NCBI GenBank assembly: GCA_964545895.1
Contig: CAZJHS010000007.1
Coordinates: forward strand, 1 to 63,052
Direction of reading: 5' to 3'
Length of the DNA stretch: 63,052 nucleotides
DNA from: an uncultured Chitinophaga sp.
GTDB lineage: Bacteria; Bacteroidota; Bacteroidia; UKL13-3
The notes beneath the pieces are model-generated. The model was not told the origin of the DNA. It made no database searches and was given only the letters and a program-made list of their open reading frames with translations. A program made the translations under genes and the position numbers. Within the stretch, counting starts at the first letter, position 1, and each line of letters opens with the position of its first letter. Positions 1-63,052 of the stretch are shown in pieces.

Positions 1-49
1 TTCCACTGATGAAGTATGACATGAATGGGTTCGAGCTAATGCTGCTGTA

Positions 50-736
50 TTGTGCCAACGCTTTATTGATGGACATACCAGGGTGCTTGAGGCGGTAGGT
101 GTAAAAAAAGTAACTTCATCGAGCCATGATTGGGCCGATAATCCAGCATCTTTTGTTATTTTAGTAGAATCTGATGACGAAGAAAAAGTACTTGGTGGAG
201 CTAGGATACAAGCTGCAGACGGAAAAACAGCACTACCACTTGAGGATGCGGCTGGTTACATGGATCCAAAAGTATACGAACTTGTTAAACAATATAGCAT
301 TGGTGGTACAGGTGAGGTTTGCGGATTATGGAATTCGATGGAAGTAGCAGGAATGGGTATTGGTAGTATTTTTTTGATAAGAGCTGCACTTGCTATTAGC
401 GAACAAATAGGACTTGATAGCATGTTAGCTTTATGCTCTCCGTATACAACAAGAATTGCGGGGAATTATGGCTTTTTAACAGAAAAATCGGTAGGTAATG
501 AGGGTACATTTTACTATCCTAAACTTGATTTATTAGCAACAGTGGTTTTGCAAAAAGATGCTCCTGGATTATCCAATGCAAGTGAATTAGAAACCAATAG
601 AATATTTGATTTAAGAAAAACACCCATACAAATTACGGATGAACTAGCTAGAAAAAATCAAATTGTACAAATTGAATATAATCTTAAACTTGATATTGAA
701 AACAAAACTGCTTTTAAACTAAGAGAAAATGAATAA
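50..736 (+). CDS. Hypothetical protein with probable GNAT-fold acyltransferase (LuxI/FeeM-like) architecture; 5' end uncertain
   Basis: GGARIQAADG and TGEVCGLWNS segments parallel the LuxI-type GxARL and ExSR motifs. Overlaps the downstream kinase start by 8 nt. Only a TTG start is available after an in-frame TGA at 17-19. Confidence 0.5.
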   Translation: MCQRFIDGHTRVLEAVGVKKVTSSSHDWADNPASFVILVESDDEEKVLGGARIQAADGKTALPLEDAAGYMDPKVYELVKQYSIGGTGEVCGLWNSMEVAGMGIGSIFLIRAALAISEQIGLDSMLALCSPYTTRIAGNYGFLTEKSVGNEGTFYYPKLDLLATVVLQKDAPGLSNASELETNRIFDLRKTPIQITDELARKNQIVQIEYNLKLDIENKTAFKLRENE

Positions 737-2903
737 GCTTATTAAACTTATAATATTAGCGCTTGTTTACAGTACAACACAAACTTGTATTTCGGCACAA
801 TCTATAGGCACTAAACTTTCGGCCAATCAAGTAAGCAGTAAAAACCTCGATTTTAGAGCAAAGTATTCGGTATTCGTTGATTCAACAAACAGGTTAGGTA
901 TTCAAAACATCATGCACAAAGAGTTTGTATCTTATAATACAGACTTATTAAACTTGGGCATTAACGAGTACGCTAATTGGATAAAACTGGATATATACTC
1001 AAGCAACCAAAACGACAACAACTCCATTGAAATTGCCAACCCAATATTAGATTATATTCTTTACTTTAAAACGTTAAACAACCAAATACTTGATAGTAGT
1101 TTAATGGGAGAAGTAGTACCTTTTGAGAATAGAAATAATAATTTACGCTCCTATGTTATCGACTTAAAACTGGATTCTGGAGTTTTGTATACTTACTACT
1201 TTAAAGTAAAAAGTTCGGAGCAATTAAATTTACCCGTTTTCATTACTTCAAAAGAAAAACTTCAATTACGAGAAACAGGAAACAATATAATTGATGGTAT
1301 TTATTTTGGAATCATCCTAGTAATGGTGCTCTATAATTTATTTATATTTTTAAGCACTAAAGACACCAGTTACTTTTACTACATCATCTATATTTTTACT
1401 GTTGGTTTTACCCAGGCTGTACTAAATGGTTATACGTTTAAATACATATGGCCAAACCAAACCTTTGTAACGCAATATTCCACCATAACCTCTGGTGTAC
1501 TCTCTGGTATAGCCACAATCTTCTTTATTCGCAATTTTTTAAATACAAAGCGGTATAGTCCCAAATTTCATAAATTATTATACCTGTTTCTACTTTTATA
1601 CTTTGTCATAGGCATCCTGCTTCTGCTTGGTAAACTTAATTTGGCCTATCAACTTACCAACTTTAATGCGGGTGTAGGTTCTTTTATTTTGCTACTAACG
1701 GCAATAAATGTTTATTTTAAGTACAAGAACAGAACTGCTCTTTTATTCATTTTTGCATGGAGTATTTTTATACTAAGCATTATTGTTTTTGTACTAAAAG
1801 ATTTAGGAGTTATCCCATACAGTGTGTTATCCGTAAAAGGCTTACAAATTGGCTCGGCATGTGAGGTAATCTTGCTTTCTATTGCGCTTGCTGATAAGAT
1901 TAATATACTAAAGCAAGATAAAGATAGAGCGCAAGCAAAAGCACTTTCTATTGCTAATGAAAATGCCCGAATTATTCAGGAACAAAATGTGGTTTTAGAG
2001 CATAAAGTAATTGAACGTACCAAAGCTTTATCCGAAACCAACAACAACTTAAGTGTAGCATTAGATGAACTAAAGTTTGCACAAACACAATTGGTTGAAT
2101 CAGAAAAAATGGCTTCATTGGGTCAATTAACAGCTGGCATTGCGCATGAAATTAACAACCCAATTAATTTTGTTACATCTAATGTAAAGCCACTGCACCG
2201 CGATATTTTAGAGCTTTATAAATTACAAGACGAAACGGAAAAGTACATTCAAGAAAATGGACTGCCACTTACTAATATCGAAAAAATAAAGCAGGCAATT
2301 GACTATGAATATCTAAAAACAGAAATTAATTACCTGCTAAAAGGAATAAACGAAGGATCGGCCAGAACAGCCGAAATTGTAAAAGGTCTTCGTATATTTT
2401 CGAGGGTTGATGAGGATGATATTAAACTTGCCAATATCAACGAAGGGTTAGATTCTACCATAATTATTGTAAACAACCAGCTTAACAATAAAATTGAAAT
2501 TGAAAAGTATTATGCTAACTTACCCTTGATAGATTGCTACCCTGGCAAACTGAACCAAGTTTTTTTAAACCTGATTTCTAACGCTATTTACGCAGTAAAA
2601 GAAAAATTTGGTGACGAGCACGGTGGTAAAATCACTATAAAAACCGAACTTGTTGGAGAAAACATAACCATTTCTATAACCGACAACGGAACAGGTATGA
2701 GTGAAGCAACCAAAAACAAACTATTTGAACCCTTTTTTACAACTAAACCCGTTGGCGATGGAACTGGTCTTGGACTTTCTATTGTATACAATACCATTAA
2801 AAAACATAAAGGTGTAATTTCGGCAACAAGCGAACTTGGTGTTGGAACATCTTTTACTATTTCAATACCTCAAAGGCATATCAATGAGCAATCAAAAAAT
2901 TAA
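729..2903 (+). CDS. 7TM-DISM sensor histidine kinase (extracellular DISMED2, 7TM, coiled coil, HisKA, HATPase)
   Basis: Signal peptide, seven hydrophobic segments (from DGIYFGIILVMVLYNLFIF), H-box AGIAHEINNP, N-box NQVFLNLISNA, and G boxes DNGTGM and GTGLGL. Confidence 0.9.
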   Translation: MNKLIKLIILALVYSTTQTCISAQSIGTKLSANQVSSKNLDFRAKYSVFVDSTNRLGIQNIMHKEFVSYNTDLLNLGINEYANWIKLDIYSSNQNDNNSIEIANPILDYILYFKTLNNQILDSSLMGEVVPFENRNNNLRSYVIDLKLDSGVLYTYYFKVKSSEQLNLPVFITSKEKLQLRETGNNIIDGIYFGIILVMVLYNLFIFLSTKDTSYFYYIIYIFTVGFTQAVLNGYTFKYIWPNQTFVTQYSTITSGVLSGIATIFFIRNFLNTKRYSPKFHKLLYLFLLLYFVIGILLLLGKLNLAYQLTNFNAGVGSFILLLTAINVYFKYKNRTALLFIFAWSIFILSIIVFVLKDLGVIPYSVLSVKGLQIGSACEVILLSIALADKINILKQDKDRAQAKALSIANENARIIQEQNVVLEHKVIERTKALSETNNNLSVALDELKFAQTQLVESEKMASLGQLTAGIAHEINNPINFVTSNVKPLHRDILELYKLQDETEKYIQENGLPLTNIEKIKQAIDYEYLKTEINYLLKGINEGSARTAEIVKGLRIFSRVDEDDIKLANINEGLDSTIIIVNNQLNNKIEIEKYYANLPLIDCYPGKLNQVFLNLISNAIYAVKEKFGDEHGGKITIKTELVGENITISITDNGTGMSEATKNKLFEPFFTTKPVGDGTGLGLSIVYNTIKKHKGVISATSELGVGTSFTISIPQRHINEQSKN

Positions 2904-3987
2904 AGTCTTATTTATTGACGATGAAGTGCATAACCTGCATGCTTTTAAAGCCGCATTTAGGTTTGATTACGACATTGCCATAGCTGAATCTGCAGCCGCA
3001 GCCGAGCAATGGCTGGATGATAATAATGTACAGGTTATTTTATGTGACCAACGCATGCCTGGCAAAACGGGTATTGAATTTTTTAGTACAATTATTAAAA
3101 AGCATCCTAAAACAATGCGCATTTTGGTTACCGGATATACTGATATCGAATCGGTAATTAAAGCCATTAACCAAGGCCATGTTTTTAAATACATTAATAA
3201 ACCTTGGAATGATGCCGACATCAGAACTTCTATTGATGAGGCCTACAAGTTTTATATGCAAAGCTTGGAGTTGGAAAGTAAAATTAACGACTTATCAAAA
3301 GCCTATAAAGATCTAGACAATTTTGCGTACAGCGTTTCGCACGATATGAAAGGCCCGCTTATGAGTATTTTAGGAGCCATGAATATTGTAAATACATCTA
3401 CCAATAAAAACGAAAAAACAGTATTAATGATGCTTGATTTAATAGAGAAAGCAGCCATACAGTTAAATGAGTTTATTGAAAGCATGCATGTTTATTACAA
3501 AAACAATAGAGGTAAACTAAAAATTGAACCGGTAAACCTTTACGATATAAAAACCGAAATTGAAGGTTTATTAGGGTTGAAGTGTATGCAAGAAAAAATT
3601 CAACTGAATTTTACTGTGCAAAACCATGCTAATGCTGATAATTTATACCGCACAGATATTACCAAATTAAAAGTGGTGGTTAATAATTTAGTATCAAATG
3701 CACTAAAATACCAACGTCCGGAGGAACTTAACAAGTACGTAAATGCCAATTTAACCATTGATAACGACATGCTTACTATTACAGTAGAAGACAACGGAAT
3801 GGGCATTGACAACAAATATTTAAACAATATTTTCGAGCTATTTTTTAGAGCCACTACCGAAGTTGGAGGAAGTGGTTTTGGTTTATATAACGTAAAAGAG
3901 ATTATTACTACCTTAGGTGGTACAATACATGTAACTTCGGAGCTAAATAAAGGAACCACCTTTACTGTAAAATTACCCTCTAAATAA
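2884..3987 (+). CDS. Hybrid REC-histidine kinase
   Basis: ATG at 2884 (MSNQKIKVLFIDDE). REC motifs ILCDQRMP and INKPW, H-box SVSHDMKGP, NLVSNA, DNGMG, GSGFGL. Confidence 0.9.
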   Translation: MSNQKIKVLFIDDEVHNLHAFKAAFRFDYDIAIAESAAAAEQWLDDNNVQVILCDQRMPGKTGIEFFSTIIKKHPKTMRILVTGYTDIESVIKAINQGHVFKYINKPWNDADIRTSIDEAYKFYMQSLELESKINDLSKAYKDLDNFAYSVSHDMKGPLMSILGAMNIVNTSTNKNEKTVLMMLDLIEKAAIQLNEFIESMHVYYKNNRGKLKIEPVNLYDIKTEIEGLLGLKCMQEKIQLNFTVQNHANADNLYRTDITKLKVVVNNLVSNALKYQRPEELNKYVNANLTIDNDMLTITVEDNGMGIDNKYLNNIFELFFRATTEVGGSGFGLYNVKEIITTLGGTIHVTSELNKGTTFTVKLPSK

Positions 3988-3995
3988 AATTAAAC

Positions 3996-4379
3996 GTGTT
4001 TAATTATATAATAATTGATGATAATAAAATTGACCTGCTTGTTGCTGGTAAGGCCATTGAAATGAGCCAACAACCAGTAGCTTCAGTGCAACAATTTCTA
4101 AGTGCATCATTTGCATTAGAACATGTGCTCAGTTTTCAATCTCCATACCCAACAATTCTTCTTATTGATATACAAATGCCCGTAATGAATGGATTTGATT
4201 TTATGGAAGAATTTGAAAAACTTGCGCCAGAAACCAGAGCCAACTATATTTGCTTCTTTCTTACCTCCTCTTCTAACGACCTTGATAGGTTAAAAGCTCA
4301 AAAATATCCGAGCTTAAAACAATTTTTAACAAAGCCATTTACAACAGACAAACTGATTAGTTTGCTAAAAACGATTTAA
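3996..4379 (+). CDS. Single-domain response regulator (REC)
   Basis: IIIDDN, LLIDIQMPVMNG and FLTKPF motifs; no output domain. Confidence 0.9.
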   Translation: MFNYIIIDDNKIDLLVAGKAIEMSQQPVASVQQFLSASFALEHVLSFQSPYPTILLIDIQMPVMNGFDFMEEFEKLAPETRANYICFFLTSSSNDLDRLKAQKYPSLKQFLTKPFTTDKLISLLKTI

Positions 4380-4387
4380 TATAAAAA

Positions 4388-7102
4388 ATGAAAAAGTTCT
4401 TCTTAACATTAGTAGTACTTGTTGCCTTATTACTAATTGCAGCTATTGCCTTACCTATTATTTATAAAAGTAAAATAGTGGCACTTGTTAAAACAGAAAT
4501 TAACAACAACGTAAATGCCACTGTAAACTTTAATGATGATATTGAACTAAGCATTATTAAAAGTTTCCCCAATTTTACGCTTGGCATTAACAACCTTAGT
4601 GTAGTTGGTATTAACGAGTTTGATGGCGATACTCTGGTAGCCATGGATAAGCTAGAAACTGTTATTGATATTATGACAGTGATAAAAGGTGAACCAATAG
4701 GTATTAAAAAAATTGCTTTAGAAACACCACGTATTCATGCGCTTGTGCTTAGCAATGGTAAAGCCAATTGGGATATTGCTAAACCAAGTAACGATTCAAC
4801 AACTGCAACAACAGATACCGCTGCTACCAAGTTTCATGTAAAGCTTAAGAAATTTGAAATTAGCAACGGATTTATTGTGTATGATGACAAGACTATGGGA
4901 GTTAATACCAAACTTGATGGGTTTAATTATGATATGACAGGTGATTTTACTCAAGACGATTTCCTGTTGCAAATAAAATCAACCATAAAACAATGGGATA
5001 TGACTTATGGTGGTGTTAAATACCTAAACAAGGTAAATACCGACATAAATGTTGACATGAATATGAACATGCCCAACATGAAATTTACCTTTAACAACAA
5101 CTCATTTAAGTTAAACGAGCTTACCTTTAATTTTGATGGTTTTGTGCAAATGCTAAATGATGATATTGTAATGGACATTAAATATGATGCGCCAAACAAT
5201 TCGTTTAAAAACTTTTTGTCGCTTGTACCAGGTATGTACACCAAAGATTTTGCTGATTTAAAAACAAGTGGAACTTTAAGTTTTAACGGAACAGCCAAGG
5301 GCACCTACAACGAAAAATCGTTACCTGCATTTAATCTAAATTTATTAGTGGCAAATGCCATGTTTCAACACCCAACTTTACCTGTACCAGTTAAAGATGT
5401 ACAAATTAATTTAAACGTAGCCAATAAAGATGGCAACCTAAATAACACCATTGTAAACTTAAGCAAGTTCCACATGGATATTGCCGGAGATGCTTTTGAC
5501 GCTAAATTAATAGCAAATGATATTATGCAGGACCCACACATTGATTCGTGGTTAAAAGGACGCATAAACTTAGATAACATTTCTAAAATTGTACCTCTTG
5601 AAAACGGCATGGAAATTCACGGAATAATTACTAGTGATGTAACTGCAGTTGGTAAAATTTCGGCTATTGAGAAACAACAATTTGAACAATTTAACGCAAC
5701 CGGACAAATAGCTACACAAAACATTAAGTTTAAATCTGCCGATTTACCAATGGGCTTTAACTCAAACGAAGCACTTTTAGTTTTTAACCCTAAAACAGTA
5801 GCTTTAAAAACATTTGATGCGCAGGTAGGTAAATCAGACTTTAAATTGAACGGTGAAATCAGCAATTTTTTCCCTTATTTATTCAGTAATGGTATTATAC
5901 AAGGAAAGTTAAATTTAACATCAACCCAAATTGATGCCAACCAATTTTTGAGTAACGAACCAGAAACTACTGCACCAAAAGCTGAAGATACAACAGCAAT
6001 GGATGCTCCTGAAATACCTGCCAACATTGATTTTACCTTCACTGGTAATGTTGGAAAATTGCTTTACTCTAATATGGAAATAAGTAATTTTGCAGGTTCG
6101 ATAAAAGTAAAAGACCAGAAGTTAAATTTTGAAAATGTTGCGTTAAATACCTTAGGTGCAGCCATCAAAATGAATGGATTTTACGAAACAACAAATCACC
6201 TAAAACCTACCACCAACATTGATTTTTCTATTGAAAACTTAGACATGCAATTAGCGGCTAAAACATTTAATAGTATTAAAAAAATTGCGCCAATTATTGA
6301 AAAATCACATGGCAGTTTTTCTACCACACTATCATTAGTTACTACCCTTGATAAACATTTAAATCCTGTATACAGCACATTATTTGCCAATGGTATTTGT
6401 AAAATAATGAATGCCGAAATTAAAGACGTAAAAGTATTAGATGAAGTAGCCAAGGCTTTAAAAAATGACAAATACAAAACACTTAACCTCCAAAATGTTA
6501 CTGTAAAATATAAAGTAGAAAATGGCAGGGTTTACACCGAGCCATTTAATGTAGCTGTAGTAGGCAAAACACTTACTTTGGCAGGATCAAGTGGTTTAGA
6601 TCAAACCATAGATTACACAGGTACAACACAAGTACAACGAGGCGAATTAGGTAAAATAAATACAGCCTTAGAAAGCTCGTTAAACAGCTTAAATAACAAA
6701 CTTGGTTCAAACATAACCGCAAGCCAAAACCTAAATATAGGATTAGGCATAAAAGGAACTTTTAGTAAACCAATTATTACAACTAACCTGGCCGATTTAG
6801 CTAAGCAAGAAGCAAACTCATTAAAAGATCAAGCTAAAGCCGAGCTAGAAAAACAAAAGAAATTACTTGAAGATAAAGCAAAAGCTGAAGCCGAAAGATT
6901 GAAACAAGAAGCTCAGGCAAAAGCAAAGTCCGAAATAGATAAAGCCAAACAGCAAGCACAAGCAGAAGCCGATAAACTAAAAGCGGCAGCAGAAAAAGCC
7001 AAAGCAGAAGCCGAGGCCAAAGCCGCAGCAGAAAAAGAAAGGCTTAAAAAACAAGCCGAAGAAGAAGCCAAAAAGAAATTAAAAGGACTGCTAAAACCTT
7101 AA
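4388..7102 (+). CDS. AsmA-family (AsmA-like) envelope protein with Ala/Lys/Glu helical C-tail
   Basis: N-terminal TM anchor, long beta-rich body (FPNFTLGINNLSV), C-terminal GSSGLDQTIDY segment and AKAEAE repeats. Confidence 0.8.
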   Translation: MKKFFLTLVVLVALLLIAAIALPIIYKSKIVALVKTEINNNVNATVNFNDDIELSIIKSFPNFTLGINNLSVVGINEFDGDTLVAMDKLETVIDIMTVIKGEPIGIKKIALETPRIHALVLSNGKANWDIAKPSNDSTTATTDTAATKFHVKLKKFEISNGFIVYDDKTMGVNTKLDGFNYDMTGDFTQDDFLLQIKSTIKQWDMTYGGVKYLNKVNTDINVDMNMNMPNMKFTFNNNSFKLNELTFNFDGFVQMLNDDIVMDIKYDAPNNSFKNFLSLVPGMYTKDFADLKTSGTLSFNGTAKGTYNEKSLPAFNLNLLVANAMFQHPTLPVPVKDVQINLNVANKDGNLNNTIVNLSKFHMDIAGDAFDAKLIANDIMQDPHIDSWLKGRINLDNISKIVPLENGMEIHGIITSDVTAVGKISAIEKQQFEQFNATGQIATQNIKFKSADLPMGFNSNEALLVFNPKTVALKTFDAQVGKSDFKLNGEISNFFPYLFSNGIIQGKLNLTSTQIDANQFLSNEPETTAPKAEDTTAMDAPEIPANIDFTFTGNVGKLLYSNMEISNFAGSIKVKDQKLNFENVALNTLGAAIKMNGFYETTNHLKPTTNIDFSIENLDMQLAAKTFNSIKKIAPIIEKSHGSFSTTLSLVTTLDKHLNPVYSTLFANGICKIMNAEIKDVKVLDEVAKALKNDKYKTLNLQNVTVKYKVENGRVYTEPFNVAVVGKTLTLAGSSGLDQTIDYTGTTQVQRGELGKINTALESSLNSLNNKLGSNITASQNLNIGLGIKGTFSKPIITTNLADLAKQEANSLKDQAKAELEKQKKLLEDKAKAEAERLKQEAQAKAKSEIDKAKQQAQAEADKLKAAAEKAKAEAEAKAAAEKERLKKQAEEEAKKKLKGLLKP

Positions 7103-7157
7103 AACATTTACAGTTCGCAAACGTTTAATAGTACAAATAAGTTATAATAAGTAAAAA

Positions 7158-7652
7158 ATGAAAAAAGCAATATTTGCAGTTCTTACACTTGGATTAGTGT
7201 ACAGCTGCGGCAACTCAACTAAACCAGCAGAAACTGCTAACACAGAAACTACAGCGGCTGCTCCTGCAGAAGCTAAAAGTTATGAATTTACCCTAAATGC
7301 TGTTGGTAATACCATGGCTGATATGGGTTACGACACCAAAGAACTTAAAGTAACTGCGGGTGCAAAAGTAAAAATTAACTTAACCAACCAAGGTACTGAT
7401 GCATCAATGTTACACAATGTGGTTATTGTTAAACAAGGCACAGAAAAAGATGTGGCTACTGAAGGTATTAGCTTAAAAGACAAAAATTACTTCAACGCGG
7501 AGAATACTAATGTTATTGCTGGTTCAGCAGTTGCAGCTCCAGGCGCTACCGTAACTGTTGAGTTTACTGCTCCTGCTGCAGGTACTTATACTTACATCTG
7601 TACATACCCAGGCCATTGGATGAAAATGCAAGGTGTGTTGATTGTAGAATAA
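7158..7652 (+). CDS. Azurin/auracyanin-type blue copper lipoprotein
   Basis: Lipobox LVYSC; type-1 Cu ligands HNVVI and YICTYPGHWMKM. Confidence 0.85.
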   Translation: MKKAIFAVLTLGLVYSCGNSTKPAETANTETTAAAPAEAKSYEFTLNAVGNTMADMGYDTKELKVTAGAKVKINLTNQGTDASMLHNVVIVKQGTEKDVATEGISLKDKNYFNAENTNVIAGSAVAAPGATVTVEFTAPAAGTYTYICTYPGHWMKMQGVLIVE

Positions 7653-7671
7653 GAAAAAAACATTCGACTTA

Positions 7672-7712
7672 AAAGCCGCGTCAAAACTAGTTTTGACGCG
7701 GCTTTATTTTTT
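7672..7712 (+). terminator. Intrinsic terminator formed by a perfect 34-bp palindrome plus T-tract
   Basis: AAAGCCGCGTCAAAACT|AGTTTTGACGCGGCTTT (7672-7705) followed by ATTTTTTT. Confidence 0.85.
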
Positions 7713-7777
7713 TGTAAACTTGTTAAATAATTTTTTTGGAACGGCATTTGCTAAACAACAACCAAATACTTCAAACC

Positions 7778-8371
7778 ATGATAAAAAGAATTTTAATTTT
7801 AGTGCCAGCAATAATTGGCTTATTGGTTACCCAATCTTGTTCTCCTAACAGAAAAGTAACCCGTGTAGACCCTGCTTTACAAACTGATTTAAGCGGGCGT
7901 TGGAATGATAGCGATTCTCGTTTGGTTGCAAACGAAATGATTAATCAAATATTGAGTGCCGCTTGGCGAACAAATTTCGAACAAAAAATGTCGCGTAAAC
8001 CTGTGCTTATCGTTGGTAATATCAAAAACAAAACCTCCGAACAAATAGACCCGGTTACTTTTATTAAAGACTTGGAACGTGCTTGCATAAACTCAACTAC
8101 CGTTTCTATCGTTCAATCGGGTGAAGACCGCAATCAAGTAAGAGAAGAGCGTAACGAACAACAAACTTTCTCGAGTGAAGACACCAAGAAAAAATGGGGT
8201 AAAGAAAAAGGTGCAGATTACATGATTACAGGTGTGATTTCTTCAATTGTTGATTCGTACAAAAATCAACGCACCATTTACTACCAAGTAGATTTGGAAC
8301 TAACCGACTTGGAGTCGAACGAAAAAGTTTGGATTGGTGATAAAAAAATTAAAAAAGTAGTACGTAACTAA
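7778..8371 (+). CDS. lpoB: LpoB-family (penicillin-binding protein activator) lipoprotein
   Basis: ATG 7778, lipobox TQSC; DLSGRWNDSDSRLVA, GADYMITGVISSIVD and YYQVDLELTDLE motifs. Confidence 0.75.
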   Translation: MIKRILILVPAIIGLLVTQSCSPNRKVTRVDPALQTDLSGRWNDSDSRLVANEMINQILSAAWRTNFEQKMSRKPVLIVGNIKNKTSEQIDPVTFIKDLERACINSTTVSIVQSGEDRNQVREERNEQQTFSSEDTKKKWGKEKGADYMITGVISSIVDSYKNQRTIYYQVDLELTDLESNEKVWIGDKKIKKVVRN

Positions 8372-8388
8372 TTGTAAGCAACTTTGCG

Positions 8389-9783
8389 ATGAAGAGTATT
8401 GGGATTGGAATTGCGTTATTGCTTGCTGTACTACTTACGGCCTGCTCTACTTACTATCAAAAAAACTTGGTGGTAATGGATGCCGTATACAAAGGCAATT
8501 ACCAAAACGCTTCCAACCTATTGGATAATAGCAAACTCAAAAAACAAACCCGCAACCAACTGCTTTATTTCCTTCAAAAAGGTACTATTTTATTTATGAA
8601 TAATGAGCATGCTGAAAGCAACAAATACTTTCAGCAGGCTGATTATTTTATTGAAGATTATCAAAAGAATTATTTAACAAAAGCGGCCACTTTTATTACT
8701 AACCCAAGCATTCAAACATACGAGGGAGAGAGTTTTGAAAAGGTGCTTTTGCACTACTACACCACACTAAACTACCTAAAACAAAACAAATTGGATGAGG
8801 CACTAGTGGAGTGTAAACGAATGGAGCTCAAACTTCAAAAAATAACTGATTATTATAAAGGCGAAAACAAGTACAAAAATGATGCTTTTGTGTATTTGCT
8901 TACCGGTATTGTATACGATGCCCAACGCAACTACAATAGTGCATTTATAGCGTACCGTAATGCTTATAATATTTACAAAGAGGTGTATGCTAAAAATTTA
9001 GAAACACCTGCACCTTTGCAATTAAAGCACGACCTAATTAGAACAGCTTTACTTACTGGCTTTACTGCTGAGGCCGAACAATACAAACAAGAGTTTAACC
9101 TTACCAGTTATCAGTTAGATAGTAACTATAAAAACAATGCTGTAATTTTTTGGAACAACGGCTTTGGACCAATTAAAGACCAATGGAGTATTAACTTTAC
9201 TGTATTGCCAGCCGGAAACGGATACGTTAATTTTGTTAATCTAGATTTAGGCTTAAACTTCCCTTACTATGCAGGAAACGACTCAAAATCTATGGTTAAT
9301 TTGAAAATGATACGCGTAGCCTTTCCTAAATATGTTTCGCGCAAACCAACAATTACTGATGCTAAAATAAGTGTTGATAGCCTTGGGGTGAGTGTTGATT
9401 TAAACATGGCAGAGCACGTAGATAAAATAGCCTACGTATCTTTAAAAGACAGAATGGTAAAGGAAGTTGCCGAAGCACTAGTGCGTTTAGCGGTTAAACA
9501 AATTGCTGAAGAAGTAGCTAATACTAAAAATGAGGCATTAGGCAGTACCCTTAGCGTGTTAAACGCCATTACAGAACAGGCTGATACACGTAACTGGCAA
9601 ACTTTACCCTACTCTATTAATTACGGACGGTTACAATTACCTGAAGGAACTTACAGCGCACAGTTTAAATCAAACAATGGAAGTGCACCATTTATATTGG
9701 ATATTAAAAGTAATCAAACCACTTTTAAAATCATACAATCACCCTACTTTGATGGGTATTCGGACCAGGTAGGCTCGTTTTAA
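8389..9783 (+). CDS. COG3014-like TPR lipoprotein
   Basis: Lipobox LTAC; YEGESFEKVLLHYY and ADTRNWQTLP motifs; adjacent to lpoB. Confidence 0.7.
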   Translation: MKSIGIGIALLLAVLLTACSTYYQKNLVVMDAVYKGNYQNASNLLDNSKLKKQTRNQLLYFLQKGTILFMNNEHAESNKYFQQADYFIEDYQKNYLTKAATFITNPSIQTYEGESFEKVLLHYYTTLNYLKQNKLDEALVECKRMELKLQKITDYYKGENKYKNDAFVYLLTGIVYDAQRNYNSAFIAYRNAYNIYKEVYAKNLETPAPLQLKHDLIRTALLTGFTAEAEQYKQEFNLTSYQLDSNYKNNAVIFWNNGFGPIKDQWSINFTVLPAGNGYVNFVNLDLGLNFPYYAGNDSKSMVNLKMIRVAFPKYVSRKPTITDAKISVDSLGVSVDLNMAEHVDKIAYVSLKDRMVKEVAEALVRLAVKQIAEEVANTKNEALGSTLSVLNAITEQADTRNWQTLPYSINYGRLQLPEGTYSAQFKSNNGSAPFILDIKSNQTTFKIIQSPYFDGYSDQVGSF

Positions 9784-9793
9784 AAACACATAA

Positions 9794-9829
9794 AAAAAGC
9801 CGCCCGAAACAAGTTCGGGACGGCTTTTT
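9794..9829. terminator. Bidirectional terminator between convergent genes
   Basis: AAAAAGCCGCCCGAA-acaag-TTCGGG(A)CGGCTTTTT. Confidence 0.8.
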
Positions 9830-9846
9830 ATTTATAATTTAAGCTA

Positions 9847-10806
9847 CTATGCTTTAAGCTTTTTTGCAGCTTCTAATATTTTAGGCAATACTTCAAAAGC
9901 ATCACCAACAATACCATAATCGGCAGCTTTAAAAAATGGAGCTTCTGGATCTTTATTAATAGCTACAATTACTTTGCTTGAACTTACTCCAGCTAAATGT
10001 TGAATTGCTCCACTAATACCAATGGCTATGTATAAGTTTGGTTTAATGGTAATACCCGTTTGACCAACGTGCTCGCTATGTGGACGCCAGTGCATATCAC
10101 TAACTGGCTTTGAACAAGCTGTTGCAGCACCTAATACATTGGCTAATTCTTCAATGATACCCCAATGCTCAGGACCTTTCATTCCGCGACCAGCACTTAC
10201 TACCAACTCAGCTTCAGTTAATGGAATTTTACCAGTAACACGCGAAACTTCAATTGGGTTTGAAATAAAATCAGCATCAGTTAATCCTCCATCAGCCATT
10301 TCAATTGCAGCAGTTTTATTAAACTCTTGCACATCAAAAGTATTAGGTGTTAATGCCAATACTTTAACTGCAGTTGTTAAACTTACATCAGAAAATGCTT
10401 TACCACTAAATACAGTTTTGCGAACCACAAAACCGTTTGCAGTATTAGGTGTTGAAATAACTCCTGATGCTACACCTGCTTTTAATTTTGCAGCTACTCT
10501 ACCTGCAATTGATTTACCAGTATAAGTATTACTCATCACTACCACTGAAGCAGATGAAGCAATATTTGCTAAAGCCTTAGCATAAGCTTCGGCTACAAAT
10601 TGATTTAACTTATCAGATTTTACAGATACAACTTTATCTGCACCAAACTTACCTAACTCAGCAAGTTTGCTATCATCAACATTGCCAATACTAACGGCAA
10701 CACAAGGCACACCGTTATTTTGAGCTATACCTGCAGCATAAGATACTGCTTCAAAGGTTGATTTTTTGAAATTACCGTCTATACTTTCTGCGTATACTAC
10801 TATCAT
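9847..10806 (-). CDS. etfA: Electron transfer flavoprotein alpha subunit
   Basis: VVSAGRG, HVGQTG, LYIAIGISGAIQHLAG, NKDPEAPFF. Confidence 0.95.
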   Translation of the reverse strand: MIVVYAESIDGNFKKSTFEAVSYAAGIAQNNGVPCVAVSIGNVDDSKLAELGKFGADKVVSVKSDKLNQFVAEAYAKALANIASSASVVVMSNTYTGKSIAGRVAAKLKAGVASGVISTPNTANGFVVRKTVFSGKAFSDVSLTTAVKVLALTPNTFDVQEFNKTAAIEMADGGLTDADFISNPIEVSRVTGKIPLTEAELVVSAGRGMKGPEHWGIIEELANVLGAATACSKPVSDMHWRPHSEHVGQTGITIKPNLYIAIGISGAIQHLAGVSSSKVIVAINKDPEAPFFKAADYGIVGDAFEVLPKILEAAKKLKA

Positions 10807-10825
10807 AATTCGTTAATTTTAATGA

Positions 10826-11563
10826 TTAGATTACTTTGGCTTCGTTGTGTAATAAGTCAATTAATTGTGCGGCATCTTCTGCTGGAATTAGCTTAACGCC
10901 ACCTTTAGCAGCAGGCATTTCAAAACCAATTGTTGATGCTGTTTTTTCGCCACCGGCTACTTCAACCACTTTTAATGGCTTAGTACGTGCAGCCATAATA
11001 CCACGCATGTTCGGAATACGAGGTTCTGTTAACTCTTTTTGAGCACTAGCTACCAAAGGTAATTTGCAGCTAACTTTTTCTTTTCCACCATCAATATCAC
11101 GTTCCATGGTAGCAATACCACCATCAACATCAATACTTGTTACCACATTAACAGAAGGTATTCCTAACATTTCTGCTAATAAAGTACAAACCAAACCTCC
11201 ATTGTAATCAATAGACTCGCGACCAGTTAAGATTAAATCAAATCCTTCTGTTTTTGCATAATGAGCAATTTGCTCAGCTACAAAATAAGCATCGGTAGGC
11301 TCTGCATTTACGCGCACAGCATCTGTAGCACCAATGGCAAGCGCTTTACGTATACTTGGTTCAGCATCGGCCAAACCTACGTTAATTGCGGTTACAGTAC
11401 CACCCTGTTTCTCGGTAATTTCGAGTGCACGGGTTAGCGCTAGCTCATCATAGGGGTTAATAATAAATTGTACACCTGTAGTATTAAACTTAGTGTTATT
11501 GTCGGTAAATGTTACCTTCGTTGTTGTGTCGGGAACATTGCTGATACAAACTAAAATTTTCAT
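10826..11563 (-). CDS. etfB: Electron transfer flavoprotein beta subunit
   Basis: ATG 11563 MKILVCISNVPDT; INPYDELAL, LILTGRESID, PRIPNMRGIM. Confidence 0.95.
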   Translation of the reverse strand: MKILVCISNVPDTTTKVTFTDNNTKFNTTGVQFIINPYDELALTRALEITEKQGGTVTAINVGLADAEPSIRKALAIGATDAVRVNAEPTDAYFVAEQIAHYAKTEGFDLILTGRESIDYNGGLVCTLLAEMLGIPSVNVVTSIDVDGGIATMERDIDGGKEKVSCKLPLVASAQKELTEPRIPNMRGIMAARTKPLKVVEVAGGEKTASTIGFEMPAAKGGVKLIPAEDAAQLIDLLHNEAKVI

Positions 11564-11588
11564 ATTTTTACTTCGTTGTAAAGTGCAG

Positions 11589-11596
11589 CAAAAGTA
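11589..11596 (-). promoter_or_regulatory. Bacteroidota -7 promoter box for etfBA
   Basis: TACTTTTG (TAnnTTTG) on the minus strand, about 25 nt upstream of the etfB ATG. Confidence 0.65.
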
Positions 11597-11617
11597 ACCA
11601 AAAATTGGTTTTAACAA

Positions 11618-11935
11618 ATGGCAAATATTAGATTAGAAAAACTAACCGAAATGCTTAATAAACAGCCCAATGACGCTTTTTTGCATTATGCGGTTGCCAT
11701 GGAGCATTTAGGATTAAACAATCCTAACCTTGCCCAAGAGTGGTTTAGTAAGGTGTTGGTTTTAGAACCAAAGAATATTGCTACGCATTACCAACTTGGT
11801 ATGTTATTGCATCAAAAAGGTGACGAAAAAGGTGCTATTACCTTGCTTGAAAAAGGTGAAGCTTTAGCAAGAGCTAATGGCGATTTAAAAACTGCCAACG
11901 AGTTTAAAACAGCAATCGAAGAAATTATTTATTAA
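11618..11935 (+). CDS. Small TPR protein
   Basis: PNDAFLHYAVAMEH and ATHYQLGMLL helical repeats. Confidence 0.75.
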   Translation: MANIRLEKLTEMLNKQPNDAFLHYAVAMEHLGLNNPNLAQEWFSKVLVLEPKNIATHYQLGMLLHQKGDEKGAITLLEKGEALARANGDLKTANEFKTAIEEIIY

Positions 11936-11938
11936 CTG

Positions 11939-13321
11939 CTACTGTTCTACTTTAAGCAACTCATTTAATAACCTCGGAAATATTCCTTTGGCTAATTGTT
12001 GCTCGGCTGTTTTATAGGCATCTAAGCCTGCGGTTTCTGGTGTGGTTTGAAATCCTTTTAAATCTTGCAATCCATCTTTAAATATCTCAGCATTGTTTTT
12101 ATTATCAACCAAACTAACCCAAAGATTTAACGCCACGCTTTGCATGTTACCCCATATTATACCAAGGCCTTTAGTATTCGCAGTAAGCCTTAAAATATAA
12201 TCAGCTTCTTCTTTACTACTTACAAAATTGCAACCTGCGTTAACTAGGTTTTTCTTTAAGTAAGTTTCTAAAGGATGCATGTTCATTTTTTGCGATAAAT
12301 TTTGCTCGTCAGTTTCGATGTACATTTTTATTGGAGCAACACTTACTCGTATGGAAGTACCTGGCTCATCAATATTTTTAAGCACATTTTGCAAGGCAAA
12401 ATTTACACTATCTGTTTTTATAATACCCTGCACATCGGCACTTAATCTGATAAGTTGAATAGGATCACGCGCTAATATACGTGCCACACTAAACGAAGCT
12501 ATGCCCTGCTGATCGGTTTGTGTTTGAGCTCCAAAATCCATTTTACCTTGCTCTACATTCATTTTCATGGGCAAATACTGAACGCCTAACTTTCCGGCCA
12601 AAGTATCAGCAAAAAAAACATGTACATCAAACGGATGCTGAATAGGTTTGCCAACCTTACCCATTAAACTTAACGATTTACTTTGTACAGTAATTTTATA
12701 CAATTGAGATTGAATTGAAGATATAATCTCGTTAACCAAATACACATTTTTACCCTTATAATCACTTTGCAAATCTTCGTTTAAATACTCTTGCAATGTG
12801 GCAAGGGCTTTTAACTTTAACCTAAGTATTTGTACATAGTTATTGGTTAAATTCAACTCATCAGCTCGCGCCAAATAATCCTCGGCTCTGTTAATGGCAC
12901 TTTGCATGCGTTTCCTACGCATCTCAGCGTATTGAGCTTTGCTTAAGCGCATATAAATCCAAAAGTAATCGGCATTTTCCCAACTATCTACTACCTCATA
13001 ATTTTCAATTTCATTAAGCGCAGTAATCTTAACCTGACTCTCAAATTGCTGTTTAAATTCTGCATTATTCTGCAACGATTGAAGTACCGAGTTTGATGAA
13101 ACTGTTACTTTAATTTCTGAAATTAAATCATTAAGTGCTTCCTTTTTAGCAGCCTGTTGATACGATTGGGTGCTATTAGCTTTTGGCGCAATGCCTACCC
13201 CAACGTAATACGATTCGTTTACTGGCCTTTGGCTAACCCAGCTTGGCTTTTTATTAGCACGATGCGAAGCGCAAGCAGTAACCATAAGAAGCAAAATAGT
13301 TATATAAGGAAGCTTTTTCAC
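11939..13321 (-). CDS. LPP20-family lipoprotein
   Basis: GTG start, lipobox VTAC; KPSWV...YYVGVG...AKKEALNDLISEIKVTVSS pattern. Confidence 0.7.
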   Translation of the reverse strand: MKKLPYITILLLMVTACASHRANKKPSWVSQRPVNESYYVGVGIAPKANSTQSYQQAAKKEALNDLISEIKVTVSSNSVLQSLQNNAEFKQQFESQVKITALNEIENYEVVDSWENADYFWIYMRLSKAQYAEMRRKRMQSAINRAEDYLARADELNLTNNYVQILRLKLKALATLQEYLNEDLQSDYKGKNVYLVNEIISSIQSQLYKITVQSKSLSLMGKVGKPIQHPFDVHVFFADTLAGKLGVQYLPMKMNVEQGKMDFGAQTQTDQQGIASFSVARILARDPIQLIRLSADVQGIIKTDSVNFALQNVLKNIDEPGTSIRVSVAPIKMYIETDEQNLSQKMNMHPLETYLKKNLVNAGCNFVSSKEEADYILRLTANTKGLGIIWGNMQSVALNLWVSLVDNKNNAEIFKDGLQDLKGFQTTPETAGLDAYKTAEQQLAKGIFPRLLNELLKVEQ

Positions 13322-13351
13322 CGTGATAAATGTTAATGGATTTATAAAAAC

Positions 13352-13390
13352 AAAAGAACACCCCCACTTAATTGTGCCGAGTGTTCTTTT
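13352..13390 (-). terminator. Probable intrinsic terminator
   Basis: AAAAGAACAC ... GTGTTCTTTT inverted repeat 35 nt downstream of the 13425 stop. Confidence 0.55.
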
Positions 13391-13424
13391 ATTAAATTGA
13401 TTAATGGTATAAGGCTAATACTTT

Positions 13425-14024
13425 TTACTGTCCGGCACGCTCTTTAGCCAACTTATCCATCTCAGCGTTAAATATTTCTTCAAACTTTTTCTTGTCGTAG
13501 TCTTGCGCAATTTTCGCATTCTGACCAATTGCTTTTTCTACACCTTCTAAAATAGATTTTTTGTTAGCTTCAATAGCAACCCAGTAGGTGTAGGTATTAT
13601 TAGTTTCTTTAAATATTTTTTCGCCAATAACAGCAACATCAACTAAGGTTTGATTAGTTACCTCGCGCGCTAACTCTTCAAACTTATTATTGAACTCTTG
13701 TGTGCTACCAACCTGACGCTGATTAGTGTATTGTTCAGTTACCTTTTTCATGGTTGTTTGAATCATACCAGCCATTTCGCTTTTAGCATTTTGTAATCCT
13801 ATTTTTTTAGCTGTAATCATATCAGGGCTATTGCCTGATGAACGAGCACGAAATGTTTCTTTATCTGTTTGAAATTCTTTGCCACTAAAAGGTACAGTTA
13901 TTTCTATTGCACCAGTTTGTTTTTCAATTGGAGTTGCTTTTTTTGATTTACATGCTACAGTTAAACTACTCACTGCTCCTATTAATAATGCTGCACTTAG
14001 CAACTTAGTTACTTTGTTTTTCAT
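13425..14024 (-). CDS. LPP20-like lipoprotein
   Basis: ATG 14024, lipobox TVAC; AKKIGLQNAKSEMAGMIQTTM and YTYWVAIE segments. Confidence 0.6.
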   Translation of the reverse strand: MKNKVTKLLSAALLIGAVSSLTVACKSKKATPIEKQTGAIEITVPFSGKEFQTDKETFRARSSGNSPDMITAKKIGLQNAKSEMAGMIQTTMKKVTEQYTNQRQVGSTQEFNNKFEELAREVTNQTLVDVAVIGEKIFKETNNTYTYWVAIEANKKSILEGVEKAIGQNAKIAQDYDKKKFEEIFNAEMDKLAKERAGQ

Positions 14025-14135
14025 GGTAAAGTTTGTTTTAATCGTTTTCAAAAATATAATTTAACTTGGCTTATTCAAACGCAATGCCAAGATTGCATTG
14101 CTCATTTATTTTTTTCGGCAACTAGGCTAAATAAG

Positions 14136-14906
14136 CTAAAACACACTACTATTCAATGCATTAATTATTGATTGTGCATGCTTATAACCAATTTCAAAAA
14201 TTTGTTTAGCCGATGAAACTTTAAATAAGTGATAATCCATTAATCCTGGAGGCTCAATATATACATCACATTTTGAAATATTAGGCTGAACATTTGCACG
14301 TATACCTAAGTGCATTACCCTATCGGCATAATTACGAAACGAAGTGAAACGTTTAGCCTCACTCACTGGATTAACATTTACTCCAATTAACTTATCGCAA
14401 TTTCCATACAAGGGCTCTACCGGTAAATTATTCATTAGCCCTCCATCTACATAATATTGGCCGTTGTAAAGCATGGGTTTTAAAATCATGGGTATAGCAC
14501 TACTTGCCATTACCGCAGGTATTAACTCTCCTTCCGAAAAAAACTCGGCATGTGCTTTAGTAAAATTAGTAGCACAAATATGAAGCGGTATTTTAAGTTG
14601 ATTAAAATGTGTTGCACGTAAATTGGCCTTTAGTGTTTTTTGTAATCCATCGGCACGCAATACTCCAAAAGCCGGACGATAAAATCGTAGAATTTTATAC
14701 ATATCTAGCTTACTAAAAATCTCATAAATCTCTTCTGGTGTATAGCCATCTGCATACAATACACCCACAATACTTCCGGCACTTACAGCCGAAATTACAT
14801 CTGGAAAAATTTGATGTTCGTTTAATGCTTTTAGTACACCAATATGCGCAAATCCGCGTGCGCCTCCACCCGATAATACAATACCTAATTTATGATGCGT
14901 GGTCAT
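14136..14906 (-). CDS. Patatin-like phospholipase
   Basis: LSGGGARG oxyanion motif, AVSAG nucleophile variant, DGG motif. Confidence 0.9.
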   Translation of the reverse strand: MTTHHKLGIVLSGGGARGFAHIGVLKALNEHQIFPDVISAVSAGSIVGVLYADGYTPEEIYEIFSKLDMYKILRFYRPAFGVLRADGLQKTLKANLRATHFNQLKIPLHICATNFTKAHAEFFSEGELIPAVMASSAIPMILKPMLYNGQYYVDGGLMNNLPVEPLYGNCDKLIGVNVNPVSEAKRFTSFRNYADRVMHLGIRANVQPNISKCDVYIEPPGLMDYHLFKVSSAKQIFEIGYKHAQSIINALNSSVF

Positions 14907-14952
14907 TTACTATTATACAATCTAAACCTCAAAGCTAATCCAATTTATTTGA

Positions 14953-16473
14953 TTAGAACTTAACACCACCTGTTACTACAAAATTTAATAAAACATTGTT
15001 GATTGTTGCTGTTGGCGAGTAGCCACCTTCTACCACATATGGAGTATTGAATTCTTTGTATGTAGTTACCACCGATGCAAAATCTATAAAATGTTGCCCG
15101 TTGGTATAACCCAACCCAAAGCTATAACTGTGGCGAGCTAAATCACTGGCAGAAATACCCGCAATACTTTTATATGGGCTAGTATGTAAACTGTATCCAG
15201 CACGCATTCTATACATTTTGGTTAATTTTACTTCTCCTCCAAAACGCATGTTATACGCTTCTTGAAAGCTACTACGTGCCGCAGCATTTTCTTGACTGAA
15301 GCTATGATTATCTGAAGTTAATCTTCCTCTTGTGTAATCAATCATATCAACATCAACCGATAAAAAGCCTAAATCTGGATTCATAAATGAGGCACTTGCA
15401 GTGTACTTTGCAGGTGTAATAATGTTGTATGAGGACTCAACAGTTGGAGAGATTTCTGTGTGTTGACCAATACCTGACCAGTTAACATCGGTAGAAATAG
15501 TATACTTGTAATTATCAGTCATGGCAATACGCGTAGCTGTTTGAGCAGCAAAACCAACTCTAAAATTATCTATTGGTCTAAATATCACCCCAAACCTACC
15601 CGCTACACCATTACCCGTTGATGTTAACTCTGATTTTAATGAACTAGAATTATATAAATGTCCGTAGTTTGGATCTATAACTGTTTTATCGGGGTCGCTT
15701 TCGGTAAAGGTTTCTGTTGATTCATACCTCACACTTGATAGCACTAATCCTGCACCGAAATAAACCATGTTTCCAATATTTAATGATCCATTAAAATTGT
15801 ATTCACCCACTGAGCCTCTCCTCGAAATTTGTTGGCTCTGCAATAATTTGTAATTATTATCTTGACCAAACCAAGGAGAGTAATAACTCGTATTGTTAGC
15901 CGCTGTATCAATTAAATAAGCATTCCACGCCATGCTTGCATAATCAAACCCAGTACCTGGTGCAGCAAACTGATTAGATGGAGTACCATTGGCTTGTTGC
16001 ACATAAAACTGTGAAATATTGCTTTTGGTATTGTAGCCTTCGGCATAAATATTTTGCTGAAAATTATTGGTTCTGTTATACCCAAAACCAAAATTATAGT
16101 TTACAATTCCTTCACTAGCATCGCCACCTTGCAAACCCGTATTTACTTTACTAAAAACAACACCAAAAGATGGAATATTAAAGTTCGTACGCGTATCAAT
16201 ACTCGATTGCCCTAAAAAATCGGCTGTAGCAGTATTAGCAGTTATGGCTCCCGAAAAATTAAACTCACTGCGCCTGTACAAAGCCAATCCTGCTGGGTTT
16301 ATATACACCGATGAAAAATCGGCACCAACAGAGCCAAATGCCCCACCTACACCTTGCGAACGGGCAGTACCCATGTTATAACTTTGCGAGTAACGCAATA
16401 TATCAAATTGGTTTTGTGCTTGTGATTGAAAACTGCACAACAATCCTATTAGTATGATTTTATACTTGTTCAT
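14953..16473 (-). CDS. OmpP1/FadL-family outer-membrane transporter
   Basis: GTARSQGVGGAFGSVGADFSSVYINPAGLALY; C-terminal GGVKF. Confidence 0.85.
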   Translation of the reverse strand: MNKYKIILIGLLCSFQSQAQNQFDILRYSQSYNMGTARSQGVGGAFGSVGADFSSVYINPAGLALYRRSEFNFSGAITANTATADFLGQSSIDTRTNFNIPSFGVVFSKVNTGLQGGDASEGIVNYNFGFGYNRTNNFQQNIYAEGYNTKSNISQFYVQQANGTPSNQFAAPGTGFDYASMAWNAYLIDTAANNTSYYSPWFGQDNNYKLLQSQQISRRGSVGEYNFNGSLNIGNMVYFGAGLVLSSVRYESTETFTESDPDKTVIDPNYGHLYNSSSLKSELTSTGNGVAGRFGVIFRPIDNFRVGFAAQTATRIAMTDNYKYTISTDVNWSGIGQHTEISPTVESSYNIITPAKYTASASFMNPDLGFLSVDVDMIDYTRGRLTSDNHSFSQENAAARSSFQEAYNMRFGGEVKLTKMYRMRAGYSLHTSPYKSIAGISASDLARHSYSFGLGYTNGQHFIDFASVVTTYKEFNTPYVVEGGYSPTATINNVLLNFVVTGGVKF

Positions 16474-16497
16474 GATGATTTTATTTAAAAATTAAAA

Positions 16498-17799
16498 TTA
16501 ACGTGGGCGTGGCATTGATACTCTTCCGCCACCAGAGTTACCTCCTCCTCCTCCAGATCTACCGCCACCAAAACTTGGCGAACCGCCACCCGAAGGTGCA
16601 GGGTACGACATGCGTGGTGCTGGAGGTGGTGATGTATTACCATTTGGTGGCATTACCACTTGCGGATTTTGTTGCGGAGCTTGTTGTGCTGGTGCAGAAT
16701 TATTGCGATTGTAAGCAGGTGGCGTTGGCTGTTGCACAGGAGGCGGAACAACGGCACGGTAAGCTTTACCTTGGTCGACACTTGGCCTATATGTGTTGTA
16801 TGTTGGAGGCGGTGTTGCTCGGTATTGCTCTGGTGCTACATAAACCTGCTTTCCATCTTTATTAATTAACTGCGGCTGATTGGTATTTGGAAGTGCAACA
16901 CGGTTTGGATCAGGAGCGGGCGTAATTGGAGCCTGAACGGTATTTCCTGCAGGTGGCATTTGTTGTACCATACCCGTGCGCGGAATACTAGTGCCTGCAT
17001 CATGACGTGGCGCTTGCACACGCGGATTTGATTTTGACTCATTACCATGATGGTAGTAATTGCCTCCACCATAATAACCACTACCGTAATAATAATTTGG
17101 ATAGCCATAATTCCAACCATAATAACCACCCCAAGGATTATAATATCCGCCATAATAACTTGTATATGGCGAACAATAAGGCGTGTAGCCATAACTATAA
17201 CCAAAAGGATCATAAAAATAACTAGTACGCCAACCTAAACGAGACCTACGCCCCCATCTGCTGCCCCAACCAATGCGTATTCCACTGTAAGTATTCCAAC
17301 CGTAGTTAGGCGCATATCCATAATAATTATTGGAATAAAATCCTTGATTATAATTATTGTAAAATCCCGAGTAGTTGTTTGTATTTGAATATCCGTTTTG
17401 GTAATATGAAGAATTACCATTGTAATCGTAGTTTGCAGGAGGAGGAGTTGTAGTAACTGCGTTATTACTATTATCAGGCTGTTGCGGAGCATTATACTTA
17501 TTTTGATAAGCTTGATAACCTGATGCTGCATTAGGATTAGTGTTATCGTAACCCGAGTAATTTGGAGTATAAACGGGCTCCTCAATAGGTTTTCCGTTAC
17601 CGTATTGTGGAGGATTATTTTTCATAATTTCATTTACATCCACCTCGGGCACATACACTTCTTTAGGTGTAGATTGCTTGCGCGAGTAGTACACATCATC
17701 CTCAACCTGATTTAAAACATGTTGCGATGTACCACATGATGCCAACATTATCAGGCTAATGGGCAACATAAGTAACATATTTATTTTAGCTATTCGCAT
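16498..17799 (-). CDS. Low-complexity (Tyr/Gly/Asn, then Pro/Gln, then Gly) lipoprotein
   Basis: ATG 17799, lipobox LASC, EDDVYYS motif, then compositionally biased blocks. Confidence 0.75.
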   Translation of the reverse strand: MRIAKINMLLMLPISLIMLASCGTSQHVLNQVEDDVYYSRKQSTPKEVYVPEVDVNEIMKNNPPQYGNGKPIEEPVYTPNYSGYDNTNPNAASGYQAYQNKYNAPQQPDNSNNAVTTTPPPANYDYNGNSSYYQNGYSNTNNYSGFYNNYNQGFYSNNYYGYAPNYGWNTYSGIRIGWGSRWGRRSRLGWRTSYFYDPFGYSYGYTPYCSPYTSYYGGYYNPWGGYYGWNYGYPNYYYGSGYYGGGNYYHHGNESKSNPRVQAPRHDAGTSIPRTGMVQQMPPAGNTVQAPITPAPDPNRVALPNTNQPQLINKDGKQVYVAPEQYRATPPPTYNTYRPSVDQGKAYRAVVPPPVQQPTPPAYNRNNSAPAQQAPQQNPQVVMPPNGNTSPPPAPRMSYPAPSGGGSPSFGGGRSGGGGGNSGGGRVSMPRPR

Positions 17800-17827
17800 A
17801 ATACTGTGTTTTATAAGTGTGAAAATA

Positions 17828-17835
17828 TAATTTTG
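17828..17835 (+). promoter_or_regulatory. -7 promoter box for proS
   Basis: TAATTTTG followed by CTG, 50 nt upstream of the ATG. Confidence 0.55.
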
Positions 17836-17884
17836 CTGTCGTTTTACAATGAATGACAAATACTATTCCAAAACAATAATTTAA

Positions 17885-19360
17885 ATGGATATTAAAAAAG
17901 TTAAAAGGAGCGATGACTACAGTGCATGGTATAACAACCTAGTTAAACAAGCTGATTTAGCTGAGCACTCGGCTGTTAAAGGATGCATGGTAATTAAACC
18001 CTATGGCTATGCTATTTGGGAAAAAATGCAAGCCGAATTAGACAGAAGGTTTAAAGAAACAGGACACCAAAACGCTTACTTTCCGCTTTTTATACCTAAA
18101 TCTTTTTTTAGTAAAGAGGCTAGCCACGTGGATGGGTTTGCCAAAGAATGTGCCGTTGTTACCCATTATCGTTTAAAAACAGCCGAAAATGGTGAAATTG
18201 TAGTGGATGAAGATGCTAAATTGGAAGAAGAGTTAATTGTTCGCCCAACATCAGAAACCATTATCTGGAACACCTACCGCGATTGGATTAAATCGCACCG
18301 CGATTTACCTATTCTGGTTAATCAATGGGCTAATGTTGTACGTTGGGAAATGCGTACACGTTTGTTTTTACGTACCACCGAGTTTTTATGGCAAGAAGGC
18401 CACACTGCGCATGCAACATCTGAAGAAGCAGTTGCCGAAACCAAACAAATGCTTGATGTGTACGCAGATTTTGCAGAAAATATTTTAGCTGTGCCTGTTG
18501 TAAGAGGAGTTAAAACGGCTAACGAACGTTTTGCAGGAGCATTAGAAACTTATTGTATTGAAGGATTAATGCAAGATGGGAAAGCCCTACAAATGGGAAC
18601 TTCGCACTTCTTAGGACAAAATTTTGCAAAGGCTTTTGATGTTAAATACACCACCAAAGAAAACAAACAAGAGTACGTTTGGGCTACCTCATGGGGTGTA
18701 TCAACCCGTTTAATGGGTGCATTAATTATGAGCCATAGCGATGATGAAGGATTAGTTTTACCACCAAACTTAGCACCAATACAAGTAGTTATTGTGCCTA
18801 TTACGGGTAAAAAAGACGATGAAAAAACATTGGTATTAAACAAGGCTAAAGAAATTCAGGCTGTATTGCGCAAAAAAGGAATATCTGTAAAATTAGACGA
18901 CCGCGATAACATGACTCCTGGTTTTAAATTTGCCGAATACGAATTAAAAGGTGTGCCTGTGCGTATTGCCATAGGCCCAAGAGATGTGGCTAACGAAAGC
19001 GTGGAAGTTGCACGCAGAGATACCAAAGAAAAACAAGTAATGAGCAGTATTGATATTGAACATAAAATTGAACACCTACTGACTCAAATACAAAACAACA
19101 TTTACCAAAAAGCGCTTGATTACCGCGATGAGCACATTCATACAGTTAACAACTGGGATGAGTTTATGGATGCCTTAGAAAACAAAACTGGTTTTGTAAG
19201 TGCACACTGGGATGGAACTTCAGAAACAGAACAAAAGATTAAAGAACTAACCAAAGCTACCATACGTTGTATTCCGCTGAATAATCCACAAGAAAATGGT
19301 ACTTGTGTACTAACAGGAAGCCCAAGTACACAACGTGTACTTTTTGCAAAAGCTTACTAA
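17885..19360 (+). CDS. proS: Proline--tRNA ligase (archaeal/eukaryote-type)
   Basis: [31 protein letters not shown]-terminal FAKAY. Confidence 0.97.
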
Positions 19361-19369
19361 TACTTTACT

Positions 19370-19393
19370 AAAAGACCCGCAAGGGTCTTTTTT
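19370..19393 (+). terminator. Intrinsic terminator with GCAA tetraloop
   Basis: AAAAGACCC-GCAA-GGGTCTTTTTT. Confidence 0.85.
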
Positions 19394-19446
19394 GTTTTAG
19401 CAGCTTTACACTAAGTTTGTTGTTACAGTAACTAACCCAACGCATC

Positions 19447-20136
19447 ATGACCGAATCAAAACTTAAAGAAATAAAGGAAATACTTTGCCGTAAAAGTAAA
19501 ACCAAGCAACAAGTGTTTAAAATAACACAAGCTGTTTTTCATGATTTGAAAATGGTTTTACGCGATATTGAATCAGAAATCACCCCTGAAATTGGAGATA
19601 AAGCGCCAATGGTTGAAGTAAAGTATTATGATAAGGGAGACTTTGAGGCGCACTTAAAGTTTAGTGGCGATACCTTGGTAATTATGATGCATACCAATGT
19701 GTTTGACTTAGACGAAAATCATTACATTACCAAAACAAAATACATACAAGAAGATCCATTAAGGGAGTTTTGCGGCATGATTCAGGTGTACAATTTCTTG
19801 TCAGACTCGTTACGCTATAACCGCGAGCATGATATGGGTTATTTAATTGCGCGAATTTTTATTAATAAAGATCAACACTTTTTTATTGATGGAAAACGGC
19901 CTTTGCCATTTATGTTTGGCGATTTAGAAAAGAACATGATGAGCAAAGAAAACCTGAGAACAATTATTGAAGAGGCTATGCTTTTTTGTTTAAACTTTGA
20001 TTTAATTGTGCCACCAGTAGATGCCATTAATTTTATTACTGTTGAGCAAAAAAACATTATGAGCCACAGTAGTGGTATGCCTACCTCAAAACGTTTAGGT
20101 TTTAGTATGCAAAAAGACGACACCAGCCTAAGTTAA
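19447..20136 (+). CDS. Hypothetical protein
   Basis: 229-aa ORF with normal codon usage; no motif recognised. Confidence 0.7.
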   Translation: MTESKLKEIKEILCRKSKTKQQVFKITQAVFHDLKMVLRDIESEITPEIGDKAPMVEVKYYDKGDFEAHLKFSGDTLVIMMHTNVFDLDENHYITKTKYIQEDPLREFCGMIQVYNFLSDSLRYNREHDMGYLIARIFINKDQHFFIDGKRPLPFMFGDLEKNMMSKENLRTIIEEAMLFCLNFDLIVPPVDAINFITVEQKNIMSHSSGMPTSKRLGFSMQKDDTSLS

Positions 20137-20150
20137 GTGAATAGTGCTAA

Positions 20151-20642
20151 CTATTTACGTTCCCAAATTTCAAACGTATAGCCATAGGCATTTTTCTCAT
20201 CTGGTTGATGAGATATGGCTTGGCTAAGTGTAAATAAAGAAGGTTCTATTGTAGGGAAAAAAGTATCGGCATTAAATGTGTGCGCTATACGGGTAAGATA
20301 AACTCTATTGGCCATAGGCAAGGCTTCGGCATAAATGCTACCACCGCCTGTTATCATCAGTTCAGTTTCTCCTTGCGCCCTAGCGTACTCAATAGCTTGC
20401 TGTAATGAAGTTACCACCACACACCCATCAATAGTTAATACCGCATTTCGGGTAATAATAATATTTGTACGATTGGGTAATGGCCTTCCTATACTATCGT
20501 ATGTTTTACGCCCCATAACAATGCAGTGGCCACTTGTAGTTTGCTTAAAATATTTTAAATCAGCTGGCAAATGGCAAAGCAATTGATTATTTACACCAAT
20601 ACCATTTTTCTCATCAGTAGCCACTATTAAAGAAATAATCAT
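20151..20642 (-). CDS. folA: Dihydrofolate reductase
   Basis: HLPADLKYFK, VMGRKTYDSIGRPLPNRTNII, GGGSIY, DTFFP. Confidence 0.95.
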   Translation of the reverse strand: MIISLIVATDEKNGIGVNNQLLCHLPADLKYFKQTTSGHCIVMGRKTYDSIGRPLPNRTNIIITRNAVLTIDGCVVVTSLQQAIEYARAQGETELMITGGGSIYAEALPMANRVYLTRIAHTFNADTFFPTIEPSLFTLSQAISHQPDEKNAYGYTFEIWERK

Positions 20643-20735
20643 ACCCTTTTATTAATGCACAACTTTACAAAAAATAAGGCATAATACATGCGTTACTTTT
20701 TATCGTCATTTATTTTTGTTAAGTTGGTGTTTGAA

Positions 20736-21239
20736 ATGAAAAAACTACTTTTATTAGCAAGTATAATTTTATTAACCACTGTTTCGTGCAGGCAAGTTTA
20801 TTGGCAACGCAACAAAGTAAGATCATCTGGCAAGCAGCTTAATTATAGCATTGCCGTTGAAATTAAAAATACAGTACCCGAAATTTTTAACGCCAACTTT
20901 AATCAATTACTAAAAGAGAACTGCGAAAAAGAATTTTTGCGCATGGGTTATAAATTAACCTACAAGGACAAGCCTGATTATTTGGCCACCGTTACTATTA
21001 AAATGGATACCTTTTCGGTAAACGGAATCTACAGCTTTGGCCAAGGTACAAGAACCTTTTGGCGAACATACAAGCGAGATAAAGTAAAAGCCATTTTATT
21101 CGACTACCAAATATTTAATATTAAGTTAGCACGAACAAAATGGCTTGAACAAAACGATATTTATTACTTTGATGATATTGACAGAAACGCTAGGCGCAGC
21201 ATCAATATGATTAAGTATACCATAAGATATGGCAAGTAA
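20736..21239 (+). CDS. Hypothetical lipoprotein
   Basis: ATG 20736 MKKLLLLASIILLTTVSC lipobox. Confidence 0.65.
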   Translation: MKKLLLLASIILLTTVSCRQVYWQRNKVRSSGKQLNYSIAVEIKNTVPEIFNANFNQLLKENCEKEFLRMGYKLTYKDKPDYLATVTIKMDTFSVNGIYSFGQGTRTFWRTYKRDKVKAILFDYQIFNIKLARTKWLEQNDIYYFDDIDRNARRSINMIKYTIRYGK

Positions 21240-21240
21240 C

Positions 21241-22686
21241 TTAGCCTAAACTTTTAATCTCGTTTACAAGTTGGGTAAGTGCCTTTTTAGCATCACCAAA
21301 AAGCATGCTTGTTTTAGGTTTAAAAAACAACTCGTTTTCAATACCAGCATAACCGGCTTTCATACTGCGCTTATTTACAATTACATTAGTTGCATTTTCT
21401 ACATCTAAAATTGGCATACCATAAATTGGCGAGTTAGGATCTGTTTTAGCTGCTGGATTTACCACATCATTAGCCCCAACAACTAACACTACATCAGTGG
21501 TGCTAAACTCAGGATTAATCTCTTCCATCTCAATCAACTTATCGTAGCTAACATTACTTTCGGCTAATAGTACATTCATATGCCCAGGCATACGACCTGC
21601 AACGGGATGAATAGCATATTTTACTTCAACACCTTCTTTTTCTAAAACCTCCTCTAACTCATGCACCACATGTTGGGCTTGTGCAACAGCAAGACCATAA
21701 CCAGGTACAATAATTATTTTTTTAGCATACTTCATTAAAATAGCGGCATCGCTTGCAGTAATTTCTTTGGTTGAACCTTGGAATGATTCAGATGTTGCAG
21801 CATCTCCTTTTGCACCTCCACCAAAATTACCAATAAGTACGTTTAACAGCGATCTATTCATTGCTTTACACATTACGATAGTAAGTAAGGTACCTGCGCT
21901 TCCTACCAAAACACCACCAATTAACATTACTTTATTATCATACAAAAAGCCACCACATGCAGCTGCTACACCAGTAAATGAGTTTAGTAACGATATTACC
22001 ACTGGCATATCGGCACCACCAATTGGCAAAACAAAAAGTACACCATACAAAAGCGATAATACCAATACTGCATAAAACATATTAGCATCAAAATTAATGA
22101 TGGCCAAAGCTGATAAAGCAATAATTACAGCTAACAAACCAATATTAATAAACTGCTGAAAACCGAATGATTTATCTTTAACCTTACCACTTAATTTACC
22201 CCAAGCTATAATACTACCAGCAAACGAAACTGAGCCTATAACCATACCAATAATGATAGTTAGTAATTGCCCAGTTATATCCACTTCATGTATTGTAATA
22301 ACAGTTACACTGGGATCTACTTGGCTAGCCATAGTATGTGATAAATGTTGAAATTCAATTAATGAAATAAGCATAGCACAAGCGCCACCCATTCCATTAA
22401 ATAAACTCACCATCTCGGGCATAGCTGTCATTTGTACGCGCTTGGCGGCCAACCAACCAACAACAGTACCTACCAATAATCCTCCAAAAATAAGTGGTAA
22501 GTTTTTAAGGTGATTTCCATCGCCATCAGTATATAAAAATATGGTGGCAAAAATGGCTAGTATCATACCAAATGCTGCTATTAAATTGCCTTTGCGTGCA
22601 GTAGATGGATTTCCTAAATACTTTAGTCCTAATATAAATGTTACCGATGCAATGAGGTAACAAATTTGTAATATATGTTGTGTCAT
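21241..22686 (-). CDS. pntB: NAD(P) transhydrogenase beta subunit
   Basis: QMTAMPEMVSLFNGMGG, IGGADMPVVISLLNS, PGYGLAVAQAQH, HPVAGRMPGHMNVLLAE. Confidence 0.97.
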   Translation of the reverse strand: MTQHILQICYLIASVTFILGLKYLGNPSTARKGNLIAAFGMILAIFATIFLYTDGDGNHLKNLPLIFGGLLVGTVVGWLAAKRVQMTAMPEMVSLFNGMGGACAMLISLIEFQHLSHTMASQVDPSVTVITIHEVDITGQLLTIIIGMVIGSVSFAGSIIAWGKLSGKVKDKSFGFQQFINIGLLAVIIALSALAIINFDANMFYAVLVLSLLYGVLFVLPIGGADMPVVISLLNSFTGVAAACGGFLYDNKVMLIGGVLVGSAGTLLTIVMCKAMNRSLLNVLIGNFGGGAKGDAATSESFQGSTKEITASDAAILMKYAKKIIIVPGYGLAVAQAQHVVHELEEVLEKEGVEVKYAIHPVAGRMPGHMNVLLAESNVSYDKLIEMEEINPEFSTTDVVLVVGANDVVNPAAKTDPNSPIYGMPILDVENATNVIVNKRSMKAGYAGIENELFFKPKTSMLFGDAKKALTQLVNEIKSLG

Positions 22687-22703
22687 GTAAGTTTCTTTTT
22701 AAA

Positions 22704-23006
22704 TTACTTTTTCTTTTTAAACATCTCAAGCATACGATCGGTTACTACAAACCCGCCTACTACATTTAATGTACCTAAAACTACGGCTAAAAAACCAAGC
22801 ACCAATGCTAGTGTTGCTTCTGCTTGTCCCATTACTATAATAGAGCCAATAATTACAACACCGTGTATGGCATTTGCGCCACTCATAAGCGGAGTATGCA
22901 GTACAGATGGAACATGACCTATGAGTTCAATACCTACAAAAACCATAAGTATGAGCAGGTATAAAATTTCTTTGTTTGATGCAATAAAGCTTAAAACTGT
23001 TTCCAT
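22704..23006 (-). CDS. pntA: NAD(P) transhydrogenase alpha subunit, part 2 (membrane)
   Basis: LHTPLMSGANAIHG; NVVGGFVVTDRML. Confidence 0.95.
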   Translation of the reverse strand: METVLSFIASNKEILYLLILMVFVGIELIGHVPSVLHTPLMSGANAIHGVVIIGSIIVMGQAEATLALVLGFLAVVLGTLNVVGGFVVTDRMLEMFKKKK

Positions 23007-23017
23007 AATTGTTGGTA

Positions 23018-24139
23018 TTAATTAGTTGCTATTTGTAATGATGGATGAATAATTTTACCCTGATGAGTAATTAAAGTTCCTTTTGTTATTTCTTCTTCCA
23101 ATTCCCATTTCATACCATCTTTGGTAGCCAAATGTGTAAGGAAATTATAAATATTTTTAGCGTATAACTCGCTTGCGTTTTGAGCCAAAGTACTTGGTAA
23201 ATTTCCTTTACCTACAATGGTTACTCCGTGTTTAACTACCGTATTATCTAATTCGCTTAACGCACAATTTCCGCCTTGCTCCACAGCCATATCAACAATT
23301 ACACTTCCAAGTTTCATTAACTTAACTTGCTCTTCGGTAATTAAAACAGGCGCTTTTTTACCCGCTACTAATGCTGTTGTAATCACTAAATCTGCCTGAG
23401 CTAAACTTTTATTTACTGCATCCTTTTGCTTTTGTAAATAATCAGCACTTACTTCTTTGGCATAGCCACCTTCTACTTTCACCCCTTCTCCTTTTACTTC
23501 AATAAACTTTCCTCCAAGCGATTCAACTTGCTCTTTGGTTTCCGGACGAACGTCTGTTACTTCAACCACTGCACCTAACCTTTTAGCAGTGGCAACGGCT
23601 TGTAAACCGGCAACACCTGCACCAAAAATCAAAACTTTTGCAGGAGTAACAGTACCAGCAGCTGTCATCATTAAAGGAAATATTTTACCTAAAGTATCAG
23701 CACCTAATATTACAGCTTTGTAACCAGCCAAATTATTTTGTGAGCTAAGTGCATCCATACTTTGAGCACGTGAAATACGTGGCATGGCATCCATGCTAAA
23801 TGCACTTGCACCTGCACTTGCAAGTTGTTTTACCACATCAGTATTAAACAAATGATATAAATACGAAATAAAAATTGCCCCTGATTTAAGCTGACTGATT
23901 TCTTCAGTGGTTGGTGCATTAACTTTTATAACTATATCAGCCTGCGCAAATCCATCGGCTGCAGATACGATAGAACAACCTGCATTTTTGTAAGCCTCAT
24001 CATCAAAATTGGATGCATATCCAGCATTGTTTTGTACCAAACAAGCAAACCCTTGTTTAATAAACTGCGAGGCTACAGTTGGCGTTAATGCTACTCGATT
24101 TTCGTTAGGCCTCGTCTCTTTTAAAACAAATATTTTCAT
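23018..24139 (-). CDS. pntA: NAD(P) transhydrogenase alpha subunit, part 1 (NAD-binding)
   Basis: ENRVALTP, RISRAQSMDALSSQ, GAGVAGLQA, GGYAKE. Confidence 0.95.
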   Translation of the reverse strand: MKIFVLKETRPNENRVALTPTVASQFIKQGFACLVQNNAGYASNFDDEAYKNAGCSIVSAADGFAQADIVIKVNAPTTEEISQLKSGAIFISYLYHLFNTDVVKQLASAGASAFSMDAMPRISRAQSMDALSSQNNLAGYKAVILGADTLGKIFPLMMTAAGTVTPAKVLIFGAGVAGLQAVATAKRLGAVVEVTDVRPETKEQVESLGGKFIEVKGEGVKVEGGYAKEVSADYLQKQKDAVNKSLAQADLVITTALVAGKKAPVLITEEQVKLMKLGSVIVDMAVEQGGNCALSELDNTVVKHGVTIVGKGNLPSTLAQNASELYAKNIYNFLTHLATKDGMKWELEEEITKGTLITHQGKIIHPSLQIATN

Positions 24140-24216
24140 TGTGTTATCTTACTTTTTGTAAAATAAATGTAAGTATTTAAGGTTCATATTTCCAAGCTAA
24201 TTATTTTGCAGCCTAC

Positions 24217-25122
24217 ATGATAAAAATTGCCTACCATAATTGCTACCAACATCCACTACCAGAAGGGCATCGTTTTCCTATGCTTAAGTACGAGTTAATT
24301 CCAAAACAATTACTCCACCAAGGTATTATTACACCCGAAAATTTAATTGAACCAACACCTTGCCCCGATGAAATAGTTTTGCTTACACATGATGCCGATT
24401 ATTTGGCTCAACTTAAAAATTGCAGTTTACCGCAAAGCCATATCAGACGAATTGGATTTCCGCTGAGTACAGAACTTGTTTTGCGCGAATTAATGATAGC
24501 GCAAGGAACAATTGATTGCGCATTGTGGGCACTTGAAAGTGGAGTTTCGTTAAATGTTGCAGGTGGCACTCATCACGCTTTTAGAAACAAAGGCGAAGGT
24601 TTTTGTTTACTAAATGATATGGCTATTGCAGCTAATTATTTATTGCATAAAAAACTAGCAACTCGTATTCTTATTATTGATTTAGATGTGCATCAAGGAA
24701 ATGGCACCGCACAAATTTTTGAAGATAATAACTCGGTTTTTACGTTTAGTATGCATGGTAAAAACAACTACCCTTTTCATAAAGAAAAAAGTAATCTAGA
24801 CATAGAATTAGCCGATGGCACCACAGGTAATGAATATTTAGCTTTACTTACCCAGCATTTACCAAACATCATACAAACGCATCAACCCAACTTTATTTTT
24901 TACTTAAGTGGGGTTGATGTACTAGAAACCGACAAGCTTGGCAAGTTAAAACTTACCCAAGAAGATTGCATTTTAAGAGACCAATACATTTTTACAACCT
25001 GTAAAAACGCTAAAATACCTGTTGCAGTTGCCATGGGTGGTGGCTATTCGCCAAGAGTTTCCGACATCGTAAACGCTCACTGCAACACGTTTACAGAGGC
25101 TCAAAAACTTTTTTTTGAATAA
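24217..25122 (+). CDS. Zn-dependent histone deacetylase-family protein
   Basis: HRFPMLKY, GGTHHA, GFCLLND, DLDVHQGNGT, GVD, GGGY. Confidence 0.92.
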   Translation: MIKIAYHNCYQHPLPEGHRFPMLKYELIPKQLLHQGIITPENLIEPTPCPDEIVLLTHDADYLAQLKNCSLPQSHIRRIGFPLSTELVLRELMIAQGTIDCALWALESGVSLNVAGGTHHAFRNKGEGFCLLNDMAIAANYLLHKKLATRILIIDLDVHQGNGTAQIFEDNNSVFTFSMHGKNNYPFHKEKSNLDIELADGTTGNEYLALLTQHLPNIIQTHQPNFIFYLSGVDVLETDKLGKLKLTQEDCILRDQYIFTTCKNAKIPVAVAMGGGYSPRVSDIVNAHCNTFTEAQKLFFE

Positions 25123-25225
25123 TTTTTACTGGCTATTGTATTTTAAGATGGCGTTTTATTATTTCACGCCCCGAAAAGCAGCGGAAATTTATCCCCGCAA
25201 TTGCTTGACAATTATTAAAAACAAT

Positions 25226-25233
25226 TAAATTTG
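25226..25233 (+). promoter_or_regulatory. -7 promoter box for the small basic/acidic protein
   Basis: TAAATTTG followed by C, 25 nt upstream of the ATG; TTG about 20 nt further upstream. Confidence 0.55.
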
Positions 25234-25258
25234 CTATACCGAAAATCTCTAAGTTAAC

Positions 25259-25510
25259 ATGACGAAGCCCAAAAAAAGTACCCCTGCAAAAAGTACTCCT
25301 GCAAAAACAGGTGCAAAAACTGCTGCTAAAAAAGTAGCTCCTAAAAAATCATACGATGAGGATGATGAAGATTTAGATGACGATGTTGATCTAGATACTG
25401 AGGAGGAAGAAGATGATGATGTGGATGTTGATATGGACGACATGGACGTACAACTAGACAAAGGTTTTGGATTTGATGATGACGATGATGATGACGATGA
25501 TGATTTTTAA
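25259..25510 (+). CDS. 83-aa bipartite protein: Lys-rich N-tail and acidic C-tail
   Basis: 10 Lys in the first 30 residues, 34 Asp/Glu in the last 53; synonymous GAT/GAC mixing argues for coding; upstream promoter box. Confidence 0.75.
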   Translation: MTKPKKSTPAKSTPAKTGAKTAAKKVAPKKSYDEDDEDLDDDVDLDTEEEEDDDVDVDMDDMDVQLDKGFGFDDDDDDDDDDF

Positions 25511-25524
25511 TCATCACGTTGTTA

Positions 25525-26070
25525 TTACCTTTTAATCACGATATCAGTAGACTCCGCGGTGTTGCTTAAGTGCAACGCCCGGTCTATCAACAAATACTTT
25601 AGTTTTACGGTGTCGCCTGCATTTAAATAAATTGCTGGTTCAAATTGCACCTCAATAGTTCCTCGTATAGCTTTAAACTTACCTTCTGGTGTAAGTGGCA
25701 TAACACGCATATTCTCACGTAAAGTATCTCCGGTTACATCGTTTATTACATTTTTATAAACACCGTTTTCTTTGCGCAAATATTCAATATACAAGTTATA
25801 GTAAAATAGGTTTACGTTTTTCTTGTTAGGCCCAATTATACTGTTGTAAGGCGCCAAGGTATCTCCTTCTGCTAAGCCTACATCACCATCGCCATCTCTA
25901 AACTTAACTACCGTACCAATCATTTGGGTAGATGAAGTTTGGTCAACATACTGATAATTATTTCCAAACTCAATAGATGGGATTATAGGATATATTTCAC
26001 CACCTTTGCAACCGATTAGCAAAGAGGCTATACCCAATAAAAAAATGCAGTTTAATACAAACAACTTCAT
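25525..26070 (-). CDS. Hypothetical lipoprotein
   Basis: ATG 26070 MKLFVLNCIFLLGIASLLIGC lipobox; FRDGDGDVGL motif; the upstream in-frame extension to 26313 is antisense to the neighbour. Confidence 0.7.
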   Translation of the reverse strand: MKLFVLNCIFLLGIASLLIGCKGGEIYPIIPSIEFGNNYQYVDQTSSTQMIGTVVKFRDGDGDVGLAEGDTLAPYNSIIGPNKKNVNLFYYNLYIEYLRKENGVYKNVINDVTGDTLRENMRVMPLTPEGKFKAIRGTIEVQFEPAIYLNAGDTVKLKYLLIDRALHLSNTAESTDIVIKR

Positions 26071-27037
26071 ATCACAGTCAATACGTTCAAAACTAACACA
26101 TTTTGATGAATTAGCCATACAATTATATAACCACCAAGTACAGCATAACGAAGTACTTGCAAGGTATTTAAGTATGATTAACGAAAACAAGTTGGTTAGC
26201 AGTATGGCAGCAATGAAGTTTTTGCCCATAAACTTTTTTAAAACACAGGCAGTAACCACTGGTAATTTCACTCCTGAAATAATTTTTACGAGTAGTGCTA
26301 CTACCGGAAACATCCCATCAAAACACTTGGTAGCAAACCACTGGATTTACGAAAAAAGCTACCATACAGCCTTTGAGCAATTTTACGGACCTGCTACCGA
26401 TTATACTTTTTTATGCCTGTTGCCTAATTATTTAGAACGCCAAGGCAGTAGTTTGGTAGATATGGCTCAAGGCTTAATTAATGCAAGCCAAAACCCTGAT
26501 AGCGGATTTTACTTGTACGATTTTGAGAAGCTTGCCCAAACATTAACCCGTTTGAATAAGGAAGGGAAAAAAGTTTTTTTGTTAGGCGTAACATTTGCTT
26601 TGATAGATTTTGCAGCACAATTTCCGATGAACCTTTCGGATGATGTTATAATTATGGAAACAGGCGGCATGAAGGGCCGTAAAGAAGAACAAACACGAGC
26701 CGAAATTCATACCTACCTAAAACAGCAATTCGGTGTTACTCAAATTCACTCCGAATATGGCATGACCGAACTGCTTTCGCAAGCATACTCAAAAGGTAAT
26801 GGCATTTTTGTTTGTGCACCTTGGATGCAGGTAATTATTACCGACCCTAACGACCCTTTTTGCATAATGCCAATTGGCAAAGCAGGAATAATTAATGTGA
26901 TTGATTTGGCTAATGTATCAAGCTGTGCTTTTATACAAACACAAGACCTTGGCCGATTATTACCTGATGGCCAATTTGAAGTATTAGGAAGAATGGATTA
27001 CAGCGAAACACGTGGCTGTAATTTAATGTACGTGTAA
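26045..27037 (+). CDS. LuxE-like acyl-protein synthetase / acyltransferase
   Basis: FLPINFFK, FTSSATTG, METGGMKGR, SEYGMTELLSQAY, TQDLG, FEVLGR, RGCNL. Confidence 0.8.
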   Translation: MQFNTNNFISQSIRSKLTHFDELAIQLYNHQVQHNEVLARYLSMINENKLVSSMAAMKFLPINFFKTQAVTTGNFTPEIIFTSSATTGNIPSKHLVANHWIYEKSYHTAFEQFYGPATDYTFLCLLPNYLERQGSSLVDMAQGLINASQNPDSGFYLYDFEKLAQTLTRLNKEGKKVFLLGVTFALIDFAAQFPMNLSDDVIIMETGGMKGRKEEQTRAEIHTYLKQQFGVTQIHSEYGMTELLSQAYSKGNGIFVCAPWMQVIITDPNDPFCIMPIGKAGIINVIDLANVSSCAFIQTQDLGRLLPDGQFEVLGRMDYSETRGCNLMYV

Positions 27038-27070
27038 ACCAATAAAATAAACTCAGTACTTTTTGGGCAT

Positions 27071-27101
27071 AAAAAAACCCGTTAAAAATTTAACGGGTTT
27101 T
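27071..27101. terminator. Bidirectional terminator between the luxE-like gene and tRNA-Val
   Basis: AAAACCCGTTAAA-aa-TTTAACGGGTTTT. Confidence 0.8.
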
Positions 27102-27104
27102 AAA

Positions 27105-27182
27105 TGGTGGGAGCAACAGGGTTCGAACCTGTGACCCCCTGCTTGTAAGGCAGGTGCTCTGAACCAGCTGAGCTATGCTCCC
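27105..27182 (-). tRNA. tRNA-Val(TAC), CCA encoded
   Basis: Reverse complement reads GGGAGCATAGCTCAGCTGGTTCAGAGCACCTGCCTTACAAGCAGGGGGTCACAGGTTCGAACCCTGTTGCTCCCACCA. Confidence 0.97.
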
Positions 27183-27287
27183 ATTTTTTATTAGAACGTT
27201 TTACCCAATATTTTTTTGCTTGTAAGCGTTAACTTTAAAGCCGATTGCGATGTCTTTTTTTCGATACCGTTATCGTTAAAGGGTGTG

Positions 27288-27295
27288 CAAAGATA
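27288..27295 (-). promoter_or_regulatory. -7 promoter box for tRNA-Val
   Basis: TATCTTTG followed by CAC on the minus strand, about 105 nt upstream of the tRNA. Confidence 0.7.
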
Positions 27296-27386
27296 AGTTC
27301 AATGTTTATAAATACAAGTGCACGCTAACTTTTTTTTCAAAATATTTGCAATTCGCTGAACATCAAAAAGAATTTTTTGCGCTAAA

Positions 27387-29909
27387 ATGAAAAACACCTG
27401 GTTAAAATACACGCTAATTACCTTACTAATTTTATTCTTACTTGGATTAAGCTTAGCCGGCTATTTATATTTAAGCAAAGATCGTATTAAAAACTATGCA
27501 TTAGCCGAGCTGAATAAAAACCTGAATACAACTCTTACCATTGGCCAAATAGACCTCTCGCTTTTTAAACAATTCCCTAAAGTAAGTTTAGATTTAAACC
27601 AGGTTCATTTGGCTAATCCGCAACAACCTAAATCGGATTTACTATTTGCGCAGCATGTATACATAGGGTTTAATATTTACGATATTATTCGCAAACAGTT
27701 TAACATTAGGCTTATTGCAATTGATAGCGCCTCCATTAACCTAGTTACAGATAAAAAAGGGAAACACAATTTTGATATCCTAAAAACACAACAAAATGGA
27801 GCAAAATCATCATCAGACAATGCCCTTTTAACCCTTAAAGAAGTGCTATTTAAGGGCGTTGATGTAAGCTATACTAATTACCAAAACAGTCAGTTTTACG
27901 ATGTAAACCTAAAAGACGTTGCCTTTAGTGGCAATTTTACCAACAGCAGCGAAAACATGAGCTGTAGTGGATTAGCGTTTATACGAACACTAAAATCAGC
28001 CCAACTAAAATTGCTTAAAAATAAATTACTTACGCTTGATTTAGCTGTAAATATTGACCACAAAACACAAACCTACACCATTGCTAAAGGCAATTTTGAT
28101 ATTGACTTGCTTCAGCTTGAAAGCAAAGGCAGCATTAGCAATAAAGGGAAAGGCATAACCTATGATTTAGATTTTGGCGCACGAAACCTAAAAATACAAT
28201 CGCTTTTAAGTTTAATACCTGTTAATATTTCGTTACCCGATAACCTGAGCAGTGATGGTGAATTGTTTTTTACAGGAAGTATTCGTGGTACCCAAGATAA
28301 AAAAAACAACCCTGCTATTGATTTTAAATTTGGGGTAAAAAATGGCTGGGTAAAAAACACCGATGGGTTTGCTATCAACCAAATAAACTTTACGGGTTTA
28401 ATGACTAATGGCATTAAACATCAAGCATCCACATCAAGCGTTAAATTAAACAATTTAACACTACGTATTGGCAGTGGAAACATATCAGGAAACCTTGCAG
28501 TAAACAACCTAAGTAACCCCGATTTAAAACTGGATTTAAACGGAAACTTAGCAGCCGAAGATGTACTTAACTTTATTGGCAAAAAAACAATTGCTACTGC
28601 AACTGGAGATATTAAGTTTAACATTGGGTTTGATGGCAATTTAAACCAACTAACTAAAACCAGCTGGACCCAAAACCAATCGGTTGGCGAACTTGAACTT
28701 AACTTAAGTAATTTACAGCTGGCCAATCAAAATAAAATAGTAAAAACAGTAAAGGCGCAACTTAGCATTAACAATAAAGATGTATTGATTAAAGCCTTTG
28801 ATGCTAACATTGATCAATCTGATGTGCATGTGAGTGGTTCGTTAAACAACCTTATCCCTTACTTGCTTCAGCCTAACCAAGATCTTCAAGCCAATATTAT
28901 TTATCAATCTACTTACCTTGATTTAAACCATTTTATGATGCCTACTTCGGCATCATCAACAGATAGTAATAATGCTGCTATTGCGCTTCCTGAGCACATA
29001 AGCATTAAAGCTCAAATAAAAACCAACGAGTTTGTTTACAATTTATTTAATGCTAAAAATGTACAGGCCGAACTTACTTGGAAAGATAAAATTATTACTG
29101 TTGATGATTTAAGTGCAGAAACTTTGGATGGACGTTTGAAACTAAATGGACAGATTGAGAATGCACAAGATGGCCGTTTTTTACTAACTGCAGATGCTAC
29201 CTTAGCTGATATTAATATTACCAAATTATTTAAATCGTGTGCTGATTTTGGCCAACAAGAAATTACCCAAAAACATTTAAAGGGTAACTTAAGTGGCACT
29301 ATTAACTTGGCAAGCGTGTGGAGTGCAGAGCTAACTTGCGACTTGAACAAACTTTATGTGTTGAGCAAAATACAAATTACCAATGGCGAGCTAAATGGCT
29401 ACGAACCACTTAAAGCGCTTAGTAAATTTATTGATGTAAACGATTTGGAGAAATTAAAGTTTGCCGAAATTAAAAACAGCATTGAGATTAAAAACAAAAC
29501 GATTTTTATACCTCAGTTTGATGTAAAAAACAACGCACTTAACATTACATTAAGTGGCACACATACGTTTGATAATTTTGTAGATTATAAATTAAAACTT
29601 AAGCTAAGCGAATTGCTAAAAAACAAACGCAAAGCTGTTTCTGCTAACAACGAGTTTAACGAAGAAGAAGTTACAGCCGACAAAGGTGTAAACCTTTATT
29701 TAAGCATGAAAGGACCGATTAGCAACATAAAAATTAGCTACGATAAAATAGGAACCAAGCAAAAAATCACCCAAGAGTTGAAACAAGAAAAACAAAACAT
29801 TAAAGAGATATTGAAGAAAGAATTAGGTATTTCAACGGGCGACAAAAAGGAAAACGAAATTAAGGAGAAGAAAAACGATACAGACGAATTGGAGTTTGAA
29901 CCTGAGTAA
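27387..29909 (+). CDS. Second AsmA-like family protein
   Basis: N-terminal TM, FPKVSLDL, beta-rich repeats, LSGTHTFDNFVDY C-terminal segment. Confidence 0.75.
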   Translation: MKNTWLKYTLITLLILFLLGLSLAGYLYLSKDRIKNYALAELNKNLNTTLTIGQIDLSLFKQFPKVSLDLNQVHLANPQQPKSDLLFAQHVYIGFNIYDIIRKQFNIRLIAIDSASINLVTDKKGKHNFDILKTQQNGAKSSSDNALLTLKEVLFKGVDVSYTNYQNSQFYDVNLKDVAFSGNFTNSSENMSCSGLAFIRTLKSAQLKLLKNKLLTLDLAVNIDHKTQTYTIAKGNFDIDLLQLESKGSISNKGKGITYDLDFGARNLKIQSLLSLIPVNISLPDNLSSDGELFFTGSIRGTQDKKNNPAIDFKFGVKNGWVKNTDGFAINQINFTGLMTNGIKHQASTSSVKLNNLTLRIGSGNISGNLAVNNLSNPDLKLDLNGNLAAEDVLNFIGKKTIATATGDIKFNIGFDGNLNQLTKTSWTQNQSVGELELNLSNLQLANQNKIVKTVKAQLSINNKDVLIKAFDANIDQSDVHVSGSLNNLIPYLLQPNQDLQANIIYQSTYLDLNHFMMPTSASSTDSNNAAIALPEHISIKAQIKTNEFVYNLFNAKNVQAELTWKDKIITVDDLSAETLDGRLKLNGQIENAQDGRFLLTADATLADINITKLFKSCADFGQQEITQKHLKGNLSGTINLASVWSAELTCDLNKLYVLSKIQITNGELNGYEPLKALSKFIDVNDLEKLKFAEIKNSIEIKNKTIFIPQFDVKNNALNITLSGTHTFDNFVDYKLKLKLSELLKNKRKAVSANNEFNEEEVTADKGVNLYLSMKGPISNIKISYDKIGTKQKITQELKQEKQNIKEILKKELGISTGDKKENEIKEKKNDTDELEFEPE

Positions 29910-31571
29910 TTAACTGAGGTATTTTGCTACAATTGGCATGCGCCTACCTGGCCCAAACGATTTGGATGAAACACGCAATACAGGAGGTGCCTGAATACGT
30001 TTCCATTCGTTGTTATTAACCATGCGCAACACTCTATTTACTAAAGTTTCATCAAAGCCTAATGCAATAATTTCTTTAGGACTTTTACGCATTTCAATAT
30101 ACAAGCCTAAAATAGCATCAAGTATTTCGTATTCAGGTAACGAATCGCTATCCTTTTGCCCTGGACGTAACTCGGCCGAAGGTGCTTTTGTAATGGTATT
30201 AAGTGGGATTATTTCTTGTTTACGATTTATAAAATTGCACAATTCATACACTTCTGTTTTGTATAAATCGCCAATTACAGAAAGGCCACCACACATATCG
30301 CCATAAAGCGTTCCGTAACCTACAGCAAGCTCACTTTTGTTTGATGTATTTAATAAAATGTAACCAAACTTATTGCTTAAAGCCATTAGTATAACACCTC
30401 TGCTGCGCGATTGCATATTTTCTTCGGCAATGTTAAAAGGTAGTCCTGCAAAATATGGATCAAGTGTTTTTTCTAACGCCAAATAGGTTTGTTCTATATT
30501 TATAATATCGTAGCTAACACCTAAATTATTGGCTAATGCAACAGCATCATCAATACTATGCTGGCTTGAGTACTGAGAAGGTAACAATACCGCTTTTACA
30601 TTTTCGGCACCTAAAGCCTCAGCCGCTAAAACCAAAACTAAAGCCGAATCGATACCACCACTTAAACCCAATACTGCTTTGGTAAATCCTTGTTTCGAAA
30701 AATACTCGCGTATGCCTAAAACAAGCGCTTTATAAATGCGTTCAATAGGCATCATTTGAATTACATTCATAGGTTCGGTTGATGTAATTTGTGCCTTATT
30801 ATTTGCAAGGTTTAAGGTATATGTTTTTCGTTGCTCTTCAAAAAAAGCCAATGTATCTATTACAGTAGCATCATGGTTTAGCACCATGCTACCACCATCA
30901 AAAATAAGTTGTGTTTGTGCACCGTAATGATTAACATAAAACAGCGGTATTTTATACTTTAATACATTATCAACCATTACTTGCTTGCGTATTTCGGCTT
31001 GATTTTTATTGAATGGCGAAGCCGCAATATTTATCATTACATCAGGATATTGTTTCATCAACTCGTCCATAGGATTAATGGTATACATTGGATTATCATT
31101 AATATTCCAAAGATCTTCACATACCGTCAAAGCTATTTTTATCCCTTTGTATTCAATAATATCAAATGTGTTATTAGGTTCAAAATACCTGTACTCATCA
31201 AAAATATCGTAGTTGGGTAAAAGTGTTTTATGGCGCAATGCCATTACTTTTTCATCGGCTAAAAACCAAGCCGAGTTGTATAGATCTTTACCTGCAACAA
31301 CCGGATTTACGCTTGGTGCACCAACTATTGCAGCAATACCTTTGCAACTTTGTGCAATGGTTTCTACACTGGTTTTGCATTGCTCAATAAAATCTGCAAA
31401 CTCTAAAAAATCGCGCGGAGGATAACCACAAACACATAATTCAGAAAACACAATTAAATCAACCTGCTCAAGCTTTGCAGCTTCAATTTGGCTTATAATT
31501 TTATTGGTGTTATACTCAAAATTACCTGTATGATAATCGAGCTGAGCAATAGATATTTTTAACTCCTGCAC
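29910..31571 (-). CDS. nadE: Glutamine-dependent NAD+ synthetase
   Basis: Nitrilase domain (FSELCVCGYPPRD, KTLLPNYDIFDEYRYF, VCEDLW) plus LGLSGGIDSA, NTSNKSE, PSAELRPGQ. Confidence 0.95.
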   Translation of the reverse strand: MQELKISIAQLDYHTGNFEYNTNKIISQIEAAKLEQVDLIVFSELCVCGYPPRDFLEFADFIEQCKTSVETIAQSCKGIAAIVGAPSVNPVVAGKDLYNSAWFLADEKVMALRHKTLLPNYDIFDEYRYFEPNNTFDIIEYKGIKIALTVCEDLWNINDNPMYTINPMDELMKQYPDVMINIAASPFNKNQAEIRKQVMVDNVLKYKIPLFYVNHYGAQTQLIFDGGSMVLNHDATVIDTLAFFEEQRKTYTLNLANNKAQITSTEPMNVIQMMPIERIYKALVLGIREYFSKQGFTKAVLGLSGGIDSALVLVLAAEALGAENVKAVLLPSQYSSQHSIDDAVALANNLGVSYDIINIEQTYLALEKTLDPYFAGLPFNIAEENMQSRSRGVILMALSNKFGYILLNTSNKSELAVGYGTLYGDMCGGLSVIGDLYKTEVYELCNFINRKQEIIPLNTITKAPSAELRPGQKDSDSLPEYEILDAILGLYIEMRKSPKEIIALGFDETLVNRVLRMVNNNEWKRIQAPPVLRVSSKSFGPGRRMPIVAKYLS

Positions 31572-31576
31572 TATCT

Positions 31577-32299
31577 CTAAAATAAAACGCCAATATTTAA
31601 ACTAACTGCATGCATTTTGGCTTTCCAATTATCATCTTTAGTATAATTGGTCATTGCGCTATTATACCTTAATGAGCCAACTATAAGCGTATTGCCAAAA
31701 ACATTGTATTGCGTACCTATGCCTATTATATAACCCGCTCTATAAAACGATACATCATCGGTATAAGTAATACTTGGACTACTTTTAGTTACCACTTTAA
31801 ACTCATCAACTTTATCAGGATTATTAATGGTTACATCTTTTAAATCAAAACCTGGAGTTGAAACATTAGCCAACCCTTTTACTAAAAACGCATTATCCAA
31901 ACCAAAATCGGCAAAATAACGGAAGTACCCAATTTCTTTGGTACGCATGCGTAACATAAGCGGCACGTTTACGTAACGTAAATTATAATCGTATTTAATG
32001 GTAATGTTTTGTTGGGTTGATGAACTTGAACTCCTTACCACTTCCACATCAGCAGCATGTAAACTGCCACTGTAATTGGTTACACTAATCTCTGAGGCAA
32101 AGGCATAGTTTTCATTAAAATAGTAATCAATCATCAATCCATAACCAAAATTAACACTACTGCTAGGCGTGGTAATAGATTTGCTTTCGGTTGATGACCA
32201 AGTGATTTGTGGTGCTATTTTTAAACCAAATTTTATTTGTGCACTTAACTCACAAACACCTGTGGCAAATAAAGCCAACATCAATACTAACTTCTTCAT
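31577..32299 (-). CDS. PorT-like outer-membrane beta-barrel protein
   Basis: Signal peptide, KFGLKIAP, YVNVPLMLRMRT, C-terminal IGVLF. Confidence 0.7.
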   Translation of the reverse strand: MKKLVLMLALFATGVCELSAQIKFGLKIAPQITWSSTESKSITTPSSSVNFGYGLMIDYYFNENYAFASEISVTNYSGSLHAADVEVVRSSSSSTQQNITIKYDYNLRYVNVPLMLRMRTKEIGYFRYFADFGLDNAFLVKGLANVSTPGFDLKDVTINNPDKVDEFKVVTKSSPSITYTDDVSFYRAGYIIGIGTQYNVFGNTLIVGSLRYNSAMTNYTKDDNWKAKMHAVSLNIGVLF

Positions 32300-32316
32300 T
32301 ATACTTGTACTTAAAT

Positions 32317-33375
32317 ATGAAAAACTTTGGCAATATAACTATATGGGCGGTAATGTGTATCATACTGCTTATATCTTCGTGCGGTGGGTGCAATAAAACA
32401 AGTTCTAACCAGCCCCGACCAGCCATTGAAGCTGCTAAATATCCCATTAAGCTTGAGCGATTTGAGCAAGAATTATTTAACCTTGACACTACAAAATTAG
32501 CAAGCGAGTTGCTTAAACTTAGCCAAAAATATGGGGTATTTTACACCTCATTTGCTAATGATATTATGCGCATGCCTGCAGTACCTAACGATACCTTGTT
32601 TATCAAACCAATGCGTATACTTTTAGGTATTGCACGTTTACACGAGTTGCAACAAATTGTAGACAGCAATTTTAGCGACATGAGCGATATTGAAAATGAA
32701 TTGAGTTTAGCCATGGGAATTTACCACCAAGAGTTCCCGAAAGCGATGGTTCCTAAGTTTACTACCTTTGTAAGCGAGTTTGGTAATGGAAACATTATTT
32801 ACGAAGACCGTATTTGTATTGGTCTTGATTTTTACATGAACAAGCGCTTTTTAGATTTTTACAGAAGTAAAAGTCTTGGATTTCCTGAATTTATGATTGC
32901 TAAAATGCAACGCAATTACATAGTACCTAACGCAATTAAAGCATTAGGAATTGGCATGTACGATTACCAATCAACCAACGATAAACGCTTTTTAGCACAA
33001 ATATTAGTTGAAGGTAAAATACGTTACTTTATGAAAGCTCTTTTGCCACAAGTACACGATAGCATTATAATGGGTTACACGCAAGCACAATTAGATTGGT
33101 GCGAAAAAAATAACGTAGAGATATGGACGCATTTTGTTGACAAAAACATGCTTTACGAAAGTGAACCGGGTAAGTTTATGCGTTACTTAAATGATGGACC
33201 TTTTACTGTTGCCGAAGATGTTCCTAAAGAATCATCGCCTGCAATTGGTACTTGGACCGGATGGCAAATAATTAACCACTATATGGCCCAAAATCCTAAG
33301 GTAACTTTACAGCAATTAATGAATGATACTAACTTTGATAAGATACTTAAACAAAGCAAGTACAGACCTAAGTAA
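32317..33375 (+). CDS. gldB: Gliding motility lipoprotein GldB
   Basis: ATG 32317, lipobox ISSC; ICIGLDFYM, GKIRYF, IMGYTQAQLDWC, GPFT, IGTWTGWQII; adjacent to nadE. Confidence 0.85.
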   Translation: MKNFGNITIWAVMCIILLISSCGGCNKTSSNQPRPAIEAAKYPIKLERFEQELFNLDTTKLASELLKLSQKYGVFYTSFANDIMRMPAVPNDTLFIKPMRILLGIARLHELQQIVDSNFSDMSDIENELSLAMGIYHQEFPKAMVPKFTTFVSEFGNGNIIYEDRICIGLDFYMNKRFLDFYRSKSLGFPEFMIAKMQRNYIVPNAIKALGIGMYDYQSTNDKRFLAQILVEGKIRYFMKALLPQVHDSIIMGYTQAQLDWCEKNNVEIWTHFVDKNMLYESEPGKFMRYLNDGPFTVAEDVPKESSPAIGTWTGWQIINHYMAQNPKVTLQQLMNDTNFDKILKQSKYRPK

Positions 33376-33490
33376 AACCACATCTTATATAAAAATAACC
33401 CCTAACAATACCCAATTAATAATAATTAATATAATTACAGACCAAATCATTTAATTTGATACTAATATAGTAGTCATAACCATATTTACT

Positions 33491-33919
33491 ATGCCCGAAT
33501 TAAATCCCCTAATTTATATTGTGGCGGCAATTTGTTTTCTGTATTTAGTGTTGATGTATGTGCTTCAAAAATCAAAATCGCGCAAACATGAAAAAACTAT
33601 TATTGATGCAAAAACCGCTTACGATGAAGCTCAATCACAACTAAAAGAAAGTAGAAATAAATTGCTAGATACCATATCAAGCATATACGGTAACGAATAT
33701 GGCTATATGGTGCGCAATGGTGAAATGTGGATTGGTATGCCTACCCAGTTGCTGCTTATTGCCAAAGGAAAAGCCAATAACATTAAACAAACTGCAGATA
33801 CTAATGCCGTAATGCAAACCTGGATTTACAACAAAGTAGATCAGTTTGGTAAAACACAAAGTTCGTTAGAGATTAACATCAAAAACGGATTGGTACTTAA
33901 ATGGGATGAAAAATATTAA
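33491..33919 (+). CDS. Hypothetical membrane-anchored protein
   Basis: N-terminal TM, coiled coil, C-terminal WIGMP...TWIY small domain. Confidence 0.65.
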   Translation: MPELNPLIYIVAAICFLYLVLMYVLQKSKSRKHEKTIIDAKTAYDEAQSQLKESRNKLLDTISSIYGNEYGYMVRNGEMWIGMPTQLLLIAKGKANNIKQTADTNAVMQTWIYNKVDQFGKTQSSLEINIKNGLVLKWDEKY

Positions 33920-33930
33920 TTACGCTAAAC

Positions 33931-34641
33931 ATGTCATTTAAAAACTACTACGAAGTACTTGGCGTTTCGCCTAAAGCCCCTGCAGATGAGATTAAGGAGG
34001 CCTACCGCGAAATGGCCAGCAAGTATAAAAATGCCAATAATGCATTAGATGAATACAGCCAAATGATGTTGGGAAACATTAACGAAGCTGTTGAAGTATT
34101 AGCAAACCCAGAGAAAAGAGCAGCCTACGATAAAACGTTAGCATTAATTGATGAGGGAACCAAGGCCGCTGCTGTACATGGTGATATTAGAACAAAAGAT
34201 ATTGCGCTAATTAACGAAGCATCTGAGCGTTATTTTGAACAAGAAAAACACGTAGCCAACAAGCATCAACAATATTTAGCTGCCAAAAACACCAAACCTG
34301 CAACCTATTTTACAACGGTAAAAGTGCTGTTGTGTTTAATTTTAATTGGCGGAACAACCTTTTATTTTCACCCAAATTATTTTGAGTTTGTAAAAGGCAC
34401 TCCTGTTGAAGAACAAAAAGTTTACGAATGGATAACCAATGATACCACCTTAATTTATGCTAAACCTAAAAAGAAAGCAAAGGTGATATTTGGAGTTGCT
34501 AAAAACACTGGATTTAACGTAATAGACGAAACTACGTATTACTATAAAGTTGCGTTTATTGATGAAAAAGGTAAAAACAAATCGGGGTATATAAAAAAGG
34601 ATAACCTAGAAAAAAATAAGGAACTTATTTTAGCTCCATAA
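33931..34641 (+). CDS. J-like domain protein (no HPD) with TM segment and SH3-like C-terminus
   Basis: NYYEVLGV...EIKEAYR...INEAVEVLANPEKRAAYD; KYKN replaces KYHPD; C-terminal YYKVAF...KSGYIKK. Confidence 0.75.
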   Translation: MSFKNYYEVLGVSPKAPADEIKEAYREMASKYKNANNALDEYSQMMLGNINEAVEVLANPEKRAAYDKTLALIDEGTKAAAVHGDIRTKDIALINEASERYFEQEKHVANKHQQYLAAKNTKPATYFTTVKVLLCLILIGGTTFYFHPNYFEFVKGTPVEEQKVYEWITNDTTLIYAKPKKKAKVIFGVAKNTGFNVIDETTYYYKVAFIDEKGKNKSGYIKKDNLEKNKELILAP

Positions 34642-34644
34642 AGG

Positions 34645-35724
34645 TTAATCAACCCAAGTAATATTTAATTTATTAGCCAAGTTTTTCAAGTCAATTACCA
34701 CTTGCTCATTTAATGGAATGCCATGAGTAAGTCGGTGTTGATGCGTTTCAAACTCGGGCTCACCAGGAATAATTACTGGTACATTTTCATCAATTGGAGT
34801 AGCACTTTTAAAACGTGTTATCCAATTATCCATGTGTTGTTTAAAATCATCGGCAGGCCTAAAGGCATCAATGCGCATGGCACCAACAAAATGACCAATT
34901 CCATTACCTGGTAAATTGGGCAATGGATTTAAAAACGATACAAAGGGTGGCACCCAAGGACCATAATTTGCACCACTAAGTACAGCACTAAAAATATCAA
35001 CTACGGCACTTAAACCAAATCCTTTATGCCCTGCTTTAGTTGCACCACTTCCAAGCGGCAACAATACACCACCATCTTTTAATGCATTAGGATCGGTAGT
35101 ATTTGCACCATTTTTATCCATAATCCAACCTTCGGGTACAGGTTTATTAGCCCGTTGAGCAATTTCTAATTTACCATTTGCAGCTGTAGAAGTAGCCAAA
35201 TCAACCACCACCGGAAGTTGCTTGCCTGCCGGAAAAACATAACACATGGGATTGGTTCCTAACATACGCTCGCGGCTGTGTGTTGGTGCAACTAACGGAC
35301 TAGCATTAGTCATAGCAATACCAATCATATCATGTTCTAAAGCCAACATTGCATGGTAAGCAGCAATACCAAAATGGTTTGAATTTTGAATAGCCACCCA
35401 ACCAGTACCTACTTGTTTTGCTTTTTCAATAGCCATTTGCATAGCCTTAGGTGCAACCGTTAAACCTAGGCCACTGTCAGCATCAAGCGTAGCGGTTGAG
35501 GGTGTTTGATGCAACACCTTTATACTTGGATTCATGTTGGCACGATTGGCTTCGTGCAAACGCACATAGCCAGAAAGACGAGCAACACCATGCGAATCTA
35601 TTCCTCGCAAATCGGCAGCTAAAAGTACATCAGCGGCTAATTGCGCATCATCTTCATTCATGCCACGTGCTACAAAAACTGCACGGGTAAATGCCAATAA
35701 TTTTGGATATGAAATGTTTGTCAT
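34645..35724 (-). CDS. Ldh_2-family (malate/L-lactate-type) oxidoreductase
   Basis: ADLRGIDSHGVARL, NSNHFG, GTNP, DLATS, GHKGFGL, IPGE. Confidence 0.9.
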   Translation of the reverse strand: MTNISYPKLLAFTRAVFVARGMNEDDAQLAADVLLAADLRGIDSHGVARLSGYVRLHEANRANMNPSIKVLHQTPSTATLDADSGLGLTVAPKAMQMAIEKAKQVGTGWVAIQNSNHFGIAAYHAMLALEHDMIGIAMTNASPLVAPTHSRERMLGTNPMCYVFPAGKQLPVVVDLATSTAANGKLEIAQRANKPVPEGWIMDKNGANTTDPNALKDGGVLLPLGSGATKAGHKGFGLSAVVDIFSAVLSGANYGPWVPPFVSFLNPLPNLPGNGIGHFVGAMRIDAFRPADDFKQHMDNWITRFKSATPIDENVPVIIPGEPEFETHQHRLTHGIPLNEQVVIDLKNLANKLNITWVD

Positions 35725-35730
35725 TTTAAA

Positions 35731-36450
35731 CTATATGCCTTGCGCTAACACATCGGCAATGTGCATGGTTTTAATTTGTAAATTTTTGTGTTTGATGTAG
35801 CTATCTAAATGCATTAAACAACTAAAATCCGTAGATATGATATACTCTGCACCTGTGGCCAAAGCATTTTCTACTTTTTGCTCGGCCAACGAAACCGATA
35901 TTGGCTCATCTTTTACAGCAAAAGTACCACCAAACCCACAGCAGGTTTCACAATCTTTCATTTCTATTAATTGTAAGCCCTGCACTTTTTCTAACAATAA
36001 ACGTGGCTGACTTTTGATATTGCACTCGCGCAATGCACTGCAAGAATCATGATAAGTAGCTTTGCCCGTTAACATGCTTCCAATGTCATCCACTTTAAGC
36101 ACATCTATCATAAACTCACTTAACTCAAAAATCTTTTTTTGTAGCTGACGAAATCTATTGTGATGCGAAGAGTTTTGGAATAAAAAGTCGTACGAATTTC
36201 TAATCATGCCAACACAACTAGCAGATGGGCTAACCATATATCTATTCAGGTCGGCTTCGGTTAAAAACTTAACGCCTACTTCGCGGGCTTCGTCCCAGTA
36301 ACCTGCATTAAATGCAGCTTGCCCACAGCAAGTTTGCTCTACATTGTAATTAACATGGCAACCTGCTTTTTCTAATACTTTTACTGTATTAAAAGCTGTT
36401 TCTGGCCTAAGTTGGTCAATAAAACACGGTATAAATAAATCAACCTTCAT
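35731..36450 (-). CDS. LutA/YkgE-like CCG-domain Fe-S protein
   Basis: FIPCFID, QTCCGQ, YHDSCSALR, CCGFGGTF, DFSCLMHL. Confidence 0.88.
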   Translation of the reverse strand: MKVDLFIPCFIDQLRPETAFNTVKVLEKAGCHVNYNVEQTCCGQAAFNAGYWDEAREVGVKFLTEADLNRYMVSPSASCVGMIRNSYDFLFQNSSHHNRFRQLQKKIFELSEFMIDVLKVDDIGSMLTGKATYHDSCSALRECNIKSQPRLLLEKVQGLQLIEMKDCETCCGFGGTFAVKDEPISVSLAEQKVENALATGAEYIISTDFSCLMHLDSYIKHKNLQIKTMHIADVLAQGI

Positions 36451-36452
36451 AG

Positions 36453-37853
36453 TTATGGATGGACTGATTTGAAATTTTTAATTTGAGAAATAAATATCAA
36501 CCCTATTATAAAAAATAGCGCAATGGCCAATATAGATGAGCGCATGCTCCCTGTTAAACCATTTATTAAGCCAAAGCTAAAAGTACCTAACACACTGGCC
36601 ATTTTTTCACAAACATCGTAAAAACTAAAATACGATGCAGTATCGGGTGTATTATCAGGTATAATTTTGGCAAAGGTAGAACGCATCATGGATTGAATAC
36701 CACCCATAACCAAACCTACTACAAAAGCTAAAATATAAAATTGGGTATCTTTAGTAACAAAGTATGCGTAGCCACAAATAAATAACCAAACACCAATCAT
36801 GGTGAGCAAGGTGTATATGTTTCCAATTTTGGCTGAAAGTCTAGAAAAAATCCAAGCACCACCAATGGCTACCAGCTGAATTATAAGTACAGTGGCAATA
36901 AGTTTTGGCGTTTCTAATTTCAATTCTTCTTCGCCAAAAAGACTTGCTACATACATTACCGTTTGTACACCCATGCTGGTAAAAAAGAATCCTATTAAAT
37001 ACGTTTTAATAAATGGTTTGTGTTTTAGTTGAGCCCATACTTTTTTCAACTCCTCAAAACCTTTTAAAAACAAATTGCCTTCGTGGGTTCTTTCCTTTTT
37101 AACTTCGGGTACACGGGCAAACATAATTTGAGCAAAACCAGCCCACCAAACACCCACAGAAACAAAAGATAAACGCGTTGCTAATCCTGTATAATATGTT
37201 TTAGCTTGATCTGTAGCATCGGCCAATGTTAAGCCAGGTTGTGCCGCTAATAATTCATTTACTTTTTGTTGAAATGGGAAAAACACATCGGGCATCATAA
37301 TTAATGCTAGGTTCATCAATAGCAAAATTACACTACCAATATATCCCATCGAAAATCCACGTGCACTAACTTTATCGTACTGATCTTCGGTAACAATTTC
37401 GGGTAAAAAAGCATTGTAAAAAACAATACTACCCGAGAAACCAATGAGGCTTAAAATAAAAAGCAAAATACCTACTTCAATATTTGACTGATTAAAGAAA
37501 AACAGCCCAATACAACTTGCCGAACCTAGGTAGCAGAATATTTTTAAGAAAAGTTTTTTATTGTGTTTGTAATCGGCAATACCAGATAATAGTGGGCTTA
37601 AAAAGGCTACTATTAAAAAGCCTAACGAAAGCACAAACGAGTATAATTCGGTACTTAGAACATTTAATCCAAAAATTTTAAGGTGATATTTTCCATCAAC
37701 AAAACCACCTTGAGCCAAGGCTGCTGCTTTACAGATATTATTAAAGTAAATAGGAAATATAGCAGTGGCAATGGTTAATGAAAATACAGAATTGGCCCAA
37801 TCGTACATGGTCCACCAAAAAATTACACGCTTATTGTTTAGTGCAGTATTCAT
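36453..37853 (-). CDS. MFS transporter (Atg22/UMF1-like)
   Basis: WTMYDWANS, FYNAFLPEI, VSARGFSMGYIGS; about 12 TM segments. Confidence 0.88.
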   Translation of the reverse strand: MNTALNNKRVIFWWTMYDWANSVFSLTIATAIFPIYFNNICKAAALAQGGFVDGKYHLKIFGLNVLSTELYSFVLSLGFLIVAFLSPLLSGIADYKHNKKLFLKIFCYLGSASCIGLFFFNQSNIEVGILLFILSLIGFSGSIVFYNAFLPEIVTEDQYDKVSARGFSMGYIGSVILLLMNLALIMMPDVFFPFQQKVNELLAAQPGLTLADATDQAKTYYTGLATRLSFVSVGVWWAGFAQIMFARVPEVKKERTHEGNLFLKGFEELKKVWAQLKHKPFIKTYLIGFFFTSMGVQTVMYVASLFGEEELKLETPKLIATVLIIQLVAIGGAWIFSRLSAKIGNIYTLLTMIGVWLFICGYAYFVTKDTQFYILAFVVGLVMGGIQSMMRSTFAKIIPDNTPDTASYFSFYDVCEKMASVLGTFSFGLINGLTGSMRSSILAIALFFIIGLIFISQIKNFKSVHP

Positions 37854-37970
37854 AGGATGCAATGTATACAAAATAGCCAATAGCATAACATCCTTAAAAC
37901 GTAAGTTATTGTCAACTTATAAACATGATAAAGAAGTATACTATTGGCCTTAAAACGCCTTTTAAAGCGA

Positions 37971-38255
37971 TTAAATCAGTTCAATTTTTTGGATGCAATG
38001 CACGGGTATCATTACACCACCCTTAAGTGTCAACACATCATCAGATGCGGCCCAAACAGTGGTCTCCACTTCTAGCAAGCCATCTTCGCCCATAAAGTAA
38101 ATTTTACTTTTGCCTTTGCTACCATTACCTAGTAACATGGCGTTTTCAATTTGTGCCCTGCGCGCTGTTTTTTCTTCAGTAGTATTTAACACTTCGAAGC
38201 TTACGAACTTTACGTGATGGATGTCTTCTTTGTTAATTATTTTTACTTCGCTCAT
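37971..38255 (-). CDS. Small hypothetical protein
   Basis: ATG 38255 MSEVKII, 94 aa; LGN...K.KI.F and GGVMIPVHCI segments. Confidence 0.65.
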   Translation of the reverse strand: MSEVKIINKEDIHHVKFVSFEVLNTTEEKTARRAQIENAMLLGNGSKGKSKIYFMGEDGLLEVETTVWAASDDVLTLKGGVMIPVHCIQKIELI

Positions 38256-38328
38256 AATTGTATATTGGCTTAATGATATATAAAAGTATACATTAATCGG
38301 GTAAAAGGCAATATTATTGCACACTTAA

Positions 38329-39036
38329 ATGTCAATTTATAGTCAATCAAAAATATTGGGGCAATTAACAGAGCAGCAACTTAAACATAAATTAATGCTG
38401 ATGGATGCGCTGCGAAAGTATGTACCCGATACCGCTTTAGAAATGTGCTGTGAGTTGGTGATGTATTATAAGCTGAATTTACATATTGAGGTTGAGCGTA
38501 AAGGCCGTTACGGTGATTACCATCCAACAATGGGAGGTGGAAACCGCATTACGGTAAACCACAACTTAAATCCGTACGAGTTTTTGATAACTTTTATTCA
38601 CGAGTTAGCTCATCATACCACTTATTTAAAATTTGGCAACAAGGTTGACCACCACGGTAAGGAATGGAAGGCAGAGTTTAAACACAATATGATGCCTTTT
38701 TTAACCGATGAAATTTTCCCTAACGACATTAAGTTTGCTTTGATTGGCCACATGCGTAATCCCAAATACTCGCACAGTGCAGATGTGAAATTGCTGAAAG
38801 TTTTAATGGGATACGATAAAACCAAAAACTACACCACCTTAGATGAAATTAAAGAAGGTGAGCTTTTTAAAATGCCTGGTAAATCAAAAATTATATTAAA
38901 GAAACTTGACACCTTACGCACCTTTACCAACTGTATAGCAGTAGCCACAGGCAAGCGTTATCAAGTGCATACCTTAGCTAAAATAATTCCGTTAACACAA
39001 GATGGAAACCTATTGAACCTAAAAACTAATAGGTAA
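38329..39036 (+). CDS. SprT-like zinc metallopeptidase
   Basis: ITVNHNLN, ITFIHELAH (HExxH), HGKEWK. Confidence 0.88.
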   Translation: MSIYSQSKILGQLTEQQLKHKLMLMDALRKYVPDTALEMCCELVMYYKLNLHIEVERKGRYGDYHPTMGGGNRITVNHNLNPYEFLITFIHELAHHTTYLKFGNKVDHHGKEWKAEFKHNMMPFLTDEIFPNDIKFALIGHMRNPKYSHSADVKLLKVLMGYDKTKNYTTLDEIKEGELFKMPGKSKIILKKLDTLRTFTNCIAVATGKRYQVHTLAKIIPLTQDGNLLNLKTNR

Positions 39037-40275
39037 TATTTGCTCTTGTCCATCGCGCAAAATAGTAACCTTGGTGGTATCTCCTTTTTTAAATAGCGAT
39101 AAACTTTTCATGTACAGTTTCATGTCTGATGTATCAAAATCGCCTAATTTTAAAATTACATCACCACGCTTTAAGCCGGCATTAGATGCGGGCTTACCTA
39201 TTGTTACCCCATCTACTTTTACACCTTTTCCATCATATAAATAATCGGGCATTATACCCAAGGTTACTTTAAAACTTACTTTAGCTGTTGTATCTGATGC
39301 TGTTGGTGTAAACTTTAATTTTCCTTCGTTATTTAATGCGCCAACCAAATGATAAATGTAAGAAACCACTTCGGCTGCACCTGCATAATTAATTAAAGCA
39401 GCATCATCTGTTGGCTTGTGATAATCGTAATGATTGCCTGTAAAAAAATGCACCGCTGGAATATTGATGTAATAAAACGAAGTATGATCGCTTGCGCCTG
39501 TTCCACTCGCATCAAACTTTACTTTAACAGTAGTTGGAATATTTTTTAAGACAGGTTCCCAAACTGGCGAAGTACCAGTACCACTAATAGCAAAACTTTG
39601 TTTGGCAGTATCTAAGCGGCCAACCATATCCATATTAATCATATAGGCCATGGTTGAAGTATCAATAGTTGGATGTTTAGCAAAATAATTACTGCCTAGT
39701 AAACCCTCCTCTTCGCCACTAAAAGCAATAAACAAGTAGTTGTGTTTTTTATACTCCGATGATTTAAGCAAACGAGCCAACTCAATCATAGCAGCAGTGC
39801 CGCTTGCATTATCATCAGCACCGTTATGAATTTGAGGTTTTTCGTTAGCATTTTCTGGGCGATAAGTACTGCTACCAAATTCGTTATAACCTAGGTGATC
39901 GTAGTGTGCGCCAATTATTACCGTGTATGGAGCATTATTATCAATAAAACCCACCACATTATTGCCTACAATAGTAATGGCTTGCGCATCGCTATCGTGG
40001 CCATGCGGATTTGCCATATTTTTTTTAACACTAAATGGCTGTAAATATCCGCTTACACCTTTTGGTGTAACTCCTATTTTTTTAAGTTGATTAGCAATGT
40101 ATTTAGCCGCAGCTTTTTCGCCTTTACTACCCACCAAACGTCCTTCAAGCTTATCATCAGCTAAAAAAGTAATGTGCTTTTTTAGGTTAGTTTCTACCTC
40201 AACTAATTTAGGTTGCTGTGCAAATGCTATACTTGCGCACAATACACTTAAGCAGGTACTCAATATTTTTTTCAT
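39019..40275 (-). CDS. M28-family peptidase with C-terminal PDZ
   Basis: GAHYDHLG, GADDNASG, GEEEGLLGS, SDH, YHKPTDD; PDZ motif LGIMPD...GLKRGDVI. Confidence 0.92.
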   Translation of the reverse strand: MKKILSTCLSVLCASIAFAQQPKLVEVETNLKKHITFLADDKLEGRLVGSKGEKAAAKYIANQLKKIGVTPKGVSGYLQPFSVKKNMANPHGHDSDAQAITIVGNNVVGFIDNNAPYTVIIGAHYDHLGYNEFGSSTYRPENANEKPQIHNGADDNASGTAAMIELARLLKSSEYKKHNYLFIAFSGEEEGLLGSNYFAKHPTIDTSTMAYMINMDMVGRLDTAKQSFAISGTGTSPVWEPVLKNIPTTVKVKFDASGTGASDHTSFYYINIPAVHFFTGNHYDYHKPTDDAALINYAGAAEVVSYIYHLVGALNNEGKLKFTPTASDTTAKVSFKVTLGIMPDYLYDGKGVKVDGVTIGKPASNAGLKRGDVILKLGDFDTSDMKLYMKSLSLFKKGDTTKVTILRDGQEQILPISF

Positions 40276-40283
40276 GATATATT

Positions 40284-41105
40284 TTACTGAACTAAAATTG
40301 AAAATAATGTTTTAAGAAACACCAACGAAACAAAAGAGGCAAAAGTAATTCGGATTACATTGGCACTTGCCTTTTGCGAAGCCATTACGCCCATGGGTGC
40401 AAACAACAAAGCCGCTGCTATCATGGGCAACACCACCGGAAATACTATGTATCCAATTTGCCAAGTGGAGGCAATATGATTGGGAACTGAAGTTAGGTTT
40501 AATATACCAACTGCAATGGCAAAAAATGGTATAACTCCATTTGATATTGAGCTAGCCTTTTTTATGTCTTGTTTCAATACATCTGTAAAAACAGGTGTCA
40601 TAACCACACCACCTCCTAAACCACTTAATGCAGTAATAATACCTGCAATAAAACCTGTAATACTAAAACCAAGCGCCTTGGCCTTTTGTACTTTTACTTG
40701 GGTTGATGGCTTTGCCATAAACATACGTAATGCAATAAACAACAACATACCAGCAAAAAAGTAACTAAACACTTCTTTGCTATACCATTGACCTGCTCTA
40801 ATTAAAAGTGTCATGCCTACGGCAGATACAACACCAGTAATTGTGGTATAAAAAATTTCGCGCGGAAAAAAATTACCCAATTTGTATTGCTTATAACTGC
40901 TTATCGACCCAGAAAAAATAATTGTAAATAAAGAGTTAGCTAATATGGCATTAACCAAATCGCCATTAGTATAACCTAGTTTGGTTAAAAAATAATCGAG
41001 TATAGGAACATAAACAATACCGCCACCAACACCTAAAAATCCAGATAAAAAACCACCAATGGAGCCCAGTAAAAAAATGTAAATAATAGCTGTATAATCA
41101 ATCAC
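40284..41105 (-). CDS. TauE/SafE-family sulfite exporter
   Basis: Twin GFLGVGGG / ALSGLGGG motifs; multi-TM; GTG start. Confidence 0.85.
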   Translation of the reverse strand: MIDYTAIIYIFLLGSIGGFLSGFLGVGGGIVYVPILDYFLTKLGYTNGDLVNAILANSLFTIIFSGSISSYKQYKLGNFFPREIFYTTITGVVSAVGMTLLIRAGQWYSKEVFSYFFAGMLLFIALRMFMAKPSTQVKVQKAKALGFSITGFIAGIITALSGLGGGVVMTPVFTDVLKQDIKKASSISNGVIPFFAIAVGILNLTSVPNHIASTWQIGYIVFPVVLPMIAAALLFAPMGVMASQKASANVIRITFASFVSLVFLKTLFSILVQ

Positions 41106-41150
41106 TGTAGTACTATTTTAAAACAAATGTAATTGGATAATTTAAAACAA

Positions 41151-41178
41151 AAAGTCCCGAAGCAAACTTCGGGACTTT
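41151..41178 (-). terminator. Intrinsic terminator after the S41 gene
   Basis: AAAGTCCCGAAG-caaa-CTTCGGGACTTT. Confidence 0.8.
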
Positions 41179-41180
41179 AC

Positions 41181-42842
41181 TTATTTTTTGTTTAACAATT
41201 GGTTATACTTAGTAGGGTTAGCAAACAACAACAAGGCTTCTTTCACATCATCATCATGTTTAGCAGCCATTTCGTATTGCGCACGCTGAAAATAGTAACG
41301 CTTGGCAATTTCCGATTCTAATAAACGTATAATCTCTGCTTTATTCTTTTCTAAATCGGCCTGTTTATCATGGTTTAAGTTTTGCTTCAATACATCATAT
41401 TGTTGCTTCACCGCTTCAAAGTATTTCTCTTCCTCGGCTTTCTTTTTAAAATCTTCCAATGCTTTTTCACTAGCTGTTTGGTAATCGTAAGTTTTATTGG
41501 CTATAAACTTTTTAAAATCGGCAAAATCAGCATCAGTTAATCTAAAATCTTTAGCAGCATCAATACTTGTATGCTTAGTTCGGTACTGTGTGGCAAAATC
41601 AAAAATCAACTGATTAATTACTAAACTCTCAGCTAGCTTACTGTAGTTAAATTGCTTAGTAGCTATATCAGGGTCTATTCCTCCACCATCATACACAACC
41701 CTACCATTGCGGGTTTTAAATGCTTTTTTCAAACTATCAGCCACTGCACCCACGCTTCCATCTGGGTTACGGTGCGTGTAATCTAATGCTTGTATACATC
41801 TGCCACTTGGTGTGTAATACTTAGCAGTAGTAACTTTTAATTGCGAGTTATAAGTTAATGGTCGTGTACTTTGTACCAACCCTTTACCATATGTTTTTTG
41901 ACCAATAACTACTCCTCTATCAAAATCTTGTATGCTTCCGCTTACAATTTCGCTGGCACTTGCACTACCACGGTTGGTTAAAACTACTAATGGAATTTCG
42001 GTATCAATAGGTTGGTTTAATGTTTTATAACTTTTATCCCACTCTTGCACTTTACCTTTAGTACTTACAACCTCCTGGCCTTGGCCAATAAACACATTTA
42101 CAATATTTATCGACTCGTGCAATAAACCTCCAGGATTGCCACGTACATCTAGTATTACACCTTTAAGTTTTGGATTTTTCTTTAACTCCACCATGGCATC
42201 TTTAACCTCTTTACCTGCATTTTGGGTAAACGATGCCAGCTTTATGTAGCCAATTTCGTCAGAAACCATGCCTACGTAAGGTACGTTTTTAAGTTGAATT
42301 TCTTCGCGGGTAACCACTTTAGTCATCTCTCCTACCTCATCGCGCTTTATAAGCAACTTCACTTGCGTACCAGGCTGTCCTTTAAGTAACTTACTAATAT
42401 CGCTTGTGGTTTTTCCTTTGGTTGATTTACCTTCAATTTCCAATAAAATATCTCCTGCACGCAAATCAGCCTTTTGAGCAGCAAAACCTTCATATGGTTC
42501 GGTAATAACAATGTAATCGCCTTTTACGCCAACTATACTACCAATTCCTCCATACTGGCCTGTCATCTGAAATCTAAAGTCCTCGGCTTCAGCTTCCGAA
42601 ATATAATTGGTATAAGGATCTAGCGACTCCAACATTTGGTCTATAGCCGTTTTAATCAACTTACCAGCATCAACATCATCCACATAATAAGTATTTACCT
42701 CCCTAAATAAGGTGGCAAAAATGTCGAGGTTCTTACTTATTTCGAAATAGTTGGTTGAGCTTTTGTTAAAAGAGAAAAGTCCAAAAACACCGATGGCAAT
42801 AATGATATAATACCAACGAACTTTCTTAAGTATATTTTTCAT
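41181..42842 (-). CDS. S41-family carboxyl-terminal processing protease
   Basis: LDPYT, PDZ GIG, LDVRGNPGG, SASASEIVSG, TYGKGLVQ, KYYTPSGR. Confidence 0.95.
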   Translation of the reverse strand: MKNILKKVRWYYIIIAIGVFGLFSFNKSSTNYFEISKNLDIFATLFREVNTYYVDDVDAGKLIKTAIDQMLESLDPYTNYISEAEAEDFRFQMTGQYGGIGSIVGVKGDYIVITEPYEGFAAQKADLRAGDILLEIEGKSTKGKTTSDISKLLKGQPGTQVKLLIKRDEVGEMTKVVTREEIQLKNVPYVGMVSDEIGYIKLASFTQNAGKEVKDAMVELKKNPKLKGVILDVRGNPGGLLHESINIVNVFIGQGQEVVSTKGKVQEWDKSYKTLNQPIDTEIPLVVLTNRGSASASEIVSGSIQDFDRGVVIGQKTYGKGLVQSTRPLTYNSQLKVTTAKYYTPSGRCIQALDYTHRNPDGSVGAVADSLKKAFKTRNGRVVYDGGGIDPDIATKQFNYSKLAESLVINQLIFDFATQYRTKHTSIDAAKDFRLTDADFADFKKFIANKTYDYQTASEKALEDFKKKAEEEKYFEAVKQQYDVLKQNLNHDKQADLEKNKAEIIRLLESEIAKRYYFQRAQYEMAAKHDDDVKEALLLFANPTKYNQLLNKK

Positions 42843-42920
42843 GATGGAATGAGACAGAATAAATGCTATTTACAACAATACAATTTTTGTTGATGTTAAC
42901 GCAACATGTAATGCAATATT

Positions 42921-43175
42921 TTATGGCAGTGGATCGTGGCCATGCCCACCCCAAGGACCACATCGTGCTATACGTTTTAAGCCAAGCCAAAGACCTTTAA
43001 TTGGACCATACTTTTGCAATGCCTGTATCATGTATGATGAACAAGTAGGTGTATACCTGCACGAGTTAGGCAAAAACGGGGATATAAAAACCTGATAGCC
43101 CCTTACCAATAATACCAGAGGATAGCTAAGTAGTTTTTTCAATTTGAGCAATAATTTTTTTGATAACCCCTTCAA
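42921..43175 (-). CDS. yidD: Membrane protein insertion efficiency factor (start uncertain; TTG 43142 possible)
   Basis: [25 protein letters not shown]. Confidence 0.93.
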
Positions 43176-43524
43176 ACAAAGGGCTTAATTGCTGGTAAGG
43201 CACATGCGATTTACCCTGAAAAACAATTGCCAAAGCAATTTTTTTATCGTGTTGGGTAAGCGTTTGATACAACGCTGTTTTTTGGAGCCGGTATAACTCC
43301 CTAAGCTGGCGCTTAATTTTATTACGATCGGTGGCATGCGCAAAGGTGCGTTTTGATACCGATACCATAACCTGTGCCGGAAACTCGAAAGTAGTAGCCG
43401 GCACGTACTGCCATATAACACGAAAAGGAAACTGCGTAACTACACGGTTTCCTTTGGTGAATAAGTTATTAATTAGCACTTTACTGCACAAGCGCTCTGC
43501 CTTATAAAAACTGTATGGTTTCAT
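43126..43524 (-). CDS. rnpA: Ribonuclease P protein component
   Basis: [27 protein letters not shown]; follows rpmH. Confidence 0.92.
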
Positions 43525-43568
43525 ACGGATATAAAACAAAGAAGCAACTGCAGTTAAGCAGCAACTAA

Positions 43569-43733
43569 TTATTTTTTGTGACGTTTCTCGTCAGATACTG
43601 TTAATTTCTTACGACCACGTGCTCTACGTGCGTTTAATACTTTACGGCCAGCAGCTGTTGCCATTCTCTCTCTAAAACCGTGTTTGTTTCTTCTCTTACG
43701 TACTGATGGTTGGTATGTTCTTTTAGTAGACAT
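43569..43733 (-). CDS. rpmH: 50S ribosomal protein L34 (absent from the ORF track)
   Basis: Translates as [54 protein letters not shown]. Confidence 0.97.
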
Positions 43734-43756
43734 AGCTTTTAATATTTTAAGGATGG

Positions 43757-43764
43757 CAAAAGTA
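43757..43764 (-). promoter_or_regulatory. -7 promoter box for the rpmH operon
   Basis: TACTTTTG followed by CC on the minus strand, 24 nt upstream of the ATG. Confidence 0.7.
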
Positions 43765-43814
43765 TCATCTTTTGCACAAAATAAAAATCTTTTTGTACTT
43801 TTTTTAACACATAA

Positions 43815-43842
43815 AAAAAATCCCGCCTAAGCGGGATTTTTT
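43815..43842 (-). terminator. Intrinsic terminator
   Basis: AAAAAATCCCGC-ctaa-GCGGGATTTTTT. Confidence 0.85.
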
Positions 43843-43866
43843 AAAGTCGTACTTACTAATTAAAAA

Positions 43867-44097
43867 TTAGTGAGCAGCTGGAGCTTCTGCAGCTGGAGCA
43901 GCAGTAGTGTCTGCAGTTGCAGTTGTGTCAGTAGTCATTGCTGCAGCTTCTGCTTGTAAAGTAGAATCAGCGATACGTTGTTGTTCGATTGAATCTAATT
44001 TAGCTTGTTCTGCTTTTGCTTTGTCGTCTGCTGAAGGACCGCAAGCTACGATTGCTAACATAGCTGTAGCTGCTACGATTGATAATACTTTTTTCAT
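43867..44097 (-). CDS. 76-aa Ala/Thr/Asp-rich lipoprotein
   Basis: Lipobox IVAC; own promoter and terminator. Confidence 0.8.
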   Translation of the reverse strand: MKKVLSIVAATAMLAIVACGPSADDKAKAEQAKLDSIEQQRIADSTLQAEAAAMTTDTTATADTTAAPAAEAPAAH

Positions 44098-44129
44098 TGT
44101 GTTTTTGTTTTTCTTGATTAAAATCGGTG

Positions 44130-44137
44130 CAAATATA
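44130..44137 (-). promoter_or_regulatory. -7 promoter box for the small lipoprotein
   Basis: TATATTTG followed by CAC on the minus strand. Confidence 0.65.
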
Positions 44138-44166
44138 TGCCTATTTTTAACAAGTGCAATTTTTTT

Positions 44167-45549
44167 TTACTTTTTTCTCATGTAAATTACCATAGGAACT
44201 CCATGGAAATCAAAATTTTCTCTGATTTTGTTCTCTAAGTAGCGTTTATAGCTCTCGCCAACGTATTGTGGTAAGTTACAGAAGAATGCAAATTTGGGGC
44301 TACGACCCGGCAATTGCATTACAAACTTAATTTTTACGTACTTACCTTTAAGCGATGGTGGCGGATAAGCCTCTATTAGCTCAAGCATTACATCGTTTAA
44401 TTTATGAGTTGGGATTCTGCGTTTACGGTTTTCGCAAACCATCATAGCCAAATCAACCAACTTGTGTATACGTTGCTTTTCGGTTGCCGAGGTAAATAAA
44501 ATAGGCACATCATTAAACGGACGTAATTTTTCACGAATCATGTCTTCGTATTCTTTGGCCGTTTTATGATCTTTTTCTACCAAATCCCACTTGTTTACCA
44601 CAATCATTAAGCCTTTGCTGTTTCTAATGGCTAAATGCACCAAGTTCATATCTTGCGAATCAAGGCCAATTGTTGCATCAATTACAAGTACTGCCACATC
44701 ACAGTTTTCAAGGGCGTTAATAGAGCGCATTACCGAGTAAAACTCAATATCTTCTTTAACCTTAGCTTTTCTGCGTATACCTGCGGTATCAACCAAATAA
44801 AATTTGTGTCCGTAAGCATTATAAAGCGTATCAATAGTATCGCGGGTGGTACCAGCAATATCTGTTACAATATTTCTGTCTTCGCCCAATAAAGCATTTA
44901 CCAACGATGATTTACCTACGTTAGGACGACCAACAATGGCCACTTTAGGTAAGTAATTTACGGGTTCTTCTTTTTCAATTAAATCGTTGTTTTCGTCATA
45001 CTCAGCCGCCAAATCCACATCATCATCAGCACCTTCGGTTTCCGAAATAAGCTCTGGTTTTAAAAACTCCATCGTATCATCTAACAACTCTCCAGTTCCG
45101 CTACCGCTAACCGATGATAAAGTAAATAATGTATCGAAACCCATCCCGTAAAAAACACTTGCTTCGTACACACGTTGGCTATTATCAACCTTATTTACAA
45201 CCACATACACTTGCTTTTTAGTTCTGCGCAATAAATCAGCAATGTGGCTATCTAAATCTGTAATTCCGGTGGTAACATCTACCATAAAATAAATTAAATC
45301 AGCTTCTTTAATGGCTATTTTAACTTGATCTCTGATAGCTGCTTCAAATACATCGGCACTATTGGTTACAAAACCTCCTGTATCTACTATATTAAATTTA
45401 CGTCCGCACCACTCTACTTCTCCGTAATGCCTATCGCGTGTTACACCCGAAAAGTCATCAACTATCGCTCTACGTTGACCCACCAACCTGTTAAATAGGG
45501 TTGATTTGCCCACATTTGGCCTCCCCACAATTGCAACCATGTTTCCCAT
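44167..45549 (-). CDS. der: Ribosome biogenesis GTPase Der
   Basis: Two GRPNVGKS P-loops, DTGG and DTAG, NKVD and NKWD; ATG 45549. Confidence 0.96.
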   Translation of the reverse strand: MGNMVAIVGRPNVGKSTLFNRLVGQRRAIVDDFSGVTRDRHYGEVEWCGRKFNIVDTGGFVTNSADVFEAAIRDQVKIAIKEADLIYFMVDVTTGITDLDSHIADLLRRTKKQVYVVVNKVDNSQRVYEASVFYGMGFDTLFTLSSVSGSGTGELLDDTMEFLKPELISETEGADDDVDLAAEYDENNDLIEKEEPVNYLPKVAIVGRPNVGKSSLVNALLGEDRNIVTDIAGTTRDTIDTLYNAYGHKFYLVDTAGIRRKAKVKEDIEFYSVMRSINALENCDVAVLVIDATIGLDSQDMNLVHLAIRNSKGLMIVVNKWDLVEKDHKTAKEYEDMIREKLRPFNDVPILFTSATEKQRIHKLVDLAMMVCENRKRRIPTHKLNDVMLELIEAYPPPSLKGKYVKIKFVMQLPGRSPKFAFFCNLPQYVGESYKRYLENKIRENFDFHGVPMVIYMRKK

Positions 45550-45589
45550 AATGTTCCTCTTTCTTGTTTTAAAATTACCTTTTAATTTA

Positions 45590-46477
45590 TTAATCCTCTT
45601 TGTAGCCAAACTGTTTTAACAGCTTATCGCTATCTCTCCAGTTTTCTTTAACTTTTACAAAGGTCTGCAAAAATACCTGTTTACTGAAAAATCTTTCTAA
45701 ATCTCTGCGCGCAGCTATACCCACATTTTTAAGCGCTACGCCACCTTTGCCTATTAAAATTATTTTTTGCGAATCGCGCATCACATAAATTTCGGCACTT
45801 ATACGTATAATTTTTTCGTCTTCTTTAAACTCCACCACATCAACCTGCACGCTGTAAGGAATTTCTTCTTTGTAGCGCATCATTATTTTTTCGCGAATAA
45901 TTTCGGAAGCTACAAAACGCTCACTTTTATCGGTTAATTGATCATCGGGGTAAAATGATGGTCCTTCGGGGATAAACTCCAATATTTTTTTCATGGCATC
46001 AGCTAATCCAAACTTATTTTGGGCTGATATGGGGAAAATAGCCGTAGCATTAACCTTTGATTTAATGTGGTTTACCTTTTGCTCAACAGCATCATTACCA
46101 GCCATTAAATCTATTTTATTAACCAAAACAATTAACGGATACTTAATAAGTTTTAGGCGTTCGTAAATGGCTTCGTCTTCGGGCGTGTCATCGCTATTAT
46201 CAGTAATAAACAGCACCACATCTGCATCTTGCAAGCTTTGATTCACAAATTCCATCATTGAACCATGTAATTTATACTTAGGTTCGATGATTCCGGGGGT
46301 GTCGCTAAACACTAATTGGTACTCGGGTTTGCTTAAAATACCCATAATACGGTGACGTGTTGTTTGAACTTTAGGAGAAATTATAGAAATTTTTTCGCCC
46401 ACTAAAGCGTTCATTAACGTTGACTTACCTACATTAGGCTTGCCAATTATACTTACATATCCTGATTTATGATTCAT
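45590..46477 (-). CDS. era: GTPase Era
   Basis: GKPNVGKST, QTTR, DTPG, NKID, KEEIPYS, IGKGG KH domain. Confidence 0.96.
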   Translation of the reverse strand: MNHKSGYVSIIGKPNVGKSTLMNALVGEKISIISPKVQTTRHRIMGILSKPEYQLVFSDTPGIIEPKYKLHGSMMEFVNQSLQDADVVLFITDNSDDTPEDEAIYERLKLIKYPLIVLVNKIDLMAGNDAVEQKVNHIKSKVNATAIFPISAQNKFGLADAMKKILEFIPEGPSFYPDDQLTDKSERFVASEIIREKIMMRYKEEIPYSVQVDVVEFKEDEKIIRISAEIYVMRDSQKIILIGKGGVALKNVGIAARRDLERFFSKQVFLQTFVKVKENWRDSDKLLKQFGYKED

Positions 46478-46505
46478 AAAAATTTGCTTGGCAAAGAAAG
46501 TGTAT

Positions 46506-46513
46506 TATATTTG
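46506..46513 (+). promoter_or_regulatory. -7 promoter box (with -33 TTTG at 46483) for tRNA-fMet
   Basis: TATATTTG followed by CAC; TTTG 19 nt upstream. Confidence 0.7.
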
Positions 46514-46614
46514 CACCAACAAATTGGTAGTAAACTAAACGGTTTACAAGATTTAACAAACCACGCAATTACCGTTAAAACCAACCTTGGTTGGCAAACG
46601 TAAAAAAGATATAT

Positions 46615-46686
<72 letters not shown>

Positions 46687-46698
46687 CTAGTAAAAATT

Positions 46699-46727
46699 AA
46701 AGACTAAACGAAAGTTTGGTCTTTTTT
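46699..46727 (+). terminator. Intrinsic terminator after tRNA-fMet
   Basis: AAAGACTAAAC-GAAA-GTTTGGTCTTTTTTT. Confidence 0.8.
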
Positions 46728-46855
46728 TGTTTACACCCATCCTAAATTTTTCGGCACAGCATTTTTATTTTTTGTACCTTGGTTTAACCATTAAACGTTT
46801 ATACCACTTAAAATGAAACCCTTATTTAGTTTACAACAACAGTTTTATCAATAAC

Positions 46856-47482
46856 ATGAAACACGATAATTGTATAACTTTAATAAAAAACAACCCTACA
46901 CGGATGGCAGGTGTGTATGAAAGTTTACATCACATAAGCAAGTTTTTTTTGATTGTGCTGGCATTTGGCTCTATGACTGCCTGTATGAAAACATTTACAT
47001 TACAAAATGGACGAACCAAAGTGCCCACTAAAACTCTTGTCTATAAAAACAAGGTGAATTTTGAAAAGGCTTTACTGAATGTTGTTGATACAGCTGTGGT
47101 TTATGAAGAGTTCAATAAAAGATATAATGTTTTAACAAGGTTAGATAACCACATTGAAACAAGCTTTTATGCAGTATATCGGTTTTATCCAAATGGAGAA
47201 TTAAACTACTTTGTTTTGGATAGAGATAGACCACAAGGCACAAACGATTTTAATCCTGAATACAAAGGTTATAGAGGTGTTTATTATTCGGAGAAAAGCA
47301 AGATCAAATATGATTTATTTGCACCAAGTAATGAATTAAGATGGATTGGAAAATTAACAGGTGAATTTACTTTTAGTGGTGATACTTTATACGTCAGACG
47401 AGATGAATCACCTAAGGAAGTTGATATATACATCAAGCGAACACTACCACCAGAATATTTTCAATACAAAGCGAATTGGTAA
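46856..47482 (+). CDS. Hypothetical (probable lipoprotein); start uncertain
   Basis: SKFFLIVLAFGSMTAC lipobox-like segment; isolated gene just downstream of the tRNA. Confidence 0.6.
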   Translation: MKHDNCITLIKNNPTRMAGVYESLHHISKFFLIVLAFGSMTACMKTFTLQNGRTKVPTKTLVYKNKVNFEKALLNVVDTAVVYEEFNKRYNVLTRLDNHIETSFYAVYRFYPNGELNYFVLDRDRPQGTNDFNPEYKGYRGVYYSEKSKIKYDLFAPSNELRWIGKLTGEFTFSGDTLYVRRDESPKEVDIYIKRTLPPEYFQYKANW

Positions 47483-47760
47483 AATAATAAAGTACCGCTC
47501 ACGCACAATCGTACCTCATGGCGTAGAAAAACAACTGCGTATTACAAACGCAAAAAACAATTATCCGTTAAAAACTGCCTTTATTTTTAAAGGCAATAAT
47601 ACCTTAGTTTACATGCATTTGCAGTTATGGTGGGCGCTGCAAGTAATCCCTAATATTGTCATATTTTCGGCCAATAAGGCTTGTTTATACTTTTTTATTT
47701 AAATTAAGCACCAAATAAAAACCTTTTTACGCCAACATTGCGTTGTATAGTAATTGGAAT

Positions 47761-47768
47761 TATATTTG
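47761..47768 (+). promoter_or_regulatory. -7 promoter box for clpC
   Basis: TATATTTG 42 nt upstream of the ATG. Confidence 0.55.
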
Positions 47769-47809
47769 AATTGTAGCAACAACAATTAAACGTTGGAGAA
47801 CATCTTATT

Positions 47810-50362
47810 ATGGAAGCAAAATTTTCACCAAGAGTAAAAGATGTAATTAGTTACAGTCGGGAGGAAGCCATACGACTGGGCCACGATTACATAGGAACAG
47901 AACATTTGTTATTGGGATTGGTACGCGAAGGTGATGGCAAAGCCATACGCACGTTAAAAGCTTTAGATGTAGATGTAATCAGACTAAAGAAAAGTATTGA
48001 GGATGCCATAAAAGGCACCGCCAACAATAACACCAATTTGGTTAATATACCTTTAACCAAACAGGCCGAAAAGGTGCTTAAAATTACCTACCTAGAAGCC
48101 AAAATATTTAAAACCGATATTATAGGTACTGAGCATTTGCTGCTATCTGTATTGCGCGATGAGGATAACTTAGCCTCGCAAATACTTTCGCAGTATGGTG
48201 TTAGTTACGATATTTTTAAATCGGCAGTTGAAAACAATATTTCAGATGTAAAAAACGAGATGAGTGCCGAAACTCCAGATGACGATTTTTATAGGGAAGA
48301 ACCGCGCAAACCAGCCGAGCCTATTAGAAAACCCGACAGCAAATCTAAAACTCCGGTATTGGATAATTTTGGAAGAGATTTAACCAAAAGTGCTGAAGAT
48401 GGCAAGTTAGATCCTATTGTAGGACGCGAAAAAGAAATTGAGCGTGTATCGCAAATATTAAGTCGCAGAAAGAAAAACAACCCTGTACTTATTGGCGAAC
48501 CAGGCGTGGGTAAAACTGCCATTGCCGAAGGTTTAGCACTGCGCATTGTGCAACGCAAAGTATCGCGCGTGTTGTTTAACAAACGTGTAATTATGCTTGA
48601 TTTAGCCAGCCTTGTGGCGGGTACCAAATACCGTGGCCAGTTTGAAGAGCGCATGAAAGCAGTGATGAACGAGTTGGAAAAATCGCCTGATGTAATTTTG
48701 TTTATTGACGAAATACATACCATTGTAGGTGCAGGTGGTGCCAGCGGAAGTTTAGATGCCAGCAACATGTTTAAACCAGCTTTGGCCCGTGGCGAAATTC
48801 AATGCATTGGTGCTACTACGCTTGATGAGTACCGTCAGTATATTGAGAAAGATGGTGCATTAGAAAGACGTTTTCAGTCGGTTTTAATTAACCCCACATC
48901 GCCCGAAGAAACGGTTCAGATTTTAAATAACATTAAAGGTAAATACGAAGATCACCACAATGTAATTTATGATGATGCCGCATTAGAAGCATGTGTTAAA
49001 TTAAGTAACCGCTACATTACCGACAGGCACTTACCAGATAAAGCTATTGATGTATTGGATGAGGCTGGTGCCCGTGTGCACATTAGCAACATACACGTAC
49101 CACAAAATATGCTTGAGCTTGAAAAAGCTATTGAGGATATTAAGGTAGAAAAAAACCGTGTGGTTAAAAGCCAAAAATACGAAGAGGCTGCTAAGTTGCG
49201 CGATAAAGAAAAACACTTATTAGAACAACTAGAGCTTGAAAAAGCTAAGTGGGAAGAAGAAACCAAACAACAACGCTACAAAGTAACTGATGAGGACATT
49301 GCAGAAGTAATTGCCATGATGACGGGTGTACCAGTAAAACGTATTGCCCAAAGCGAAGGTCAAAAACTATTAAGCATGCCCGAAGATTTACAAGGCAAAG
49401 TTATTGGACAAGATACTGCTATTGCTAAATTAGCTAAGGCTATACAGCGTACTCGCGCAGGTTTAAAAAACCCAAATAAACCAATTGGTTCGTTTGTATT
49501 TTTAGGCCCAACAGGTGTGGGTAAAACAGAAATGGCTAAAGTACTTGCCCGTTACTTGTTTGATAGCGATGATGCCATGGTGCGTATTGATATGAGTGAG
49601 TACATGGAGAAGTTTGCTGTTAGCCGTTTGGTTGGAGCGCCTCCGGGTTATATTGGCTACGAAGAAGGTGGACAGTTAACCGAAAAAATTCGCAGAAAAC
49701 CATACGCAGTTATTTTGCTTGATGAAATTGAAAAAGCACATCCTGATGTGTTTAATATTTTACTTCAGGTGTTGGATGAAGGTTTTATTACTGATAGTTT
49801 AGGTCGTAAGGTAGATTTTAGAAATACGATTATTATTATGACTTCAAACATTGGTAGCCGCCAATTAAAAGAGTTTGGTGCTGGTGTAGGTTTTAGTACT
49901 CCAAGTAAAAATGCACAAGCCGATACCAATGCAAAAATTGTGATTGAAAATGCGCTAAAGCGTTTCTTTGCACCTGAGTTTTTAAATCGTATTGATGATG
50001 TGATTGTGTTTAATCAATTAGATAGACCAGCTATTCATAAAATATTGGATTTAAACTTAGAGAAATTATTTAAACGTGTGGAGGAACTTGGTTTCCAGTT
50101 TAAAATTACGGATGCTGCTAAAGACTTTTTAGCCGATAAAGGTTTCGACCCAGACATGGGTGCTCGTCCGCTGGCACGTACCATACAACGTTATGTAGAA
50201 GATCCAGTGGCTGAAGAATTACTAAAAGGCGAACAAAACGAAGGCGCTGTAATTGAAATTGATTACGATAAAGAGGCCAATGCTGATGAGTTAAAAATTG
50301 GTGTGGCGCGTAAAAAAGAACCACGCAAAAAGAAGGATTCGCCACCGGTTAATCCCGAATAA
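47810..50362 (+). CDS. clpC: ClpC-type ATP-dependent Clp protease ATPase
   Basis: Clp-N repeats (YIGTEHLLL), GEPGVGKT, UVR-like coiled coil, GPTGVGKT, IDMSEY, PEFLNRID. Confidence 0.95.
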   Translation: MEAKFSPRVKDVISYSREEAIRLGHDYIGTEHLLLGLVREGDGKAIRTLKALDVDVIRLKKSIEDAIKGTANNNTNLVNIPLTKQAEKVLKITYLEAKIFKTDIIGTEHLLLSVLRDEDNLASQILSQYGVSYDIFKSAVENNISDVKNEMSAETPDDDFYREEPRKPAEPIRKPDSKSKTPVLDNFGRDLTKSAEDGKLDPIVGREKEIERVSQILSRRKKNNPVLIGEPGVGKTAIAEGLALRIVQRKVSRVLFNKRVIMLDLASLVAGTKYRGQFEERMKAVMNELEKSPDVILFIDEIHTIVGAGGASGSLDASNMFKPALARGEIQCIGATTLDEYRQYIEKDGALERRFQSVLINPTSPEETVQILNNIKGKYEDHHNVIYDDAALEACVKLSNRYITDRHLPDKAIDVLDEAGARVHISNIHVPQNMLELEKAIEDIKVEKNRVVKSQKYEEAAKLRDKEKHLLEQLELEKAKWEEETKQQRYKVTDEDIAEVIAMMTGVPVKRIAQSEGQKLLSMPEDLQGKVIGQDTAIAKLAKAIQRTRAGLKNPNKPIGSFVFLGPTGVGKTEMAKVLARYLFDSDDAMVRIDMSEYMEKFAVSRLVGAPPGYIGYEEGGQLTEKIRRKPYAVILLDEIEKAHPDVFNILLQVLDEGFITDSLGRKVDFRNTIIIMTSNIGSRQLKEFGAGVGFSTPSKNAQADTNAKIVIENALKRFFAPEFLNRIDDVIVFNQLDRPAIHKILDLNLEKLFKRVEELGFQFKITDAAKDFLADKGFDPDMGARPLARTIQRYVEDPVAEELLKGEQNEGAVIEIDYDKEANADELKIGVARKKEPRKKKDSPPVNPE

Positions 50363-50404
50363 AACAAAAAGGCCTTTCAGTTAAAATTGAAAGGCCTTTT
50401 TGTT
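50363..50404 (+). terminator. Intrinsic terminator, 17-bp perfect stem
   Basis: AACAAAAAGGCCTTTCA-gttaaaat-TGAAAGGCCTTTTTGTT. Confidence 0.88.
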
Positions 50405-50601
50405 AGTTCTTAGTTCACCGTTTTTAGTTTTTAGTTTTGGTTTGGATGGAGGTGATATTGGATTGTGGAGTTGGCGTTTAGCCTTTGGCTGTTAGCTTTT
50501 AGCTTAACCCTTAATTAAACATTTAGCATTCATAACTCATTACCCACTTTGTACTCGCTGTGCTCCCGAGGTTTCGGGACGTTGTGACCTTTGTGGTTAA
50601 A
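50403..50601. repeat. Intergenic mosaic of short-period repeat modules
   Basis: TTAGTTY 7-mers (50403-50437), TTRGCnn 7-mers (50478-50505), CATTCATAACTC (50527-50538), TCCCGA-ggtt-TCGGGA (50564-50579), GTTGTGACCTTTGTGGTTAAA (50581-50601). Confidence 0.75.
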
Positions 50602-50688
50602 TTAACAGTTAACTTTTAGCCATTAACGAGGAACCAAGAACAATAAACCATCGCATCTGCACATCATCAAATTTACCAATTGAATTCT

Positions 50689-50696
50689 TACTTTTG
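50689..50696 (+). promoter_or_regulatory. -7 promoter box for rlmH-maf
   Basis: TACTTTTG followed by CC, 6 nt before ATG 50703 (near-leaderless if real). Confidence 0.55.
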
Positions 50697-50702
50697 CCAT
50701 TG

Positions 50703-51173
50703 ATGAAAATTACATTGCTGCAATTAGGTAAAACCCACTTTAAGTTTGTTGATGCGGGGTTTGATGAGTTTACTAAACGACTTAAACATTACTGCAAGTT
50801 TGAGAGTGCTTTGTTTGAACTGCCTACTAAACTAAAAACTACCGACATTGCGCAGATTAAAAAAAATGAAGGTGAGTTGCTGCTCAAAAAAATTCAGCCA
50901 AACGACTTTGTAATTTTATTAGACGAAAACGGGAAAGAATACCAATCAACGGCCTTTGCCGATTACCTGCAAAAACTTTCGTTGCACCAGGCGCATGTGG
51001 TTTTTATTATAGGTGGTGCTTTTGGCTTTAGCCCCGAGGTTTATGCCCGCGCAAATGCCAAAGTATCTTTATCACAAATGACTTTTTCGCACCAATTGAT
51101 TCGCTTAATTTTTATCGAACAACTTTATCGTGCCTTTACCATTATAAAAGGCGAACCCTATCATCATGAATAA
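50703..51173 (+). CDS. rlmH: 23S rRNA pseudouridine-1915 N3-methyltransferase
   Basis: ILLDENGK, FIIGGAFG, SLSQMTFSHQLIR, EQLYRA, GEPYHH. Confidence 0.95.
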   Translation: MKITLLQLGKTHFKFVDAGFDEFTKRLKHYCKFESALFELPTKLKTTDIAQIKKNEGELLLKKIQPNDFVILLDENGKEYQSTAFADYLQKLSLHQAHVVFIIGGAFGFSPEVYARANAKVSLSQMTFSHQLIRLIFIEQLYRAFTIIKGEPYHHE

Positions 51174-51732
51174 AAAAATAATTTTAGCTTCAAAATCGCC
51201 TCGCAGGCAAGAGCTCATAAAAGGATTAGAACTGGCCTACGAGGTTTTTACTTACGAGGTGGATGAATCTTTTCCTGCAGATTTAAAAGGCGAAGAAATT
51301 GCATTGTATTTGGCCGAAAAGAAAGCCAATGCATATCCCAACACATTATCAAACCACGAAATTTTAGTAACCGCTGATACTATTGTTTGGGTAAATAACC
51401 ATGTGCTAAACAAACCCGAGAGCGAACAAGAGGCCTACCAAATGCTTAAAGAAATTTGTGGCACAACACATACTGTTTTTACTGGTGTTTGTATCAAAAC
51501 ATCAACCCAAACCCTACCCTTTTTTGATAAAAGTGAAGTAAGCATTAAGGCCTTAACTGATGACGAAATTTGGCATTACATAAAAAACTATAAGCCTTTT
51601 GATAAAGCAGGAAGCTATGGTATACAAGATTGGTTCGGATATATAGCGGTACAAAAAATTGATGGTTGCTTTTACAACGTAATGGGTTTGCCGGTAGCAA
51701 AACTGTACGATAAATTAAAGTTACTTAGCTAA
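51166..51732 (+). CDS. maf: Maf-family nucleoside triphosphate pyrophosphatase
   Basis: ILASKSPRR, TADT, KPES, DKAGSYGIQ, NVMGLP. Confidence 0.93.
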   Translation: MNKKIILASKSPRRQELIKGLELAYEVFTYEVDESFPADLKGEEIALYLAEKKANAYPNTLSNHEILVTADTIVWVNNHVLNKPESEQEAYQMLKEICGTTHTVFTGVCIKTSTQTLPFFDKSEVSIKALTDDEIWHYIKNYKPFDKAGSYGIQDWFGYIAVQKIDGCFYNVMGLPVAKLYDKLKLLS

Positions 51733-52633
51733 ACAATACGCCTTCTTTTAAAGCATAGTTAGACACCACAATGCGCTTAATTTGGGTTTGATTTACTACA
51801 AAATCCATTAGTAATGCGGCTACTGTTATCATTTCTATTCTAAACGGAATCATACCACGGAGCCTTGCACGTTGTTCGGATGTGGACGTTTTCATGATTT
51901 CAACAAACACTTCAAAATCGTGTTTTCTAATTTCGAAAGCATGTAAACTTAGCGAGTTAGGAATAACCGCCAAATCGTTTATCACCACATCTACCAGGGT
52001 TTCGAAAGCACCAGCCGAACCAATTAATAACTCTGGTTGATGTTGTGCTACTGCACTAAAAAGTGGTGCAAGCATATCACTTAAATATTGCTGCAATTGC
52101 GCAACTTGGTTTTCGGCAATTGGGTTTAATGGTTTAAATTTTTCGATTAAACGGGCTGCTCCAATTTCAAAACTTTGTTTCCAAACTACTTGCTCGCCTT
52201 TACCAATTATAAACTCTACACTCCCTCCACCAATATCCATTACCAAAACAGGTTTATCGGGTAATTTAAACGAGTGATAAACGCCTTTATAGATATAGGC
52301 AGCTTCTGTATCTCCGGTGATAGCTGTTATTGTAATGTTGCAACGCTTGGCCGCATCATCAATAAATTGTTTTCCGTTTGATGCATTGCGAATAGCCGAA
52401 GTAGCAAATGCCGTTACATCAGTTACCTGAAATTGATTTAAATATTTACTAAACTCGGTTAATGCTACCATGCCACGCTCGTATGCATCGGGCTGAATAA
52501 TGCCACTATTTATACCACCACTGCCCAATTTTACAGGAACTTGCAATTGAAAATACACGCGCAGCATATCGCCTTTTACTTCGGCAATAAGTAAATGAAA
52601 TGTGTTTGTTCCTAAATCAATAATGGCTTTCAA
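51725..52633 (-). CDS. ppx: Ppx/GppA-family exopolyphosphatase
   Basis: IDLGTNTFHL, FATSAIRNASN, MDIGGGSVE, YALKEG. Confidence 0.9.
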   Translation of the reverse strand: MKAIIDLGTNTFHLLIAEVKGDMLRVYFQLQVPVKLGSGGINSGIIQPDAYERGMVALTEFSKYLNQFQVTDVTAFATSAIRNASNGKQFIDDAAKRCNITITAITGDTEAAYIYKGVYHSFKLPDKPVLVMDIGGGSVEFIIGKGEQVVWKQSFEIGAARLIEKFKPLNPIAENQVAQLQQYLSDMLAPLFSAVAQHQPELLIGSAGAFETLVDVVINDLAVIPNSLSLHAFEIRKHDFEVFVEIMKTSTSEQRARLRGMIPFRIEMITVAALLMDFVVNQTQIKRIVVSNYALKEGVLFS

Positions 52634-52643
52634 GGTAATGCGA

Positions 52644-53177
52644 TTATACTTCTGCGTAAATATCGGGTAAATTACGTCCTAAACCATCATAATCTAATCC
52701 ATATCCTAATACAAATTTAGGATCAATTTCAAACCCCACGTAATCGGGTGTTATATCAACTTTTAAGGCTTTAGGTTTAAGCAATAAAGTAAGCACTTTA
52801 ACCGATGCCGGTTTGTGCGCATGCACTTGTTTTAACACATGTTGCATACTTAAACCTGTATCAATAATATCTTCAACAATAATAATGTGTCGGCCTTCAA
52901 TTGATTCGCTAAAACCTATTAATTGTTTAATCGTTTCGGTGGTTGATGTACCCGAGTAACTCGAAATTTTTGCAAACGAAATCTCACTTTGGAAACTTAT
53001 TTTTCTAAAAAGGTCGGCAGCCAATATAAACGCACCATTAAGTACGGCTAAAAACAATGGATTTTTACCTTCGTACTCTTGCGTAATTTGCTGCGCAATA
53101 ACACTTACGCGCTCTTCAATTTGCTTAGCGGGTATAAAAGGTTCAAAATTTCTGTCGTGAACTTTGATGATTGACAT
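52644..53177 (-). CDS. hpt: Hypoxanthine phosphoribosyltransferase
   Basis: VLNGAF, IIVEDIIDTG, FVLGYGLDY. Confidence 0.95.
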   Translation of the reverse strand: MSIIKVHDRNFEPFIPAKQIEERVSVIAQQITQEYEGKNPLFLAVLNGAFILAADLFRKISFQSEISFAKISSYSGTSTTETIKQLIGFSESIEGRHIIIVEDIIDTGLSMQHVLKQVHAHKPASVKVLTLLLKPKALKVDITPDYVGFEIDPKFVLGYGLDYDGLGRNLPDIYAEV

Positions 53178-53216
53178 TATTATTGTTTACTTGTGATGGT
53201 TTTCAAATATACATAC

Positions 53217-54116
53217 ATGGAGAGAGATTTTGAATGTAATTTATGCGGTTCGAAAAAAGCAAGCCAAGTACCATTTAGGTATTTGTTTAAAGAACGTTAT
53301 TTATGGCTTTACGAGTGTAATACATGTAAGCTTCGTTCTATTTGGCCTTTACCATCTGCCGCAGAGATTGAAGAAATGTATGCTGCCGATTATTTTACCG
53401 AAGCCGACAGTGCCACGCACCACATGGATACCGATTATTTGGCCTTACTAAATAATGGCGATTATGCAGATGGCATTGAAAACATGAAAAAGTACTGCAC
53501 ACAAGGAAGCATTTTAGAAATTGGTTGCGCTACAGGTAATTTTCTGAATGCATTAAACAAGGTAGGCTATACGGTAAAAGGCATCGAGCTCTCCTCGTTT
53601 GCGGTTGATTATGCTAAAAAGAATTTTGGATTAAACTTAATTAACAAGCCTTTTGATTTCTCGTTATTAAACAACGATGTTTTTGAAAACGAATTTGATG
53701 TGGTAATTATGGGCGATGTGTTGGAGCATTTTACCAACCCAACCGAGGCCATGCAATTGGTTCAAAAAATATTAAAACCAGGCGGAGTAGCGTTTATACA
53801 TTTACCGGGCTCGTTAAATTTACTATCGAGTAAGTTGGCATTTTTTGTATACAAGTTAACGGGCAAACAAAAAACCATGACAATCCCACCCTATCATTTA
53901 ACCGAATTTACTGGCAATAGTATTACACGTATGTGCAAGCAAACAGGTTTTAGTAAGGTAATTGTTAAGCACGATATTAAGCATCCATCTACCATTCCGT
54001 TGCGTGGTACTTTTATCGAAAACTTGGTTAAAAAAAGTATGCAATACCCCAACTACTATTTAACTAAATGGTTTGGTGTTGCCGGTGATAGAATAAATGT
54101 AGAGGCTTACAAATAA
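53217..54116 (+). CDS. Class I SAM-dependent methyltransferase with N-terminal CxxC..CxxC
   Basis: CNLCG...CNTC; ILEIGCATG; DVLEH; ATG 53217. Confidence 0.88.
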   Translation: MERDFECNLCGSKKASQVPFRYLFKERYLWLYECNTCKLRSIWPLPSAAEIEEMYAADYFTEADSATHHMDTDYLALLNNGDYADGIENMKKYCTQGSILEIGCATGNFLNALNKVGYTVKGIELSSFAVDYAKKNFGLNLINKPFDFSLLNNDVFENEFDVVIMGDVLEHFTNPTEAMQLVQKILKPGGVAFIHLPGSLNLLSSKLAFFVYKLTGKQKTMTIPPYHLTEFTGNSITRMCKQTGFSKVIVKHDIKHPSTIPLRGTFIENLVKKSMQYPNYYLTKWFGVAGDRINVEAYK

Positions 54117-54122
54117 CCCATC

Positions 54123-55238
54123 ATGCGTATTATATCTGTTATTTCCTATCCGTTTTTACCTGCTACCACAGGAGGCGAAATTTGTACTGCAGGATTACTG
54201 AACGAGTTATCGAAAAGTAATGATGTAACTGCATTTACTGTTGAACCTTATAAAAATGGATACGAGCATCAAACCGGAAATACAGCTATGGTATATGCCA
54301 TGCCTTTTAAAGCCAGCAGGTATTATAATTTTGGGCTGATTGGTAAGCTAAAAAAACTAATTAAACAGCAACAAGCCGATTGGATTTTATTTGAACAACC
54401 TTGGTTTGGTTGGTTGATAGTTTGGCTGCGTTTTACTACCAAAAATAAAATTGCTATACGCAGTCATAACATAGAGTATTTACGTTTTAAAAGCATGGGC
54501 AAATGGTTCTGGCAAATGCTTTACATGTACGAAAAGTTTACCTACAAATCAGCGCATTTAGTTTTTTTCTTGAGTGAAGCTGACAGACAAAAAGCTATTT
54601 ACGAGTTTGATTTAAATGCCGAAAACACACTACTTACACCTTACGGAGTAAGTTATGATAAACAACCAGAAACAGCAGGGATTCAAGCCATATCAAACCT
54701 AAAGCAAGAACTAAATATTGGCACAAACGAAAAGATGATTTTATTCTTTTCAACCTTAAGTTATGCGCCAAATTACGATGCTGTAAATTTTATTGTGGAT
54801 GAAGTTTATCCGCGTTTAACACAGCAAGGTTTAGCTTTTAAAATTATTATTTGTGGCAAAGGATTACCAGATGCTATTGTACAAAAAATTGCAACCACGG
54901 AGCATATTAAACACATGGGTTTTGTGGATGATATTAACTTATACATTGATGCGGCCGACATCATGTTAAATCCAATTTTAAGTGGTGGTGGAGTTAAAAC
55001 AAAAGCCATTGATACCTTGGCCAGAAATCAAAGAGTTGTATCAACCCAAAATGGTGCATTGGGTATTGATGCAAATGTGTGTGGCAATAATTTAATTGTT
55101 GTTGATGATAACAATTGGGATGCCTTTACAAATGCTGTGGTTCAACACATCAATCAACCCAAACAATTACCTAAAGCATTTTACGAAACGTATAGCTGGG
55201 GTAATATTGTAACTAACTTAGTGAAGAAATTGCAGTAG
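54123..55238 (+). CDS. Glycosyltransferase family 4
   Basis: TTGGE, SHNIE, YAPNYDA, NPILSGGGVKTK. Confidence 0.85.
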   Translation: MRIISVISYPFLPATTGGEICTAGLLNELSKSNDVTAFTVEPYKNGYEHQTGNTAMVYAMPFKASRYYNFGLIGKLKKLIKQQQADWILFEQPWFGWLIVWLRFTTKNKIAIRSHNIEYLRFKSMGKWFWQMLYMYEKFTYKSAHLVFFLSEADRQKAIYEFDLNAENTLLTPYGVSYDKQPETAGIQAISNLKQELNIGTNEKMILFFSTLSYAPNYDAVNFIVDEVYPRLTQQGLAFKIIICGKGLPDAIVQKIATTEHIKHMGFVDDINLYIDAADIMLNPILSGGGVKTKAIDTLARNQRVVSTQNGALGIDANVCGNNLIVVDDNNWDAFTNAVVQHINQPKQLPKAFYETYSWGNIVTNLVKKLQ

Positions 55239-55243
55239 TAGGA

Positions 55244-55367
55244 TTTAACCACAAAGAACACCAGGTTGGCACAAGGTTCACTAGGTATTTTTATCAATAA
55301 TATTCATCCAACCGTTGTGGCCTTTGTGGCCTGAGGTATTCAACACTTTGTGACCTTCGTGGTTAAA
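55244..55367. mobile_element. 124-bp MITE-like element with CAC-nnnG arrays at both ends
   Basis: TTTAACCACAAAG / CTTCGTGGTTAAA terminal inverted repeats (12/13); no ORF; lies between convergent stops. Confidence 0.65.
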
Positions 55368-55375
55368 AAACGAAA

Positions 55376-55933
55376 TCACCTCTTATTATAATGCTCCTGC
55401 GCCATTTGTGCTATGCTGCGTTTTACGGCTTCTTTAAAAATAGCTTCGGGTTTGTAGGCCTGCATTTCCTCTTGCTTTACGGTAACACTTCCTGTTGATT
55501 GACTCACCAATAAATCATTTCTGTAAATGGTACTTGCGTAATACATGGTACACCAAGCTTCGGTAAAATTAAAGGTATCTTTAAATTGGTTAATGGTTTG
55601 TTTATCATGAAACGACCACTTAGGTTCCATTTGTTGTATCTCTAAAATAAATCCAACATCGTTTGGCATATACATTTTCACCTCGCTAAATAAATCGCCA
55701 AAGGCACGTTGGGTAGCAAACAAATAACTCTTGTGTAAATCGGTGGCTTGTATAGTAAAACCTGGCTCTTTAACCAAGTGTGTATCGTTTACTCGGCTGC
55801 TGTATTTTACATAAAGTGGTTGATCTATTTTGTTTGAGGTTACTCGTGCATACGGACTTACCTCGAAATAGCTAATTTGTGTATTTACGCATCCCGCAAA
55901 AAGTAATACCAACAGAAATGTATATTTGAACAT
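55376..55933 (-). CDS. Hypothetical lipoprotein
   Basis: ATG 55933 MFKYTFLLVLLFAGC lipobox. Confidence 0.65.
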   Translation of the reverse strand: MFKYTFLLVLLFAGCVNTQISYFEVSPYARVTSNKIDQPLYVKYSSRVNDTHLVKEPGFTIQATDLHKSYLFATQRAFGDLFSEVKMYMPNDVGFILEIQQMEPKWSFHDKQTINQFKDTFNFTEAWCTMYYASTIYRNDLLVSQSTGSVTVKQEEMQAYKPEAIFKEAVKRSIAQMAQEHYNKR

Positions 55934-55954
55934 AACAACAAATTTAAACGTACC

Positions 55955-57028
55955 GTGCAAATACCAAACCTAAAATTAGTTTTTGTTTTATTGGGGTTGA
56001 TGATTATTCAAAACTGTAAAGCACAATATAACATTGCAGTATTAGATAGCTCCACCTTTACGCTTCATGAAGGTGTGGTATTAAGCAAAACAAGCTTTAG
56101 GGGATTGAGCGTAGTTGATGATAATACCATTTGGGTTAGTGGTAGCCGAGGTACATTTGCACGCAGTACCAATGGCGGAAAAACATTTACTTACACCCAA
56201 CTTAAAGGTTACGAAAAAAGTGATTTTAGAGACATTGAAGCCTTTGATGATAAACGTGCCGTGATGATGAGCAGCGGCACTCCAGCTTATATTTTAAAAA
56301 CCATTGATGGAGGTTTAACTTGGAAAGAAGTTTATAAAAATACCGATAGCGCTTACTTTTTAGATGCCATGGATTTTTGGGATGAACAACGCGGCATACT
56401 AGTTGGCGACCCCATTAACGGACATTTTGTATTGCTTGAAACCAACAATGGAGGCGAAACCTGGCAAGAATTAGACACCACCAAAACCCCACATGCCATG
56501 GAAGGCGAAGCTGTATTTGCAGCCAGTGGAACGAGTTTAAGATGTTGGGGTAAATATGGTCTGTTAGTATTTGTTACAGGAGGAAAAATATCTAGAGGAT
56601 TGGGAAATAATATTGCAAGCAAGTACCAAAATTGGGAGTACACGCAACTTCCATTAACCCAAGGAAAAAGCAGTCAAGGAGCATTTTCATTTGCATCAAA
56701 TGACTCTGCTTCAATTATTGTTGGCGGGGATTATACTAATGACACATCTTCGAGCCTCATAGCTTCTTGCGCACAGTATTTTCCAATAACCAATAAAGAC
56801 GAGTATTTCAACCAACTTGTCTGCGATGTGAAAGGCTATAAATCATGCATCGAAGCAATTAGTCGGCATAACTTTATTGCATGTGGCACAAGTGGAGTTG
56901 ATTTTTACTCAAACCGTAATTGGATAAAAATTTCATCCCAACCCTTCCACGTGGTGCGTAAAGCTAAAAAAGGCAAAGCAGTTTTCTTAGCAGGGCCAAA
57001 AGGAAAAATTGGAAAGTTGGTTTATTAA
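55955..57028 (+). CDS. BNR/YCF48-like beta-propeller protein
   Basis: Asp-box repeats STNGGKTF, TIDGGLTW, TNNGGETW; FAASG motif. Confidence 0.8.
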   Translation: MQIPNLKLVFVLLGLMIIQNCKAQYNIAVLDSSTFTLHEGVVLSKTSFRGLSVVDDNTIWVSGSRGTFARSTNGGKTFTYTQLKGYEKSDFRDIEAFDDKRAVMMSSGTPAYILKTIDGGLTWKEVYKNTDSAYFLDAMDFWDEQRGILVGDPINGHFVLLETNNGGETWQELDTTKTPHAMEGEAVFAASGTSLRCWGKYGLLVFVTGGKISRGLGNNIASKYQNWEYTQLPLTQGKSSQGAFSFASNDSASIIVGGDYTNDTSSSLIASCAQYFPITNKDEYFNQLVCDVKGYKSCIEAISRHNFIACGTSGVDFYSNRNWIKISSQPFHVVRKAKKGKAVFLAGPKGKIGKLVY

Positions 57029-57033
57029 TTAAT

Positions 57034-57565
57034 CTCTCACAGAAAACACAGAAGTCACAGACTTTGTTATCTTGCAACTAAAATCCTAGACATGAATATT
57101 AATGACATCTCTTACCTCATCAGAGGTGCTGCATTTGAAGTTTTCAAAACGCTCGGCCCCGGGCTTCTGGAAAGTGTTTATGAAAAAGCATTAGTCTTTG
57201 AACTCGTCTCAAAGAATTTACATGTGCAAACCCAAGTTGGTATTCCAGTAGTGTACAAGGGGCATGATTTAGATCTTGGATTTAGAATGGATATATTAGT
57301 TGAGGATAAAGTTATTATCGAAGTTAAGTCAGTTGAACTATTGCACGATGTGCATAGGAAACAAGTGTTGACTTATCTGAAATTAGCGGATAAAAAACTA
57401 GGTATACTTATCAATTTCAACACAGATAGTTTATTAGATAAAGAAAGTTTGATTAGAATCATTAACTAATTCTGTGACTTCTGTGTTTTCAGGGAGCCAC
57501 TATAAGATATCATCCAACTTAGTCTTACAAAAACTTCTGTGCTTTCTGTGCTTTCTGTGAGCCAC
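57034..57565 (+). mobile_element. Candidate GxxExxY element bounded by inverted 9-bp-period CACAGA arrays
   Basis: GAAAACACAGAAGTCACAGA (57042-57061) is the exact reverse complement of 57471-57490; a second right array lies at 57535-57565. Confidence 0.65.
57092..57469 (+). CDS. GxxExxY protein (PD-(D/E)xK nuclease-like)
   Basis: GLLESVY motif; RMDILVEDKVIIEVKS; QVLTYL; GILINF. Confidence 0.93.
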   Translation: MNINDISYLIRGAAFEVFKTLGPGLLESVYEKALVFELVSKNLHVQTQVGIPVVYKGHDLDLGFRMDILVEDKVIIEVKSVELLHDVHRKQVLTYLKLADKKLGILINFNTDSLLDKESLIRIIN

Positions 57566-57571
57566 CCGAAA

Positions 57572-58642
57572 CTAGAAATGCATCTGCACTGCTTCGGCAA
57601 TTTTGCTCGCTGGTAATTCTTCCATGCAACTTGTGCCATCTAAACAACTGCCACGGTAAAAACATTTACACGCTTTATCGGGGCCAACAATTTCGCCTTT
57701 ACCAAACAAATCAAACTCGTATGGATTAAAGATGTTGTTCATCAACACAATTTTTTTGCCTAGCGCTAAAGTGATGTGCATGCCCATGGTAACTTGTGTA
57801 ATTACCATTTCGCAATGGTTAACCAAGTTGATGAATTCATACAAACTAAAATAACCTAAATATAAAGCACCACTGCGGTGTTGAATTTCTTTGTTACGTG
57901 CATCTTCAGCTTCGCCACCTAACAATAAAATTTCGGCATCTGGGTGTTGTTGTTTTAATAATGCAACCAACTCAACCCATTTATCAATACTCCACAAGCG
58001 GGTTGTCCATCGGCCACCGCAGCCTGTATTCATGCCAATTATTTTTTTGCCTTTAGGTAAATTCCAAGTGTAACCTTTATCATCGTGGGTATCCATTAAA
58101 TACGGCTCACCAGTGTGTGTAAGTCCACAAATTTCAAAAATTTCTTGTAAGTAACTTTTGGTGTTGGCCTTGCTCACATCATCAAACATCCCCGTTGAAA
58201 ATTTATGAATAGCCAACTCATTCATCGGCTGAATTTCATTATCCTTCAACACGTAGCCAAACTTTTCTTTGGCATCAACAATTTTTAATAATGCACCAGC
58301 TTCTTTTTCCTTATCCAAATTAATGGCCATATCCCAAGTGCTGTGTTGCACATACAATAAACTGTTGTGATCCCATTTTAAAATCTCATCTATTTGTGAT
58401 GATGGAAGAATATCTGGAGTCCAAGTAAGCCAAGTAATTTTACAGCCCGGAAACTCTTTTTTAAATTTAACCACCAATGGCGTGGTACGAATAACATCGC
58501 CAATTGCACCCAACTTAATAATTAAAATACGCTTAGTTACCGGAGCAAAAGCAGGGCAATTATCGCAGTGATAACCGTGTTGTTTATGTGGTTTACAAGG
58601 AATGTGACCTTTGTAATGTGAACAGTTGGCTTTAAAAATCAT
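57572..58642 (-). CDS. Glycosyltransferase family 9 (heptosyltransferase-like)
   Basis: IKLGAIGDVIRTTP, RLWSIDKW, DTG-equivalent VTMGMHI; ATG 58642. Confidence 0.85.
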   Translation of the reverse strand: MIFKANCSHYKGHIPCKPHKQHGYHCDNCPAFAPVTKRILIIKLGAIGDVIRTTPLVVKFKKEFPGCKITWLTWTPDILPSSQIDEILKWDHNSLLYVQHSTWDMAINLDKEKEAGALLKIVDAKEKFGYVLKDNEIQPMNELAIHKFSTGMFDDVSKANTKSYLQEIFEICGLTHTGEPYLMDTHDDKGYTWNLPKGKKIIGMNTGCGGRWTTRLWSIDKWVELVALLKQQHPDAEILLLGGEAEDARNKEIQHRSGALYLGYFSLYEFINLVNHCEMVITQVTMGMHITLALGKKIVLMNNIFNPYEFDLFGKGEIVGPDKACKCFYRGSCLDGTSCMEELPASKIAEAVQMHF

Positions 58643-58797
58643 ATCAAAATAGCTTACTACGCTTAAGGGCAAGTATAACTACAAGCGGTAAAATCACCAA
58701 ATAAATAGGTAAAGAAACAGCGGCAATTTGTCAGTTTACTCAAGTTTGGAAAGCAATTTGTATATTGCAGTAACTCATTTACCTAAAAAATTACAAC

Positions 58798-59391
58798 ATG
58801 AAAAAAGGAACAATTATTCTTTTAGCCATTGCTGGAGCGCTGTTATTGTTAGTATTTAATGGCTGTGGCAGCTACAACAACATGGTTACTAAACAAGAGG
58901 CCACCTCATCGGCTTGGGCACAAGTAGAAAATGTATACCAAAGACGTATGGATTTGATTCCAAATTTAGTAAACACCGTTAAAGGAGTTGCCAACTTTGA
59001 ACAAAAAACATTAACAGATGTAATTAATGCACGTGCAAGTGCGTCATCTATTAAGGTTGATGCAAGCAAACTTTCTACTGAGCAAATTCAAAAATTCCAA
59101 GCTTCGCAAGGCGAGTTAAGCCAAGCTTTAGGCCGTTTAATGGTGGTTGCCGAGCAATATCCTCAACTAAAAGCCACGCAAAACTTTTTAGAATTGCAAA
59201 GCCAATTGGAAGGAACAGAAAATCGTATTGCAGTAGAACGTCAGAAGTTTAACGACATTGTGAAAGACTACAACACTTACATACGCAAATTTCCACAGGT
59301 AATTTACAGTGGTATGTTTGGGTTTGATAAAAAAGGTTACTTTGAAGCCGATAAAGGTGCTGAAAAAGCCCCAACCGTAAGCTTCGAATAA
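58798..59391 (+). CDS. lemA: LemA family protein
   Basis: YNNMV, QRRMDLIPNLV, EQYPQLKA, ENRIAVER, YNT. Confidence 0.95.
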   Translation: MKKGTIILLAIAGALLLLVFNGCGSYNNMVTKQEATSSAWAQVENVYQRRMDLIPNLVNTVKGVANFEQKTLTDVINARASASSIKVDASKLSTEQIQKFQASQGELSQALGRLMVVAEQYPQLKATQNFLELQSQLEGTENRIAVERQKFNDIVKDYNTYIRKFPQVIYSGMFGFDKKGYFEADKGAEKAPTVSFE

Positions 59392-59411
59392 TTACTCATT
59401 ATATTTTTACG

Positions 59412-59449
59412 GCCACAGATTACACTTTTAAAATGATGTAGTCTGTGGC
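59412..59449. repeat. CACAGA-family hairpin / probable terminator
   Basis: GCCACAGATTACA ... TGTAGTCTGTGGC inverted repeat (12/13). Confidence 0.65.
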
Positions 59450-59470
59450 TTTCATGTTAAACATACCTTC

Positions 59471-59923
59471 ATGTCGAAAACCTTTTTTACCAGCGAGCAG
59501 CAAACGCAAATCATCGAATCTATAAGACTGGCTGAGCTAAATACCAGCGGAGAAATTCGTGTACATATTGAAGCCAATTGTGATGGAGATGCCTACGAGC
59601 GTGCCAAAACAGTTTTTGAACAATTAGGCATGCATGCTACCGAACAAAAAAATGGCGTACTTTTTTACTTGGCCTACGCGCACAAAAAGTTTGCTATTTT
59701 GGGTGATAAAGGAATACATGAAAAGGTTTCGCAACAATTTTGGGATACAGAAAAAGAGTTGCTGTTATCTTATTTTAAACAAGAAAAATTTGCTGAAGGT
59801 TTGTGCTTAGCCATTGCGCAAGCGGGCGAAAAGTTAAAACAACATTTCCCTTACCAAAGCAACGACACCAACGAATTAAGCAACGATATATCTTTTGGTA
59901 GTGAAGGAGCAACACATGAATAA
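59471..59923 (+). CDS. TPM-domain protein
   Basis: AELNTSGEIRVHIE, NGVLFYL, DTNELSN. Confidence 0.88.
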   Translation: MSKTFFTSEQQTQIIESIRLAELNTSGEIRVHIEANCDGDAYERAKTVFEQLGMHATEQKNGVLFYLAYAHKKFAILGDKGIHEKVSQQFWDTEKELLLSYFKQEKFAEGLCLAIAQAGEKLKQHFPYQSNDTNELSNDISFGSEGATHE

Positions 59924-60677
59924 TCAATGTATTTTAAAACACACCTTTAGGTTGATTAGCCTAACGGCACTCCTATTTTTTACTGCAGTTGCTGGCTTTG
60001 CAAAAGATATTCCTGCAAAATCAAACAAGTTGGTTAATGATTATGTCGGTGCTTTAAGTGCATCGGAAGTAAATGCACTTGAAACCAAACTAAGCGGTTA
60101 TTATGATACCACATCAACCCAAATTGCAATTGTTATTGAAAACAGTTTGGAGGGTGATGATTTATTTGATTACTGCCAACGATTAGCAACAGCTTGGGGC
60201 ATTGGTGAAAAAGGCAAAAACAATGGGGTGTTAATTTATGTGGTGTTAAGCGATAGAAAAGCGAGAATACATACGGGTTATGGTATGGAAGCTACTATTA
60301 CTGATGCCATGAGTACGCGTATTAGAACGCAACAAATGAACCCTGCATTTAAGTCGGGCAACTATTACCAAGGACTTGATGAAGCCACTACAACCATAAT
60401 GCAATTGGCTAGTGGCGAATATGTAAACGACAAGGATGAACCGATGAAAAAAGGGCCATCCATGTTTGTTATTTTTATAGTTATCATTATTGCTATTGTT
60501 TTATTTAGCCGTGGTGGTGGTGGAAGAGGAAACCGCAGCCGTGGTGGTTTTGGTGGACCAATATTTTGGGGAGGAACCTTTGGCAGTGGTGGCTTTTCGG
60601 GAGGCAGCAGTGGCGGTGGTTTTGGCGGCTTTGGAGGCGGTGGATTTGGTGGTGGCGGAAGCGGTGGCAGTTGGTAG
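59916..60677 (+). CDS. TPM-domain protein with Gly-rich tail (YgcG-like)
   Basis: VNDYVG, TQIAIV, WGIGEKGKNNGVL, TGYGME, GGGFGGGGSGGSW; ATG 59916. Confidence 0.9.
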   Translation: MNNQCILKHTFRLISLTALLFFTAVAGFAKDIPAKSNKLVNDYVGALSASEVNALETKLSGYYDTTSTQIAIVIENSLEGDDLFDYCQRLATAWGIGEKGKNNGVLIYVVLSDRKARIHTGYGMEATITDAMSTRIRTQQMNPAFKSGNYYQGLDEATTTIMQLASGEYVNDKDEPMKKGPSMFVIFIVIIIAIVLFSRGGGGRGNRSRGGFGGPIFWGGTFGSGGFSGGSSGGGFGGFGGGGFGGGGSGGSW

Positions 60678-60682
60678 GAAGA

Positions 60683-61125
60683 GAGTTATGAATGTTGAGT
60701 GTTGAGTTATGATTTGCGTTTAGTTAAGAGTTTCTCACAGAAGGCACAGAAAATCACAGAAGAGCTATGGCCAAAAGCTAATAGCAAACGGCTAAAGACT
60801 ACGTTATGAATGATGAATTGCTATTAGCCGTTGGCTTTTAGCAAGATAAGAGAAGTGGAATGACGAATTTTAAAGTAATGCTTTTGCTTAGCCACTTACA
60901 ATACTTTAGGATGATGGGGAGAATCGTAAACTTATTTCAGGCCAATACATTCTACCACCCCGCCCGGTGGGCACCCCTCCTGCTAGGAGGGGAACGTATA
61001 CTCCCGAAAATTTACTTGTACCAAAATTTTATTTCATAAAGTAGTTTTTCATGTTGTAGTGTTGTGCCGAAATCACTTCGGCACTGTCATGTAAAGCCTT
61101 GGCGTAGGTATGACTGAGGGGGGGG
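60683..61125. repeat. Second intergenic repeat/REP mosaic
   Basis: GARTKWT 7-mers (60683-60710), CACAGA x3 (60736, 60745, 60755), inverted GCYAAnn 7-mer arrays (60770-60797 / 60818-60844), CCCCTCCT-gct-AGGAGGGG (60974-60992), GTGCCGAA-atcac-TTCGGCAC (61064-61084). Confidence 0.75.
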
Positions 61126-61174
61126 AATCTTAAACTTTTTTAAGATGATACAATAAACTATGCGTTTAATACTT

Positions 61175-61328
61175 GTAATTATCCATTTAAAGCATTTATT
61201 TAGTTGAAGCAACCATTAACAACATGAAACACAAAAGCCCAAACACCACCCCAATTTACACGCATGTAGGCACCGAGCAATTGGGTAAAATAGCTAGCCC
61301 ATTGGATAAATTAAAATTAAATAAATAA
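61175..61328 (+). pseudogene. Relic of a tyrosine recombinase/integrase C-terminus
   Basis: 61224-61328 reads MKHKSPNTTPIYTHVGTEQLGKIASPLDKLKLNK*, matching the GHxSxxTTxIYTHV...KIxSPLD tail. VIIHLKHLF at 61175-61201, in another frame, weakly resembles HxLRHSF. Confidence 0.7.
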
Positions 61329-61363
61329 AAAAATATTGTGCCACTACATCACCGCAATTTATC

Positions 61364-61437
61364 GCACATAATATTCCAATTAAGGCAATATTGTGCAATA
61401 AACAGGAAGAACAGTCGCACAGATAAGTAAGTTATGG
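61364..61437 (+). other. attC/attI-like site 1
   Basis: 61391-61437 is 40/47 identical to 62187-62233 and ends in GTTATGG, a GTTRRRY-like core. Confidence 0.55.
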
Positions 61438-61479
61438 AGCAATTGTAACACAGACAAGTGCCATAAAAAAATCTGAAAA

Positions 61480-62178
61480 ATGGAAATAACTACAACTGAA
61501 AAATGGAATGACATTTTGAAAAAAGCAGAATCGGATGACGCCACTGCTCAATTCGAAGTTGCGACTGTTTACAATGAAGGGCTAATTATTGACAATCAAG
61601 AAATAGTACAGATGAATCTTGAAAGTGCTTTCAATTGGACAAAGAAGGCTTTTCAGAATGGAAATAAAGAAGCTAAAATTCAATATGCACACTTCTTGAC
61701 AGACAGAACAAACCCTCTTGGGGTTCTTGACATTGAGTTAGGTATGAAATTGTATGAGGAGGAAATGAACAATGGAGACAAATATGTTACTTATTGCTTA
61801 GGACTTGAATATAGGAACAGACAAGAATTTGAAAAAGCTTTTGACCATTATGAAAAAGCAAATAGAAATGAAGAATTCTATCAAGAATTGACTATAGGTA
61901 TGTGCTATTATTACGGGGTCGGTGTAACAAAAAACAAATTGAGGGCATTAGAAATTTTCAAATCAATTGCCTTACCAAACGTGACACCTTATGAGGTTGA
62001 CGAGGCAAATTATATGATTGGGAAAATTTACTTAGAAGGTGAAGTTATTAAAAAAGATATTGACAAAGCACGATTTCATTTAGAGTTAGCCGACAAAGAC
62101 GGTGACCATAGAAGCGCACAAGAAATATTAATAATAATTGGCAGGACAACTAAAAATGAAAAGAACACCAGCCACTAA
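61480..62178 (+). CDS. Sel1-like repeat protein (putative cassette cargo)
   Basis: AQFEVATVYNEG, AFNWTKKA, IGMCYYYGVGVTKNKLRALEIF, ANYMIGKIYLEG. Confidence 0.85.
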   Translation: MEITTTEKWNDILKKAESDDATAQFEVATVYNEGLIIDNQEIVQMNLESAFNWTKKAFQNGNKEAKIQYAHFLTDRTNPLGVLDIELGMKLYEEEMNNGDKYVTYCLGLEYRNRQEFEKAFDHYEKANRNEEFYQELTIGMCYYYGVGVTKNKLRALEIFKSIALPNVTPYEVDEANYMIGKIYLEGEVIKKDIDKARFHLELADKDGDHRSAQEILIIIGRTTKNEKNTSH

Positions 62179-62233
62179 AAGCAACCTTGCGCAATAAACG
62201 TAAAAATCAGTTGCACAGATAAGTAAGTTATGG
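62171..62233 (+). other. attC-like site 2 (about 60 bp)
   Basis: GCCACTAAA (contains the upstream stop) - TTGCGCAA - loop - TTGCACAG - ATAAGTAA - GTTATGG. Confidence 0.6.
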
Positions 62234-62796
62234 GTTACTTTATGACGACACGACATTTCATACAAACATGTATCATTTTGACAACCTTGACAGCGTTTCA
62301 AGTTATGCCAAACAAGGTAGTTCTTCGTGGACAACTTATTGCTTGGGACAAAGAATCTCCAAAACAGTTCGTAGGACTTACAGCAATAATAAAAGGTGAC
62401 GGACAATTTCTTACACAAACAACCATAGACACATCTGGACAATTTATTTTAACGTTTCCAACATCACAATACAAGACATTTGACGTGTTTGTTACTGGCA
62501 TTGGAATTGATACAAGTTTCATAGAGACATTTACTGCTTTTAAAACCGACACCATTTCCGACAAATTTATTTTTCCAAAGATGTTAGAGTTTCAAATCTT
62601 CAGATGTCCAAGATGTAAACACGGAGACAAAGCATACGACATCGTTTATGGGGACAAGCAAAAAATAACAATGAAAGTTGTAAAAGGCGACACGATTTAT
62701 AGCAACATTGTGGACAGAAAATATTACGCAGGGACTTGTGTTCAGAGCAAACTTTCACCACACTTTTACTGCGACAGATGTAAAATAAAATGGTAA
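62230..62796 (+). CDS. Secreted hypothetical protein with C-terminal Cys cluster (true start may be ATG 62242)
   Basis: Signal-like N-terminus; CPRCKH ... AGTC ... CDRC. Confidence 0.7.
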   Translation: MGYFMTTRHFIQTCIILTTLTAFQVMPNKVVLRGQLIAWDKESPKQFVGLTAIIKGDGQFLTQTTIDTSGQFILTFPTSQYKTFDVFVTGIGIDTSFIETFTAFKTDTISDKFIFPKMLEFQIFRCPRCKHGDKAYDIVYGDKQKITMKVVKGDTIYSNIVDRKYYAGTCVQSKLSPHFYCDRCKIKW

Positions 62797-62812
62797 CGGT
62801 TCGAGAGGATAG

Positions 62813-62848
62813 AAAAGCAACCGCTAACTCGGGTAGCTGTTGCACAAC
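62813..62848 (+). other. Truncated attC-like site 3
   Basis: AAAAGCAACCGCTAAC-TCGGGTAGCTG-TTGCACAAC, 16 nt after the stop; shares AAAAGCAACC and TTGCACA with site 2 but lacks the GTT core. Confidence 0.4.
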
Positions 62849-62997
62849 TCTGTTTTAAAAAACAAAGCACACTTTTTCATGCGTTAATTGCCCTGATATT
62901 TTTTTGAGCTACATTTTTAAGGCTGAAAAATTGGGTGGCACTTAACACGCGCAGTGGCTGCGTGAACCAAGGCTTAGTTTGAAACCTACAAAACCCC

Positions 62998-63025
62998 AAA
63001 CTAAGAACTAAGAACTGAAAACTAA
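62998..63025. repeat. 7-mer tandem array
   Basis: AAACTAA GAACTAA GAACTGA AAACTAA; reverse-complement family of 50403-50437. Confidence 0.7.
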
Positions 63026-63052
63026 GTACTCTCCCCGCCCCCTACATTCTGA

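What the first reader, a model, noticed from the sequence alone, without database searches (positions are those of the whole stretch)
50..4379. Candidate signal-synthase plus sensor phosphorelay (LuxI/FeeM-like acyltransferase, 7TM-DISM kinase, REC-kinase, REC)
Seen: four co-oriented genes with overlaps or gaps of 8 nt or less. The last three have intact His/Asp motifs and no DNA-binding output domain. Established: 7TM-DISM domains are extracellular small-molecule sensors, and LuxI and FeeM are GNAT-fold enzymes that make N-acyl signals. Inference: ORF1 (GGARIQ...GEVCGLWN) makes an acylated signal that the adjacent kinase reads, giving a quorum-sensing-like circuit in a phylum without a well-defined LuxI/LuxR system.
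Basis: partly seen in the sequence, partly recalled or inferred. Interest (0 to 1): 0.7.

Follow-up and report, generated by a model that had tools for sequence, protein, structure and literature searches.

The report
Lipid-signal synthase wired to sensor kinases
These genes pair an enzyme predicted to make N-acyl amino-acid lipids (oxazolone precursors whose natural role is unknown) with a membrane sensor kinase relay; the pairing is kept across Bacteroidota, so the kinase is a testable candidate receptor for a self-made chemical signal.

Summary
The four genes are real. ORF1 has no Pfam, NCBIfam or PDB sequence match.

The window cuts the operon. Bases 1-46 are contradicted by contigs from six public runs, which carry an intact 242-aa ORF1. 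A 99%-identical relative has an upstream ThiF gene, the cyclase half of the Rv1355c/TrzS family (N-acyl oxazolone synthase).

In 80 species genomes, 76 of 77 informative ORF1 loci carry a 7TMR-DISM histidine kinase beside it. Usually a REC-kinase and REC-only proteins follow. A ThiF-type cyclase (55 loci) or a methyltransferase (24 loci) sits next to ORF1, and never both.

The kinase is a mosaic. Its 7TM block follows the tailoring-enzyme class (2 label changes on its tree). Its kinase core follows taxonomy (10 changes; AU p = 9e-6).

Best reading (about 0.55): an N-acyl amino-acid-derived signal (oxazolone or methyl ester) and its receptor relay. It resembles Ralstonia phcBSRQ in layout and agr/comQXP in polymorphism. 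No chemistry or sensing has been tested. Other agents of this scan reached the same reading in other genomes.

The parts
1..46 (.). Sequence not supported by public data. It is probably a chimeric or erroneous contig end and it replaces the true 5' end of ORF1.
   Evidence: It does not align to L001-L004, which are near-identical from base 47 on. Contigs of six runs (X1-X4, X25, X26) diverge exactly at base 47 and carry the intact ORF1 N-terminus instead. No copy occurs elsewhere in the window.
47..736 (+). ORF1, 5'-truncated (residues 14-242 of a 242-aa protein). It is a FeeM/LuxI-fold GNAT and the predicted N-acyl amino acid synthase of the cassette. Invariant family residues include G63-G64-x-R66, E103-x-C-G-L-W-N-S110 and G166-x-F-Y-Y-P-K172.
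   Evidence: 99% identical to P0001. AF2 model pLDDT 92, pTM 0.90. Foldseek top hits: FeeM 2g0b at E 4e-8, then BjaI, RpaI and TofI. No Pfam, NCBIfam or PDB sequence hit.
729..2903 (+). 7TMR-DISM sensor histidine kinase, 724 aa, with phospho-acceptor H473. It is the candidate receptor.
   Evidence: Pfam 7TMR-DISMED2, 7TMR-DISM_7TM, HisKA and HATPase_c. Motif positions. Found next to ORF1 homologues in 76 of 80 loci.
864..1898 (+). Sensor block of the kinase: DISMED2 (aa 46-172, nt 864-1244) and the 7TM bundle (aa 186-390, nt 1284-1898). In relatives this part is exchanged together with the tailoring enzyme.
   Evidence: Tailoring-enzyme class needs 2 label changes on the 7TM tree and 5 on the DISMED2 tree, against 10 on the kinase-core tree. 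For the pair L036/L069, HK residues 1-330 are 12-38% identical and residues beyond 393 are 80-100% identical.
2884..3987 (+). REC-HisKA-HATPase hybrid protein (D55, H153), soluble and without a DNA-binding domain. It is the second tier of the relay.
   Evidence: Pfam. Motifs. The family is present in 66 of 80 loci directly after the 7TM kinase.
3996..4379 (+). Stand-alone receiver (REC) protein, 127 aa, D58.
   Evidence: Pfam Response_reg only. The family is present in 34 of 80 loci.
4388..7102 (+). AsmA/DUF748-like gene that starts 8 nt after the REC gene. It is a lineage-specific appendix, not part of the conserved cassette.
   Evidence: Weak DUF748 hit. Present after the cassette in only 10 of 80 loci, all close relatives. 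A small contig of an RNA-labelled run spans 4366-4565.
7672..7705 (+). First strong terminator-like hairpin downstream of the gene run.
   Evidence: 15-bp stem followed by a T-run. It is the only strong + strand terminator-like site between 1 and 8000.

Best explanation
The window holds the downstream part of a conserved Bacteroidota cassette that couples synthesis of an N-acyl amino-acid-derived lipid to a dedicated phosphorelay.

Proposed mechanism, with the status of each step:
(1) ORF1 is a FeeM/LuxI-fold acyltransferase. It N-acylates an amino acid from acyl-CoA or acyl-ACP. The fold is shown; the activity is inferred.
(2) A neighbouring tailoring enzyme neutralises the free carboxylate. 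In this lineage it is a ThiF-type ATP-dependent cyclase, the N-terminal half of the Rv1355c/TrzS family, encoded just upstream of the window. Because it lacks the flavin oxidase half, it would give a saturated 5(4H)-oxazolone. Other lineages carry the full ThiF-oxidase fusion, a SAM methyltransferase or an ICMT-type methyltransferase, which would give unsaturated oxazolones or methyl esters. Family assignment and mutual exclusivity are shown; the products are inferred.
(3) The lipophilic product is sensed by the DISMED2/7TM block of the adjacent kinase. This is inferred from conserved adjacency and from the exchange of sensor block and tailoring enzyme as one unit while the ORF1 core, kinase core and REC-kinase stay conserved.
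(4) Phosphoryl groups pass from the kinase (H473) to the REC-kinase hybrid (D55, H153) and on to REC-only proteins: ORF4 D58 and a 155-aa REC protein encoded at the cassette edge in relatives. These would act through protein-protein contacts, because the cassette has no DNA-binding output. The domains are shown; the order of transfer is inferred by analogy with phcBSRQ.
For: Fold: AF2 model pLDDT 92. Foldseek ranks FeeM first (E 4e-8, TM 0.72-0.75 on the target) and then the AHL synthases, ahead of generic GNATs at about 1e-5. A homologue of the TrzA position, encoded beside an Rv1355c-family gene on a Rhodococcus plasmid, has the same two top neighbours, FeeM and BjaI. The literature reports the same two neighbours for TyzA (PMC10404671).

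Partner enzyme: the upstream ThiF gene in the 99%-identical locus L003 scores 442 bits on positions 6-342 of NF005901 'Rv1355c family'. Fused forms next to ORF1 homologues score 802 bits, above the 476-bit cut-off. Rv1355c is TrzS, an ATP-dependent cyclase fused to an oxidase that converts N-acyl-Trp to tryptazolone. Its cyclase alone yields the saturated ring (PMC12856293). A ThiF-ORF1 fusion protein exists (P0368, L089).

Synteny in 80 species genomes with ORF1 identity down to 48%: a 7TMR-DISM kinase lies nearby in 76 loci, and three of the other four end at or just beyond the cassette genes, before a kinase gene could appear. REC-kinase 66, 155-aa REC 74, ThiF-type 55 and methyltransferase 24, the last two never together. 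The linkage persists in three of six informative samples at 30-34% identity.

Mosaic: tailoring class needs 2 changes on the 7TM tree, the minimum possible. It needs 9-11 on the ORF1, kinase-core and REC-kinase trees. Kinase-core data reject monophyly of the methyltransferase class (p-AU 8.7e-6). 7TM data reject monophyly of Sphingobacterium (p-AU 5e-53). In the pair L036 (ThiF) and L069 (methyltransferase), ORF1 is 92-100% identical over most of its length, HK residues 1-330 are 12-38%, HK beyond residue 393 is 80-100%, and REC-kinase is 80-100%.

Architecture: synthase, membrane kinase, REC-kinase and REC is the layout of phcBSRQ (PMC8578825).
Against: No chemistry, ligand binding or phosphotransfer has been measured for any member.

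ORF1 has no significant sequence similarity to TrzA-like proteins (hhalign E 0.028, probability 1.8%) or to any curated family.

The exchanged block is physically contiguous (ORF1 tail, enzyme, sensor). The co-variation could therefore be passive: recombination may simply resolve in the conserved flanks.

Within the ThiF class, ThiF distances track the kinase core (r 0.75) no worse than the 7TM block (r 0.63). Presence of the oxidase domain is not tracked by the 7TM tree.

Some family members lack the kinase: L070, L089, L093/L094 and the TIR fusion L087.

In this window the ThiF gene is not present.

No exporter and no output regulator were identified.
Confidence: 0.55

Rival explanations
1. 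The enzymes make an N-acyl amino-acid or oxazolone lipid with a non-signalling role, such as a stress, membrane or antimicrobial lipid. The 7TMR-DISM relay senses a different cue, for example a glycan through DISMED2 or envelope stress, and merely controls or accompanies that pathway. The lipid would be an output or a co-regulated trait, not the ligand.
For: Pathway-specific two-component systems are common next to biosynthetic genes (general knowledge). From my recollection, not checked here, DISMED2 was predicted to bind carbohydrate. Oxazolone production in Proteobacteria is induced by antibiotics, and no phenotype was seen on adding the compounds (bioRxiv 10.1101/2020.06.11.147165). Tryptazolones were mainly intracellular. 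Biosynthetic pairs exist without the kinase. There is no fine-scale ThiF-7TM co-divergence within the ThiF class.
Against: The cassette has no DNA-binding output through which it could control the operon. The sensor block, and only it, switches with the tailoring-enzyme class while the kinase core does not. A cue unrelated to the product would not be expected to produce that pattern, except by hitch-hiking.
Confidence: 0.3
2. ORF1 is not an amino-acid N-acyltransferase. It could be a LuxI-like AHL synthase that uses SAM, or a GNAT that acylates another amine, a peptide or a protein, for example a component of the relay.
For: Foldseek scores for FeeM and the AHL synthases are close (4e-8 against 1e-7) and generic GNATs follow within about two logs. 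There is no sequence-level family assignment.
Against: There is no match to the LuxI Pfam model. The constant partner is a carboxylate-activating ThiF of the TrzS family or a methyltransferase, including an ICMT-type enzyme whose best match is a carboxyl O-methyltransferase. Both fit a product with a free carboxylate, meaning an N-acyl amino acid rather than a lactone or an acylated protein. A ThiF-ORF1 fusion exists.
Confidence: 0.1
3. The ORF1-type domain acts in a conflict or defence context, and the cassette is a sensor-effector module rather than a communication system.
For: Close ORF1-family members are fused to TIR_2, LRR or Mrr_cat restriction-endonuclease domains (P0252, P0254, P0376).
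Against: These are 3 of the 150 best cluster representatives, and the one examined stands alone without kinase or ThiF. The conserved cassette has no recognisable effector, toxin or nuclease.
Confidence: 0.05

Closest known systems
TrzAS (Rv1356c/Rv1355c), TyzACB and OxzAB N-acyl oxazolone pathways (PMC12856293, PMC10404671, bioRxiv 10.1101/2020.06.11.147165)
   Same: A small FeeM/BjaI-fold N-acyltransferase is encoded next to, or fused with, a ThiF-type ATP-dependent cyclase of the Rv1355c family. Full-length ThiF-oxidase fusions beside ORF1 homologues pass the NCBIfam cut-off (802 bits against 476).
   Different: The lineage of this window has only the cyclase half and no flavin oxidase. Other lineages replace the cyclase with methyltransferases. 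ORF1 shows no significant sequence similarity to TrzA-like proteins (hhalign E 0.028). The Bacteroidota cassette adds a dedicated 7TMR-DISM kinase, a REC-kinase and REC proteins. None of the four oxazolone or ThiF papers searched for the term contains 'histidine kinase'. The role of the oxazolones is stated there to be unknown.
phcBSRQ quorum-sensing operon of Ralstonia (PMC8578825)
   Same: One operon encodes a signal synthase, a membrane sensor histidine kinase, a soluble REC plus histidine-kinase protein without DNA-binding domain, and a REC-only protein. Synthase and sensor sequences sort strains by signal type. The signal is a neutral lipid ester.
   Different: PhcB is a methyltransferase that acts on 3-hydroxy fatty acids. 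The PhcS sensor is not described as a 7TMR-DISM receptor in the text read. The phylum differs. Homology of the relay proteins was not tested here.
LuxI-type AHL synthases and FeeM N-acyl amino acid synthase
   Same: They share the GNAT-derived fold and are the best Foldseek matches (2g0b, 5w8e, 6wn0, 3p2h, 1k4j, 1ro5).
   Different: There is no sequence-model match. ORF1 carries an extra C-terminal helix and beta-hairpin (residues 193-225). Its partner enzymes imply a product with a free carboxylate rather than a homoserine lactone.
agr (Staphylococcus) and comQXP (Bacillus) pherotype loci (recalled from general knowledge, not retrieved here)
   Same: A hypervariable block covers the signal-tailoring function and the receptor's sensor domain, and it is flanked by a conserved kinase core and response components.
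   Different: Those systems use peptide signals. Here the variable unit is a lipid-tailoring enzyme class plus a DISMED2/7TM block, and functional specificity groups have not been demonstrated.
7TMR-DISM receptors such as RetS, LadS and NicD of Pseudomonas (recalled from general knowledge)
   Same: They share the DISMED2 plus 7TM sensor architecture fused to signalling output domains.
   Different: None is known to be paired with a dedicated ligand synthase, and their proposed ligands are not lipids.

Membership tests
LuxI-type autoinducer synthase (Pfam PF00765) | Significant match to the family sequence model | tested here: not met
   No Pfam family matched the window ORF1 at E <= 0.01, or its 99%-identical full-length form P0001 and P0083 at E <= 10. 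No NCBIfam hit.
LuxI-type autoinducer synthase (Pfam PF00765) | LuxI/GNAT-like three-layer fold | tested here: met
   Foldseek hits to BjaI, RpaI, TofI, MesI, EsaI and LasI at E 1e-7 to 2e-5.
LuxI-type autoinducer synthase (Pfam PF00765) | Use of SAM and lactonisation to an acyl-homoserine lactone | not testable with these tools
   This needs enzymology. The partner enzymes (ThiF, methyltransferases) argue for a product with a free carboxylate instead.
FeeM-type N-acyl amino acid synthase | FeeM-like fold as the nearest solved structure | tested here: met
   2g0b chains rank first, E 4e-8, TM 0.72-0.75 on the target.
FeeM-type N-acyl amino acid synthase | Sequence homology to FeeM | tested here: not met
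   A profile of 52 homologues searched against all PDB sequences gave no hit below E = 1.
FeeM-type N-acyl amino acid synthase | N-acylation of an amino acid | not testable with these tools
   This needs expression and LC-MS.
OxzA/TyzA/TrzA-type acyltransferase of oxazolone gene clusters | Encoded next to or fused with a ThiF-type cyclase of the Rv1355c/TrzS/OxzB group | tested here: met
   55 of 80 loci. NF005901 scores 442 and 802 bits. In L003 the ThiF gene overlaps ORF1 by 14 nt. ThiF-ORF1 fusion P0368. The ThiF gene is not inside this window because of the contig break.
OxzA/TyzA/TrzA-type acyltransferase of oxazolone gene clusters | Sequence homology to TrzA-like proteins | tested here: inconclusive
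   hhalign of the ORF1 family against 34 TrzA-position homologues gave E 0.028 and probability 1.8%. The 152 aligned columns are colinear and put GGxR, Glu and Trp invariants in register. Both families have the same top Foldseek neighbours.
OxzA/TyzA/TrzA-type acyltransferase of oxazolone gene clusters | Flavin-dependent oxidase (nitroreductase-family) partner giving the unsaturated oxazolone | tested here: not met
   The ThiF gene of the window's lineage (L003, 379 aa) has no nitroreductase domain. No homologue of the fused form occurs in the 63-kb window. Fused forms occur in 16 of 80 other loci. The rest of this genome could not be searched.
7TMR-DISM receptor histidine kinase | 7TMR-DISMED2 and 7TMR-DISM_7TM domains above the Pfam cut-offs, with a kinase core | tested here: met
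   76 bits (cut-off 22) and 165.6 bits (cut-off 29), plus HATPase_c at 83.8 bits. H473 is present.
Two-component phosphorelay | Conserved His and Asp phospho-acceptors and catalytic boxes | tested here: met
   H473; D55 and H153; D58; N, G1 and G2 boxes.
Quorum-sensing (autoinducer-receptor) system | Signal synthase and cognate receptor genetically linked and co-varying | tested here: met
   Adjacency in 76 of 77 informative loci. Sensor block and tailoring class co-vary at the class level. No finer co-divergence was seen.
Quorum-sensing (autoinducer-receptor) system | Extracellular accumulation of the signal and a density-dependent response through the receptor | not testable with these tools
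   This needs culture experiments.

The most novel reading that the evidence does not exclude
Environmental Bacteroidota are a phylum with no defined dedicated autoinducer system. On this reading they carry a widespread, polymorphic cell-cell (or self) signalling system. One conserved FeeM-fold synthase makes an N-acyl amino acid. Interchangeable tailoring enzymes (ThiF cyclase, ThiF-oxidase, SAM or ICMT-type methyltransferase) convert it into neutral oxazolone or methyl-ester 'dialects'. A matching, co-exchanged DISMED2/7TM sensor block of a dedicated kinase reads each dialect and feeds a phc-like HK, REC-HK, REC relay. This would give N-acyl oxazolones their first biological role and first receptor. 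It would also give 7TMR-DISM receptors a first cognate, genetically encoded ligand.
Probability: 0.4. Interest if true: 0.9.

Novelty: new variant of a known kind. Interest (0 to 1): 0.7.

Why it matters
N-acyl oxazolones were discovered only recently (OxzAB in 2020-21, TyzACB in 2023, TrzAS in 2025). The authors state that their physiological role is unresolved and only speculate that they might be signals. No receptor is known.

From my own recollection, Bacteroidota lack a defined autoinducer synthase-receptor pair, and 7TMR-DISM receptors have almost no known ligands.

A conserved operon puts the synthase, a swappable tailoring enzyme and a swappable 7TM sensor side by side. That turns all three open questions into one bench experiment in cultured, non-pathogenic carriers such as Sphingobacterium, Mucilaginibacter, Sediminibacterium and Arachidicoccus. 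The natural ThiF and methyltransferase allele pairs within Sphingobacterium have nearly identical ORF1 and kinase cores, so they provide ready-made specificity controls.

The idea is not unique to this window. Other agents of this scan reported the same cassette in at least eight other genomes.

Tried and rejected
I therefore could not locate the window in its genome, look for an oxidase gene or orphan receptors elsewhere, or count cassettes per genome.
- Sequence-level family assignment of ORF1 failed everywhere: Pfam (E up to 10 for the 99%-identical full-length form), NCBIfam, and a 52-sequence profile against the PDB.
- hhalign against a single TrzA-position homologue, against a 34-sequence alignment of them, and against a Kitasatospora GNAT?-ThiF fusion gave only non-significant colinear alignments.
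- tblastn of the ThiF, ThiF-oxidase, methyltransferase and 155-aa REC families against the whole window found no extra copies, apart from the REC of ORF3.
- The promoter scan was uninformative: 33 sites against 30.6 expected.
- Fine-scale co-divergence of ThiF with the 7TM block within the ThiF class was tested by correlation and partial Mantel and was not found. ThiF follows the kinase core at least as well. I therefore restrict the co-variation claim to the class level.
- Chance adjacency of ORF1 and the kinase is rejected by the synteny counts.
- The AsmA-like gene is not part of the conserved cassette (10 of 80 loci).
- RNA evidence is too thin to establish the operon: three small contigs in one RNA-labelled metagenome run, which may contain DNA.

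Full report
**Observation**

Window 1-7800 carries a run of + strand genes.
- ORF2 (729-2903, 724 aa) has 7TMR-DISMED2, 7TMR-DISM_7TM, HisKA and HATPase_c.
- ORF3 has Response_reg, HisKA and HATPase_c.
- ORF4 (3996-4379) is a bare receiver.
- None has a DNA-binding domain.
- The phospho-acceptors and catalytic boxes are intact: ORF2 H473; ORF3 D55 and H153; ORF4 D58.
- Junctions: ORF1/ORF2 overlap by 8 nt. ORF2/ORF3 overlap by 20 nt from the homologue-supported ATG 2884. ORF3/ORF4 and ORF4/ORF5 are each separated by 8 nt.
- The first strong terminator-like hairpin on the + strand is at 7672-7705.

**The 5' end**

ORF1 as listed (TTG 50) lacks the first strand of its fold.
- A 99%-identical protein (P0001, 242 aa) begins MVKIKAFRATENKV.
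- DNA of four contigs that encode it aligns with the window only from base 47.
- Contigs from six public wastewater, bioreactor and freshwater metagenome runs match the window with no differences from base 47. All carry ...ATTAAAGCATTTAGGGCCACGGAAAATAAG before it.
- Bases 1-46 occur nowhere else in the window.

The window therefore begins with 46 unsupported bases, most simply a bad contig end. ORF1 is intact in the population. In L003 a 379-aa ThiF-family gene ends 14 nt inside ORF1. The operon extends upstream of the window.

**What ORF1 is**

It has no Pfam, NCBIfam or PDB sequence match.
- The family is large. There are 1072 hits in the 90%-identity collection, and those that carry an organism name are Bacteroidota. 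There are 572 clusters at 50% identity with E <= 1e-3.
- The AlphaFold model from a 52-sequence alignment is confident (pLDDT 92, pTM 0.90).
- Foldseek against the PDB ranks FeeM first (2g0b, E 4e-8). The acyl-homoserine-lactone synthases BjaI, RpaI, TofI, MesI, EsaI and LasI follow. Generic GNATs come at about 1e-5.
- Invariant residues lie on the core strands: GG-x-R at 63-66, and E103 with CGLWNS on strand 4 ahead of a GMGIGS loop. That loop resembles the GNAT pyrophosphate-binding motif; the resemblance is my reading and was not tested.

**The partner enzyme links the cassette to known chemistry**

- The upstream ThiF protein scores 442 bits on positions 6-342 of NCBIfam NF005901, 'Rv1355c family'.
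- In other Bacteroidota the gene next to ORF1 is a 750-780-aa ThiF-nitroreductase fusion. It scores 802 bits over the whole model, above the 476-bit cut-off.
- Rv1355c is TrzS. With the acyltransferase TrzA (Rv1356c) it makes N-acyl tryptazolones. Its ThiF domain performs ATP-dependent cyclisation first, and the flavin oxidase then desaturates. The saturated ring accumulates when the oxidase is disabled (PMC12856293).
- TyzACB and OxzAB are the related tyrazolone pathways. TyzA's nearest structures are reported as FeeM 2G0B and BjaI 5W8C (PMC10404671). These are the same two neighbours I obtained for ORF1.
- As a control I took the 252-aa hypothetical protein encoded beside an Rv1355c-family gene on a Rhodococcus qingshengii plasmid. 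I collected its family and modelled it (pLDDT 89.7). Its top Foldseek hits are again FeeM and BjaI.
- Profile-profile comparison of the two acyltransferase families is colinear over 152 columns and aligns the GGxR, Glu and Trp invariants. It is not significant (E 0.028, probability 1.8%).

ORF1 therefore occupies the TrzA/OxzA position and has the same fold, but sequence homology is unproven.

**Synteny**

A scan of one genome per species found 575 relatives, and I analysed the best 80 loci. By tblastn and by clustering ORFs:
- A 7TMR-DISM kinase lies just downstream in 76 loci. Of the other four, L012 and L056 end just after ORF1 and L007 ends just after the ThiF-oxidase gene, so only L070 clearly lacks a kinase.
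- A REC-kinase follows in 66 loci.
- A 155-aa REC-only protein flanks the cassette in 74 loci, usually on the opposite strand.
- The ORF4-type REC occurs in 34 loci.
- Next to ORF1 there is always one tailoring enzyme: ThiF (39), ThiF-oxidase (16), a SAM methyltransferase (19) or an ICMT-family membrane methyltransferase (5). The ThiF and methyltransferase types never occur together within +/-10 kb.
- Gene order varies: ThiF lies before or after ORF1, and the REC gene lies on either side. Membership stays the same.
- The carriers span Sphingobacteriaceae, Chitinophagaceae, Saprospiraceae, several Flavobacteriales families and Roseivirgaceae.

At 30-34% identity the kinase linkage holds in three of six informative samples (L088, L091, L092). 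L089 (a ThiF-ORF1 fusion), L093/L094 (ThiF-oxidase, ORF1 and an 809-aa aminotransferase-domain protein) and L087 (a TIR fusion) lack it. The ThiF link is therefore deeper than the kinase link.

**Mosaic structure, the main new test here**

I labelled 65 cassettes by tailoring class: ThiF type 45, SAM methyltransferase 17, ICMT type 3. I then counted the label changes needed on trees of each part.

| Part | Label changes |
|---|---|
| 7TM block | 2 (the minimum possible) |
| DISMED2 | 5 |
| ORF1 | 9 |
| Kinase core | 10 |
| REC-kinase | 11 |
| Shuffled labels | about 18 |

- On the 7TM tree all 17 methyltransferase-class kinases form one clade (SH-aLRT 99) that spans Sphingobacteriaceae and Flavobacteriales.
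- On the kinase-core tree of the same proteins they are interleaved with ThiF-class kinases by taxon.
- The kinase-core data reject monophyly of the methyltransferase class (p-AU 8.7e-6). The 7TM data reject monophyly of Sphingobacterium (p-AU 5e-53).
- In L036 (ThiF) against L069 (methyltransferase), both Sphingobacterium, ORF1 is 92-100% identical until its last ~50 residues. Kinase residues 1-330 are 12-38% identical. Kinase residues beyond 393 are 80-100% identical, and the REC-kinase is 80-100%.

The variable unit is therefore the ORF1 tail, the tailoring enzyme and the DISMED2/7TM sensor. It sits between conserved synthase and kinase cores. As I recall them, the agr and comQXP pherotype loci have the same anatomy.

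Caveats:
- The block is contiguous, so co-transfer could be passive.
- Within the ThiF class there is no extra ThiF-7TM co-divergence (r 0.63, against 0.75 with the kinase core).
- Splitting the ThiF class by oxidase presence adds as many label changes on the 7TM tree (4) as on the other trees (4-5), so the sensor does not track the oxidase.

**Mechanism proposed**

1. ORF1 N-acylates an amino acid.
2. The tailoring enzyme masks the carboxylate. Here, ThiF alone would give a saturated 5(4H)-oxazolone. Elsewhere the products would be unsaturated oxazolones or methyl esters.
3. The neutral lipid partitions into membranes and is read by the DISMED2/7TM block.
4. The signal passes from the kinase to the REC-kinase and then to REC-only proteins, which act by protein contacts.

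The layout of synthase, membrane kinase, REC-kinase and REC is that of Ralstonia phcBSRQ. There PhcR is a REC plus kinase protein without a DNA-binding domain and PhcQ is REC-only, and synthase and sensor sequences sort strains by signal type (PMC8578825).

Shown: folds, family assignments, linkage and the mosaic. Inferred: every chemical and signalling step.

**Rivals**

- (i) The relay senses something else and the lipid is a stress or antimicrobial product. This fits the intracellular location of tryptazolones and the kinase-less pairs. It does not explain why only the sensor block switches with the tailoring class, except by hitch-hiking.
- (ii) ORF1 has another acyl acceptor. This is disfavoured because the ThiF partner activates carboxylates and the ICMT-type partner best matches a carboxyl methyltransferase, and because a ThiF-ORF1 fusion exists.
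- (iii) A conflict-system role, suggested by rare TIR, LRR and Mrr fusions.

**Novelty**

The oxazolone and ThiF papers that the full-text searches returned never mention a histidine kinase, Bacteroidota carriers or 7TMR-DISM, and they call the role of oxazolones unknown. Within this scan, other agents had already reported the same cassette and reading in other genomes. I reached my reading before seeing those notes and re-tested their central claims. They are not independent evidence.

**Limits**

- The organism is known only from metagenomes.
- Transcript evidence is three small contigs in one RNA-labelled run.

Noticed in passing
window 1-46: The first 46 bases of the window are contradicted by contigs of six public runs and by four near-identical loci. 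This looks like a chimeric or erroneous contig end, so the annotated ORF1 start (TTG 50) is spurious.
   Followed up: yes
window 4388-7102: An AsmA/DUF748-like 904-aa gene with an Ala/Lys/Glu-rich tail follows the REC gene after 8 nt. It accompanies the cassette only in the closest relatives (10 of 80 loci). A small contig of an RNA-labelled run spans the junction (4366-4565). A second, distant AsmA-like gene lies at about 27387-29909.
   Followed up: partly
L087:269-1981 (P0252); also P0254 and P0376: Close ORF1-family domains occur fused to a TIR_2 domain, to leucine-rich repeats and to an Mrr_cat restriction-endonuclease domain. The TIR fusion examined (L087) is stand-alone, with no kinase or ThiF on its 3.6-kb contig; the LRR and Mrr_cat contexts were not examined. 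The domain may also be used in conflict systems.
   Followed up: partly
L088:4174-6867 (P0350): One metagenome contig encodes ORF1 and the 7TMR-DISM kinase as a single 897-aa ORF inside an otherwise normal cassette (ThiF, fusion, REC-kinase, REC). It is either a real synthase-receptor fusion or a frameshift artefact at the usual 8-nt overlap.
   Followed up: partly
L089:6001-7899 (P0368): A 632-aa ThiF-ORF1 fusion protein in a MAG, with no kinase nearby. It is a Rosetta-stone link between cyclase and acyltransferase.
   Followed up: partly
L093:2640-8369 and L094: A marine variant has ThiF-oxidase, ORF1 and an 809-aa protein with an Aminotran_1_2 domain in place of the kinase. Reverse-transcriptase and McrB-type defence genes follow.
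   Followed up: no
L086:5227-8111 (Kitasatospora plasmid): A 616-aa 'ThiF family adenylyltransferase' has a ThiF part that is 49% identical to the Bacteroidota enzyme. Its 258-aa N-terminal extension gives only weak GNAT hits (Acetyltransf_7, E 0.044). A ketoacyl-ACP synthase III gene follows and a LuxR-type regulator is nearby. This may be an actinobacterial fused version of the pathway.
   Followed up: partly
L085:2829-7031 (Rhodococcus qingshengii plasmid): An Rv1355c-family gene, its divergent TrzA-like neighbour and a GGDEF-domain gene lie together. This echoes the c-di-GMP genes next to trzAS in M. tuberculosis that the literature notes.
   Followed up: no
ORF1 residues ~190-242 (window ~620-733): The C-terminal helix and beta-hairpin extension of ORF1 lies beyond the FeeM-like core. 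Its identity drops together with the exchanged enzyme/sensor block in Sphingobacterium pairs (from 92-100% to 42-85%). It may be a docking surface for the tailoring enzyme, or simply the recombination edge.
   Followed up: partly
flank of the cassette in L005-L084 (e.g. L005:8263-8727, minus strand): A 155-aa REC-only protein with a conserved C-terminal tail (...QLEFLLRQKLLS) flanks the cassette in 74 of 80 loci. Its REC domain resembles that of ORF3. In this genome it would lie upstream of the window.
   Followed up: partly

Follow-up and report, generated by a model that had tools for sequence, protein, structure and literature searches.

A locus in an uncultured Chitinophaga sp. that resembles a decayed integron-like platform for gene capture

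How did two unrelated genes come to lie behind two copies of one short repeat near the end of a stretch of DNA from an uncultured Chitinophaga sp.? The stretch, 63,052 nucleotides of contig CAZJHS010000007.1, is referred to here as the window. The original prediction placed the genes in a decayed integron-like platform, which the recombinase tail, hairpin site, G|TT breakpoints and variable cargo described below support. It also took the repeat to be the attC of a cassette system, and this did not hold up. We think that the locus is probably what remains of an integron-like platform for gene capture, now decayed, of a kind that is common in Bacteroidota. The junction between the flanking TPM-domain and ABC-transporter genes is empty in loci L014, L015, and L017, and the element is therefore an insertion here. 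The features of the locus are the following.

59895-60677, TPM-domain gene, left neighbor of the spacer
60678..61188, no strand, non-coding spacer from the TPM-domain gene to the module, with G+C-rich hairpins and a 25-nt direct repeat
61189..61229, + strand, leader of the truncated module lineage, missing from full-length integrase genes
61224..61328, + strand, remnant of a tyrosine recombinase gene, its last 34 codons (MKHKSPNTTPIYTHVGTEQLGKIASPLDKLKLNK*), with the catalytic-Tyr motif IYTHV and an SPLD tail
61333..61437, + strand, site 1, a putative two-tier hairpin recombination site (~105 nt) just 3' of the recombinase remnant
61432..62227, + strand, cassette 1, with a Sel1-repeat protein gene (61480-62178, 232 aa; Pfam Sel1, E = 1.8e-16)
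62172..62233, + strand, site 2, a further, incomplete copy of site 1 (loop, inner-right arm, spacer, outer-right arm, and GTTATGG)
62228..62883, + strand, cassette 2, with a gene for a 188-aa protein (start 62230 or 62242, end 62796) from the open reading frame list
62822..62889, + strand, site 3, an attC with the canonical layout, now decayed (R'' CGCTAAC at 62822-62828, R' G|TTAATT at 62883-62889)
62884..63041, + strand, ORF-less array tail, reaching the convergent ABC-transporter ATPase gene
stop at ~63042, − strand, ABC-transporter ATPase gene, seen on L001, a sequence that extends 220 nt beyond the window end

The 21-mer GCACAGATAAGTAAGTTATGG occurs exactly twice, on the + strand at 61417-61437 and 62213-62233; no further match with up to three mismatches exists in the 63 kb, nor did any arise in 100 shuffles. 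The predicted identity of 40/47 in the surrounding block is correct, and the repeat is longer than this block, spanning 62 nt (61376-61437 versus 62172-62233) with 50/62 identical positions, of which the last 21 are all identical. Similarity ends directly after GTTATGG, with AGCAATTG following copy 1 and GTTACTTT following copy 2. One + strand ORF lies behind each copy, and the two genes are, as predicted, foreign single-gene cargo. The stop codon noted in the left end of copy 2 is the TAA of the Sel1 gene (62176-62178, within CCACTAAAAGC), and the inner inverted pair TTGCGCAA/TTGCACAG is likewise found in the sequence.

The remnant upstream of site 1 ties the locus to a recombinase family. 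The product of 61230-61307 has 85-88% identity to residues 331-356 of L041 and 349-374 of L042 (integrases of 358-380 aa). The same mini-ORF is found in L008, the orthologous locus of a sister species, in L040 (P0001), and as P0003 and P0006; a protein-database search with the 34-aa tail returned one match. An intact integron-integrase gene is absent beside the array, where 34 C-terminal codons are left. Searches by tblastn with three full-length relatives gave no other integrase homology in the 63-kb window, and tblastn and blastn with full-length integrases detected the tail as the only remnant in 60000-63052.

In intact relatives, a gene for a 345-380-aa XerA/XerC/XerD-like tyrosine recombinase is followed, 3' and on the same strand, by the recombination site. 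The best model for the full-length relatives is NF040815 (XerA/integron integrase), at 219-230 bits. The TIGR02249 model gives 181-197 bits in two pieces, as compared with its cut-off of 265. Alignment to VchIntIA (2A3V) is also in two parts, with residues 205-245 of VchIntIA (IntI4) unmatched; the closest structures are those of XerA (PDB 5HXY and 4A8E), and the family has an extra ~90-aa N-terminal region. Because XerA is the nearest relative of the family and the insertion specific to IntI, around patch III, is missing from it, we regard the system as an integron analogue rather than a member of the integrons. At E ≤ 1e-30 the family numbers at least 7,988 proteins in the database. Most matches from metagenomes were ordinary ~280-aa Xer proteins and were not considered further. 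The association of these proteins with the arrays suggests that they catalyze the exchanges, a role that we infer from association since they lack the insertion that IntI needs on attC.

The remnant and hairpin form a module of ~250 nt that heads differing cargo at the same locus of the sister species and at two other chromosomal loci. L040, L129, and L131 lie at the transketolase|era locus, and L132 is an additional site. Similarity to the window starts at 61189 for L040 and L131, and sharply at 61230 for the full-length genes of L121, L124, L125, and L070. These boundaries bear on whether the module decayed in place or is instead a non-autonomous mobile unit, a miniature integrase-cassette derivative of leader, tail, and hairpin that arrived at the TPM|ABC junction, possibly together with cargo. 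The latter is possible, if rather unlikely. The truncated copies, though present at three or more chromosomal loci, all share the breakpoint at 61229/61230 and the 40-nt leader, implying that they arose once. The full-length integrase gene with its hairpin is itself a discrete unit of ~1.3 kb, the identical integrase P0018 and its hairpin occurring in different contexts with a right break exactly at CAAG|TTA, and in L070 cassette-like sequence lies upstream of the integrase as well. However, the left boundary of the module has no recognizable core site, and the 510 nt upstream are common to the window and L008 only; given the small number of loci, vertical inheritance followed by rearrangement is a further possibility. 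The spacer at 60678-61188 has 91% identity to L008 and none to the other syntenic loci, no integrase homology by tblastn or blastn, and no Rfam match, and its inclusion in the element is uncertain. The question of a mobile module concerns origin alone, and either answer is compatible with a decayed gene-capture platform.

Copy 1 of the repeat makes up the 3' half of site 1, a larger hairpin that flanks the 3' end of the integrase gene in every relative. Its outer stem pairs 61337-61345 with 61413-61421, and its inner stem 61358-61377 with 61384-61402. The bottom strand folds with a dG of −13.6 (z −3.0 to −3.2), and 0/200 shuffles fold as well. Homologues of site 1 in L040, L121, L124, L125, L129, L132, L070, and L109 also fold (z −3.0 to −7.7), with differing stem sequences. 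The evidence for these hairpins comes from folding each sequence against its shuffles; RNAalifold on a MAFFT alignment of the sites did not recover the two tiers, owing to misalignment of the inner arms. Neither this hairpin nor the recombinase tail at 61224-61328 was mentioned in the original prediction.

The core of site 1 is GTTATGG (61431-61437), with crossover inferred at G61431|T61432. Homology among the window, L008, L040, L129, L131, and L132 stops at AAG|TTA. L121 has one cassette that is missing from L122, and homology between these two ends at AAG|TTA as well. In Flavobacteriales conjugative-element arrays with integrase P0133, which have 2-4 attCs per array, the common sequence ends at GAG|TT, and homology among L133, L134, and L135 stops at the core. 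The same GTTATGG recurs as R' in attCs and integrase-proximal sites of L070, L109, and L113. Breakpoints lie at G|TT in more than ten loci, which identifies the right-end GTT of the repeat as the crossover core, in line with the original prediction. On this comparative basis, a primary insertion site lies by the integrase with crossover at the G|TT of GTTRRRY, and site 1, as the integrase-proximal site, would have an attI-like role.

Cargo behind the module varies. In L008, the left flank, module, and right flank are 91-92% identical to those of the window, yet the cargo consists of four unrelated ORFs; cassettes 1 and 2 are both absent. L129 and L131 have an identical mini-ORF product (P0003), yet their cargo differs directly after GTTATG. 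Cassette order is swapped between L134 and L135. Cassette content or order thus varies between the window and L008, among L129, L131, and L040, between L121 and L122, and between L134 and L135. Neither the Sel1 gene nor ORF2 was found in another of the arrays examined. The 188-aa protein of cassette 2 has a hydrophobic N-terminus and two CxxC pairs near its C-terminus, and matches no Pfam family; the cassette is identical on three short Logan contigs, which are identical to the window and show no polymorphism of the array among them.

The codon usage of the cargo is foreign. Aspartate codons GAC and GAT stand at 24:3 in the cargo versus 58:248 in ten host ORFs. The predicted richness in GAC is evident: the trinucleotide makes up 3.3% of the cargo versus a window median of 0.29%, and its content is ~10-fold above that of the host. 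There is no difference in G+C content between cargo and host (0.34-0.36 versus 0.365).

Cassettes in relatives end in ordinary-looking RYYYAAC...GTTRRRY sites of 68-157 nt. Canonical attCs are found in L121 (10197-10339), L131 (1685-1820, z −3.9), and L129 (6470-6600 and 7303-7382), with three in L070 and two in L109. A decayed site of this layout, site 3, closes cassette 2 of the window; it is homologous to the attC-type site of L129 at 7303-7382 (R''/R' GGCTATAAC/GTTTATAGCC; top-strand z −2.1), and likewise to the site at the contig end of L131. In the window, the full site 3 does not fold above shuffles (z about 0), and its assignment is by homology only. L008 retains just the right part; the adjoining 62884-62939 is conserved in L008 and also in L129, behind the homologous attC. 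The span described in the original prediction took in 62822-62848, the start of this decayed attC, without its being recognized as an attC. A constrained scan for AAC...GTT hairpins in 60600-63052 yielded no strong attC, and the same scan of L008 yielded nothing convincing. One match, at 61406-61573, depends on a 10-bp inverted repeat extending into the Sel1 ORF and was taken as chance; a 150-nt palindrome in L008 (5880-6016) was rejected, its folding being marginal (z −1.1 and −1.6).

In the intact platform, the recombinase gene is followed, in the lineage of the window, by the ~105-nt two-tier hairpin ending in ...AAG|TTRRRY, and we propose that promoter-less cassettes, each ending in an attC hairpin, enter at G|TT. 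In the window, the last 34 codons of the recombinase gene are left, followed by site 1, the Sel1 cassette, the second cassette, and the decayed attC. Orphan modules may be served in trans by a full-length recombinase elsewhere in the genome, and the array in the source genome is presumably now inert or nearly so.

Site 2 lies at the junction of cassettes 1 and 2. It lacks both left arms and folds no better than shuffles, with z values of +0.7 to +0.85 on the top strand and −0.6 to −0.75 on the bottom strand; the predicted bottom-strand fold is therefore seen for the hairpin containing copy 1 but not for copy 2. Identity to site 1 is uneven, being complete (21/21) in the 3'-terminal part but about 71% (29/41) in the part before it, and the spacer of site 2 is nearer to site 1 of L008 than to the window's own site 1. 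At 62172-62233, a shortened version of the integrase-proximal site comes after an ORF and stops at the same core, and site 2 in this respect resembles a ΔattI-type cassette end. Cassettes of this type have been described for attI1 and attI2 with IntI1 and shown to be functional (PMC12901181). Their attI-gene-ΔattI layout matches 61333-62233, whereas the single example here, known from its sequence, involves the hairpin of another recombinase family.

Site 2 most likely arose through aberrant or unequal exchange between two integrase-proximal site copies. It has no counterpart in the other arrays examined, in which blastn matched integrase-proximal sites only, and its proposed origin therefore rests on one case. 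That there is a single such junction, along with the missing left arms and the lack of polymorphism in the array, would also suit an ordinary duplication or homologous recombination, by slippage or unequal crossing-over, that left a functionless copy unlinked to site-specific recombination. We consider this improbable. On its right side, the duplication stops at precisely the last base of the recombination core GTTATGG, where all loci diverge, and integron integrases are documented to make and use ΔattI-type ends (PMC12901181). The uneven identity and the L008-like spacer of site 2 argue further against a recent local duplication.

The reading in the original prediction, that the 47-mer is a new non-canonical attC family with one copy ending each cassette and recombined as a folded bottom strand, drew on the two direct copies with their GTTATGG ends, the ORF behind each, and the stop codon of cassette 1 inside copy 2. 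It is very unlikely to be correct, as copy 2 is a truncated duplicate that is unfolded on both strands, and copy 1 is half of the integrase 3'-flanking hairpin. Relatives of the 47-mer do exist elsewhere and head variable gene sets, but the motif does not delimit cassettes: L008, L129, L131, L132, and L121 each have a single one, in front of the array, and cassettes there end in canonical attCs, and cassette 2 of the window likewise ends in a different, canonical-type site. The non-canonical parts of the system are the recombinase and the hairpin-shaped integrase-proximal site, not the attC.

Each copy of the repeat is directly upstream of an ORF, and the ATG in GTTATGG has the same reading frame as ORF2, but the shared sequence can scarcely be a 5' regulatory element (promoter, leader, or riboswitch-like RNA) through which two genes are co-regulated, as the ATG at copy 1 opens a 4-codon ORF, no Rfam family matches the locus at the gathering threshold or even at E ≤ 1, no promoter consensus rises above chance, and in seven other loci the element goes together with a recombinase tail and with turnover of the cargo. 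Promoter and terminator scans were at chance level, with no excess of sigma-70-type sequences and no copy of the Bacteroidetes motif TAnnTTTG on the + strand in 60650-63052; the promoter-less look attributed to the genes agrees with this, although the evidence is weak. A dispersed REP/MITE-like intergenic repeat was also rejected, there being two copies only in 63 kb, and one per locus in relatives, always behind the recombinase tail. The motif AAGCAACC occurs three times in 1.6 kb (61207, 62179, and 62815), probably by chance, as it is not conserved in other modules.

Like class 1 and Vibrio chromosomal integrons, the system has a tyrosine recombinase by a primary insertion site, crossover at the G|TT of GTTRRRY, and single-gene, co-oriented, promoter-less-looking cassettes; in relatives, attCs have the RYYYAAC...GTTRRRY layout at 68-157 nt, content differs between strains, and order is shuffled. 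Unlike in integrons, the recombinase is closest to XerA, with the extra ~90-aa N-terminal region and no IntI insertion; its gene is co-oriented with the cassettes, with the site 3' of the gene; and the integrase-proximal site in the lineage of the window is an attC-like hairpin, the recombinase of the window itself being down to 34 codons. Judged as attCs (imperfect palindromes of 57-150 nt with R'' RYYYAAC and R' GTTRRRY), the sites of relatives fit, whereas in the window site 2 is unfolded and site 3 fits in layout only.

Xer/dif modules (IMEX; pdif of Acinetobacter) have duplex sites of ~28 bp, composed of two 11-bp arms and a 6-8-bp spacer. They share with the present locus an Xer-like recombinase family and genes bracketed by its sites. 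The sites here, in contrast, are hairpins of 70-150 nt with a direct GTT core and integron-like breakpoints; the arms lie 16-20 nt apart and pair with distant partners in the ~105-nt hairpin, and no dif-like site was seen by eye.

In archaeal integrons, attI is directly downstream of intI, and the IntIs of Spirochaetota are typically in reverse orientation (PMC9668308). The layout is similar to that of the family described here, but archaeal and 'reverse' integron integrases are reported to retain the IntI-specific additional domain (PMC9668308), which this family lacks. The window also resembles a CALIN, the IntegronFinder category for attC clusters without an integrase (PMC9024848), in being an array with no functional integrase nearby. 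A CALIN is defined by at least two attCs detected by the IntegronFinder covariance model and no integrase within 4 kb; in the window, one decayed attC-type site can be recognized, and there is an integrase remnant with a site of its own.

Integron surveys have recorded almost none in Bacteroidetes (PMC9024848). The definition of integrons and the searches for them rely on IntI and its insertion, and the window leads to a large insertion-less family with members that head arrays showing canonical attCs and G|TT breakpoints. If this family is the catalyst, cassette capture through folded attCs is possible without the IntI insertion, and surveys of integrons undercount a whole phylum. The window would show what such a platform finally comes to, with an orphan site, a junction of the ΔattI-like kind, and an attC in decay.

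Resistance genes of Riemerella anatipestifer have attC-like 3' structures of ~140 nt that move with the gene (PMC13148043), and genes annotated 'XerD' lie beside tet(X), catB, and aadS in Chryseobacterium and Empedobacter (PMC11194056, PMC7473080). In the portions of these reports considered here, neither a recombinase or platform for the attC-like genes nor a mechanism for XerD is named (PMC13148043, PMC11194056, PMC7473080). Arrays of antibiotic-resistance genes also occur in intact relatives of the system found in the window. Arrays L133-L137 have attC-like tails and a 'XerD'-type gene together, with an integrase of the family found in the window. We tentatively suggest, at somewhat less than even confidence, a joint reading: that a widespread, active integron analogue of Bacteroidota, with an XerA-like recombinase that has an additional N-terminal domain but no IntI insertion, and with a 3' primary site (a two-tier hairpin in environmental lineages), captures ordinary attC cassettes; that truncated modules are orphan docking sites served in trans; that the same system builds the resistance arrays of Flavobacteriales (Tet(X)-like, Erm-like, Sul-like, metallo-beta-lactamase, and others); and that its cassette pool has a strand-specific GAC bias. 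Both the 'XerD' that neighbors tet(X) and the tails of attC-like form in Riemerella would then be explained, and catalysis by the family would offer a testable mechanism by which resistance genes, those of the tet(X) type among them, move in Flavobacteriales. Beside the Riemerella and tet(X) arrays, the window is an environmental, resistance-free, and decayed relative.

The 21-mer GCACAGATAAGTAAGTTATGG occurs twice on the + strand, at 61417–61437 and 62213–62233; no further match with up to three mismatches was found in the 63-kb window or in 100 shuffles. The repeat lengthens leftwards to 62 nt (61376–61437 and 62172–62233, 50/62 identical), and similarity between the two copies ends straight after GTTATGG. 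The 40/47 identity of the 47-nt block in the original prediction was reproduced, and this block makes up the 3' part of a larger hairpin site: its two right arms, inner and outer, the spacer between them, and the core. One + strand ORF lies 3' of each repeat copy, and the stop codon of the first is located inside the left end of copy 2, as had been proposed.

Features of the locus in window coordinates (L- and P-numbers in the text denote compared loci or contigs and proteins, respectively).
61224–61328, + strand: C-terminal tail of a tyrosine recombinase
61337–61345/61413–61421: outer stem of hairpin site 1
61358–61377/61384–61402: inner stem of hairpin site 1, with a large internal loop between it and the outer stem
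61480–62178, + strand: Sel1-repeat protein gene, 232 aa (Pfam Sel1, E = 1.8e-16)
62172–62233: site 2 (copy 2)
62230 or 62242 to 62796, + strand: ORF2, 188-aa protein gene, without a Pfam match
62822–62889: site 3, probable decayed attC

The segment directly 5' of copy 1 (61224–61328, + strand) encodes MKHKSPNTTPIYTHVGTEQLGKIASPLDKLKLNK followed by a stop codon. These residues form the C terminus of a tyrosine recombinase, catalytic-tyrosine motif included. This tail is 85–88% identical to the last residues of 358–380-aa metagenome integrases. DNA homology to full-length recombinase genes starts abruptly at 61230, and nothing resembling the rest of the gene was found elsewhere in 60000–63052 or in the whole window.

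The ~105 nt from the tail stop codon to GTTATGG fold as a two-tier hairpin (site 1). The bottom strand has a dG of -13.6 and a z of -3.0 to -3.2, and 0/200 shuffles folded as well. Counterparts of site 1 that follow related recombinase genes or gene tails differ in stem sequence and form much stronger folds than that of the window (bottom-strand z of -7.7 in L040, -5.7 in L121, -4.9 in L124, -4.0 in L129, -3.6 in L125, and -3.0 in L132; in a second subfamily, -3.5 in L070 and -5.1 in L109). The corresponding site in L008, an uncultured Chitinophaga-like MAG, is decayed (z -1.6).

Site 2 comprises the elements of the 47-nt block together with the hairpin loop, but neither left arm. It had been proposed to be an attC-like hairpin, but copy 2 was found to be unfolded (z +0.7 to +0.85 top strand, -0.6 to -0.75 bottom strand). 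Site 2 instead represents the integrase-proximal site in truncated form, with the same core at its end. It matches site 1 unevenly (21/21 in the 3'-terminal part, about 71% upstream) and its spacer is nearer to the L008 site than to site 1 of the window, both of which argue against a recent local duplication. The resulting layout of primary site, gene, and truncated primary site is as in ΔattI-type cassettes of class 1 and 2 integrons, the ends of which are recombination-proficient (PMC12901181). Site 2 may have originated, in this one case, by aberrant exchange between two primary-site copies. No second junction of this type was found in other arrays. The 47-mer had also been expected to recur between single variable genes; blastn matches of the site were integrase-proximal only, with none between cassettes in other arrays.

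The likely end of the second cassette lies further downstream. The segment 62822–62889 (CGCTAAC ... GCG|TTAATT) is 80% identical over 116 nt, downstream sequence included, to an attC-type site in the L129 array, and also matches a site at the contig end of L131. In the L129 homologue, R'' pairs with R' and the site folds (z -2.1, top strand); in the window the fold is lost (z about 0), and L008 keeps the right part only. We read 62822–62889, from its sequence relationships, as the probable decayed attC of cassette 2. The original prediction covered only its first 27 nt and did not recognise it as an attC.

Three Logan contigs show no difference from the window; one of them extends 220 nt beyond it and carries a convergent ABC-transporter ATPase gene in the extension. 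The element is thus bounded by the TPM-domain gene (59895–60677) and the ABC ATPase gene. With the TPM protein as synteny anchor in species-representative genomes, the TPM|ABC junction was found to be empty in three relatives (L014, L015, and L017) and to contain unrelated genes in others. This junction (window 60678–63041; loci L004–L021) is a variable spot in the clade, with three conserved lipoprotein-like genes in L004 and L007, and 5–8 kb of other genes in L011 (UKL13-3) and L021.

Cargo turns over behind orthologous and identical modules. Both flanks of the window element, its tail remnant, and its hairpin are shared with L008 only (91–92% identity), in which four ORFs unrelated to Sel1 and ORF2 lie between the module and the right flank; homology on the left side stops within GATAAGTA(A/T)..TTA. 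The ~250-nt module, composed of a 40-nt leader, the tail, and the hairpin, also occurs behind transketolase genes in L040, L129, L130, and L131, and at a further site in L132. The leader is present in every module copy long enough to contain it and is missing from full-length genes, which points to one truncated module lineage. L129 and L131 have an identical mini-ORF product (P0003) with different gene sets right after GTTATG, and L040 has a third gene set at the same locus. An identical full-length integrase, P0018, forms with its hairpin a discrete ~1.3-kb unit found in differing contexts, with a right break exactly at ...CAAG|TTA. Sequences resembling attC also occur 5' of full-length integrase genes (L122 3449–3519; L123 369–430; L070 1–24 and 570–600), and L070 has a cassette upstream of the integrase gene as well; the integrase and hairpin unit may therefore itself sit in arrays like a cassette.

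Canonical attC sites and cassette reordering are established in relatives. A non-canonical attC family had been proposed, but cassettes behind homologous sites end in ordinary attC-type hairpins.

attC sites in related arrays.
L121 10197–10339: GCCTAAC...AACGTTAGCA; the cassette ending here is missing from L122
L131 1685–1820: z -3.9
L129 6470–6600 and 7303–7382
L070 (three sites) and L109 (two sites): several share the R' GTTATGG of the window

In the L121 array (9212–13215), the first, attC-bounded cassette is followed by about ten tightly packed small ORFs, among which no attC sites were detected; these ORFs may belong to one large cassette or to a mobile element of another kind. At the 3' side of the L129 array (8200–8770), four tandem ~100–200-nt units resemble degenerate copies of the 3' part of an adjacent tRNA-like sequence on the minus strand, and might represent remnants of earlier attachment sites stacked one after another.

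Another member of the recombinase family, P0133, recurs without amino-acid change on at least 125 Flavobacteriales contigs, where the surrounding backbone is that of a conjugative element and carries ParA, MobC, and relaxase genes (L133–L137; gene at 6001–7035, arrays at 7105–13035). The arrays that follow are variable and include Tet(X)-like, Erm-like, Sul-like, adenylyltransferase, and acetyltransferase genes, along with OXA-like and metallo-beta-lactamase genes and others. Sequence common to these arrays stops at ...GAG|TT, Erm-like and DUF6934 cassettes occur in opposite order in L134 and L135, and our hairpin scan detected 2–4 attC hairpins of 131–157 nt per array.

Full-length relatives of the recombinase have Phage_int_SAM_4, Phage_integrase, and MrpR_C_cat domains and about 90 extra N-terminal residues, and the family comprises at least 7,988 database proteins (E <= 1e-30). 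Among NCBIfam models, NF040815 ("site-specific tyrosine recombinase/integron integrase", XerA-type) scores highest, at 219–230 bits. The integron-integrase model TIGR02249 gives 181–197 bits against a cut-off of 265, with the match split in two pieces. The best solved-structure matches are archaeal XerA (5HXY) and an archaeal XerC-like recombinase (4A8E). Upon alignment to VchIntIA (2A3V), IntI residues 205–245 have no counterpart in the family; this stretch is the IntI-defining insertion, without which IntI is reported to be inactive (PMC9668308, citing Messier and Roy; PMC8138268).

The cargo has the G+C and GC3 of the host. The GAC-richness noted in the original prediction is borne out, with GAC accounting for 3.3% of coding-strand trinucleotides in the cargo versus a window median of 0.29%, and Asp codons GAC:GAT being 24:3 in the cargo versus 58:248 in ten host ORFs. 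No trinucleotide is more depleted in the host than GAC/GTC (observed/expected 0.31, window 1–60677). The ~10-fold GAC enrichment of the cargo (61438–62796) is confined to the coding strand, and GTC remains rare. The same strand-asymmetric pattern occurs in five related loci (L008, L121, L124, L129, and L131; flank G+C 37–48%), with cargo GAC at 1.5–4.6%, GTC at 0.14–0.45%, and flanks at 0.33–0.56%. This compositional pattern supports a putative foreign, shared cassette pool.

The anatomy of the locus, the conserved folded site, and the G|TT breakpoints between loci are established, and we predict the locus to be an integron in function and architecture. It lacks two defining attributes of integrons, as an intact integrase is missing here and the IntI insertion is missing from the family. 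Archaeal integrons likewise have a co-oriented gene with the primary site 3', but unlike the family here are reported to retain the IntI domain (PMC9668308). In integrons, folded attC strands are recombined, with crossover at G|TT of the R' core (PMC8618304, PMC9668308). By analogy, the recombinase would bind the folded primary site and attC sites at their stems, and would insert and excise cassettes at G|TT. A full-length recombinase copy encoded at another genomic position might act on orphan modules in trans. With its weakened hairpin, non-folding site 2, and decayed attC, the window array is probably now inert or nearly so.

IntegronFinder surveys of Bacteroidetes proper recorded nothing beyond In0 elements and one complete integron, in Salinibacter ruber (PMC9024848). 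Other reports note, without explaining it, a "XerD" next to tet(X), catB, and aadS in Chryseobacterium/Empedobacter (PMC11194056, PMC7473080) and, for Riemerella (2026), a resistance gene moving with a 140-bp attC-like 3' structure, with no integron detected (PMC13148043). We found no paper in the open-access literature linking the recombinase family, its site, and attC cassettes, although an earlier description is possible.

Several minor sequence features were seen around the module. The spacer 5' of it (60900–61150) contains a 25-nt direct repeat (60916–60940 and 61120–61144, spacing 204 nt) and two G+C-rich hairpins, CCCCTCCTGCTAGGAGGGG and GTGCCGAAATCACTTCGGCAC. Spacers 5' of other modules are also repeat-rich and are non-homologous; that of L040 (4560–4720) has three ~60-nt tandem units. 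Within 1.6 kb, the motif AAGCAACC is found at three + strand positions (61207, 62179, and 62815), each adjoining a cassette-like boundary. It has six occurrences on both strands of the whole window and is not conserved in other modules, and is probably due to chance. A perfect 10-bp inverted repeat, AACAGTCGCA/TGCGACTGTT (61410–61419 and 61557–61566), joins the hairpin outer-right arm to a segment within the Sel1 ORF, and was treated as chance. Window 57092–57469 encodes a 125-aa PD-(D/E)XK nuclease superfamily protein (Pfam PDDEXK_3, E = 3.6e-41), which we take to be of the GxxExxY type common in Bacteroidota; short CACAGAAG-type repeats come after this gene.
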